Below are positions 1-64,000 of a stretch of DNA of 64,000 nucleotides, in pieces. Position 1 is the stretch's first letter. The number at the start of each line of letters is the position of its first letter. Below the pieces are notes generated by a model. The model was not told the DNA's origin. It saw only the letters and a program-made list of their open reading frames with translations, and did no database searches. A program made the position numbers and the translations under genes. Source of the DNA: the human T2T-CHM13v2.0 reference genome, Homo sapiens; the NCBI RefSeq assembly GCF_009914755.1, contig NC_060932.1, one strand, 5' to 3'.

Positions 1-305
1 AAAACTCATTGGAGTTTTTTGGCAGGATTTTTAAGCAGTGGCATTTGCTTATTACAAACACTTCTGATCGTCGGGCCTGGAGGGTTGACAGGGAATGAAA
101 GAACACATCTAGTATTCTTAGAGTAGATTTACTGGCAACATTTGGCCCTGTACACTTTTTCTTTTTTATAATTTATCACAATAGAGAATGATTTTGTAAA
201 TGACAATGGCAGGATGGATTTCAAAAGTTCTAACCCCTTACACACTGGTAATCAAAAGATGTAGGTAGAAAAATCGTACCATCAGAAGTAAAATTTTCCC
301 CACAG

Positions 306-389
306 TGAGACTGTACCTTAACATCCTGAATGCTGTCATTTTTGTATTGCCCTATGAGTCGATCCGCTCATCTTTTCCCCATTCAAGAG
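306..389 (+). pseudogene. Pseudo-exon candidate (N-terminal Cys-rich region)
   Basis: Acceptor ttttccccacAG (304-305) and donor GAG|GTGAGT (390). 328-360 reads ECCHFCIAL*V, resembling VWDE DCCLFQIPVSV. Confidence 0.4.
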
Positions 390-1059
390 GTGAGTTTGTT
401 CATCTCTGTGGCCTCTGTTTGGGCATACTATTCACCTGGAGTGCAGTGTGTTTATATAGACAGGTGCCTGCAAAGCACAAAGAAGAGTCTCCGTTTTTGG
501 ACTTTGTTATCGAAGTCAACAGGTCCTGAGTTTACTCTCTGTAGAGTTTACCATCTACATTGTCAGAAAAATTCCATGGGGAACTAAGCCCATGAGCACA
601 TCAGAGAGGAAGTTAGGAAGGTGCGGAGGATAGTGGGGCTTCTAATAAGGGAAAGGTTTTTTGGCATAAGAAAGGAATTACACGTTTAATGAACACTATG
701 AGCTAAATTCCTGTCCTTCAGATTGTCTCTAACTGGAAAACCAAGAAACATTACTATGCTAGAACTGTTTTTTTATCACAGAGAAAACACATAGAGTAGG
801 CTTCGAAATAAATTCAGGATTATTTCCAACTTGAAGGGTTTCTCCAATTATTCCAAATTTTAGGTGTCATAGGACCAGAGGTCAAGGAGATAGGCATGTT
901 AGATATCAGCTTTTTTCTACTTTTATTCACTTAGAGCCCCAGAGGCAGAAGGGAAACTACGAGAAGTTTCATTCATGATTTTTATTTATTGAAAAGTAAA
1001 GCTTATGCTTTTATGTCTGATCCCACACAAATTGCCTCCTACATATCATTTCTAATCAT

Positions 1060-1190
1060 CTAAAACCAAGGAAGATCATGGATCAACCACTTTGGTTTTA
1101 CAGGTGAGGAAACTGAGACAGGGGCTTCCTTCTAGTTGTGACTTACTGATCGAGGTGGGATTGGTACCTAAATCCTGAACCTAAAGTTGA
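1060..1190 (-). mobile_element. MIR fragment
   Basis: MIR core ttttacaggtgaggaaactgagaca. Confidence 0.6.
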
Positions 1191-1223
1191 CCCACAACCC
1201 CTCTGATTTCCTTTCACCTCCAG

Positions 1224-1390
1224 CCAGGATTTCTTTCTGGCCCATTGTATTCATCTCACATCCCACAGACCCATCTGGCCTATCGATAAAAGGAAAGCTA
1301 GAATTCAACAGAAGACCCCTCTCCCCATTTGAGGTCCAATGGACCATTCCAGTGCGCCATGAATTTTTAACTTCTGCCCAGATTTTCAAG
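1224..1390 (+). pseudogene. Pseudo-exon, Ig-like segment
   Basis: Acceptor ctttcacctccAG and donor AAG|GTAAAC; frame open. ISFWPIVFISHPTDPSGLSIKGKLEFNRRPLSPFEVQWT resembles VWDE RPEVLVELIESRLFCRCSF...GFHIAWS. Confidence 0.6.
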
Positions 1391-1755
1391 GTAAACACAT
1401 CCCTTTCTCTCCTTCTGTGTAACTGTGTTGTCTGTCTTTCCCGAAGGATTCTAAACAAGATGAAGATTGAAGGCAAAGTCTTTGTGTTTCCAAGCTCCTG
1501 GTTCATACTGGAACTCAGTAATATGTGTGGAATATACACATGAAAACTAAAAATGAAGTATGTGTAGAGAAAGAGTGGATTCATTGAGGAAATGTTGACA
1601 AAAAGACAAGGGGAGTTTTGGTGGGGGTAAGACATATTGAGCTTAAGATTTAGGAATGTAAAGAAGAGGGAGCTTCTTATAATGGCTCACTGTTGTCTTT
1701 AGGGCATCATGAGGTGAAAGGCACTGCATATATGACCCACAACATAAAACCAGAG

Positions 1756-1878
1756 CCAGGGAGGTACTCACAGTGGTGCACACCTTTAATCCCAGCTACT
1801 TGGGAGGCTCAGGTGGAAAGACGGCTTGAGCTCAGAGGTTTGAGACTAGCCTGAGCAACATAGTGAGACACTATCTCT
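1756..1878 (+). mobile_element. FLAM-type Alu monomer followed by a CT-rich tract
   Basis: cacctttaatcccagctacttgggaggctc...gagactagcctgagcaacatagtgagac. Confidence 0.75.
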
Positions 1879-1959
1879 CCTCTCCTCTTTTCCTCTCCTC
1901 TCCTCTTCTCTCTCTTTGGGGTTCACCAGCCCTCCCTCCCATCTTCTACACCCTTGCAG

Positions 1960-2066
1960 ATAACACAAAGATTGAACAACTCTGCCACATCTTCCTGGTG
2001 TCCTTGAGAGAGTTGGGATTGTCAGCAAACTCTCATTCTGCCAATAACACCCTGTCCATTGTCTCT
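1960..2066 (+). pseudogene. Splice-site-bounded exon candidate within the pseudogene
   Basis: Pyrimidine tract plus cccttgcAG and TCT|GTAAGG; no clear homology recognised. Confidence 0.35.
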
Positions 2067-2624
2067 GTAAGGCTGATAATGGGTTCCAGACAGGACTTGA
2101 ATCTGCAAAAATAAATTCCTTCATGTTACTCCTTACAAAGACCTGCCCCGTGTTCTGCGGAGTGGAAGAAAAGGTGCTGAGTCCCATGTTCACTCCCAAC
2201 CCTTCTTGTTTTATTACCAGCACTCCTCCCCTTTAGCTGGAAAGCTGTTTAGCCTGTGGGTGAGAGGAAAAGGTTGGGAAATGGGTTAAGGGAGTGTGGA
2301 TGTGCTAGCAGTTCACCTTCAGGTGTGTGTGTGTGTGTGTCTGTGTGTGTGCATGTTACGACTAAGAAATGGCCCACCACAATTTGAGAATGCGAGTTAA
2401 GAATTTGGTATTTTTGTCCTCCATCCTGACCTGAGAATTGCCCCTTCTCCAAGCCCAAAGAAATTAATCATAGAAGAAAGCATATGGTGACCAATAATTT
2501 GAATTATTATTGTGCCCAATCTGAATGGCCTCCCTGAAAGTCAGCTCTGGAAATTCCTACTTAGTATATCCATGTTCTCTCCTTTTCCTGATCCACATGC
2601 TTCTCTCCAAATTTTATTTCCCAG

Positions 2625-3163
2625 GTCATGGGCTTATTCTGCCTCATGAATGTGGATTAGCTGGTTCCAAACAGGAAAAATGATTGGGAAATTCCACCTA
2701 CAGCTACTAGCGTGTGCCTGCTCAGTTCCCGAGTCAAACTGGCTAACATACATTTATAAAGGGAGAGACATGGGGAAAGAAAATTAGGAGACAGGCAATG
2801 GACAGAATCAGAAGGTTTTGAAATAAGGCTAATATATGGTAAAAGATAATGTTAAATAGATTGAATGGGATCAAATTATGGATGACTTTGAAGAACCATG
2901 TTTTATTTTTGAGACATAATATAGCAGGCAATGGAACCTATGGTAGGTTTGCAGAAGAGAAGTGATGTGATGAAAATGAATTTTTAGGGCTCTCAGTTCA
3001 AAGTTCAATTGGAAGGGAAATGCCCAGAGACGTCAACTTTCCAGGTGATTTTATCTGTTGCTGTTTGTCATTGGTCAAAATACTGCTTCATGACTTGAAG
3101 CACACTTCAGCAAATCTTTATACCAGAAACCTGAACAAAAGTTTCCTAATTCGCCCATTGTGG
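2625..3163 (+). pseudogene. Pseudo-exon pieces 2625-2730 and 2988-3163 (second Ig-like segment) separated by an L2-like relic
   Basis: Acceptor ttttatttcccAG; MWISWFQTGK; PRDVNFPGDFICC vs VWDE DGINLRLGDRIFC; donor TGG|GTAATA. Confidence 0.5.
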
Positions 3164-3256
3164 GTAATAATTTATAATAGATAGGTAGAAAATAATGTTA
3201 ACAATCTGTCTTCATAGGAAAGACTAAGCTAATATATAAAACTAACCATGGTTTGA

Positions 3257-3525
<269 letters not shown>

Positions 3526-3691
3526 TGGTTAATATTACCCTTATTTATGGGATGGTTATCCTCCTAAATTAATGAGAGGTCATTTTCATTTCGTATTTCC
3601 TATGCCAACTCACAAACATATTTGTAGCTTCACCCATCCTGGCAACATGACTCCCATTACAACAAAAAAGCTGTTTCTCCTTTTATTTAAG

Positions 3692-3871
3692 ATCAATCCA
3701 TCTGAATATAGTGAAAGAGACTGTTGACCCGACATAGACAATCTGCAATGTTGAAAGCCCATTTGAAGTCATTATCAAAAATGGATTATGAAACCAACAA
3801 ATCTTGTTGTATGACATTCTCCAAAAGTGCTCTCCTATTCAGATGCAAGTGCAGGAAAACATGCATACAGG
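3692..3871 (+). pseudogene. Pseudo-exon
   Basis: Acceptor tttctccttttatttaAG. LNIVKETVDPT*TICNVESPFEVII...QKCSPIQMQV vs VWDE [22 protein letters not shown]...QECKISLKL; two in-frame stops. Confidence 0.6.
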
Positions 3872-3879
3872 GTTAATAT

Positions 3880-4340
3880 TCAGTTGAGTTTTGCCAGAGA
3901 GGTGAACCAAAATGTTAGATGTGGGTGGGGATTAAATGTATTGAATGTGGCAGAGAGAGAAGATTGGAAGAAAATAGACAATATGTGGATTGAAGGTTCA
4001 GATGAGGTCAAAGAATTATCGGAGTAAGGAAAGCTGAATAAGTTCACTGGAGCGAGTAGAGGCTGTGATGATAGGGTAGGATATGTGAATTAATGAGCTG
4101 GTAGGTGAAAATGTTTTTTCTCCTACTTAAGATGAGTGGCTTGTGTATGGGAGCCACTGGCTCAGGTACAGAGGAGGAGATGGTGACAGGAGAAGATGAA
4201 GAGGTCCCAAATGAAGAGGCCATGCCATTAGCTGTTCCATCCATGTGAATACCAGAGCCAGTCGGGATGATAGCAGTGATTGAGATGGAAAGAAGGCCTG
4301 TCATACAGATGCCAATGTTTTAAATAAGTAAGGGAAACTG
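3880..4340 (-). mobile_element. L2 fragment
   Basis: Purine-rich diverged sequence typical of antisense L2 ORF2 relics. Confidence 0.45.
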
Positions 4341-5023
4341 AACTACAAGCATCATTTAAATATCCCAAAGCTTGCCTTTGAGTCTACTTTCTTTGAAGTT
4401 CCCGGGATTCCAAAAGAATATTTTATTTATTATGATTTATTTATTTAATTTATTTAATTAAACTGAGACCATTTTAATTCTTAATTTAGTAAATGCCAAG
4501 TTTTCATAAGTGCTATACTATTTAGTCTAGATACATCTACGCTCTAGAAGAGACTACCAAGATGGAAATTAGAAAATTTCTTTTTCAAGACAAGTTCTAT
4601 CTACAGAATGGCCAATATTCTAAATAAGACCACCCGTTATTAATCTTAAAAAAAAACACTCTCTTCTAACACATCAATCACTTTACCACCCTCACATCCA
4701 AAGGTGCTGGAGGCATTGTTTTCTTAGCAAAGGCTTTCTACCTAAAAACCTAACTATGGAGGAAACAAACTCAAGAGATATCTACAAATCCTGAGTAAAG
4801 CAGTATTGATATAAATGTGGGATGGAATTAATGCAATCCCTGCCTTAGGGATTAAATGGGAGAGTGTAAAAGAGAGGAAATCCAAAATGTTTAAATTCTG
4901 AGGTGTTGGCCATCAATTATGAATGGGTTCTTATGATTAAGTAAAACAATGTTGATCCTAATGCTAAGAATATCGGGTATGTTCTTCGTACATCTAGTTC
5001 TAATCTAACTCTGTCTAATTTAG

Positions 5024-5190
5024 AATCACAAATAAATTCTCTCAAATATATTTGAGGTTATCATAAAACCCGCAGAACTCATTTGCAGCTCATGGCTGAA
5101 CTAGAGAAAGATGATATTTTCAATTTTGGATAATTTTACAAGAAGCAGAGCAGAGGAAAGATTCTTTTGGAAATATTCACTCCTAATTAC
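5024..5190 (+). pseudogene. Pseudo-exon preceding the vWD domain
   Basis: Acceptor ctgtctaattTAG. Frameshifted pieces ILSNIFEVIIKP / HLQLMAELEKDD / ERFFWKY vs VWDE ALSSCHVDLL / FVYYTAVTDFSRDGD / EDFLWNNY. Confidence 0.5.
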
Positions 5191-5924
5191 TGTTATCTGA
5201 CCAAACAAAACTTAATACAGACCAAATGACACAAAATGTAAATGACTAGGACTCCAGTCCTGGGCTCTAAAGCAGCAAAGCCATTGGCTTCCTAGTAAGG
5301 AGCTGATAAATGTGTGTGCCAAACCTAAACTGTCATCATCTTTTCCTATTCACCAGATACTGATGAGTGTATATCTCTGGTGTCCCTTATTCCTGTCTTT
5401 AAAAAAAATGCTTCCTTAAAATATTCAAAGTGTGTAATTTACTTTCTAAAATTATAATGGCATTCTAATTTGGTACAAATTTTTCTAGGGTTCTTACATT
5501 ATAAAAATTGAGAAAATGAGACATAGTTATTTCAACAAAACTGACTGAATACTGCCAAGTGGTTTCAAACCTTGGTGGACGAAAAGGCCCTAGAACTAGT
5601 TACGGCTTGAAGTAAGAGATCAAAATATCAAAGTAAATGAAAGACTTCTCCAAACAGTTATCAAATGCTTCTTAAGAATAGATAATGACACCTTTCATGT
5701 CTTTATATTTAAGTAGAGGGAAAGATAAAATAAAAACACCTAGCATTTAACAGAAAGTAAATACATATGCAATTAAAGAAGTCATTAGTACTAGAATGGT
5801 AAAGTGTCGTTACGGAAAATATGACATACTTCTAAAATTGAGAGAGAATAAAGATTTGGAAAGAAAAATAAATTTTACAATTCTGCATCATGCCTCTGTT
5901 AGCTGAATTTTTTGCTTTTTTTAG

Positions 5925-6011
5925 TTGATCTTTCTCCTTCTGGGCAGATAGAAGCTTACATCATACATCCATATATAAACATGCAAATTCAGACACAAGA
6001 CATTTGGCTAG
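5925..6011 (+). pseudogene. Pseudo-exon, start of vWD domain (87 nt, phase 1-1, open)
   Basis: Long T-rich pyrimidine tract ending in AG at 5923-5924 and donor TAG|GTAAGT. DLSPSGQIEAYIIHPYINMQIQTQDIWLG vs VWDE [29 protein letters not shown]. Confidence 0.65.
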
Positions 6012-6191
6012 GTAAGTTACAGTATGCTGTATTTAATTAATTTATTTTGGAAGGTTCCCAAATAATGCAAAGTAAAGAAAGAGACTGTTGGAATGATTAT
6101 TTTGTGAAAAATCAATTTATATTTTTAATCCACGTTTTAATTTTAATTCTGCCACAATCACAAGGAAAAAAATATTTGAAAATGTCTTTGA

Positions 6192-6527
6192 GGCTGGACG
6201 CAGTGGCTCATGCCTGTAATCCCAATACTTTGGGAGGCGGAGGTGGGCAGATCACTTGAGGCAAGGAGTTCAAGACCAACCTGGCCAATATGGCAAAACC
6301 TTGTCTCTATTAAAAATACAGAAGTTAGCCAGGCTAATGGTTGCACATGCCTGTAATCCCAGCTACTCAGGAGGCTGAGGCACAAGAATGGCTTGAAATG
6401 GGGAGGTGGAGGGCGCAGTGAGCCAAGATCGCGCCACTGCACTCCAGCCTGGGCAACAGAGCTAGACTCTGTCTCAAAAAAAAAAAAAAAGAAAAAGAAA
6501 AAGAAAAGAAAAGGAAAGGAAACGAAA
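6192..6527 (+). mobile_element. AluS
   Basis: Full dimer; 14-bp TSD gaaaatgtctttga at 6178-6191 and 6528-6541. Confidence 0.95.
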
Positions 6528-6572
6528 GAAAATGTCTTTGAATCTTTAACTACAAAGTGAAGTTTTGCTAAG

Positions 6573-7474
6573 GTTATCATTTTCATATAACTAAAGAAGA
6601 TAAATACCAGAGTGAAATAACTTTGAAAAACTATTATTCAGTCTGGGATTTGACTTCATCCAACTTAAAAACTAATAAATCTACTAAATAGAATGTAACT
6701 GTTTCATGGATGCAAACAGAAGACACAAGACCCCAGGATCAGAGACCAAGGTCTTATTTGCTCATGGCAAATAACCCCAACTACAGCAAGCAAAATGAGC
6801 ATTATAACATTTGTGTCAGTTCTCCTTACCCACATGTCCCATAGAAGTGATGGTGTATGACCCACGTGGATGCTACAAACACAGTGAATTTGCACTGTAG
6901 TTGAGGAACACTGAGTTTAGGATCCCCACTGCTATTAAAGCAAGCACTAAGCAAACACATTCTTTGTCTAGAAGAAGAAACTACCTCATCTCTCAAATGT
7001 ATCCACTGCATAAATAACTCTGAGAAGTGGCTCAGGTAAAAGGATGTTCAGAGATTTGCAGTTTTGACACACCCAGCAAGACATGTGGAAGTACTGTATC
7101 TCCAAATGGTCATATGATTTGGTTATTGATCTCAGCTTTCATTTTCTTCTTACAGAAGTTCCTCAGGGACGATCCAGTGGTTCGCCTATACCAAATGTAT
7201 TGAAACAGAATGTACAAGCTGACAAAAAAAGAATAAATGCATAAGAGATATACATGGATAAACTTTGTTTCTCTCTTATTTTCTTATGATAAATTTTGAA
7301 GTCAGTAACTTAGCCGTATTTAAAACTAGTGATAAATCACGTATATTTGGGAATTGTAAAATTTGTCATTTATGAGATCTAGTGAGGTGAACTACTTCTT
7401 TCAAATGCTATATACTAACTGGATTCTATGGGAAGATGAATGCCTTAATCAGAACAATATATTCAATTATTTAG
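6573..7474 (+). pseudogene. vWD-domain pseudo-exon interrupted by an LTR40
   Basis: Phase-1 acceptor at 6571-6572. [19 protein letters not shown] vs GTFVLYKSMSRDFEVHVR; after the LTR, YDLVIDLS vs GDIVTFDMC, SDKSRIFGNC vs VDYRNTLGLC, NQNNIFNYL vs DQNFNNYV. Donor TAG|GTAACC. Confidence 0.65.
6694..7095 (-). mobile_element. LTR40-family (ERVL) LTR
   Basis: Reverse complement contains ctaaactcagtgttcctc and tctctgatcctggggtcttgtgtcttctg...catccatgaaac, matching LTR40. Confidence 0.7.
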
Positions 7475-7604
7475 GTAACCTAGCATATAACTTTACAGTT
7501 TTTCTTTAAAAAATGTTTCCTTAAAATTATCTAAGTCTATAATTTACTTCCTAAAATTGTAAAGGCAATTTTAAATATAATAAAATGTAAGATGATGCTA
7601 TTTC

Positions 7605-11290
<3,686 letters not shown>

Positions 11291-11301
11291 TAGATATTTG
11301 G

Positions 11302-11615
11302 GGCCAGGCACGGTGGCTCATCCCTGTAATCCCAGCACTTTGGGAGCCCAGGGGACACAGACTGCTTGAGCCCAGGAGTTCAAGACCAGCCTGGGCAACA
11401 TGACAAAACCCCATTTCTACAATAAATGAAAATGCAATAATTAGACAGGTATGGTGGTGCATGCCTGTAGTCCCAGCTACTCAGGAGGCTGAGGCAGGAG
11501 GATAGCTTGAGCCTGGGAGGTTGAGCCTGCTGTGTGTTGTGATTCCACCACTGCACTCTAGCCTGGGCGACAAGAGTGAGACACCGTCTCAATAAAAAAA
11601 AAATTAAAAATAAAT
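11302..11615 (+). mobile_element. AluJ
   Basis: Full dimer; imperfect TSD aaaaataga(t/g)attt. Confidence 0.9.
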
Positions 11616-12399
11616 AAAAATAGAGATTTTGCAAAAAGGCAAGCATACTATTAAAATGATGCTACCTCTTATTAAAAGTAGATATCTTTAAATGTAAAGA
11701 AGACAATAAAAATGATGCTTGTATGGAAACTTTACTTGGTTATCAAACTCCAAGGATTCTGTTTTCAACATACTAAGAATGAATTAATTATACTGATAAA
11801 AAAATTTTACTTTATGTTCTAATACTTCTCAGTATTAATGGTTTAAGTAGCCAAAGGTATAAATAATTAAGAGACCTTATTTAAAGGTGCCTCTTTTTAT
11901 CCAACAGTGCATTTTAAGTAAATTTAGATAATGTAAAAAGTGGTAATACGAAGAAATTAAAAGTTCGGTCTACATGGTTAAATTGAAGATGCCAAATATG
12001 AACCTGAACCTCCTCCAGTATTATTAATCCATTCCATCACCCCCTAAACTTTTTTTTCCTTTCTGCCCCTGCCCATTTTATATATTTTTTTTACTTCTGT
12101 TCTTTCACCCATCCTCTTCCATTTTCTTCTGTATTGTTTCTTTTCTCATCTCTCTTTGCCTCCATATTTTACTCGTTGTCGCTCCCTCTGTTTAATTCTT
12201 CTATCAGAAAAAAAATAATTAAATTCAATAGGAGTTGGGTTTTTTCCAGAAAGAGAAATATTAAAAGTTTGGTTCATCTTTCAAACTAAAAAAAAAAAAA
12301 AAAGCATAAAATTCTAAACCTAGCAATGATAAAATATAGATTTCAACAGGGATAGAAGAAGCAAAAACATTCAGACAGAGATCAAGAGACTTATAAAGA

Positions 12400-12540
12400 G
12401 AAAAAATTAAGAAGAACAGCAGGCAAGAAGGACAGAAAGGAGGGAGAGAGGAATGGAAAGGGAGGGATCAGGAGATCAGGAGGGAGAAGGGAGAAGAAGG
12501 GGGAAGAGAAAGAGGAAAGAGGGAGAGAAGACAGGTAAAG
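12400..12540 (+). repeat. GA-rich low-complexity tract
   Basis: Nearly pure purine run. Confidence 0.6.
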
Positions 12541-12930
12541 ATCATGGAGAAAACTCAGTAGGTTTAGTTACTAATGTCAATGTCTAATTGCTGAGATACC
12601 CTTTGCAAATTAACTTAGCTGTCCCATTCAGAACTTCCCTTTCTAATGGTTGTGGCAAAGTCCTCTAGAAGTTACTAGGCTGCCCTGCCTTTGTATTTTG
12701 AAAGATTATAGTTGTCTCATTTTACAGCATGTCAAAACAAAGTTTGGTATTAATATTGATTTATTTTTCTGAGTCATTTTTGCAATGATCCAGATTGTGC
12801 TTTTTCTGATTTTGTTTGTTATTGAGGGAGGAGCGTTTATTTCATCTAATGTGTATCTTTAAAAGTTTTCACTCATACACAAAAGCACAAATCATTGCAG
12901 TCCTTTGCATACTTTTAAAATAAATTTCAG

Positions 12931-13410
12931 AAGCTCTTTTTCCAAATGGAACAAACCACCTGGGATTGAAAGGAGACCATGATCCTTGGGTTGGAAAACA
13001 CTTAATCTTGATGTCATATGTAATGAAAATAAGCTCAAAGCAAACGTTGATCTCCTTGGCAAAAATTCCCCCATGTCCTGTGATCCATAGGTCTCAACTT
13101 GGTGACAATCATGACAATGCAGTGGGGGAAGAGCAGGACAGAATGGAGGAAATGTGGTAATAATATAATTCATCTCCTCCTTAACCTGTGATGGAGTTCC
13201 TGCCCTTGGTGAAAATTTCTTTGACAATAGTATCATCATCAAAACCAAGCGCAAAAAGAGAGCATGAAGCTCAAGAAAAATACTGCATTAAACAACATTT
13301 TCTTACCCAAGAATGAACCCCCCACAAGTCAGAAGTACGAGAATTTTGTTAGCAATTTACATTATCTGCAAAACCAGACGCAAAGTAACCATCAGTACCA
13401 TTATCCGAAG
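12931..13410 (+). pseudogene. Pseudo-exon, end of vWD and linker with a basic (furin-like) site
   Basis: Acceptor aaatttcAG and donor AAG|GTAATA. FSKWNKPPG vs FINEWRILPG; KTKRKKRA near the position of VWDE RWKR; ends HQYHYPK vs TYFFPE. Confidence 0.6.
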
Positions 13411-13926
13411 GTAATAGTTCTAGATCATTTGCAGGTGGGGCATTAAGTCTATGGATTATAAGATTGTAATATTAGACTGGTATTAAATCATCTCTGCACA
13501 GTTGAAATGATAGTTATTACTAGGACAGCTGAAAAGAGAAAACAGTTTAGTAGGTTTTGAAGGGCAGATAATTGACTAGAAAAAGGATAAGGCATCTAAG
13601 GATGAGCTTAAAATAATGCAATTGAAACACACCTGACCAGCAGTCTACCACTATTTAGACACAAAATCTACATTTACATTGCCTGAAGCTATCCAAGAAT
13701 AACTAAATCCTTAATTAGTGGGATATTGGCCATAGAGGCCTAATACATTTTTGCATTTGCCATTCAACCACCTTAACATTAAAGTAGGTATCTTCCAAAA
13801 GGTCTTACACAATTTTTCAAAAGTCATATGTAATTGGTATTTTTTGCTTACATGAAACCATGGATGTTACATTGCAACTTACGAGAAGCATTTACAAAAA
13901 AAAAAAATGAATGAAGAATCTTCTAG

Positions 13927-14840
13927 TTAACAGAGTTTTTCCAGTCCTCACCCTATAAGCCAGAAGTAACCTTGATGCAGGGCAGGTGAGCTTCAAAGTG
14001 GGGCCTAGCCTGCAAGGGTTCTTGGCTTCGCCCAGTGAAGAATTCAAGGGTGAGCCAGTGGTAGGGTAGAAGAAAACAGCTTTATTGAAGTGGCAGAGTC
14101 CAGCGGTGTTACGGCTCCGTGACTGCTCTTGCTGAGCAAGGCTACCCCATAGGCAGGGTGCTGACAGTAGCAGCTCAGGGCAGCTTTGCAGTCATATTTA
14201 TACCTACTTTTAATTACATGTAGATTAAGGGGAAGTTTATGCAGAAATTTGGGTTGTCAGGTCATTGCCATGGAAACGGGTTGTAATGCCTGGGTGTTGC
14301 CATGGCAATGGTAAACTGACATGGCACACTGGTGGTTGTGTCTTATAGAAAGCTGCTTCTGTCTCATCTTTCTTAGTCCTCAATTTGATCCAGTGTCTGA
14401 GCCCTGCCTTCAGAGTCAAGTCCCAACTCCTACCTCAATCTGACAGATGCCATCAGGATTGCAATCCCCAAAAAATAGAATCCTATGCTTGGTCAAATGA
14501 AAATGTGTTCGGCAGTATCTTGCTAAATTGCAATGTCATGAGAACTTCACTTTCTGTAATGGCCAGTTTTTATTGAATAGTGACTTTTTCCACATTTTAG
14601 TATGATTTTTTGATGTCTATTTGTGAAGGAATAAAAGTCCCTATGATGCCCCACTAATTTGCTGGCATCCTTATGACACCAATATTGCATTTCATAATGT
14701 CAGTCCTCAAGAGTTTCTGAATTGTCTTCTTCCTTCCCTCTTGACTTTTCTAATGCATAATTCTGGTTCTCATATTTTTATAACCACTCCTGCACATCTT
14801 TCACTAGTTTCTTTTTCTTTTCCTGTGGACAGCTCAAGAC
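13927..14840 (+). pseudogene. Pseudo-exon (WPTPSGL region to first EGF-like module) interrupted by a MER66 LTR
   Basis: Removing the LTR and one TSD restores PEVT*QMPSGLQSPKNRILC. Then CNGQFLLNSD vs CVKDVLLKDD, FLMSICE vs LLENECE, and CTSFTSFFFFSC (14791-14826) vs CACSPSFSSYDC. Confidence 0.75.
13973..14437 (-). mobile_element. MER66(B)-type ERV1 solo LTR
   Basis: TG...CA termini; 4-bp TSD acct/atct; reverse complement begins TGAGGTAGGAGTTGGGACTTGACTC. Confidence 0.8.
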
Positions 14841-15129
14841 TACAGCACAATGTCTCATATGGTCAGCAGCTAAGAAACTAAGATGGAAGAAAAATATGAA
14901 AGGTAACAGATCAAGTCATTAGTCCATAACTAATGGAAATCAAGGAGTTGTAGATTATGGAGGTCAGAATAAGAACCATGATCCTCAACTTGAGAGTTTA
15001 GCAAGACTTGAAAAAGGAAGGCAAAACAGGTAGTCAAAGTAACAAAGAGATAGAAATGATGTTATAAAAGTGAAGTTATTTGAATAGGTAATGAATGTAG
15101 ATTGAGGAGCAAAGGACTTTTCTGACAAA

Positions 15130-15910
15130 TTCAAAGCCCTCTGTTCTCCTTATCTTATAGTCTCTTCTTTAATGAGCTCATCTATTTCCACAGTTTCAAT
15201 CCTTATCTCTAATCTATTTATAGTTACAGTTCTAGCCACTCACTTAAACTTAGTTCTTTATCTCCATTATCACACATTTCAACTGAATATGTCTGAATCT
15301 AACTTCATCATCTTTCTTCCTAAATCAGTCTCTAATACACAATTCCCTATTTTCAGGTCAGTGATACTAGAATTTTTATAAGACACCTGTACTACATCCT
15401 CTACGTTTAATCTGTCATAAATTTTATCAATTTTTCTTTCAAAATAGTTCTCATGTCTGACTTGCTTTGTCCGTTTCCACGCCCATCACCGCAGGGAGGC
15501 CTTCATTTCCTTACTTCCAGACAACTACATGGCCTCCTATTTGATGTCTCCAGCTCTGTCTGGTTTCACTTCCCATTCAAATCTGCACATAGCACAAGAC
15601 TGATCCTCAGAAAACATTACTTTAATTAGCCTCATGACTTGCTTGTCCAAGAAAAGCCCAATCATACTCAAAGCCTTCATCTATAATTCAATACACTCCA
15701 CAATTTGTGCAATTTTTATCTCTATTATTCTACCACATTTTGTCTTTTCCAGGAAAGCCTTGCTGTCCCCACTTAAACAATAATTATTTCTACCTTTCTT
15801 ATTTTGTCATGCTCCTACTTTAACCCAGATTCCTCTCTTTTTTTTCCTAACTTCCTCAAAGATATAAATCCTTCCAGTTTCAGCTCAAGACACATCTATT
15901 CTAGAAAGCC
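15130..15910 (+). mobile_element. L2 fragment
   Basis: tttcaactgaatatgtctgaatctaacttcatcatc; cagctcaagacacatctattctagaaagcc. Confidence 0.6.
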
Positions 15911-16275
15911 ATCACGCCAATTAAGAATCATTAAAGGGGATTTAGGTTATCACATTCTCAGATATGCTCTGGGTTATCCTTAAGGTCAGTGTTTGAACAG
16001 CCAGTGAAGAATGTATAATATCACTTCTATCTCAAAATAATAGATGGTTAAAACCATGAAGTGTAGTTCTTCACCCAAATTAATCTGGAATGTACATTTT
16101 TACCATATTTTATAAGTTAAAAACAGTACTGAAATTTTAATCTTTAAAATTTACTTATTATTTTAAAATTAAAAATCAATTTTAACAAGATAAAACCATC
16201 ATAAAACATCTCTTTTCTAAGTAGAGCTGAAGGAATACAACTGATTGTTTTTTATCTGAAAAAAAATGAATTGTA

Positions 16276-16334
16276 AGAATAGAAAGTAGAGGGGAAGCTA
16301 AGATTGAGAATAGAAAGTAGAGGGGAAGCTAAGA
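16276..16334 (+). repeat. 31-bp-period tandem duplication
   Basis: agaatagaaagtagaggggaagctaaga exact at 16276-16303 and 16307-16334. Confidence 0.95.
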
Positions 16335-16900
16335 ACTAAGAAATTTCTGGTTGTTAGCTTAAGAACTTGGACTTTATTCTCCTAGTCATAGGTATTGAAG
16401 GTGTTTGAACAAAAGACATGTTAAAAATTTTTTTAAGATTTTTATTTTCAAGAACAATGTGATCTAAAATAGATTAGAAAAAGAAAATTGTGTGTAGGCA
16501 GGGGATCCAGTTAAGAGGTTGTCACCACACTCAGGTGAGGAGTGACTGATGTGTGAAAAGGAAGTAGAAATAGTGTGAATGACAAGGGAGATAGAATCTT
16601 CAACAGTATCACATAGAAAACAAAGTAACAGATTCGATCAGCAGCTATGGGTGGAGTGATTCAAAGATAAGTAGGAAGGAAGGATTATGCTAAGATGTCA
16701 AAAAATGGTAGCAATATTGAGAGAATTTGGAACTTTCAAAAGAAATCTGGTTTGTGGAAAAGAATGATGACAATAATTTTTTAGCAAAACTGCATCTGAA
16801 GTGGGAATAATACATACACACTGTTCCATAAGCAGATAGAAATGGAAGCATGGGGTTTAAATAGGGGTCAGTGTTAGGTAGATTGGAAAGCATCTATATA
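16335..16900 (-). mobile_element. L2 fragment
   Basis: gaacttggactttattct...gatccagttaagaggttgtc, typical of antisense L2. Confidence 0.55.
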
Positions 16901-16939
16901 TCTGCCTCTGTATATATTTCATATTTAAAGAGCTGTCAG

Positions 16940-17227
16940 CTTCATCCCACATGTTCTCATTTATAAGTGGGAGTTGAACAATGAGAACACATGGACACAG
17001 GGAGGGGAACATCACACACCGGGGCCTTTTGGGGGGTGGGGAGTAAGGGGAGGGAGAGCATTAGGAAAAATACCTAATGCATGCAGGGCTTAAAACCTAG
17101 ATGCTGGGTTGATGGGTGCAGCAAACCACCATGGCACGTGTATACCTACGTAACAAACCTGCACATTCTGCACATATATCCCAGAACTTAAAGTAAAATA
17201 AAACAAATTACAAAAAAATAAATAAAT
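16940..17227 (+). mobile_element. 5'-truncated L1PA (PA7-PA8-like) 3' end
   Basis: L1 3'UTR with G-tract and A tail; TSD aaagagctgtcag (16927-16939) / aaagggctgccag (17228-17240). Confidence 0.9.
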
Positions 17228-17629
17228 AAAGGGCTGCCAGTAGACACTAGGAGAGTAGGAGAAAGGAGGAATGGGGTACAAGTAAGTCCTGGAGAATTCT
17301 TTTATAGCAGTATCTTTGTTAAAATTGTCTTCATTACAATTGGATTTAACCTGATAATTTAAAATCACACATTTAAATGTGTACGCTACTTTTTAAAAAG
17401 CACTCTCTTACATATTTGGTGGAAAAGAAGTAATTCTGTTGAAATGCTTAAAAATGTTTCTTATTTCTATTGGTACTTATTTGCTTGCCTTGAGACTGCT
17501 GCAATAATGCTGTGTACCATAACAGTAGTCAGGAGTCCTGGCTTCATCGCCAATTCCATCACTCACCTGCTGATGCAAGCTCAGTATTTCTGGTCTCAAA
17601 GAACAGAAGCCAAGAAAGAAGCTAACTTT

Positions 17630-18060
17630 AAAGCCTCTCTTAAAGTCTCCTTCCTGAAATTATCTTTATTTTCACACCTTCAGAGCTTGTTTCAGGGAAG
17701 CGTTTACTCTGTGCATTAAGACCACAGAGCCCCACCGTCCTCCCTCTTATGGTTGAGTTGGTCCCCTCACCTGACAGTGGCAGGTTATCTTTCCTAAAAG
17801 CCTCTTATCACTTCTTCATTTGTTTTTTTAAATTAACCCAAATCTCTTTATCTGCTTTTCATTTCTTTGTTGAAACTCCTATAATGTCCTTTGAAAAAGG
17901 TAAGGACTAAGAGGACGTTGGTTTGCTCAAAGAGCTGACTTAGCTGTGCCAAGAAATCTGTTTAACTAACAGCATTTGGTCAAAGAGGGTATTTGTGTTA
18001 TCTGCTTCAATCACATACAGAGCATCTTTATGTTGTCTTGCATATTGATTTCCTTAGGTT
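17630..18060 (+). pseudogene. Pseudo-exons after the first EGF-like module
   Basis: IFTPSELVSGKRLLCAL (17668-17718) vs IYTQTVFHNSRAVDCQL; CPLKK|GTAAGG donor at 17900 vs CTIK; QEICLTNSIW vs ENVCIIDGLC. Confidence 0.6.
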
Positions 18061-18576
18061 TTCTTTATCTATAAAAGTCTACAATAGTACTTATGAATTT
18101 CACTTCCATACCTGCTTAGAGAAATGTTATGGGAATTGACGGAAGCAAAAAATTAAATCCTTAAAGGAAAATTCTACAGAAATTTACAGGTATACGGTAA
18201 TGACATTTGGGTCAAGGATGGACCACATATACAATAATGGACCCGTTAGATTATAACTGAGCCAAAAAATACCTATCAGCTAGTAACATAGGCATCAAAT
18301 GTCACACTGCAACACATTACTCACATTTGTGGTGATAACGGTGCGAACCAGCCAATTGTGCTGCCAATTGTAAAAAAGTATAAGTACATGTATTGTATAC
18401 AGTGCATAATACTTGATCATGATAACAAACCACTATGTTACTGGTTTATGTATTTACTATATTATGTCTTTTATCATTATTTTAGAATGTACCCCTTCTA
18501 CTTATTTTTTTTTTAAGCTAACTCTAAAACAGCCCCAGGCAGGTCCCTCAGGAACATTCCAGAAGAAGGCATTATT

Positions 18577-18874
18577 GGCTGGGTGAGGTGACTCATGCCT
18601 GTAATCCCAGCACTTTGGGATGCAGATGAGGGTGGATTGCCTGAGCTCAGGAGTTTGATACCAGCCTGGGCCACATGGTGAAACCCCATCTCTACAAAAA
18701 ATACAAAAATTAGCCAGGCATGGTGGCTTGCACCTGTACTCCCAGCTACGTGGGGGGCTAAGACAGGCTAATCACTTGAGCCCAGGAGACAGAGGTTGCA
18801 GTGAGCTGAGACTGCACTACTGCACTCCAGCTTGGGCAACAGAGTAAGACTCTGTTTCAAAAAAAAAAAAAAGG
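18577..18874 (+). mobile_element. Alu (J/old S) in Tigger3b
   Basis: TSD agaagaaggcatt(a/g)tt at 18561-18576 and 18875-18890. Confidence 0.95.
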
Positions 18875-19224
18875 AGAAGAAGGCATTGTTATCCCAGGAG
18901 ATGACTGTTCCAAGCTTATTGTCCCTGAAGATGTTCCAGCCAGACAAGATGTAGAGATTGAAGACAGTGATATTGACAATCTTGACCTTGTGTAGGTCTA
19001 AAGTAATGTGCATGTTTGTATTTTCATTTTTAATACTAAAATTTAAAAAGTGAAAACAAAATTAAAAATAGAAGAAGGCTTATAGAATTAGGATAAAAAG
19101 AAAGAAAATATATACAGCTATACAATGTATACTTTAAGCTAAATTATTATAATTATTATAATTAATTTAAAAGTCTATAAAGTAAAAAAGTTACATTAAG
19201 CTAAGGTTAATTATTGAAGAAACA

Positions 19225-19537
<313 letters not shown>

Positions 19538-19552
19538 TTATTGAAGAAACAA

Positions 19553-19828
19553 TTTTTTTTTTTTTTTTGAGACAGAGTCTTGCTCTGTCACCCATGCTGG
19601 AGTGCAGTGGCACGATCTGGGCTCACTGCAACCTCCGCCTCCTGGGTTCTAGCGATTCTCCTGCCTCAGCCTCCGAGTAGTTGGGATTACAGGCGTGCGC
19701 CACCATGCCCGGGTAATTTTTGTATTTTTAGTACAGACGGGGTTTCACCATGTTGGTCAGGCTGGTCTCAAACTCCTGACCTTGTGATCCACCTGCCTCA
19801 TCCTCCCAAAGTGCTGCGATTACAGGCA
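19553..19828 (-). mobile_element. AluSg-like, slightly 5'-truncated, in Tigger3b
   Basis: Poly-T then antisense Alu ending at gattacaggca. Confidence 0.9.
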
Positions 19829-20454
19829 CAAAAAATTTTTTTTATAAATTCAGCGTACCCTAAGTGTACAGTGTTTTCAAAGTCTATAGTAGCGAACAGT
19901 AATGTCCTAGGCCTTCGAATTCACTCACCACTCACTCTCCCAGAGCAACACCCAGTCCTGCAAGCTCCATTCATGGTAAGTGCCCTATACAGGTATACCA
20001 TCTTTTATCTTTTATACTATAATTTTACTGTACCTTTTCAGTATTCATATATGTTTAGATACACAAATATTTATCCTTGAGTTACAGTTGCCTACAGTAT
20101 TCAGTAGAGTAACATGCCATATAGGTTTGTAGCCTAGGGGTGATGGGCTATGCCATGGAACCTAGCTGTATAGTAGGCTACACCTAGGTTTGCCCAAGTA
20201 CGCTTTATGGTGCTTACAAGACAATGAAATCATTTGATATATTTCTCAGAACATATTCCTGTCATTAAGCAAGGCATAACTGTATCTATGTATGTGTGGT
20301 ATGTATGTGTATGTGTATTCATGTATGTATGGTATTTATATATAATATATAATGTATATACTACACGTATTGTAAGTGCATATATAATATATAATGTACA
20401 TTTTGTATGTAATGTACACACAAGAATAATGTATACACACAAACTCTTTCTTAA

Positions 20455-20861
<407 letters not shown>

Positions 20862-21039
20862 TAGTTTATACATGCATTCACATAAATGAAGAAATAGTAT
20901 GACACAGAGCAAAGAATAAATGCCATGTTACCAGACTGTTTCCAGCTTCTGGCTGAAATATCCCCCTGAAACCTCTGCATTTAATTCCTCCTTTTAGAGC
21001 TCATACTTACTCTCCTCTGTTTTATCTGATGACATTACT

Positions 21040-21308
21040 GTTTCAAGAATCATTTTCTTGTTTTATTTTTTGTGCTCCTACTATTTTTGGAAAGTTCTTT
21101 CTATTGACACCCATGGATACTCATACATCACTTTAAATGCTGAGCCATTGCCAATGGATTGGAATAACTGATGGGAAATTTAAAGAGGTGCCCCTGTATT
21201 CTCTTAATTAGAGGGATCATAACATTTCTCACTAAAACTAGTACATCATAGACATTGGAAGGGGGCGCTATTAATGATTACTTCAGGGAAACAAAAATCT
21301 ACCAAGAG
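21040..21308 (+). pseudogene. Pseudo-exon, cadherin-like segment
   Basis: WKVLSIDTHG vs YQFVAFDPEG; RGAPVFS vs EGASVSS. 21213-21308 GIITFLTKTSTS*TLEGGAINDYFRETKIYQE aligns ungapped to [32 protein letters not shown]. Confidence 0.7.
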
Positions 21309-21360
21309 TGGAGAGAGTCTTAGCAGGAACAGGAATGCCTTCAGGGTATAGGATTAAGTT

Positions 21361-21851
21361 TGCGGTAGATTCTTATTCAGTATATATTCCATTCTCCTCT
21401 TCACCCATGGGACTTGCTTTAGCCTAAGAGTGGACCAAAAGAATTCTGACTCCTTAATATCAAACATCTGACTCCTTAACTTTAGCCTCATGCTTGCTTT
21501 GGCGAATGAAATCATAGCAGCGGTGATGCGAAATGAGGTTGGAAACATGCCTTAGCTGTTGAACTTGCCCTCTCACACCTCTACCATCGGACAAGATGAG
21601 CTTCCCTTGGATAGTTCTTATTCCTTCAGCCTGGACTGTAGAATTAATACACCTGGAGTAAGCCTGAGCCCAGCCTACAGGAAGATACAAAGCCCAAGTG
21701 GACCCATGGCTTGCAGCAGAACCAGCCATGCCCAATTTAAATCAGCCAATTTGTATCCAAATCACATATAATAATAATTGCTGTTTTAAGCCACCAAATA
21801 TTGGAGGACATTATTATACAGCTTTGTTACAGCAATTGCTACCTAATATAC
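21361..21851 (+). mobile_element. MLT1 (H/I-like) ERVL-MaLR LTR
   Basis: cttgctttggcgaatgaaat...ccttcagcctggac...gctgttttaagccac...ttgttacagcaattgctacctaatataca. Confidence 0.75.
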
Positions 21852-22759
21852 AGGATTTCCCTTTATTGCATATAGGATTCCTCGTACTATATGGTAGCCA
21901 CTGTGCTAATCTCTGTACAGATACTGAAGAAAACCATATTCTTACCTTCGAGGAGCTTCTAGTTTGGGAAAAAATATAAAAGCACATTTAGAATTGACAA
22001 ATATTGCAAAGCAGTATTTCTCTAAGTGCCAAAAAATATAGCATTTAAAGGTATAAAGAGCATCAACAACAACACAAACAAAAATCTTTGTCCTGCCTGA
22101 GCCATGCATTATGTTATCTTTTGGGGCTTCTCTTCTTTCAACTAAAAATTGAGTGATTTAAACTAGGTTAGCCATGTGATGACTTCTAGAAAAAAAAAAT
22201 GTAAAATCCTGTGCTGACTCAGACAAGGTTGACCCCATGAAAGAAGAAGAATATCATAGAACAAAAATATAACACAATATAACACATAGTGCTTGGCCTT
22301 GAAAAATGGATTGAATTTAGATAGATTGGTGTATAAATATAAAATTATGTGACTAGAAGGTCAGAGAAGAAATCAAACATCTGTACCAATAGATAGTGTA
22401 ATTATGTAAAGGAAAGCTCTATATCATCTTGTATGTAGCTCCTTGAGACATGCTACTGCCAAAAGGAACACTCCAGGTATGTTCCTATTTGATGAGACTT
22501 AAAATTTATTCCATCTTAAAGACTGCCCTTTCCCCTGACTACCTCTGCATTCTGAGATTATAAAGTGTGGAACCTCTTCTATTACATTTTTAGAAAATTA
22601 CTCCAATCCTCGCCTTGTCCCTAAATAGGACTTAAAACTAGTTTTTGCCTCAGTGGCAAATCCATATAGCACAATCAAAAACTATGTCTCTACACATCAA
22701 AGAATATCCTATCAGTTTTGCAAAATTCAGTATGGCTTCCCACACAATCAGCTTCACTC

Positions 22760-22814
22760 TACAAATCACTGGAGATGGTGAAGATTTTACAAATCACTGG
22801 AGATGGTGAAGATT
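22760..22814 (+). repeat. 28-bp-period tandem duplication
   Basis: tacaaatcactggagatggtgaagatt exact at 22760-22786 and 22788-22814. Confidence 0.95.
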
Positions 22815-22991
22815 CTATAATAAAACCATGAACCAGAAATAAAATCAAAGAACAAGAGCTCTTTGCTCACTATGTGATGGCACAGCCTTAGAGTCCTAGA
22901 GCATCACTTAAAAATAAAAAATAAAAAAAAGCTTCGATTCAGCCACCTCGAAGAATAAGCACGTGTTTCTCATTATTATTTGCCTTTGCAT

Positions 22992-23230
22992 TTCTTGTTG
23001 TTATTACTTGTCTTTGCCTTTGGAGATCAATTTAGGATAAAGCTGTTTTCAAAAGGTTACAAAGTGACCCAGGGATTTTCCTGGAAGTTTAATTCTGTAT
23101 GCCACTGCTCCTCAGCTGCAGACTCTCCTTGGGAGAGTAAAATCTTTCCAAATGTCTAAACTTTGCAGTGTCAGTGGGATATGTAGAGACGTTATTTGAC
23201 AGAGGCTTTGTGTATGCTCTTCAATGCAGG
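22992..23230 (+). pseudogene. Pseudo-exon with two EGF-like repeats
   Basis: Decayed acceptor ctttgcAT. LVVITCLCL vs VTVKSCDCL; FPGS; VCHC; 23161-23223 LCSVSGICRDVI*QRLCVCSS has EGF Cys spacing. Confidence 0.75.
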
Positions 23231-23472
23231 CCTATGAAAAATAAATAAGGGAACAGAATAGTAACAACTGCACAAATGTCATAACTAGAGCACAAAGGAA
23301 TAATTCCTTGTTTCTCATGACTCTATCATTTAGTTTTCAAATTCTTAATTCATAATTTTAAAAGTACTATGCATTTTGATTTTTTCTTCTGTACCCAACC
23401 CTGTGCCATTTTCTAAACTCACTAGATAAAACTTTCTTTTGTAAATCTACTGAGAAAAACATTTTTTTTTAG

Positions 23473-23630
23473 GTTCTACCTGACATTGAATCTTCAAAGA
23501 AGATTCATCACAGTAACACTTAAAAAGTACACTCTTCAGGGAAAGGGGTGTGGGTGGATGTCTGTAAACACACCTTTATGCTCTTCTTTGAAATTATACC
23601 TGTAAGAGTTATTACACAGGAAATCCCCAT
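23473..23630 (+). pseudogene. EGF-like pseudo-exon candidate
   Basis: Phase-1 acceptor tttttttttAG; GST* where GxxC is expected; later NYTCKSYYTG. Confidence 0.45.
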
Positions 23631-24299
23631 GGATGACTAATACTTAAATTGAGTAAATATCTCACACACCGTAGGAATCCTAGAAGTAGCAACAGAGGAA
23701 TCAGCCAGTTGACCTCTGCTACACTTCTGAGAAAGGCAACCAAAGACATTCATGTCTTTCAATCATCACCCATTGAAAAATGATAAGTAATTAATTGTCT
23801 TTTTGTTTAACATAATGAGAAAATAAGAACTATTACCGAGTTCTCGTTTCACATATAATGCCACGTACTGCAGATATGGAATGAGTGGAGGGAAAGAGGG
23901 CTCTGTTGATTAATTGCATTGCCATAGTCCAAAAACAGCCAAAATATTGGTCCAAATAATTGATACAAATGTCCACCTAGGTTAATAGTTCCTTTAGTTA
24001 CATATCTTCATTTTGTGATTTTTTATAAGGAAACAAGTAATATAATTATTATTATTTCTTTAGTTCTAAGACCACAAGTAGGGATAGACCATGGAAGAGA
24101 CAGAACAAGAAACTAGAAATGGAAAAAATAGAGAAATCTGCAAACATTAGAAGTCTGGACGGAGATGTGTTTGAGAAACCACTTAGATACCTACAAACCC
24201 AGGTGCCAGAAACAAAGGTTTCACAATACATCAGAAACTGCACTTGAAATCAGGTACCACACAGATAGGTCAGCTGCTGAGCAGTAAAGACACTTAGGT

Positions 24300-24440
24300 C
24301 AGTGCTTCTCAAATTTGAATGTGCACACATGATACCTGAGAATCTTATTAAAGCGCAGCTTCTGATTTAACAGTTCCAAGGTAAGAGCTGAAGTGATGCT
24401 CCTGCTGACAGTTATTTACTACAGTTGGAGTATCAGGAAT
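24300..24440. mobile_element. MER5A-like hAT-Charlie element
   Basis: cagtgcttctcaaatttgaatgtgcacac...acctgagaatcttattaaa. Confidence 0.7.
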
Positions 24441-24581
24441 TCAGTCTACATGGAAATGGGGATATCAGAAAGTCAGTGAGGAAGCCTAGAGGGCTTATGC
24501 CTCCGCTTGTGCGCCTGCTTCTTGCCAACACAGGTAGAAACCCCAGAGCATGGAGAGCCTGCATCCCACAGATGGAAGCAG
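24441..24581 (+). pseudogene. EGF-like pseudo-exon candidate
   Basis: SACAPASCQH; phase-1 donor CAG|GTGAGC compatible with the next exon. Confidence 0.45.
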
Positions 24582-24809
24582 GTGAGCCATGCGAGGGTAA
24601 GCAGAACAGATTTTGTAGGAACAAGCATAAAGGCAGATACCAATATTATCCAATACAAGAGTGAAATCAAACAATTGTATTTCATTGACTTCCACATTCT
24701 GATTTTAAAGGGACCCCATCTATTCAGTATATGTTTGATACATGTTGCAGAGAAAGCTTTGGGTAACTCACATTGACTTATTTAACTCAGGATAATTAAA
24801 GATATCTCC

Positions 24810-25095
24810 AAGTATGCAGCATGAGACAATTTAACATAGTGTCCAAGAGTCTAAAGTTGTTGAAGTCAGACCATCAGCGCTTTAATTCTGATCTAATATT
24901 CATCAGCTATGTTACACAAATCAAGTTATTCAACCTCTCTGGGTCTCAGACTTCTCACCTGTAACATGAGAATAGGTGAGATTGGGGGGAGAGTAAGAAT
25001 ACCTATCTCATAAAATTATTGCGATGGCCAAATGACAATATGTAAAGGTCTTGGAAAAGTGCCTGCCACAGAGGAAATAAATGTGTGCTATCATA
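24810..25095 (+). mobile_element. MIR
   Basis: aagttattcaacctctctgggtctcagacttctcacctgtaacatgagaata. Confidence 0.75.
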
Positions 25096-26224
25096 AGACT
25101 TTGCCATGGTATTTCTTCAACCACCTTTCCCCTAATGCCAACTTAAAGACTTTTAGGTCCGCCCATGTTAACTCTAAGCCAGATAAGTACTTATCAGCAA
25201 CTTCTGACCTGGCTCTTGTGGGCTCCTCATACCCTTGGACACAGAAATAGAATTTCAAAGCACCTACTGACTTCATACAGCCCAAGGCTATTTTGTGGGG
25301 GGAAACCTATTCCTGCTCTCCAGCTGTGATCTCCTTTCACTATCTTCAATCCCAATTATCTCTCTTTTTCCTCAATTATTAACAAACTTTTCTAACTTCC
25401 TAGATGGAGTGCCCTGTATTTGGAAATATATGAGCTAATATCATTTACGGTTTTATTGAAGTATAATTTAAGGAGAAATATTTAGAAATACACATTTCAG
25501 TTCACCTAATTAGTAGATTCCTCCTACTACCACTTCATTTAGCCAATCATGTGCCAATTCCAAATTCTAAAATTTCTTCAAGTAACATTCCTCTTGAACT
25601 TGCCTCTTTCTCTCTTATTGGGTGTCACCTTCCTTCTAAACTCTATGTCTCTTACCTCAAGACTTGTAGGCTAATACAGTTATATTCTCCCCTTTCTAAT
25701 CATCTCCTACTCCTGGCTCTCCTGTGGCCCACTGCTTTATTAATGTTTCTAAAATACTGATTCATATCAGGTTTCTACTCTTCTCCAAAATCTTGTCTTC
25801 CATATAAAACCTAAGCTCTTTGCCCAACATAGCGAATCTATTTTACCAATCTGTATCCTATCCATCTTTCAAGGCAATAAATTGTGCATCATTCAATTTA
25901 TCTCTCATCCTTTCCTTAGGAGTCATTTTCCTTTCCTCTGTTACCTTTTTCATTTGACTCTCATGGCCATAAAGCATTCCCAAAGATATGCATGAAGTGA
26001 ATTCCATGAATTTGACTGGCAGTTGATTGGGGTGCACACATTAAGAGAAGAAAAACAGAAAGGACTCAGAAATACATTTACCCATATCTTTTCCTCAACA
26101 TTATAATTTCAGCTAAAGATTTACACAAAAGTGACATATACCAAAGTATGTCATGGCTTAAAACAAAGTTCTTGTATTGAATATGAGTTCTGTGATTGAC
26201 ATATTACCCATTGTTTGACCACAG

Positions 26225-26368
26225 GTCAACATATCTGAGCTGAACATGATCCCTACAACCTGCCTGAGATCACATTACCACGCCACACATGGGTACATAA
26301 AGCTGTCGGACTGTTATTTTAGAAGATGTGCAAGGAAGGACATGATGACACGGGTCAAATGTTGCCAG
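26225..26368 (+). pseudogene. EGF-like pseudo-exon
   Basis: Phase-1 acceptor tgtttgaccacAG; GQHI*AEHDPY...MCKEGHDDTGQM resembles the EGF pattern GxxCExxxDPC...CKEGYxGDGxxC. Confidence 0.5.
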
Positions 26369-26534
26369 GAATATAGTTCTATGGCATAATATAGCTGTTT
26401 AATGGTCCATTGATAGTTCCTCAAGACACCTGAGGAGTTTAAAGCTTTAGCCACCCAGGGTGTACAAAAAAGCAATAGTCAAACTGTAAAGCTTTACATA
26501 ACCTGCTTTCAAAGTATTTTTTTAATATCAAAAC

Positions 26535-26782
26535 CAATAAGACCTACTATTTGATAGTACAACAAGGTGATGATAGTCAGTAATAATTGTACATTTTGAA
26601 ATAACTAAGAGTATAATCGCATTAAAATACAAAGAAATGCTTGAAGAGATGGATACCCCATTCTTCATGATGTGATAATTAAAATTGCATGCCTGTATCA
26701 AAATATCTCAGTACCCCATAAATATATACACCTACTATGTTCCCACAAAGCTTAAAACTTAAAAATAAAATAAAATATAAAA
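26535..26782 (+). mobile_element. L1MA (MA1-MA3-like) 3' end
   Basis: gacctactatttgatagtacaacaaggtga...ggataccccatt...gtaccccataaatatatacacctactatgt plus A tail. Confidence 0.8.
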
Positions 26783-27506
26783 ACTGAGCTTAATGATTAT
26801 AGTTTTAAAGTTCAAATCCAGAGGAAAATGATAAAGATGGGAAAAGAGTAGCAAAACTATTTCTCTATCTCTTGTATTAATAAGGAAGCATGATTTACTG
26901 CTTATATGCTTCTCCTCCTTTTAAATCAGTGACATTTTTTCCACATTTGCTTTATATTGAATTGCCATGATAAAGAAGTATAAGACTATTTGGAAATGAA
27001 TCACTCCCATATTACTTTTTAAAAAATTAGTAATCAAAAACATATTTCTTGGAAATAAGTATATATATATAGTTTATATATCTAGAGAGAGAGAGACATG
27101 GATACACACACACATATATTTATATGTATGTATTTGTGTATTTACGTGTGTGTATAACACATAAATTAGGCACTATGCATCTGCAACTCACAATTGAAAT
27201 GGAGTTTAAATGGAGTTAAATTTAAATAGACATAGCCAGTTATCTCACACCGACAAGAACAGTTTCTACATATGCTGTCAGGTTCTATAACTGTGTCTTC
27301 AATCTCAGCCCAAATTCACATAGAAAGGATGAGGTTAGGGAGAGAGGAAGGTGAGAAGAAGAAACAAGGAAGAGAAAATAATACTTAAAGATAACTCTTA
27401 TACTTTAGGCAAAGGGTGCTACTTGAGTTTTCACATTTCATGATATAATCCGTTTCCAACTCACAAATTTAAACAAATGCCTTTGAACTCACATATTTTA
27501 ATTTCT

Positions 27507-30500
27507 TTTTTTTTTTAACTTAATTTTAAGTTCCAGAATACATTTGCAGGACGTGCAGGTTTGTTACATAGGTAAACGTGTGCCATGGTGGCTTGCTGCA
27601 CCTACTAACCCATCACCTAGGTATTAAGCCCCACAGGCATTAACTATTTATCCTGATGTTCTCCCTCCTCCTGCCCCATCCCCGAATGGCCCCAGTGTGT
27701 GTTATTCCCCTCCCTGTGTCTATGTGTTCTCATTGTTCAACTCCCACTTATAAGTAAGAACATGCACTGTTTGGTTTTCTGTTCTTGTGTTTGTTTGCTG
27801 AGGATAATGACTTCCAGATCTATCCATGTCCCTACAAATGATATGATCTCACTACTTTTTACAGCTGCATAGTATTCCATGGTATATATGTACCACATTT
27901 TCTTTATCCAGTCTATCACTGAAGAGCATTTGGGTTGATTCCATGTCTTTGCTATCATGAATAGAGCTGCAATGAATATACGTGTGGATGTATCTTTATA
28001 ATAGAATGATTTATATTCCTTGGGGCATATACCCAGTAATGGGATTGCTGGACCAAATGTTATTTCTGGTTCCAGGTCTTTGAGGAATTGCCACACTTTC
28101 TTCCACAATGGTTGAGCTAATTTACATTCCCGCCAACAGTGTAAAAGCATTCCTATTTCTCTAAAGCCTTGCCAGGATCTGTTGTTTCTTGACTTTTTAA
28201 TAATTGCCATTCTGACTGGCTTGAGATGGCATCTCATTGTGGTTTTGATTTGCATTTCTCTAATGGTCAGGGATGTTGGGCTTTCTTTCATATATTTGTT
28301 GGTTGCATAAATGTCTTCTTTTGAGAAGTGTCTCTTCATGTCCTTCCCCACTTTTTAATGGGGTTGTTTCTATTTCTTGTAAATTTGGTTAAGTTCATTG
28401 TAGATTGAGGATATTAGATCTTTGTCACATGGGTAGTTTGCAAAAATTTTCTCCCATTCTATAGGTTGTCTGTTCACCCTGATGATAGTGTCTTTTGCTA
28501 TGAAGAACGTCTTTAGTTTAATTAGATCCCATTTGTCACTTTTTGCTTTTCTTGCAATTGCTTTTGATGTTTTTGTCATGAAATCCTTGCCCGTGACTAT
28601 GTCTTGAATGGTATTGCCTAGATTTTCTTCTAGGGTGTTTATAGTTTTGGATTTTACATTTAAGGCTTTAAGCTATCTTGAGTTAATTTTTGTATAAGGT
28701 GCAAATAAGGGGTCCAGTTCAATTTTCTGCATATGGCTAGCCAGTTCTCTCAGCACCATTTATTAAACAGGGAATCCTTTCCCCATTGCTTGTTTTTGTC
28801 AGGTTTTTTGAAGATCAGATGGTTGTAGATGTGTGGTCTCATTACTGAGATCTCTATCCCATTCCATTGGTCTATGTGTCTGTTTTTGTACCCGTACTAC
28901 GCTGTTTTGCTTACTATAGCCTTGTAGTATAGTTTGAAGTCAGGTAGTGTGGTGCCTCCAGCTTTGTTCTTTTTGCTTAGGATTGTCTTGGCTATATGGG
29001 CTCTTTTTTGGTTGCATATGAATTTTAAAGTCGTTTTTTTCTTATTCTGTGAAGAATGTCAATGATAGTTTAATGGGAATAACATTGAATCTCTAAGTTA
29101 TTTTGGGTAATATGGCCATTTTCACAATATTGATTCTTCCTATGTGTGAGCATGGAATGTTTTTCTATTTGTTGTGTCCTCTCATTTCCTTGAGCAGTGG
29201 TTTGTAGTTCTCCTTGAAAAGGTCCTTTTCTTCTCTTGTTAGCTATATTTCTACATATTTTATTCTCTTTTTAGCAATTATGAATGGGAATTCACCCATG
29301 ATTTGGCTCTCTGCTTGCCTATTTTAGGTGTGTAGGGATGCTTGTGATTTTTGCAAAATGATTTTGTATCTTGAGACTTTTCTGAAGTGGCTTATCAGCT
29401 TGAGAAGCTTTTGAGCTGAGATGCTGGGGGCTTTCCAGATATAGGATCATGTCATCTGCAAACAGAGTAATTTTGACTTCCTCTCTTCCTATTTGAATAC
29501 CTTGTATTTCTTTCTCTTGCCTGATTGCCCTGGCCAGAACTTCCAATACTATGTTGAATAGGAATAGTAGTGTGAGAGGGCATCCTTGTCTTGTGCCAGC
29601 TTTCAAGGGGAATGCTTCCAGCTTTTGCCCATTCAGTATGATATTGGCTTTCAGTTTGTCATAAATAGCTCTTATTATTTTCAGGTATGTTCCATCAAAA
29701 CTTAGCTTATTGAGAGTTTTTAACATGAAGGGATGTTAAATTTTATTGAAGGCCTTTTCTGTATATTGAGATAATCATGTGATTTTTGTCTTTAGTTCCC
29801 TTTATGTGATGAATTCCGTCTGATTTGCATATGTTGAACCAGCCTCGTATCCCAGGGATAAAGCTGATCTTGGTAAATAAGCTTTTTGATATGCTGATGG
29901 ATCAGGTTGCAAGTATTTTATCGAGGATTTTTGCATTGATGTTCATCAAGGATATTGGCCTGAAGTTTTCTTTTTTTGTTGTATCTCTGCCAGGTTTTGC
30001 TTTCAGGATGATGCTGAGCTCATAAAATGAGTTAGAGAGAAGTCCCTTGTTTTCATTTTTTTGGAATAGTTTCAAAAGAAATGGTACTAGCTTCTCTTTG
30101 TACCTCTGATAGATTTCAGCTGTAAATCCATCTGATCCCAGGATATTATGGTTGGTAGGATATTTAGTCCTGCCTCAATTTCAGAACTTGTTATTGCTCT
30201 ATTCAGGGATTCAACTTTTTCCTGGTTTAGTCTTGGGAGGGTCTACGTGTCCAGGAATTTATCCATTTCTTCTAAATTTTCTGGTTTATTTCCATAGAGT
30301 TGTTTAACGTATTCTCTGATGGTCATTTGTGTTTCTGTGGGGTCAATGGTAATAACCCCTTTATCATTTTTTATTGTGTCTATTTGATTCTTCTCCCTTT
30401 TCTTCTTTATTAGTCTAACTAGAGGTCTATTTTATTAATTTTTTCAAAAAAACATTTCCTGGATTCATTGATTTTTTTGAAGGTTTTTTTTGTGTACCTA

Positions 30501-33500
30501 CCTATTTCTTTCAGTGCTGCTCTGATCTTGGTTATTTCTTGTCTTATGTGAGCTTTGGGGTTTGTTTGCTCTTGGTTATCTAGTTCTTTCAGTTGTTATG
30601 TTAGGGTGTTGATTTGAGATCTTTCTAACTTTTTGTTGTGGGCATTCAGTGCTATAAATTTTCCTCTTAACACTGCTTTACCTGCATCCCAGAGATTCTG
30701 GTACATTGTCTCTTTGCTCTCACTGGTTTCAAAGAACTTCTTGATTTCTGCCTTTATTTCATTATTTACCCAGGAGTCATTCAGGAGCAGGTTGTTCAAT
30801 TTCCATGTAGTCGTGTGGTTTTGAGTGAGTTTCCTAATCTTGAGTTCTAACTTCATTATGCTGTGGTCTGAGACTGTTATGATTTCAGTTCTTTTGCATT
30901 TGCTGAGGGATGTTTTACCTCCGATTAAGTGATCAATTTAGAGAACTACCATGTGGTGCCAATAATGATGTATATTCTGTAATTGTGGGGTGGAGAGTTC
31001 TGTAGATATCTATCAGGTCCACTGGATCCAGAGCTGAGTTTAAGTCCTGAATATCTGTGTTAATTTTTCTGTCTCAATGATCTGTCTAATATTGACAGTG
31101 GGGTGTTAAAGTCTCCCACTATTATTGTATAGGAGTCAAAGTCTCTTTGTAGGTCTCTAAGAATTTGTGTTTTGAATCTAGGTGCTCCTGTATTGGGTGC
31201 ATATATATCTAGGATAGTTGGCTTTTCTTGTTGAATTGATCCCTTTACCATTATGTAATGCCATTCTTTGTCTTTTTTGATCTTTGTTGGTTTAAAGTCT
31301 GTTTTGTCAGAAACTAGGATTGCAACCCCTCCTTTTTTCTGCTTTCCATTTGCTTGGTAGGATTTCCTCCGTCCCTTTATCTTGAGCCTGTGTGTGTCTT
31401 TGCACGTGAGATGGGTCTCTTTAATACAACACACTGAAGGATCTTGACTCTTTATCCAGCTTGCCATTCTGTGTCTTTTAATTGAGGCACTTAGCTCATT
31501 TACATTTAAGGTTAATATTATTACATATCTGAATTTGATCCTGTCATCATGATAATAGCTGGTTATTTTGCAGAATTGTTGGTGAAGTTGCTCCATAGTG
31601 TCATTTGTTTGTGTACTTCAGTGTGTTTTTGCAGTGGCTGATAATAGTTTTTCCTGTCCATATTTAGTGCTTACTTCAGGAGCTCTTCTTGCAAGGCAGA
31701 CCTGGTGGTGATGAATTCCCTCAGCATTTGCTTGTCTGGAAAGGATTTTATTTCATCTTCACTTATGAAGTTTAGTTTGGCTGGAAATGAAATTCTGGGT
31801 TGGAAATTCTATTATTTAAGAATGTTGAAAATCGGCTCCCAATCTCTTCTGGCTTATAGGGTTTCTGCTGAGAGGTCCACTGTTAGCCTGATGGGCTTCC
31901 CTTTGTAGGTGACCTGGCCTTTCTCTATGGCTGCCCTTAACATTTTTCCCTTTATTTTGACCTTGGAGAATCTGATGATTATGTGTCTTGGGGTTGATCT
32001 TCTCATGTAGTATTTTACAGGGGTTCTCTGAATTTCCTGAATATGAATGTTGGCCTGTCTTTTTAGATTGGGGAAGTTCTCCTGAATGATATCCTGAAGT
32101 ATGTTTTACAACTTGATTCTGTTCTACCTGTCTCTTTCAGGTACCCCAATTAGTCATAGTTCAGTCTTTTTACATAATCCCATAGTTTTCAGAGGTTTTG
32201 TTCATTCCTTTTTCTTTAATCTTGTCTGTCTGCCCTATTTCAGCAAGATAGTCTTCAAGCTCTCAAATTCTTTCCTCTGCTTGGTCTAGTCAGTTATTGA
32301 TACTTGTGATTGCATTGTGAAGTTCTCGTTTTGTGTTTTTCTGCTCCATCAGGTCTTCTATGTTCCTTTCTAAACTGGTTATTCTCGTTAACAGCTCCTG
32401 TAATGTTTTATCATGGCTCTTACCTTCTTTGCATTGGGTTAGAGCATGCTCCTTTAGCCCAGCAAAGTTCATTATTACCCACCTTCTGAAGCCTACTGCT
32501 GTCAATTCATCCATCCTAGCATCCTCACAGTTCTGTGCCCTTGCTGGAGAGGTGTTGTGAATGTTTAGAGGAGAAGAGACACTCTGGCTTTTTGAGTTTT
32601 TAGCATTGTTTTGTTGTTTCTTTCTCATCTTTGTGAGTTTATGTAGCTTCAATCTTTGGGGCTGTTGATCTTGGATGGGGTTTTTGTGGGGACTTTTCTG
32701 TTGATACTGTTGTTGCTGCTGCTTTCTGTTTGTTTGTTTGTTTGTTTGTTTGTTTGTTTGTTTTTCTTTTAAAAGTCAGGCCCCTCTTCCATAGGGCTGC
32801 TGTGGTTTGCTGGGGGTCCACCCCAGACCCCATTCACCTGGATCCCTCCCACCCTTGGAGGTGTCACCAGTGAAGTCTGCAGAACAGCAAAGATGGCTGC
32901 CTGCTTCTTCCTCTTGGAGCTCCATCCCAGAGGGGCACCAACTTGTGGCCAGCAGGAATGCTCCTGTGTAAGATGTCTGGCGACCGGTGTTGTGAGGTCT
33001 CACCCAGTCAGGAGGCACCAGATTTGGGACCTACTTAATGAAGCACTCTGCCTGCCCCTTGGTGGAGGGGTTACACTGCTGGGGGAATCCCACTCATCTG
33101 GACTGCCCAGATTCCTCAGAGCAAGCACAAGGACAGTATGCTGTTCTGTGGAGATTGAGGCTGCCCCTTCCCCCAGAGGTTCAGTCCCAGGGAGATCAGA
33201 GTTCTGTCCCTAAACTCCTGGTTGGAGTTGCTGAAATTACTGCAGGGAGGTCCTGCCCAGTGAGGAGGGATGGGTCAGGGTCTGGCCTAAAGAGGCAATC
33301 TCGCCATGATCTGCCACAGCCACTGTGCTGTGCTGTGGGGAGTTCCTCCTGGGTCCAAACCATCCAGTGCCCCCAGCACCAGCAAGGGGAAAATGGCAGA
33401 CTGGAGCTGCAGTGATGATGGCCGCCCCTCCCCTCAGAACTCAGTAGTCTTAGGCAGTCTCCAGCCAAGTGGCCACTGAGAATCTGCACAACTCTGTGCT

Positions 33501-33797
33501 TGGTACCCAATGCCCTGGTAACAAGGGTTCATGATGGAGACCTCCTGATCTGATCTGCGGGTTGTACAGATCCATGGAAAAAGTATGGTTTCCTGGGCAG
33601 GGTAGCACAATCACTCAACACCTCCCTTGGCTGGGGGTGGGAGCGCCCCTTGCCCTGTGTGGCTCCCAGGTGGGACATCGCACCACCCTGCTTTTCCTTG
33701 CTCTCCATGGGTCATGCCAACAGCCTAGTCAGCCACAACAACAGAATCTGGGTACCTCCGTTGCTGGTGCAGAATTCACTCACTGTTTTCGTTCTAT
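27507..33797 (-). mobile_element. Near full-length L1PA8-L1PA10-type LINE-1 with disrupted ORF1/ORF2
   Basis: 3'UTR/poly-T at 27.5 kb; ORF2 fragments (EN 31060-31596, RT FADDM 29319-29726, C-terminus 27737-28351); ORF1 at about 32.3-32.6 kb; 5'UTR to 33797; 16-bp TSD aca(t/c)attttaatttct at 27491-27506 and 33798-33813. Confidence 0.95.
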
Positions 33798-34523
33798 ACA
33801 CATTTTAATTTCTATTTGAAGCATTCATGCTTCAAGCTCAACCAGCTTTGGTCAATTTGTGATTTTATTTGCCATTGGCCTTCTACATAGTTTATGATAC
33901 ATTAGTTCACATTTGTTTTTAAGCCAACATAGGAAGCATTTTACAGGACTTTTGTTTTCATCTAGGCTTTTTATTTCCATGTTTCCTAGATTGTGCTTAT
34001 AGATTACACTAAATCTCCAGGTGAATGAAAAGGACTGGTCATGATACTTATTTAGAGGAGTAGTTTTTCATATACCATGTTGAAAGTGTCAGGAAGAGAA
34101 GATCCCTTGTCGGTCCAACAAAGTCAAACAAATCAAAACCTGTTAACACTAGGGATTGGGCTGGGAACAATTCATCAGAGAGTATCATAGCACTGTAGGT
34201 CTCAAGAGGGCATTTAATAGCGCCCGTGGCAATAACAAAGAGATGCAGAGAAATTCACTCACCAGATCTTTTGGCAGAAAAAAATAAATTGATGAAGGCA
34301 GGTTATTGTTGGGCCCATAGGGAGAAATATTCCCACAGGTAAGGAAAAGTAAGCATCATACTGGAGATTCAGAGAAATCAACAGTCTATAAAATTAGTTT
34401 ACAGCAAAAACCAAAAAAAAAAAAAACCTTGGTTTTCCTTAGTAGGTTTCTAGTGAACATAATTTTTAAGAACCAGAACAAGAAAGCAACAAGAGAAAAT
34501 TAATGAAATAAAAAGAAATTATG

Positions 34524-35624
34524 GCTTCCGAGTTCCAAGATGGCAGAATAGGAACAGTTCCAATTTACGGCTCCCAGCGTGAGTGATGCAGAAGACGGGT
34601 GATTTCTGCATTCCAACTGAGGTACTGGGTTCATCTCACTGGGGCTTGTTGGACAGTGGGTGCAGGCCACAGAGTGTGAGCCAAAGCAGGGCGTGGCATC
34701 GCCTCACCCGGGAAGTGGAAGGGGTCAGGGAATTTCCTTTCCTAGCCAAGGGAAGCCGTGACAGACAGTACCTGGAAAATCGGGATACCCCCACCCTAAT
34801 ACTGCACTTTTCCAGCAGTCTTAGCAAATGGCACACCAGGAGATTATATCCCGCACCTGGCTTGGAGGGTCCCATGCCCACAGAACCTCGATCACTGCTA
34901 GCACAGCAGTCTTAGATTGAACTGCAAGGTGGCAGTGAGGCTGGGGGAGGGGTGCCTGCCATTGCTGAGGCTTGAGTAGGTAAACAAAGTGGCTGGGAAG
35001 CTCGAACTGGGTGGAGCCCACTGCAATTCGAGGAGGCCTGCCTGCCTCTGTAGACTCCACCTCTGGGGGCAGGGCATAGCTGAACAAAAGGCAGCAGAAA
35101 CTTCTGCAGACTTAAACGTCCCTGTCTGACAGCTTTGAAGAGAGTAGTGGTTCTCCCAGCATGGAGTCTGAGATCTGAGAATGGACAGACTGCCTCCTCA
35201 AGTGGGTCCCTGACCCTCGAGTAGCCTAACTGGGAGACACCTCCCAGTAGGGGCCGAATGACACCTCATACAGCCGGGTAGCCCTCTGAGACGAAGCTAC
35301 CAGAGGAAGGATCAGGCAGCAACATTTGCTGTTCTGCAATTTTTGCTGTTCTGCAGCCTCTGCTGGTGATACCCAGGCAAACAGAGTCTGGAGTGGAGCT
35401 CCAGCAAACTCCAACAGACCTGCAGCTGAGGGTCCTGTTAGAAGGAAAACTAACAAATAGAAAGGACATCCACACCAAAACCCCATCTGTACATCACCAT
35501 CATCAAAGACCAAAGGTAGATAAAACCACAAAGATGGGGAGAAACCAGAGCAGAAAAGCTGAAAATTCTAAAAATCAGAACACCTCTTCTCCTCTAAAGG
35601 AACATACCTCCTCACCAGCAATGG
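34524..35624 (+). promoter_or_regulatory. L1PA5/6 5'UTR (internal sense and antisense promoter, YY1 site) and first 30 codons of ORF1
   Basis: ttccaagatggcagaataggaacag start; ORF1 ATG at 35534 (MGRNQSRKAENSKNQ); L1 similarity stops at ccagcaatgg. Confidence 0.9.
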
Positions 35625-35714
35625 GAATTCTCATCTATGACAGTGACCCAGAGTCCAGTTCATTATTAGTGAACTTAAAACCCATAAACATGTTAGTTGA
35701 TCTCAGTATATATG

Positions 35715-36025
35715 TGATATGGTTTGGCTCTGTGTCCCCACCCAAATCTCACCTTGAATTGTAATCCTCATAATCCACATGTCAAGGGTGGGACCAGATG
35801 AACGTAATTGGATCATGGGGTGGTTCCCCAATGCTCTTCTTGTGATAATAAGTGAATCTCATGAGATCTGATGCTTTTATAAGTGTCTGGCATTTCCCCT
35901 GCTTGCACTCATGATCTCTCCTGCCACCCTGTGAAGAGGTGCCTTCCACCATGATTGTTAAGTTTCCTAAGGTCTCCCCAGCTATGTGATACTGTGATTC
36001 AATTAAACCTCTTTTCTTTATAAAT
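35715..36025 (+). mobile_element. THE1D LTR, truncated just after its ATTAAA poly(A) signal
   Basis: Starts tgatatggtttggctctgtgtccccacccaaatc; ends caattaaacctcttttctttataaat, lacking the terminal ~50 nt. Confidence 0.85.
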
Positions 36026-36044
36026 AAATAAAAAAGAAATCATG

Positions 36045-36760
36045 ATGAAATTTTAAATGAAGAAGGGGAAGTAAGGGAGAAATTATAGAACATGTAAAAT
36101 ACAGTAGCAGAATTATCATTTACAGAGAAGGTAGTAAAGGGCAGAACTTGGTAGCATGAAAAGCCAAATCAATCGGGCCAAAGACAATCTTCAAAAACTG
36201 TCTAGAATGAGAAGAAAAAACACAATGAAGTGAAAATAATGAGAAAAATAATAATCAATAAAAACAACAAAGAACAGAAACTCAATTCAAGAACACAAAT
36301 GGGAAAACTAGACAATAGCTAGACCCACAACTGAAGAAATTTCCCATATTTAAAAAACAAAAGTCTAGTGTTTCCAGTTAGTCAGGGCTGACCACCTTTG
36401 ATAAATGTAAGCCACACATACACATATCCTGGCAAAATATTTGAATTACAAGAATAAAATTTTAAACCCACAAGTATTCAGCTATATATGAAAGACTACA
36501 AATCATATCAGCCACAAACCTTTATTCTGAAAACAATGGAACAATGTCTACAGTCACGTCAGGAGAAAGATTGTTAGCCAATAATTTTATATCCTATGAC
36601 ATAATCTACACATACACAAGAAATAAAAAGCCATGCTCATTACATAGAAACACAGGAAATACACTGATCTCTTCCTATCTTTAAGGCTATTTGAACACGT
36701 ATTCCAATTAAGTATATTCCAAAATATAAATTGAGAATTGAAAGAAATGGCATGAAGACT
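36045..36760 (+). mobile_element. Ancient L1M ORF1-region relic (target of the chimeric insertion)
   Basis: A-rich coiled-coil-like relic continuing from about 34.4-34.5 kb. Confidence 0.45.
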
Positions 36761-36954
36761 ATTAAGTTTGTTCTTAATCAGTATGAGCCTCAAACTTGAG
36801 GATATAAACATACTGTGTTTTGTCACAAGAATTCCACAGCAAGAGAATAAAGTTTGACTTCCAGGATTTGTCTCAGCTAGCATTATTTTTCTTTTGTCAC
36901 TTCTGTCCTGGGAAATATGTTTGATTACTACAGCTTTAAAATTCGTATTCTTAA

Positions 36955-37460
36955 ACATACATCCAAAAGCCAGAAAGCAGAGTCTTAAAGAAATATTTGT
37001 AAGCCTATGTCCAAAGCAGCATGATTCACAATAGCCAAAAGGTGTAACAACCCAAACATCCATTAACAGATGAATAGATAAACAAAATGTGGCATATACA
37101 TTTAATGGGATAGTATTCAACCTTAAAAAGGAAAAAAATTCTGACACATGTTACAATATGAATGAACCTTGAGGACAATATGCTAAGTGAAATAAGCCAG
37201 TCACACAAAGACCAGAGATATCTTGAGTAATCAAACTCACGGGAATCAAAGTAGAATGGCGGTATCCAGGGACTGAAAGAAGTGGGGAATGGAAAATAAT
37301 TGTTTAATGGGAATACAGTTTCAGTTTTACATGTTGAAAAAGTTCTGGAAATTCATTGCACAACAATATGAATTTACTTAACGGTATTAAACTACACACT
37401 TAGAAACATTTAAGATGGTAAAATTTTATGTGCATTTTGTCACAAATATTTTTTTAAACT
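36955..37460 (+). mobile_element. L1MB 3' end
   Basis: atgaaccttgaggacaatatgctaagtgaaataagccagtcaca...tttaagatggtaaattttatg. Confidence 0.8.
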
Positions 37461-37779
37461 CATATTCATAGTGAATCACTGGTGTTTGTTAAATTTATTA
37501 ATTTATTACTTTAAAAACTATCTAGTAGCTTATTATTATCCATTTTCAGGATCTTCATCATATCATATTCTATACCATATCTATCTATATTTGTGCACAG
37601 TTCTGCATTAAGAGGGCTTTAAAATTAATAAATGCAGTTATATCTCGACAACATACAAATACACGTTTATGGGTGAAAAAGCTTTAATTCAATAGATCAT
37701 ACATTCTCAACCATGGCAATATCATCTCCAAGGATACAAAATTAAGTCTTGCAGAGGGAAAAAAAAAATCTTACCTTCT

Positions 37780-39186
37780 AAATTTTCGCTGGTAAATCCT
37801 ACCAAACATTTAAGGAAGAACTGCCTAATTAATGCTATACACATGTACATACTACATAAAATCTTCCAGAAAATTGAAGAGGAGAAAACACTTCTCAACT
37901 TATCCTATGAGGACAGTGCTATCCTGATACCAAAATCAGACAAGACATGATAAGAAAACTATAGACCAATCTTCCTCATAAGCTTAGAAGCAACACTTCT
38001 TAAAATTTTAGCAAATCGAATCCAACAATATATAAAAATGGTACATGCCTGTAGTCCAAGTGCTTTGAGAGGCAAAGGGAGAAAGATTACTTGAGACCAG
38101 GAGTTCAAAAGCAGACTGGAAAACAGAGTGAGAGCCTGTCTCTGCAAAACAATTATCCAGATGTGGTAGCATGTGCCTGCAGTCCTAGCTACTCAGAAGA
38201 TTGAGGTGGGAGGATTGCTTGAGCCCAGGATTTCTATGCTGCAGTGAGCTGTGATATGGCCACTGGGTGCAGCCTGGGTGACAGAGTGAGACTCTGTCTC
38301 TTAAAGAAAAAGGGGGTAGAGGAGGGATAGTACATTATGACCAAGTGGGGTTTATCCAAGGAATACAAAGTTTAACGTCTGAAAATCTGTCAATGTAATT
38401 CATCATGTTAAACAAAAATAAATAAATAAATGTGATATGATCATTGCAGTAGCTGTAGAAAAATCAGTTGACAAAACATACTTAATAGTAAAAGACAAAG
38501 TGCTGTCCCCCTAAGATCAGAAATAAGACAAGGAGGTCCACTTACTATTTGTATTTAACATTGTACTACAGATTTTGACCAGTGTACAATAAGATGAGAA
38601 AAATAAAATAAAATATACCCAGTTTAAGAAAGAAGAAGTAAAACTGGTTTTACTCCCAGATGTGACTGTTTATGTAGAAAATCTAATGAAATCTACATAA
38701 ATTCAACGGAAACTACAAAAACACTGTTAGAAATGATAAGTGAATTTAGCAAGTCATGGCATACAAGGTCAACATACAAAAATCAAAGCTACTTCTACGT
38801 ACCAGCGACAATCAGAAATTCAATTTTTTAAAATTACACCAGCATCAAAAACATGATACAGGGGAAAACATAACAGAAGTTGCACAAGACCTGCATCCTG
38901 AATATTATAAAACATTTCTGAGACGTATTTTTAATGAAGTGGAGAGATTTACCTAATTAATGATTAAAAGATTTAGTATTACCCCATAATTATGTATAAT
39001 TAGTTATGTGTCAATTAAAAATAATAACAGTTTTTAAAATAGCAAAACTTTAAAAAGAAAGTCAATTCTCAAACTGCACTCAAGACTCAACATAATCCCC
39101 ATAAAATCTCAGCAGGCCTTTTTTTTTGTAAAAATTATCAAATTGATTCTAAAATTCATATGGAAATGCACGGGACCTAGTGTAGT

Positions 39187-39219
<33 letters not shown>

Positions 39220-40660
39220 TTTCAAAAAGAACAAAATTCACGCTAACACTACCTGATTTCAAGCCTTATTATAAAGCTATAGCAATGATGAGAGTATGGT
39301 AATGGCATAAAGACAGATAAATAGATCATTGGGACAGAATGGAAAGTCTAGAAATAGACTCACATATATGGACACTGACTTTCAATGAAGCTGCAAAAGC
39401 AAGTTAGTGGGGAAAAATAGTCTCTATTATAATGCTGAAACAAATGGATATCCATATAAAAATAAATGCATTTATACAAAAATCTACTCAAAATTGATCA
39501 TAGACCTAAATGTAAAACCAAAACTAAAAAACATTTAAAAGCACACATAGAAGAAAATCTTTGTGACCCTAGTTAGTCAGCAGTTTCTTAGATACCACAA
39601 ACTGAATTCAAAACATTGTAAGTTGACCTTCACTAAATTCAAGTTTTTGTTTTTTGAAAGACAGTATTAAGAGAATGAAAAGACAAGCCACAGTAAGAAA
39701 AAATATTTTCAAGTCATATGTCTAATAAAGAATTTATCCAGAACATATAAAAACAACCCTCAAAACTCAATACTACGAAAACAAACAACAGAATTTTTAA
39801 AAGGACACAAGACTTAAACAGAAACTTCATCTGTTCAACAGATGGCAAACAAATGAAAAGATGTTCAACATCGTTGGTCATTAGAAAAATACAAAGTAAG
39901 TCCACAGTGAGATACCACTACACACCTATTAAAATAGCTAAAATGAACAAGACTAAGAATACCAAGTGTTGACAAGGATGTGGAGCAACTGAAACTCCCA
40001 TACGCTGCTGGTAAAATATAAAATGATAATGTCACTTTGAAAAACAATTTGTCAGAGTCAAAAGAAGATAAATTTACACCTACTGTGTGATCCAGTCATT
40101 CTACTCCTTAATATTTACCCAAGGAAAATGAAAGCTTATACCTATATACAAAGACTTATACATGAATATTTATAGCAGATTTCTTTATAATAGCCAAAAA
40201 CTGGAAAGAACCCAATGTCCATCAGCAAAGGAATGAAGAAACAAAACGTGGTATATCTGATAAAGGAATAATATTCAGTAATAAAAAGGTATAAACCATC
40301 GATATACAATACGAAATAGATGAATCTCAAAATAGCAATACTGAGTGAAAGAAGCCAGATGAAAATGAGTGTGTACTCTATGATTCTATTTATGTACAAT
40401 TTTAGAAAATTCAAACGAATCTATATGACAGAAGGCAGAATAGTGTTTGCCTGGAACAGGGGTAGAAAGCAAGGTGAGATGAAGAGGAGAAAGAGATCAC
40501 AAAGGGGCAGGAGGAAACTTGTGGTTGTGATGGATATGCTATTTATTTTTATTGTGGTGATGGTTTCACAGGTGTATACATATGTCAAGAATTACCAAAA
40601 TGTAAATTTAAGTATTTTCAGTTTATTTCAGTGATTCCTCACTTAAGCCATTCTTTAAAA
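37780..40660 (+). mobile_element. Old L1M (MD/ME) ORF2 and 3' end, with nested AluJ and (CA)n
   Basis: ORF2 relics such as ctgataccaaaatcagacaagacat and gagataccactacacacctattaaaatagc; L1M 3' end at about 40.3-40.65 kb. Confidence 0.8.
38044..38310 (+). mobile_element. AluJ, 5'-truncated
   Basis: Diverged Alu with gaggattgcttgagcccagg. Confidence 0.8.
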
Positions 40661-42595
40661 ATTCAAAGTGAGTCACAGATGAATTCACTGCCCAGAGTTC
40701 TCCTAGTCTGTGAGATGGTCTGAGCTAAAATTGTACGATGAAAATTGAGAGGAAAATTGTGTCAATTCATCCATACTTCATCCCAAGAGTCACCTTGGTA
40801 ACCCTACAGCAGCTAGGGACTAAGCTGGATGCCATAAAACTTTTTCTGCAACCAAAACTCAAATAAAAATGCATATCAGCAATGACGTAGCCCAAAGGAA
40901 GCATTTTCAAAAGTCTGACACAATAGAAAGGAAATTAATTGAGAGCCACGTGACCTGATTAGATTTTCTTGAAATGTCCTGCAATTAGCTAGCTGTAACC
41001 TAGGGCATATCCCTTATTTATCTATAAATTTGAGTTGGACTCATTTTATAGAGCCCCTTCCAGAGTTATCACTCAAGATCCATTGCCATAGTCTTTCTTT
41101 TCTCTCATTCTGTTTTTCTATGACATACGAAAATATATGTGTCCAAAATTAAGAAAAATAAAAGAAATAAATATAATTAAGGGAAATATAAGAATTAAAG
41201 AGAAGGAAATAATTAAAGAGAAGAAATCTGTAAGTATTTATACTATCAGAGTGGCAAAAATTATTGCTACCATTAGAACCATCAGTAGACACCATCATTT
41301 ATCTGAGTAAGTTGAGCTACTCAATCATTAAGTATTGATTAAGCTCCTATGGCACATAGTTTTATATTATATTTATAGAATAAATGAGTATTAATAATTT
41401 GTTGGCATGTTTGTCATGTTTTGTTTTAACTTATAGGCTGAAAATTTCAGGTGATAAGTTTTGTTTTTACAATATATTCATATATTCAAATATTTTTGAA
41501 ATATACAATTTTAAATTATTTTTATCACGATCCATTCATTATCATGGCATATTTCAGAATGCCTTAAAGAATCTAGGGCCCTGCCCTCTAAGAATTTGCC
41601 TTCTAAAATGGAAGGCATTCTTTTGCATTCAAAATAGAATGTTACACTCATTTTCCCAGTAACTTTTTACAGCCTGTAAATTGTTATCTCTCTAACTACA
41701 TTTCTTAAAACAATATTGCCACTTGAGTGGAACCAATCAGATGGAATTATCCTTTAATGTCAAAATTCTGAGAGTCATTCCATGTAAATAGACTCTCATT
41801 ACTTCTGAATTCCAGAGGGAAAATGCATTTTTTTAAGATCATCATCATGAGCTGTGAATGAGTATTTAATTAAAAAAAAATGACTTCCCCTAAAAGGTGT
41901 TGCCTTCTAAAGAATAAACAAGTACTTGATATCATCTATTCTGCTTGGGTCCTATCAGGTCATTGAACTACAAAGAAAACCCCCTAAATATTTGTGGTTA
42001 AGGTTCCTGCCAAAATACAGCTTTTCTAAGAAGGCCCCCAACCACAAACCTACAGTTAAGGATTAACCTCTACAGTCAAATAATAATAATGCAAAATGTC
42101 CCTTCAAATGGTAAAGATTAATATTCCAGACAAGAGATTAGAGTGGAATTTAAAGCTCAAAAAATAGGACTAAAGTCCAAGATTAAGGGAGAATTTTCCT
42201 TGAGTTTTAAGGACTGGGCAGAGGTTCATAATTGGAGTTCTCTTAAAGAGGCACTATTTCTTTTTGAAATCAACATGCAGCAACATCTGTTAGTGAGCAG
42301 ACCTCTTGCTGGGCTAGGATTACTCTCTTACCATTACAAGTAGAAAAGTGCATGGCTTTGGCTTAAAAAAAGGAAATTTCTGATGGTGAATAAACATTAT
42401 ATTTAAAAACATAATATTTAAAAATTATTCAAAAGGGTCCAATGTCGTCAAAAAGAATAGGATAACATGCACTCCCTATAGAGATTGTGGTTAATAGAAA
42501 AGAAGGGAAGATACAAAGATGCAAAGATGCTTCTGGTCCTTGAGGATTTTATAGACCACTGAGGAAGAGGGATGTTCAGAGTAAGAAAGAGCTCA

Positions 42596-43409
<814 letters not shown>

Positions 43410-43537
43410 AAGAAAGAGCTCATTGTTCCAGCTAGGGTCAGAGAAAGCTTTACAGACAGGCGTGGAGAGCCTTGAAGAAACAATTACCAGGAGTTAGATA
43501 TAGGCAAGAGGGGGAAAAAGGATTCCAGACAAAGGGA

Positions 43538-43598
43538 TCAGCATGTGCATGGGTAAAGGCTCAGCACGTGCATGGGTAAAGGTTCAGGTAAAGGCTCA
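43538..43598 (+). repeat. 23-bp minisatellite (about 2.5 copies)
   Basis: tcagca(t/c)gtgcatgggtaaagg(c/t) twice plus a partial copy. Confidence 0.85.
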
Positions 43599-46500
43599 CC
43601 AACGTGAACGGTACTTTCTCACCTGGGAAATACGTGGTATGGTTTAAGTCTTTCAGAAGTTGCCATAGGAAGGTAGAAATACAGGGTTTAGCCATAAAGA
43701 TAGACCAAGGCCAGAACTTACAGGGCTTGGATGCAGTTTAAGAAGTTGGATGTGTATTACTTTCAAAGAGAAATATCAAAGACTTTTAAACGAGGGAATG
43801 AGATTAGCAAATTTGGGCTTCAGAAATGGAACTTCAATTAAACCCTTTTCAGTTTTCTTTCAGGGAGCCCTATCAAGTTCTACTTTTCCAGGTCAAATGG
43901 GTCTCAACTGAAGGTCAGGAAAGGCGCACAGGGAGGCAACATAGACCAGGCTCAGATCCTCCTGCTCTGGTATACCAGGGGGCTCACCATTTAAGTGCTT
44001 GATGTTTTGAGTTTGGTTTGGGGTTAACAATGACAGTTAAATTGCTTTTAAAAGATCTGGCTGCATTTTTTTTTTTAAGATTGAAAACCGCTGTTGTAGA
44101 AGATGAACAAGTTATTTTCCAGCCCTCCTTCCCAAAGGTTACCACTATCCTAAATTCTAAAGCTATATATTATTTTAGCATATTTTTATTTTATATAACT
44201 AAAATTATATAGTATATACTCTATCCTATGTTTTCCTTTATATAAACCTGGTTTGTAAAATTATCCATTCTATTATGTTCAATAATCATTAATTCATTTT
44301 TATCACTGAATGTAATGTATTGTATGTGTATACCACTATCCTTTCTACGGCTGATGGACACTTGGATTTTTTTCCCACTTTTGACCATTATGAATAATGC
44401 TCATAGGAACGCTCTTGTATTTGTCTTTGGGTGTATATATGTTTGCATTTCTGTCAGAAGTGGAACTGCTGGAGCATAAGATGTGTGTGTGTTTCACTTT
44501 AGTAGATATTACCAAACAGTTTTCCAAAATAGGTGTGCCAGTTTACATTCTCATCAACAATGCATGAAAGCTCCTGTTGCTTTCTACTCTCACCAAACCT
44601 TGTCAGATATTTTTAACACTGCCCGTTTTGATAGATGTGTAAGTGTTTCTCATTGCGGTTTTAATTTGCATTTCCCTGAAAATTACTGTCATTAACTATC
44701 TTTTTTTCTGTTTTATTGGCCATCTGGAAATTATCACGTGTCAGTTCATGTCCTTTGCTCATCTTTATTGAACCCAATAGACTTTTTCTTAATCTGTAGT
44801 AATTTGTTATATATTTGGATACAAGCCCTTCATCAGTTATATGTATTTCAAATATCTCCTGCTAGACATTTATGTTATTTCCAGTTTAAAGTTAGGAATA
44901 AAGATGCTATGAGCAATTATGCACAAATCTTTGTGTAGAAATATATTTTTATACTCTAGAGGAAATACCTGGGAATAAAATTGCTGACTTATATAGTAAG
45001 TGTATGTTTAACTCCATGCCAAGTTTCTACAGTGGTTACATTTTACATTCCCACCAGCAATGTATAAGAATTCAGTTGTTTGACATCTTTATTAAGAATT
45101 GTCATTGTACGCCACTCATTTATTTGCAGCCATTCCAAAAGATGTGTTTCACTATTTCAGTATGTCTTTTATTTGCGTTTCCCCAATGGTTATGAGGATG
45201 ACCATCTTTTTTAATGTGCTTATTAACCATTCACAGATTATCCTTTGTGAAATGTCTGTTTAAATTTTGCTCATTTGTATTGCGCTCTTACTAAGTTGTA
45301 AGAGTTCTTTATAGTTATATAGAAATATTTTATCTTATATGGGTTTTTCAAATATATTTTCCAGTTTATGTGGTTTGCCTTTTCATTTTATTAATGAGCA
45401 ATTTAGAAAAGCAGCAGCTTTTGATTTTAATGAGATGAAATTTATCCATTTCTTTACAGTTTGTACATTTTGTGATCCAAAACATCTTTGCTGACCACAA
45501 AAGTATATAAAGATATTCTCCCATGATTTCATCTAATGTTTTACAGGCTTAGCTTTTGTACTTAGACCTAGTATTCTTATATTTCAAGTCAAATTTTGTG
45601 TCTGATGTGAGGTAAGGGTCAAGTTTCATGTTGTTTATCTTTATGGATATGAAGTTATTCCAACACCACTGATTGAAAAGAATATCTTTTCCATATTGAA
45701 TTACCTTGGCACTTATGTCAAAAATCAATGGACTTCATATATGTGGGTTTATTTCCGGCCTTTGTATTCCATTCTGTCGATCACTACGTTCATTTTAGGT
45801 CAATAGTGTCCTATTATGATTACTGTAGTTTCTTAATGGTAAGTCTTGAAATCAGGTAACATATGTGCTCCCAATTCACTTACCTTTTTCAAAATTAGTT
45901 GCTTATTCTAGGTTCTTGGGATTTCTACATAAATTTTAGAATCAGCCTCTCAATTACCAAAAAGGTTCTTCATAGGATGTTGATAGTTTTGTGCAATTTA
46001 ATAATGATGTGTATTTTGGTTTTCTTCTTGTTTATCTTGTTTGTCTGCTTGAATTTCATTGGGCTTCTTGGATCTGTGGGCTTATTGTTTTCATCAAAAT
46101 TGGAAAAAAATTTGGTTATTAATTTTCAACTAGTTTTTTCTTCCCTCCCCTCTATCTGAGACTCCAATTACATGTACGTACAAGTCACTGAAGCACTTTT
46201 TTTTTCTCCGTCCTCAATTTTGGATAGTTTCTGTTGCTATATCATCAGGTTCTCTAAACTTTTCTTCCTCAATGTCTAATCTGCTGTAAATGCAATCTAG
46301 TAAATACTTCATATGCAGCATTTTTGCCTCTAGAAGTTTGTCTCAATAACCTCCATTTATTTCCTGATTTTCTTGTTTATCTTTAAATACTTGAACATAT
46401 TGAGTATGTTTACAATAGTACTTTTAATAATTATATCTGCTAACACCATCATCGCTGTCATTCCCTGTTCTATTTACATGGACTAATTTTTCTTCCAGTT

Positions 46501-46834
46501 AATGTGTCACATTTTCCTGCTTCCTGTTCTGTCTAGTAATTTTTTATTAAATGGTAAGCACTTTATATGTGTTTTTATTGTTGTTGTTGTTAGTGTCTGG
46601 ATTTTGTCATCTTCCTTTAAAAAGTGTTGAACTTTATCCTCAGAGGCAGTTCAGTTGCTGGCTAGTAAGCTTGATTGTTTTGAGACCTGTGGTTTTTTTA
46701 AGCTTTATTAGAGAAATCTAGGTTAGCTTTTACTGTATAGCTAGCTTATCTCTATTATTAAAGCATGACAAAAATTTCTGATGTCTCTACCGAATGCTTC
46801 AGATGATAAATGAAGACTATATTCTGGGTGAAAC

Positions 46835-47132
46835 TTTTTTTTTTTTTTTGAGATGGGGGTCTTCCCTTGTCTCCCAGACTAGACTGCAGTGGCACAATCT
46901 TGGTTCACTGCAACCTCCTCTTCCCAGCTTCAAGTGAATCTCATGCCTCAGCCTCCCAAGAAGCTAGGATTACAGGCGTGTACCACCACACCCGGCTAAT
47001 TTTTGTATTTTTAGTAGAGACTTGGTTTCACCATGTTGGCCAGTCTGGTCTCAAACTCCTGGCTTCAAGTGATCCACCCATTTCGGCTTCCCAAAGTGCT
47101 GGGATTGCAGGCATAAGCCACCACACCTGGCC
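46835..47132 (-). mobile_element. AluSz-like
   Basis: Full antisense dimer with poly-T. Confidence 0.9.
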
Positions 47133-47402
47133 AGCTGATAGAAACTTAAAGAGCTCACAGCTCTATGTAAACTCTTGGAATGGTTCATTTTACATCAATA
47201 TGGCCATTCTTTACATTGTCTTATGGGTTATTACCCTATTATTCTGCAAAGCCTAATAAGGACTTCTCTAGAGATTTTTGGAGCTCTCTTTCTGCTCTTT
47301 GGAGCTGTATGCTGCAACTTCCAGTGCTATACAGAATGTTTTTAAAGGGAGAGCTTGGGAAATCACAGGGATCAACTTGCATGGTTCCCTTCTGTCTGTT
47401 GA

Positions 47403-47831
<429 letters not shown>

Positions 47832-48099
47832 TGAAGATAAATAAGGCCATGTTATACCATCTTAGTCAGAAGCAGAAGTTCCCAAATCGATTAATTTGTT
47901 TAAGATTAAGTCAACCTTAAGTCCTGAATAAGCCTGATTTGGTCATTATGTATTCTTTTCATACATGATTGGATTTTATTTCTAGTATTTTGTCTGGTAT
48001 TGTTGTGTATATTTTTAAAAGATAATTGGCCCGTATTTTTTTTCTGTTTGAAGATAATTTTTAATGAGTATCTTGAGTCCCCTAATTTTGACACCAGTA

Positions 48100-48272
48100 A
48101 CATCTCGCCTCATCGCTTTTCCTGTGGGGATTCAGGCATGGTTCATCAGCAGAGGATGCTATTCTAGTCTGGCTGCTGCTCATGCTGTGAGTAATAATCA
48201 TCTGTTTCTCTGACCAGTTGGTCTTGTGTTTGTCAGAGTATGTAGCATAAAATCTCAGACCCTTCAGTTCCT
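48100..48272 (+). mobile_element. LTR40-family 3' fragment
   Basis: gctgtgagtaataa...tctctgacc...aaaatctcagacccttca. Confidence 0.6.
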
Positions 48273-48465
48273 TTCCTAACCCTTTCCATAATGTCCTTAT
48301 CAGGTTTTGGTATCAATATTGTTTGTACCAAAAGACATACTGGGAAATATTTCCTCTTGTTTATTCCCCAGAAAAAAAGTGTTAAATATTGGGGTTATAT
48401 TTTATTATCATTCTATTAAATGTTCAGAAGAGTTATCTAGGGAAGTTGTCTGGGCCTAGAGATTT

Positions 48466-48946
48466 CTTTGTGATAAAGTATTTCATTACAGATTCAATTC
48501 TTATAATAAATATGATTAATGTGGATATTTTGCATTGAACTATCTTCCATTTCACTTACCCTCTATTCAGCTATGTGTAAGCTAGTGTTAGATCCATTTA
48601 TTGATATTTTACTGGCTCTTTCCTTACCAAATTCTAGTCCTGGCTAAAATACCCTCTTAGCTATTTCTGCAAGTTCTTTGGGATGTCTCACATGTGTTCA
48701 TTAAAAGAGCCCCTCCACTTTCATGTAATATCTGGCATCTCTCCTCCTTTATTCTAGATCCTTATAAGGATATCTGTTGCCTAACCTACTGAGGGCATGC
48801 CAGAGAGAATCTGCCCAATGACAAAGAACTTTGTGAGAAAGTATTTCATTACAGATTCAATTCTTATAATAAATACGATTAATGTGGATATTGTGCATTG
48901 AACTATCTTCCATTTCACTTATCCTCTATTCAGCTATGTGTAAGCT
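48466..48946 (+). repeat. 118-bp non-tandem direct duplication
   Basis: 48466-48583 and 48829-48946 differ at only 4 positions. Confidence 0.95.
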
Positions 48947-49034
48947 GACTAGCATCAAGGCTCTTAAATTGGATGATACTGAACTGTGTTACAAAGTCCT
49001 GTGGATATTTTAGCAAACTAGCTTTTTAGAGTTT

Positions 49035-49662
49035 TTCAAATTATTTTTAAATGACAAATAAAAATGCATATATTTTGGTATACAACTTGATGTTTTGATA
49101 TATGTATAAATTGCAAAATGACTAAATCAAGTTTTTTAACATATGCATTACCTCACATACATATTTTCAGGGTGAGAACACTTAAAATATACTCTCTTAG
49201 CAATTTTCAAGTATACAATGTATTATTAACTACAGTCCCCATGATGTACAATAGAACTCTTTAGTTTATTCTTCCTGTATAACTGAAATTTTGTGCCCTT
49301 TGATCAACATCTCCCCAGTTCCCTCAGCCTCTAGCAACTATCATTTTACTCTCTATTTTTATGAATGTAACTTTTTTAGATTCCACATTTAAGTGACATC
49401 AAGTGACATTTGTCTTCCTGTGCCTGGCTTATTTCACTTAAAATAATGTCCTCCAAGTTTGTCCATGTTTTCTCAAATGAGAGGATTTCTTTTTTAAGAC
49501 TAAATAGTATTCATATATATATATATCTCTCACATTTTCTTCCTCCATTTATCCATTTATGAACACTGAGGTTGAGTCCATATCTTGGCTACTGTTAATA
49601 ATGCTGCAACAAACATAGGAATGCAGATATCTCTTCAACATACTGACATTCCTTGGATATAG
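49035..49662 (-). mobile_element. L1MA (MA7-MA9-like) 3' end
   Basis: gtgagaacacttaaaatatactctcttagcaattttcaagtatacaat. Confidence 0.8.
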
Positions 49663-50137
49663 ATGCCTTTAAGTTTTAACTGTTATATTATAGTCCCCTT
49701 ATCCTAGAACTTGGGGCTCTGTCCCTACACATAGGCCAAAGAACAAAGTGACAGCATCTTCTATGCTCCTGCTAAAATAAGTAATAATTACTGGTATGTG
49801 TTTACATGAATTTGACTCAATAATTTAGATAAGGAAAATAATAAAATCTTAAGTTCAAAACACAGACTTATGTCCCATTTAACTTCCTGTGTGGTCAGCA
49901 AAAAGATGACTTTATCTACTTGGGAATCTAGAAAGCCATGCCTTGATCTCCTCTGTCCTTATCATAGTTAGGAGAGGAAATTGTAAATGGGAGGCCCTTA
50001 GTAAAAGTTGCTGAATAAACAAACAAACACTGATATTAATGGTCAAGTCTCTGCTTCAGCTTAAATCACCCCTAGAAAGTTGCTTTAAAGTCTTTCATAT
50101 TATCCAAATCACAGAGGTGGGATCACTGAATCATAAC

Positions 50138-50561
50138 TTTTTTTTTCAATAGCTTTAGGCGTACACGTGGTTTTTGGTTACATGGATGAATTGTACAGTG
50201 GTGAAGTCTAGGATTTTAGTGTACCCCTCACCCAAGTAGTGTACCTTGTACCCAATAGGTGGTTTTGCATCCCTCAGTCCCATTCCACCCTCCTCCCTTC
50301 TGAGTCTCCAGTGTCCATTATGCCACTTTGTATACCTTTGCATACCCAGAGCTTAGTTCCCACTTATAAGTGAGAACCTGTGGTATTTGGGTTTCAATTT
50401 CTGAGTTACTTCACTTAGAATAATGGCCTCCATTTTCATCCAATTTGCTGCAAGAGACATTATTTCAGTATTTTTTATGGCTGAGTAATATTCCATGGTG
50501 TGTGTGTGTGTGCATATATATACATATATACATTTATGTGTGTATATATATTTTATATATA

Positions 50562-50593
<32 letters not shown>

Positions 50594-51036
50594 ATCTCAC
50601 ATTTTCTTTATCCACTCTGTTTGATGGGTACTTAAATTGATTCCATATCTTCGCAATTGTGAATTGTGCTGGAGAAACATACACATGCAGATGTCTTTCA
50701 GATACAGTGACTTCTTTTCCTTTGGTTAAATACTCAGTAGTGGGATTGCTGAATCAAATGGTTGATCCACTTTTAGTTCTTTGAGAAATTTCCACACTGT
50801 TTTCCTTAGAGGCTGTACTAATTTACATTCCCACCAGCAGTGTGTCAGTGCTCCTTTTCACCCCATCCACACCAACATCTATTGTTTTTTGACTCTTTAA
50901 TAATGGCCATGGCCATTCTGGCTGGGATAAGGTGGTATCTCATTGTGATTTTAATTTTCATTTCCCTGATTAGTGATGCTGAACATTTTTTCATACGTTT
51001 GTTGGCCATTTATATATCTTCTTTTGAGGCATGTCT
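50138..51036 (-). mobile_element. L1PB1-like 3' fragment with internal (TG/TA)n
   Basis: ttttcaatagctttaggcgtacacgtggtttttggttacatggatgaattg; TSD tgaa(t/c)cataac at 50127-50137 and 51037-51047. Confidence 0.85.
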
Positions 51037-52300
51037 TGAACCATAACATTTTGTCAGCTCATTTTATCTCTTTCTATAATCAGAGAAAGTGTTCAACCAA
51101 TATCATTATATATTGTTAAATTGTTACATATCACTAAAATATTGAAAGTATTTTCATTCTGATTAGTAAATAGCCACTGTCCTTAGTTCTATGAGTAGCC
51201 CACACCAATACTCTGCCCCCCACCATATTAATGCTCACTCAAGCAGCAAGGCTCCAGGCATCACTGCCCAAGCCAGTCAGCCATCACACACCCTATCCAT
51301 GCCCTACACCAGTGTCACCAGGGATCTCTGGTGGCCAGCAGGCCAGGCCTGGCCCTGCCTGTTCTCCCAGCTAAAGCATGCCTGAATTTAGGTAGAGGAG
51401 ATGGAAGACCTGCTGGTAGTTCTGGCTCCCCTCTGAGCAAATGCCCAATGTTATCTACACCCTCAAAGCTACCACAGGCAGAAACACCCCTATGACCACT
51501 GAGACATTTATAGCCAACAGACCTCTTTAGGTCTGAGAAAAGGGAAGAAACAAAGTGCCTATGGGGGAGATCTGAGGTGGGAAGGTGCTTAGGATATAGG
51601 ATATCTTTATGGAATCCTTATTGAAATTCATCTTGAGCAAATAAAATGAGTTTGTTAAAATTCACTAAATACTCTTTGTATGCATACAGCTTTCATTTTA
51701 TTAATAAAAAATAAACTGCTTTGAGAAAGTGCTTGCTATGTGTCAGGCACCACTCTAAATACACATTAACTTATTCAATAATTATGATTACTGGCATTGA
51801 TTGCATTTTTCACATGAGGAAATAAAGATAGTCAGAGGTTACTTAATAAAAAATCCAGGCACCCTGACAAGAAAAGTGTGCTCAACTATACTATAAAATG
51901 CTGCTTCTTTGCCAGCCTGAAGGATTGGGTTTCATTCAATCAAATGTAGCCTTCCAATATATAATTTTTGTTACCCAGTATATAACAGAGATATTGAATA
52001 TTCAATAGTTGTATAAAGAATTAAAATAATTAGAATATAATTTAATTGCCCTAAGTTCAGCAAATGATGAGAAGTTCAGCATGATTACAAGTAGCACTAA
52101 TGTTAAGAGCAATTCTCTACTTATGGAAATGTAAAAGTCATCTGAATATCAATTTAATTGGGAAGTGTTAGAAGATGCTGATGTGGTTACTGAAAGGTCA
52201 TCGTTAACTGGTCCAAGACTGGTCCTTTGCCAGCTATTCTCCCAGGGAAGGAACTGGCCTGCTTCAAGGCCTCAATTCAGCCACATTCTTAAGGCAGTCA

Positions 52301-52805
<505 letters not shown>

Positions 52806-53161
52806 TTATTTTTTAAGCATTGGTTAATTTGAACCAAACTCTTGAATCCACATGAAACCACTGGGCTTATCAACAAGTCGCAGTATATTTGAATTATATT
52901 CATATGCTTAGATTTCATGCAGTTTTCATGGCTTAAAACCCAGTCATATTTTTAAAATCTTATTTTTCTTTAGATATAAGCAAATGGGATGCAATTTGTG
53001 AATTTTTAAATTAATTGCAGGAGGCTGTGCTCTACATTTAAAACTATGTTGGCCATGGCTAGAAATCACCTATTTAATGTAAGCAAATGACTTCAATAAG
53101 ATTTGAACTATTACAAATCATAGCCCACTTTAAGACTGGTTAGTTATGATCCACAGCTCCC

Positions 53162-53163
<2 letters not shown>

Positions 53164-53206
<43 letters not shown>
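53164..53206 (+). repeat. (AC)n microsatellite, about 21 units
   Basis: Pure AC run. Confidence 0.95.
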
Positions 53207-53207
<1 letters not shown>

Positions 53208-53629
53208 TAACAAAGTAAGCCTGTTCTAGGTCCTCTCAGAAAAATATACTCTTGGCTTTATGAATTGGGTTGATATCAGATGACTGAAAGATATTTTCAG
53301 TCAGTTGCTGAGTTTTTGGGAAATGCAGCAGGTAGTAGAAAATTCAAGCAATCAGGGTACAATTAATGAACAATATATTATTTGGTTGTTGTTTTAATTG
53401 TGTTAAATTTTATTTTTAAAGATATTCAAAACTATTATAATTTGTAGATTTATATAAGAAAATGTTTGCGTGCACGTGTACATCTACTATTAAACTTTCA
53501 TCGTTCCTAAAAATCTTAAAGAATGATGCATTAAAAATCAAACACCGAACATTGAACCAGCTCATGTTAGGTGTCCAGTGTTTGGTTTTTAAAGCATAAT
53601 TCTAAGATTCTCAGGAACTAAGAAAGTTT

Positions 53630-53850
53630 TGTAGCAAATGATGTGCTGGGCATTGGACCACAAGCTTTACATGCATTATTTCATTTAATCTGCACATCCT
53701 CATTTGGTAGATAATATTTTCATGTCCATGTTTCATCTGGGGTTAAAGAGGTTAGGTAAATTGGGAAAGACAACACAGTTTGTTGAAGAGCTGGGGTTTT
53801 AAGTTTTAACTGTCCAAGAGTAAAGCCCTTAATCTGCATTATGCAATATT
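53630..53850 (-). mobile_element. MIR
   Basis: gctttacatgcattatttcatttaatc...agaggttaggtaaattg. Confidence 0.65.
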
Positions 53851-56800
53851 GCCTCCAAAACATAAAGTGCTTTCAGGTATACAAAGAATTTTCAAGTTTA
53901 TTTAATCCTCACAATGACCATTACGAGAGATGTGCACATGTTGTGGTGATTATATAGTGAAACCAGACTCAAACCCAGGGCTACAGCTGCCTTCACTTCA
54001 GCCTAATTTAAAAGAGAAAACTTCCCAAGTCCAAATGCTGTTGTGTTAACTAATAGCTAAAATCATTCACATATTTTCAAAATAGCCATGGAGGAAAAAA
54101 GGTTATTGCAGTAGGATGTAACACACCCTTGGGTATATCTAAAATATTTTTAAAACTTTTCCATATTTTTAGATTTAGCCTACTTCTCTTCCTACCATTA
54201 GGCGTTCTAAAAGTAAAATAGGAGGAAACACTACTTTTTGCTATTTAACTAAAAAACACTATGTCTTTTCTGGTAGTGGTGATCATTTTCAATTCAGAAG
54301 ATTTTTATAGACAGTTGATGAAAAAATAGAAAATAAAAAGAGTATAGAAATTTTTTAAGCTTTGCTTTTTACTAGAATTTTAAACATTCTTAGTAGGTTA
54401 TTTACTACCATAATTTACTTGGTCAGTTTTCTAAATTTTTAACAGAAAGGAGATGATAGGATTAGGGGTATTCTATTTACTTTACGGATCTAACTGCTGA
54501 AGTCGTCTTTTCAAAGTCATTTGGGGTAGTTTTTTAGAGCACTCAGCACTTTCCTGGGGATAGCCCTGTTGAGACCAATGGTGATGATTTAACTAATCAA
54601 CAGAATGGTAATATATATTAAATACGCCAAAGCAACATTTATGTTTTTGGTTTTCCTGCTATACTGACATTTGAAAACCAAAGAGCTTTTTCTTTAAGTC
54701 TGCCGCATATTTAATTGTTTTTTCTTCAGAATACAGTTTCATCAGCGGCATATTTAATTTGTACAAATATGTGCTTAGCAAAAATGAATAAAATGGAAAT
54801 GTCCTTGAAAACATTTTAAATACTATAAAATTATGCTTTGCATATTCATTTGTATATATGTTAATATAAACATAATTATTATACAAGGCTGTTTATATAA
54901 AACCATATATGCTCCACCTCATGGGACATCTAAGTAATTTTCAACGTAATTTTGACTCTATGTGATATTTGTATGCTCTAACTTAAGAAATTAGCCTCTG
55001 GTAAGATGTGGCACCACTGCATTCAAAATGGAAACAAATAATTTTTATTCTTTTTTTTAATTAAGAAGATCAAATTCCAGTTTTAAAACATTGATATTTA
55101 TTCTGAGTAGATATTCTGCATAGTTTCTCCAATAAACATTCCAATTAATTGATATGCAAATATGTACTCAATTTATTCTGGCCACTAAGATCACTTTGCT
55201 ATGGAAGAATCAAATGCCATGTATCCAAAAAAAATTATATGCAGATTGTTACTCTTAATTTTAAAAAACAGAATAGCTCGCTATGCCTTTAGATCCTCCT
55301 CTTCTATTCTTTTTTTTTTTCTGTCTGTTGAATGTGATTGAAGTGGCTGAGAAAGTTTTAACATCTTTAACCTTTAAGGAAGCCCTAAAAGCATTCCATG
55401 TTCTCCTGAACATCGTATGACACTGAAATAAGGTGGAACACCTTGCATCTAGAGTCCCTCTGATTTCCAGCCTGCAGCCTCTTACTTTTGAGCTTTAACA
55501 GTCTCAGAAACTGCAAAGAAAACAATATAAAAGCACCTCATAGATTACCAGACCATTACTAGTCCTAGGCACTTCAGCAGATGAAACCTCCTTGATCCCA
55601 CACTATAAAAACGCCTTCTGAAGGCTATTCAGCTCCTCTTTGATTCTTGGCCCAAGTCTTAATTTTCCCACAGAGCTGAAGCTCTGTATTTCATTAGGGA
55701 TATCATCTTAAATCCCTGTGTGCCCCTACTTGTTTCAAAGAGGTTTCTCTTCTACAGATTAATTTCTATCTATTTTGTAGGTGAACTAATGAGTATCAAA
55801 ATATATTTTTAAAACCTATTGATAATAAATACTGAGATTTTTTTTTTCAGATAAATCCCAATGGATACAAGGCTGAATTTTTTTTTCATTCCAATCTGAT
55901 ATAGTCACTTCATATTGAGTCCTTAGGTTAAAAACACACCATTAGGGTTAAGTCCAGATTTTGTTTCACAGCCTTCTAAGTTATTCTTGCACTTTGTCTC
56001 AACCAAATTTATAGACTTTAAAATGGCAATCTTGAAAAGTCATAAGATCTTTTTACTCCACACAGCATAGATAATATTGACAACAGAATTGGGGTCTTTA
56101 ATTCCCCCAATAAATATAAAATACAACAATCTTGAAATATGAAATCAATCCTTAGTACAACATGTTTATTCTGTATTCATGCTGCTTTTTTGTAAATGAA
56201 TTCCAAACAATCTACAAAAAGCCATAAAACATAAGCTTTCTTCCCAGGAATTATCTCATTTATAACTTGATCCTCAAAAAAAATGGCTTATAGATTCACT
56301 GGTTCATTTTTTGTTTAAAATGCCACCATAGCCATCACCTTTCCTTGACCATATAAATAACACGTGCGCATTATAGAAAATTTTCACAATGCAAACAAAG
56401 GGAAGAAGGTAAATGTCTGTTGAAATTATTTTTTCCTATAGTAATCTTTTGGGGTTAATTATTTACTGGAAATTTAAATTATTTACCATGGCATTAAACA
56501 CAATGGAAAAATTGAGTAGCCAGCAAAGTTCCTATCTTTTAGGACTTTAAACGCAAAGTTATATTTGCCTGAGCCAGTAGGTAAGCCATTTGTCACCGAG
56601 TAATCTATTTTAAAAAAAAACAATTATTCTAAAATGATATAACCATCATTTTAAGTTGTTAACTTAATTATATAGTTGCTGTTTAGAAACAAGCCAATAA
56701 GAAATAATTGCTATTTTAATAGAATCATTTGTCATAGGTATGTAAAGAGACACAGTCCAGTAGATCCAAATGTAGAGTAGGTAACACATGTTTAATATTA

Positions 56801-57789
56801 TTAATAAGTCACGGGTCCTAGGAGAAAGGTCGGGGCATAGCTTGAGACTGTGTTTAAGGCAAAGGGAGTTCCTCTTTTACATTTAACGAGGAATTTAAAT
56901 GTTTTATACTCAAAATTATTAACCAAACCAGGGGCACTTGGAGTTGAATTAAACACCTTTATAAGGAAGATTGCATCCTAAATTACTCTAATTGTTATAA
57001 ATTAAAGGATTTTGTTTTATGGGGTCAATTGAGACAAATATGTATAAGTGTGTTTAATCATGCTTTCACCGGACCTAACTGTACATCACCTCCTACAAAC
57101 CTACCAAATCTTTTCTTCATCTGAGCATTAAAAGACTGTCGCACAGCTGGGTTAATGGGAGATGAGCATAAAATTGATTCAGATAAACTCCTCAAATTAG
57201 TCTTGCTGAAAAGTGATCCCATACAAAGCGGGGCACATAGACGGATGAAGTTTGATCTCCATTTTGGGGACTCACTAGTTGCGTGACCTCAGGCAAGTCA
57301 GAGTCTAGGTTAATAACTGATGTTGTAAGAATACTGAAAGGTTAGTAAGATTATGGAAAGAATACCTAGAACATTACAGATTCCCAACAATGTTTTGGTT
57401 TACTTACATTCCTAGTGAAAATGAGGCAACAGCACTCTCCCTTATAAGATGAACATCAGCCAACTACTCCCATCACTAAATGCTTTTATTAAGCATCTGG
57501 GTGAGAAACAGGGTTACAAATGTATAAAGTATATTAAAGCAGGGTTATGCCTTCTTTAGGAACGCTATAATCCAAGGTAGAGAAGACAGATGAACCCTAA
57601 AGCACATGAATACAAAGTGGATACCCATTTCCATAAGAGTTTTTATGTGCTACTCTGAAAAATGGTATCCTGGCCTTCAATAATGAGAACTTGCCTAGTC
57701 AACCATTCATCCTTTGTTCAGTGAACATGGTAGTAAAACAAATGCCTTAGGAAATAAATTACATGTTTATTGTATATTATTATTATTAA

Positions 57790-58077
57790 TTATTTCAGAC
57801 GGAGTTTCGCTGTTGTCAACCAGGCTGGAGTACAATGCGCTATCTCGGCTCACTACAAACTCCACTTCCCGGATTCAAGCGATTCTCCCGCCTCAGCCTC
57901 TGGAGTAGCTGGGATTACAGGCACATGCCACCATGCCTGGCTAATTGTTGTATTTTTAGTAGAGATGGGGTTTCACCATCTTGGCCAGGCTTGTCTCGAA
58001 TTCCTGACCTCAGGTGATCCGCCCGCCTTGGCCTCCCAAAGTGCTGGGATTACAGGTGTGAGCAACCACACCCGGCC
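57790..58077 (-). mobile_element. AluSx/Sq-like
   Basis: Antisense dimer; TSD t(a/g)ttattaatt. Confidence 0.9.
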
Positions 58078-59017
58078 TGTTATTAATTTTTTAAATGATA
58101 ATTACTAAAATTAACAGACACCTAGGAAGAACATAATAGCATACAACCTATTTTAAAGAAGTGTTTTATATAAGTGTGTATGTGTTTGTTTATGTATCCA
58201 CACAATCATGTGTTTTTCACAAATTCTGCAGAATATTTCATGTGACACATGGAAATACATATAATGCAAACTAATAAAAATATTTATAATCAGAGAAATA
58301 GACTGTAGGGGTAGAAAAGATCCAGAGAAAGTTTAAGCAAATAAAAGCAGGTCTCACTGTCCTTAAAGTCAGTTACTAATTTCAATTGCTAATTTGGCTC
58401 TGACTTTACTTATAGGCAACAGAGGGCAAAGCACAGGGGAAACACTGTCAGACGCAGAAGCCAAATGATCGTAAGACTAAATATCCTGCTTGCACAGAGA
58501 AGCAATGCTTTTCCTTTCATAGAGATCTACCAGAAGCTTCTCCAGGGAGGTTTCTCATAAATGAGATATTAAAGGAGGAAGTGGACAATATTTACAACAG
58601 CAACCCCTGGTAAACAAAATAGATAATTTTTTAAAACTATATTCTGAAAATATGGTAATGCAAGACTCGTGAACTGAAGTGAAATTTACTATGAAGAAAA
58701 AAATCCTCTGAAAGAAATGTTACAGGTCAGACTACAAAATGAAGCATAAAAGAACAAGTGCTCCTGTGTCTCATTCTTCTCATTTATAAAACGAAGAAAG
58801 TAGACTAAATGTGTTCTAAAATTTTTGCCTCAACAAAGACCCTTAAAGTAGCTAACCTAGATTCTTGGACGCTAATGTTTCTATGCAATAAATAACAAAA
58901 ATGTCATTAATGATACTACCTGAGAGGGAAACATTTGGAGAGAAATGAAATATTATTTCTGGGCTGATTGGCAACCTATCCATTTCGCTGGGTAAACCAC
59001 GTGAAAAGAAAAATAGG

Positions 59018-59800
<783 letters not shown>

Positions 59801-59837
59801 CAGTTAACATGACCTGATTTTATGCCTGGCATACAGA

Positions 59838-59985
59838 GAGGTGGGAGGATTGCTTGAGTCTGGGAGGTCAAGGCTGCAATGAGCTGTGATTGCCCCACTG
59901 CACTTCAACCTGGGCAACAGAGTGATACCTTTTCTCAAACAAACAAACAAAAAACAAAAACAAAGTAAAACAACAACAGAAAAAA
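59838..59985 (+). mobile_element. Alu right monomer (FRAM/AluJ fragment)
   Basis: gaggtgggaggattgcttgagtctgggaggtcaaggctgc plus (AAAC) tail. Confidence 0.8.
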
Positions 59986-60779
59986 ACTGGTTACATAATA
60001 CCTAAAGGCATTTCCATTGTACCATATACGCAGAAACATACATATGATGTTTTATATGTACTTGATGTATTTGATTTTATTTACCAAAAATGTAATGTAT
60101 TTTATTTTATTGTGTGTCTTTGATTTAATGTAATGTATGTATTTGATTTTATTTATCAAAAAATATATACTTTGTATTAACATGTTGCTTTACTTTAAAT
60201 ATCCTGGGACAATCAAGAAAAGAACAAATGATAATATTTCCAAGAGAAATTTTTAAAAATAAGAGAGAAAAAGAAATTATCTCAAAAACTCAAAATTCAA
60301 CTAACTTCCAAAAAATGATGAGCACATAATTTTCTTTAAAGTTTACCTGAAACTTTTTTAATCATATAAAAATATTACAGCTTAAAGTGGGGAAACATGC
60401 ATATATGTTTATAAACACACTCACATTGGCTATTTAACAATTACAGTAGTAGAATGCACTAGAGGCTTAGCAACGTATGGTTTTCATGATATAATTAAAA
60501 TTTATTAACATGAGTTTGAGTATGAACTCTGTAACAAAGATCAAACCTGGCTAAATAGCTATAATAATTCATGTCAACAAAAGACAACTTTTAAAGTTAG
60601 AAAGAATTGCTCAACAGAGTGACCTGGATAGAGAAGTTACACGTCATCTTGACAAGTTAATGCTTTTGTAACACGTATGTTAATCAACTAGCCTCATAGA
60701 ATAGAAAAGATAGCCATACTATAGCGGACAGAAAACAAAAGTGGGAAAATAGGCCGGGATGTAAATAAAGTAAGCTCCT

Positions 60780-61381
<602 letters not shown>

Positions 61382-61953
61382 TTAGGAGGAAATTCTGTAT
61401 TTAATTAAAAGTAGGAACCAAACATTTATGGAGTCCCTGTTGCAAGCAAGACACTGAGCTTGTCACCCTACATTTATTAACTCATTTCAGCTCCTTAATC
61501 CACCTGTGATTAGCTATTTTCTCCATAATCCTCTCATACACTAAAAAGGAAGGCTCAAAATACTTAGAAAGAGGGTGAAAACAAAATAACCCTAAAATCC
61601 ATAAGAAAACACAACACACAGTAACATTACCACAGAAAATATAAACAACATCAGTTTCTCATTCTGTTTATCTCTGACCAAACTTGTATAAATACTTCTC
61701 CCCAGAGCTGACTGACTCCAGAGCAAGGGGCTGGTCAGGTGAAAGGCAATGTCTGAAGCATGAAGAACCACCCTTCCTGCCCCTATTCTTTTTAACTATA
61801 TAATTTTCCAGTGGTGTGATTCAAAGTGCAGTAAAACCTCAGTAACGACACTAGAGTCCTTAATTAACTGCTTTTTTCTTACAATTTTCGGAGACTGTGG
61901 CAGATCACACACACAAAATAATTGTATGTTAGATTTAATTAAACAAATGCACA

Positions 61954-62216
61954 CTTTTTTTTTTTTTTTTGAGACAGAGTCTCACTCTGTCGCCCAGGCT
62001 GGAGTGCAGTGGCACATCTCTGCTCACTGCAAGCTCCGCCTCCCGGGTTCTGCCATTCTCCTGCCTCAGCCTCCCAGGTAGCTGGGACTACAGGCGCCCG
62101 CCACCACGCCTGGCTAATTTTTTTGTATTTTTTTAGTGGAGACAGGGTTTCACGGTGTTAGCCAGGGTGGTCTCGATCTCTTGATCTCGTGATCTGCCCG
62201 CCTCGGCCTCCCAAAG
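61954..62216 (-). mobile_element. AluY, 5'-truncated, no visible TSD
   Basis: Y diagnostics ctgcaagctcc, gccattctcc, gtgttagccagg, tctcgatctc; stops at cctcccaaag. Confidence 0.85.
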
Positions 62217-62309
62217 AGCGTGGGTTCAGGATAAATTTAGCCTCAAACCGTGTGAACCCTGTACCTTCAAATTTGTGCAGCAAAAAATTGAACTTCAGAG
62301 TAAGGCTAG

Positions 62310-62530
62310 CAGGCAGTATAGCCTACGTCCTAGAATAAGAAAGGCCTGTGTTCAAATCCTGACTTTTCCGCTTGCTAAATTATCAGACTTCAGTGCATTC
62401 ACCTGCGTAAAATGGGAATAATAATAACAACAGTATCTACTCTATAGGGTCATTGTGATAATTAAATGACATGATCTATACCAAGCACGTAGGAGGCATG
62501 CATTATAATATCATCAATTTAGTTTTACTA
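62310..62530 (+). mobile_element. MIR
   Basis: gttcaaatcctgac...cttcagtgcattcacctgcgtaaaatgggaataataata. Confidence 0.7.
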
Positions 62531-62558
62531 TCTTAACTCTTTTAAAGCACTCATGCAG

Positions 62559-62602
62559 TGTGTGGATGTGCGTGTGTGTGTGTGTGTGTGTGTATGTGTG
62601 TG
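62559..62602 (+). repeat. (TG)n microsatellite, imperfect
   Basis: TG run. Confidence 0.85.
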
Positions 62603-64000
62603 CTAGAAATCTTTTGGTAATAAAGTCAACCCAATACAGATTTTGTGAATGACTATATTCTAACCTAAAAATGCAATTAATTCTAATACCATGTTACACA
62701 ATTCTTTCCTTTTAACAGAGAATATTTTTTTTCTTTACTGGGAAGCATGTGCCGTGATGAAAAAAGAAGCTATTTGAGCATTGATGAGTCCAGGTTAAAA
62801 CTGTAGCTGTCACTCATTAACTAGCAATTTCAAGTCACAACTTTCCTGTTCTCAGTTTTCTCATACTTTGCATAGTCTTTGGTATGAAGATTAACGGAGC
62901 TACTTGACACAGACTGGGCCCCAAAGAAATAGTAGCTTTTATCATTATTATTATTGTTATTCAATCTTCACCTTCTTATTATAGGGCTCAACATTTAATT
63001 TGTATCATAACCAAGACTGAACATTAAAAATGTGTGAAGCATATTTTAAAATCCTTTAATAGAACATGTCTTCATCTTACTACCAATTGTTGTGACTTAA
63101 GAGATCAGCTTAATTAATTAGAGAGATAAATGCTGTATAATTTGCCAAATTATTGGCATTTGTTGAGCCACATGGCCTCTTCCCTCGCCTAATAGAAATG
63201 TTAACTGATTGTTTTCATAAGGAACATGGGACATTGAAAATGTTTCAGAAAATCTCTGTTGTCACAGGTTGACACTATGGAGTCTTGGAACCCTTCCTGA
63301 TACATTTCCATGAGAAGCAAATACAAGAATTATTTTTCCTTTTGGATCATGCTCAGACATGAAGGTAATTCAAAGCATGATAGATATATTTTTCACCTAG
63401 ATTTTTAAATGACAATAACATATTTGGGTATAAAGGATACAAAGTCAATATTATATTAGTTTGGCTATTTCAGAAAGAACCAAAAAAGCCTGCAGTGACC
63501 TCCAGCAATAATAGATTTTTTAAATCGACAGCTGGTTAACATTATCAGAATGAATCATGGAGCAGAACTGACAGCTGGATTCCAGCCAGGGAGGCCAAAA
63601 GATACCAAAGGTAATTTCTGTGTTTTTAAAGGAGAATTTTTTTTTAGTGCCTCTGACCTGGTGCTACATACATCTTAATTTAAGGGGACAGGTAGTGTGA
63701 TAAAAAAACAAAGTACAATTATAGCTAAAACCCAAAGGATCTGAACAAATACAAGTGTCTTAAAAGCAGTATATTTTGCAACTAGAGCAAGGCCTCCACT
63801 CTGCCCAAGAACTCCTGGCTAAATGCTGGAAATACCTACTGTTCTATTTAGAGCAGTTTAACGTTTTTTTTAAATAAGGAATAAACTGTATCTGTTTTTA
63901 TGGTCAAGTTAAAACAAGACTCCTACCTGTAAGCTTGACAGGTAAAGCCACACCAATCTTTTCAGCTTTAAAACAAGAAAAAAAAAATCTGTTTCATGCT

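What the first reader, a model, noticed from the sequence alone, without database searches (positions are those of the whole stretch)
34510..36044. Chimeric L1-promoter / THE1D-terminator retrocopy: a possible non-autonomous composite element
Seen: one 14-bp TSD at an L1-endonuclease-like site (AT/AAAAA) encloses a complete L1PA5/6 5'UTR, 30 codons of ORF1, 90 bp of unrelated DNA, and a THE1D LTR. The LTR stops about 18 nt after its ATTAAA and is followed by an A-rich tail. The L1 consensus has no GT at the junction, so ordinary splicing does not explain it. Inference: a 1.5-kb RNA started at an L1 promoter, was polyadenylated at an LTR signal and was retrotransposed in trans. It came either from a 3'-deleted source L1 or from an RT template switch. 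It carries its own promoter and poly(A) site, so it could have spawned a small family.
Basis: partly seen in the sequence, partly recalled or inferred. Interest (0 to 1): 0.75.

Follow-up and report, generated by a model that had tools for sequence, protein, structure and literature searches.

The report
LINE-1 promoter fused to LTR terminator
A 1.5-kb insertion on chromosome 8 joins the front end of a LINE-1 jumping gene to about 400 bases copied from chromosome 5; I found no second copy, and it likely came from a LINE-1 that once sat at that chromosome 5 spot and was later lost, so it is an unusual fossil rather than a new family.

Summary
The structure is real. A 14-bp target duplication (13/14) at an L1-endonuclease-type site encloses 1.1 kb of L1PA5/6-like 5' end, 87 unique bases, an LTR cut 18 nt after ATTAAA, and a short A tail. 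The source of the last ~400 nt is contig C5 (chr5) 41,515,178-41,515,585, minus strand, 94% identical. There the LTR is complete, and no L1 5' end lies within 80 kb upstream. No sibling copy was found, so the family idea is not supported. Splicing is unsupported: the source has no AG at the join. New clue: at the source the join lies 2-10 nt behind a perfect endonuclease site (TTTT|AAAA; 0.4-2% by chance), where source and L1 share 7 of 8 bases (0.3%). Best reading (0.5): a now-lost L1 sat at that chr5 site and was read through to the LTR poly(A) signal; the L1 body was lost at that microhomology, either at the source or during or after copying. Rivals: reverse-transcriptase switch between two RNAs (0.33); insertion into an older L1 with deletion (0.1). 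Primate orthologues would decide and could not be searched. New variant of a known kind; interest 0.33.

The parts
34510..34523 (+). 5' target-site duplication at an L1-endonuclease-type site (AT|AAAAA)
34524..34531 (+). 8 extra bases ahead of the shared L1 start; origin unknown
   Evidence: no other exact or 1-mismatch copy of this 5' end in the genome; match to a hypothetical chr5 TSD 5/7, reached by 2 of 29 controls
34532..35533 (+). Complete L1 5'UTR (L1PA5/6-like; label recalled), 17 CpG left, as in relatives (mean 17.7)
35534..35623 (+). First 30 codons of L1 ORF1
35620..35627 (+). Junction 8-mer AATGGGAA; L1 relatives read AATGGAAC (10 of 29) or its CpG variants, the chr5 source reads AATGAAAC; 2 nt behind a TTTT|AAAA site at the source
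35628..35714 (+). Unique DNA copied from C5:41,515,577 downwards (minus strand); 4 differences in 87 nt
35715..36025 (+). THE1-type LTR (label recalled) copied from the same chr5 locus, cut 18 nt after its ATTAAA (36002-36007)
   Evidence: 95% to chr5, next best 88%
36026..36030 (+). Remnant A-rich tail
36031..36044 (+). 3' target-site duplication
35534..35764 (+). 76-codon open frame from the ORF1 ATG through the junction into the LTR; no evidence of function

Best explanation
This insertion joins an L1 5' end to about 400 bases copied from chr5, and is likely the only surviving product of an L1 that once sat in the TTTT|AAAA site at chr5 41,515,587 and was later lost from the human lineage. 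Shown: one TSD encloses both parts; the 3' part derives from chr5; it ends 18 nt after the LTR's ATTAAA; human chr5 has no L1 at the site; the join overlaps an endonuclease consensus and a 7/8 microhomology. Inferred: (1) an L1PA5/6-era element inserted at the chr5 site on the LTR's strand; (2) its promoter drove an RNA that ended at the LTR poly(A) signal, a 3' transduction; (3) about 5 kb of L1 body was lost by a join between ORF1 codon 30 and the target sequence; (4) ORF2p copied the RNA into chr8; (5) the source allele never fixed. Step 3 has two forms of about equal weight. (a) The source was already 3'-truncated, most simply because the nicked chr5 DNA primed inside ORF1; the template was then a 1.5-kb non-autonomous RNA moved in trans. 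(b) The source was full length and the body was skipped during reverse transcription or deleted later at chr8.
For: Source and direction: (94.1% over 408 nt; chr8 and chr5 agree against at least 7 of 8 paralogues at 14 columns; LTR complete at chr5). Endonuclease site: a TTTTAAAA cut lies 0-12 nt upstream of 0.4% of positions in 60 kb of chr5 sense strand, TTAAAA 1.9%, a lax motif 7%; it is the only TTTTAAAA in the local 1.5 kb. Microhomology on the ungapped junction diagonal: null 0.3%. The ATTAAA is the first poly(A) signal behind the site. Ages of the two parts do not differ (P 0.24-0.57). An L1 source explains why an otherwise unremarkable stretch was transcribed and copied. Literature, passages seen: 8.8% of polymorphic L1 insertions carry transductions (PMC12350158); sources absent from the reference are listed (PMC9311842); 0.46% of polymorphic L1s have internal deletions (PMC8219666); sense MaLR LTRs are strong terminators (PMC3517506).
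Against: The source L1 is not seen: chr5 is an empty, continuous, single-copy site. No sibling transduction exists up- or downstream of the LTR. The two statistics were computed after seeing the junction and overlap in sequence, and AT-rich DNA yields lax sites often (7%). The chr8 8-mer differs from both parents (2 changes from L1, 3 from chr5); internal priming predicts the chr5 form. The test of the 5' extra bases was inconclusive. Point estimates make the L1 part look older (2.9-3.3% against 1.4-2.2%), which form (b) does not predict. A donor-like site 2.1 kb upstream and an AG 15 nt upstream of the unique part show that a host RNA could also have supplied the 3' part.
Confidence: 0.5

Rival explanations
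1. Two-template retrocopy. ORF2p primed on a host RNA from the chr5 locus that ended at the LTR signal, copied about 400 nt, switched at the 8-nt microhomology to an L1 RNA (or the RNAs were ligated first), and ran to the L1 cap. No L1 ever sat at chr5.
For: Empty chr5 site and no sense-strand L1 5' end within 80 kb upstream. Microhomology. One TSD and compatible ages. The source lies about 82 kb upstream of, and on the same strand as, MACPF exons at C5:41,418-41,433 kb, which I recall as complement C6; a donor-like site lies 2.1 kb upstream. Nine two-RNA insertions were seen in a study that lists 99 L1 and 235 pseudogene insertions in an overexpression system (PMC11702581, passages).
Against: Leaves the endonuclease site at the source junction to chance (0.4-7%). 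No call shows that such a chr5 RNA exists; the Pfam search meant to place the upstream gene did not find it. Catalogued chimeras have the L1 at the 3' end (PMC13174262, sections 10 and 15 part 1), although that survey looked only 5' of L1s.
Confidence: 0.33
2. Two steps at chr8. A full-length L1 inserted first and made the TSD. Later a chr5 retrocopy primed in its A tail and attached inside ORF1, deleting about 5 kb.
For: The L1 part looks older: private non-CpG changes 26/886 = 2.9%, only 2 of 29 relatives as high; tree branch 3.3% against 2.6 +/- 0.6%. The chr5-derived part shows 1.4-2.2% per branch. Microhomology is usual at 5' attachment.
Against: The age gap is not significant (P 0.24-0.57). 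It needs a rare RNA, a hit in an L1 tail and a 5-kb deletion together. It does not explain the endonuclease site at chr5.
Confidence: 0.1
3. Splicing or read-through from an L1 still present upstream on chr5.
For: L1 splice products do retrotranspose (SpIREs, PMC5860796, passages). An AG with a pyrimidine tract lies 15 nt upstream of the unique part.
Against: No GT near the junction in 27 of 29 relatives and no AG at the source join. The 15 nt after the AG are not in chr8. The only L1 match in 80 kb upstream is a 68%-identical fragment on the opposite strand.
Confidence: 0.04

Closest known systems
L1 partnered 3' transduction (PMC12350158, PMC9311842; passages)
   Same: L1 sequence, then unique DNA from another chromosome ending at a downstream poly(A) signal, inside one TSD at an endonuclease site; 400 nt is within the reported 8-997 nt.
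   Different: The L1 3' end and its own A tract are missing while the 5' end is complete; no L1 at the source in this genome.
Chimeric L1 insertions such as U6/L1, Alu/L1, mRNA/L1 (PMC13174262; abstract, section 10, section 15 part 1)
   Same: Two unrelated sequences in the same orientation within one TSD; single events that usually do not spread.
   Different: Polarity is reversed: L1 supplies the 5' end and promoter, non-L1 DNA the 3' end and tail. [quoted passage not shown]
Internally primed, 3'-truncated L1 insertions (Srikanta et al. 2009; title seen in a reference list; content recalled, paper not held)
   Same: Would give an L1 ending inside ORF1 joined to target DNA by microhomology at an endonuclease nick, as inferred for the lost source.
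   Different: Here only a daughter copy with an added flank, LTR and tail is seen.
SVA / LAVA composite non-autonomous retrotransposons (PMC3287187, PMC4432496; search listings only)
   Same: Composite of parts of other elements with an LTR-derived 3' end (for SVA), moved by L1 proteins.
   Different: No VNTR or Alu part, and one copy instead of a family.
SpIREs (PMC5860796; passages)
   Same: Retrotransposed L1 RNA lacking an internal part.
   Different: Junction is not GT-AG and joins L1 to non-L1 DNA.

Membership tests
L1-mediated (TPRT) insertion | TSD of about 7-20 bp at an endonuclease-type site | tested here: met
   14 bp, 13/14, AT|AAAAA
L1-mediated (TPRT) insertion | Ends in an A tail 10-30 nt after a poly(A) signal | tested here: met
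   Match to chr5 stops 18 nt after ATTAAA; tail remnant is only 5 nt plus the A-rich TSD
Partnered L1 3' transduction | Unique 3' DNA traceable to a source locus | tested here: met
   C5:41,515,178-41,515,585 minus, 94.1%
Partnered L1 3' transduction | L1 3' end and first A tract between L1 and flank | tested here: not met
   L1 stops at ORF1 codon 30
Partnered L1 3' transduction | L1 directly upstream at the source | tested here: not met
   None in this genome within 80 kb; other primates not testable
U6/L1-type chimeric insertion | Non-L1 RNA at the 5' end, L1 3' end at the tail | tested here: not met
   Order is reversed
U6/L1-type chimeric insertion | Both parts arrive together in species alignments | not testable with these tools
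   No primate genomes held; divergence proxy inconclusive, P 0.24-0.57
SpIRE / spliced L1 chimera | GT donor and AG acceptor at the junction | tested here: not met
   GT within 12 nt in 2 of 29 relatives; no AG at the source join
Non-autonomous composite family (SVA/LAVA-like) | Several TSD-flanked copies sharing the junction | tested here: not met
   One copy plus the source
L1PA5/L1PA6 subfamily | Diagnostic positions against subfamily models | tested here: inconclusive
   ORF1 start MGRNQSRKAE shared with 15 of the 24 relatives where the start was located, of 29; 2.6% mean non-CpG branch; label rests on recall
THE1D LTR | Best match to the THE1D model among THE1/MST subfamilies | not testable with these tools

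The most novel reading that the evidence does not exclude
An L1 primed inside ORF1 at the chr5 nick, leaving a promoter-only L1 just upstream of an LTR terminator. That allele made a 1.5-kb non-autonomous RNA which L1 proteins moved in trans at least once before the allele was lost: a composite retrotransposon caught at birth, with one surviving copy. If so, reversed chimeras across the genome should point back to endonuclease sites and record lost source L1s.
Probability: 0.25. Interest if true: 0.55.

Novelty: new variant of a known kind. Interest (0 to 1): 0.33.

Why it matters
The locus itself is probably inert: one old copy with no sign of spread. Its value is as a worked example of a reversed L1 chimera (L1 promoter 5', foreign terminator 3'), a class that the most recent survey did not look for. 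It also gives a cheap test: if source junctions of such chimeras sit on endonuclease sites, they mark L1 alleles that were active and then lost, and they show how promoter-plus-terminator composites can start.

Tried and rejected
Family: rejected. Sibling transductions reading past the LTR or starting further upstream: none, both flanks single-copy (1 of 1 candidate each). An L1 upstream on chr5: none on the sense strand in 80 kb; further upstream not read. Splicing: rejected. Identifying a source L1 by its 5' extra bases: no second copy; TSD-remnant test 5/7, matched by 2 of 29 controls. Rebuilding the empty chr8 site from paralogous old repeats: the right flank gave only itself. A break hotspot at this ORF1 position, prompted by L023: a pattern search gave 20 matches; 5 read as intact L1s with small indels, 1 is L023, and 0 of the other 14 align to L1. 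The pattern was set so that L023 passes, has roughly one-third sensitivity and needs an intact 15-mer, so it only excludes a large hotspot. Placing the upstream gene with PF00388: no match on C5. Literature on a distal C6 promoter: nothing relevant among 15 listed. Six papers were not held.

Full report
1. Observation. A 14-nt direct repeat at 34510-34523 and 36031-36044 matches at 13 of 14 positions. With one mismatch allowed it occurs 3 times on both strands of the window, so landing on both ends of the element is not chance. The site reads AT|AAAAA, close to the TT|AAAA endonuclease consensus stated in PMC2912911 (abstract, background and start of results read). Inside are 8 unassigned bases, an L1 5'UTR (34532-35533) and 30 codons of ORF1. 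The L1 part is 89.5-91% identical to the 29 other loci fetched, out of 40 scored and 8,389 candidates; 28 of the 29 run on as L1 at the junction position, and 27 pass a stricter 600-nt test. Then come 87 unique bases, an LTR (35715-36025) and a 5-nt A-rich remnant.

2. Source. The unique 95 nt gave two candidates in the genome: chr8 and C5:41,515,489-41,515,577, minus strand. C8 is chr8 by the finding's annotation, so I read C5 as chr5. The match covers unique DNA and LTR together, 94.1% over 408 nt. The LTR part is 95% identical to chr5 and at most 88% to the other 38 scored copies. Chr8 and chr5 agree against at least 7 of 8 paralogues at 14 columns. At chr5 the LTR continues to the same end as its paralogues; at chr8 it stops 18 nt after ATTAAA, the first poly(A) signal behind the junction. 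The direction chr5 to chr8 through a polyadenylated RNA is therefore well supported. Sense MaLR LTRs are reported as strong terminators (PMC3517506, passages).

3. No family. Of 40 scored matches to the 221-nt junction probe, only chr8 spans the join. The chr8 5' end has no second copy with up to 1 mismatch. The 600 nt upstream and 539 nt downstream of the copied chr5 segment are single-copy. The tool warns that repeat counts are lower bounds, but the unique probe had only 2 candidates.

4. No L1 at the source today. Blast of the chr8 L1 part and of L1 relatives against chr5 from 10 kb downstream to 80 kb upstream found only Alu matches and one 68%-identical L1 fragment on the opposite strand. 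Splicing does not fit: 2 of 29 relatives have a GT within 12 nt, and the source has no AG at the join.

5. The junction. On the ungapped diagonal, L1 relatives read AATGGAAC (10 of 29; most others are CpG variants) and chr5 reads AATGAAAC, 7 of 8 alike; chr8 reads AATGGGAA. Random L1 and chr5 positions reach 7 of 8 in any of 9 windows 0.3% of the time. Two bases upstream at chr5 lies TTTT|AAAA. A cut of that motif lies 0-12 nt upstream of 0.4% of positions in the 60 kb examined; TTAAAA gives 1.9% and a lax motif 7%. Both tests were made after seeing the junction, so they are leads with numbers, not proofs. Together they suggest that an L1 once occupied this site. Priming of the nicked chr5 DNA inside ORF1 would explain both features in one step. 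Against that, chr8 carries neither parental 8-mer and is closer to the L1 form. A test of whether the 5' extra bases are a remnant of a chr5 TSD was inconclusive (5/7, reached by 2 of 29 controls).

6. Age. At non-CpG columns the chr8 L1 part has a branch of 3.1% against 2.6 +/- 0.5% for relatives (tree 3.3% against 2.6 +/- 0.6%) and 26 private changes in 886 sites. The LTR part differs from chr5 at 11 of 282 non-CpG sites, with branches of 1.4% (chr8) and 2.5% (chr5). Adding the 4 differences in the 87 unique bases, which I counted as non-CpG and could not polarise, the rates do not differ (P 0.24-0.57). One event is compatible; a somewhat older L1 part is not excluded. L1PA6 is dated to about 27 million years in PMC5860796 (passage), so by inference the insertion should be shared by apes and perhaps Old World monkeys.

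7. Mechanism. Best (0.5): a source L1 at the chr5 endonuclease site, read-through to the LTR signal, loss of the L1 body at the microhomology, copy to chr8, loss of the source allele. The ingredients are known: 8.8% of polymorphic L1s carry transductions, and 1,901 of 5,523 non-canonical insertions are 3'-truncated (PMC12350158, passages); non-reference sources occur (PMC9311842, passages); internal deletions mark 0.46% of polymorphic L1s (PMC8219666, passages). Rival (0.33): a switch between a chr5 host RNA and an L1 RNA. Two-RNA insertions occur in cell models (PMC11702581, passages). The source lies 82 kb upstream of MACPF exons on the same strand, which I recall as C6, and a donor-like site lies 2.1 kb upstream; no call shows such an RNA. 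Rival (0.1): retrocopy into an older L1 with deletion. Rival (0.04): splicing. These weights are my judgement; order-of-magnitude estimates put the first two close together.

8. Comparison and novelty. It works like an L1 3' transduction or chimeric retrocopy but fails the membership tests for a partnered transduction, a U6/L1-type chimera, a SpIRE and an SVA-like family. Law and Burns catalogue only sequence 5' of L1s (PMC13174262, abstract, section 10, section 15 part 1), and THE1D is absent from the 6 supplementary files held. Nine full-text searches (listings read) showed no paper on this locus. The library lacks most subscription papers; older work on chimeric retrogenes, transduction families and internal priming was not held, and bioRxiv supplements were not opened, so prior description of reversed chimeras cannot be excluded. 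Passages of 10.1101/2024.08.27.596794, PMC12016303 and PMC2837659 added nothing on this structure. Verdict: real, single-copy, new variant of a known kind, interest 0.33.

Noticed in passing
L023:1498-2594 (G000:C3:113,489,280-113,490,372, +): Another L1 5' end of the same type stops 4-8 nt before the chr8 junction position and runs into single-copy DNA; no TSD found within 1.5 kb either side. One of 29 relatives. A pattern search found no large hotspot. Unexplained.
   Followed up: partly
window 33790 down to at least 29800, minus strand: An older L1 (77-78% to the L1PA5/6-like relatives over ORF1 and early ORF2) lies head-to-head with the chimera, 5' ends about 730 nt apart.
   Followed up: partly
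window 35534-35764, +: The ORF1 frame stays open for 76 codons across the junction into the LTR; the same frame is open at chr5 to the same stop. Probably chance.
   Followed up: partly
L004 about 2070, minus strand (G000:C5 about 41,517,670): Strong donor-like site 2.1 kb upstream of the copied segment, with an AG and pyrimidine tract 15 nt ahead of the unique part; may belong to a distal first exon of the MACPF gene downstream (recalled as C6, unverified).
   Followed up: partly
L006 and L024, inside ORF1: Both L1 relatives appear to carry a roughly 300-nt high-copy repeat (Alu-like) inside ORF1.
   Followed up: no
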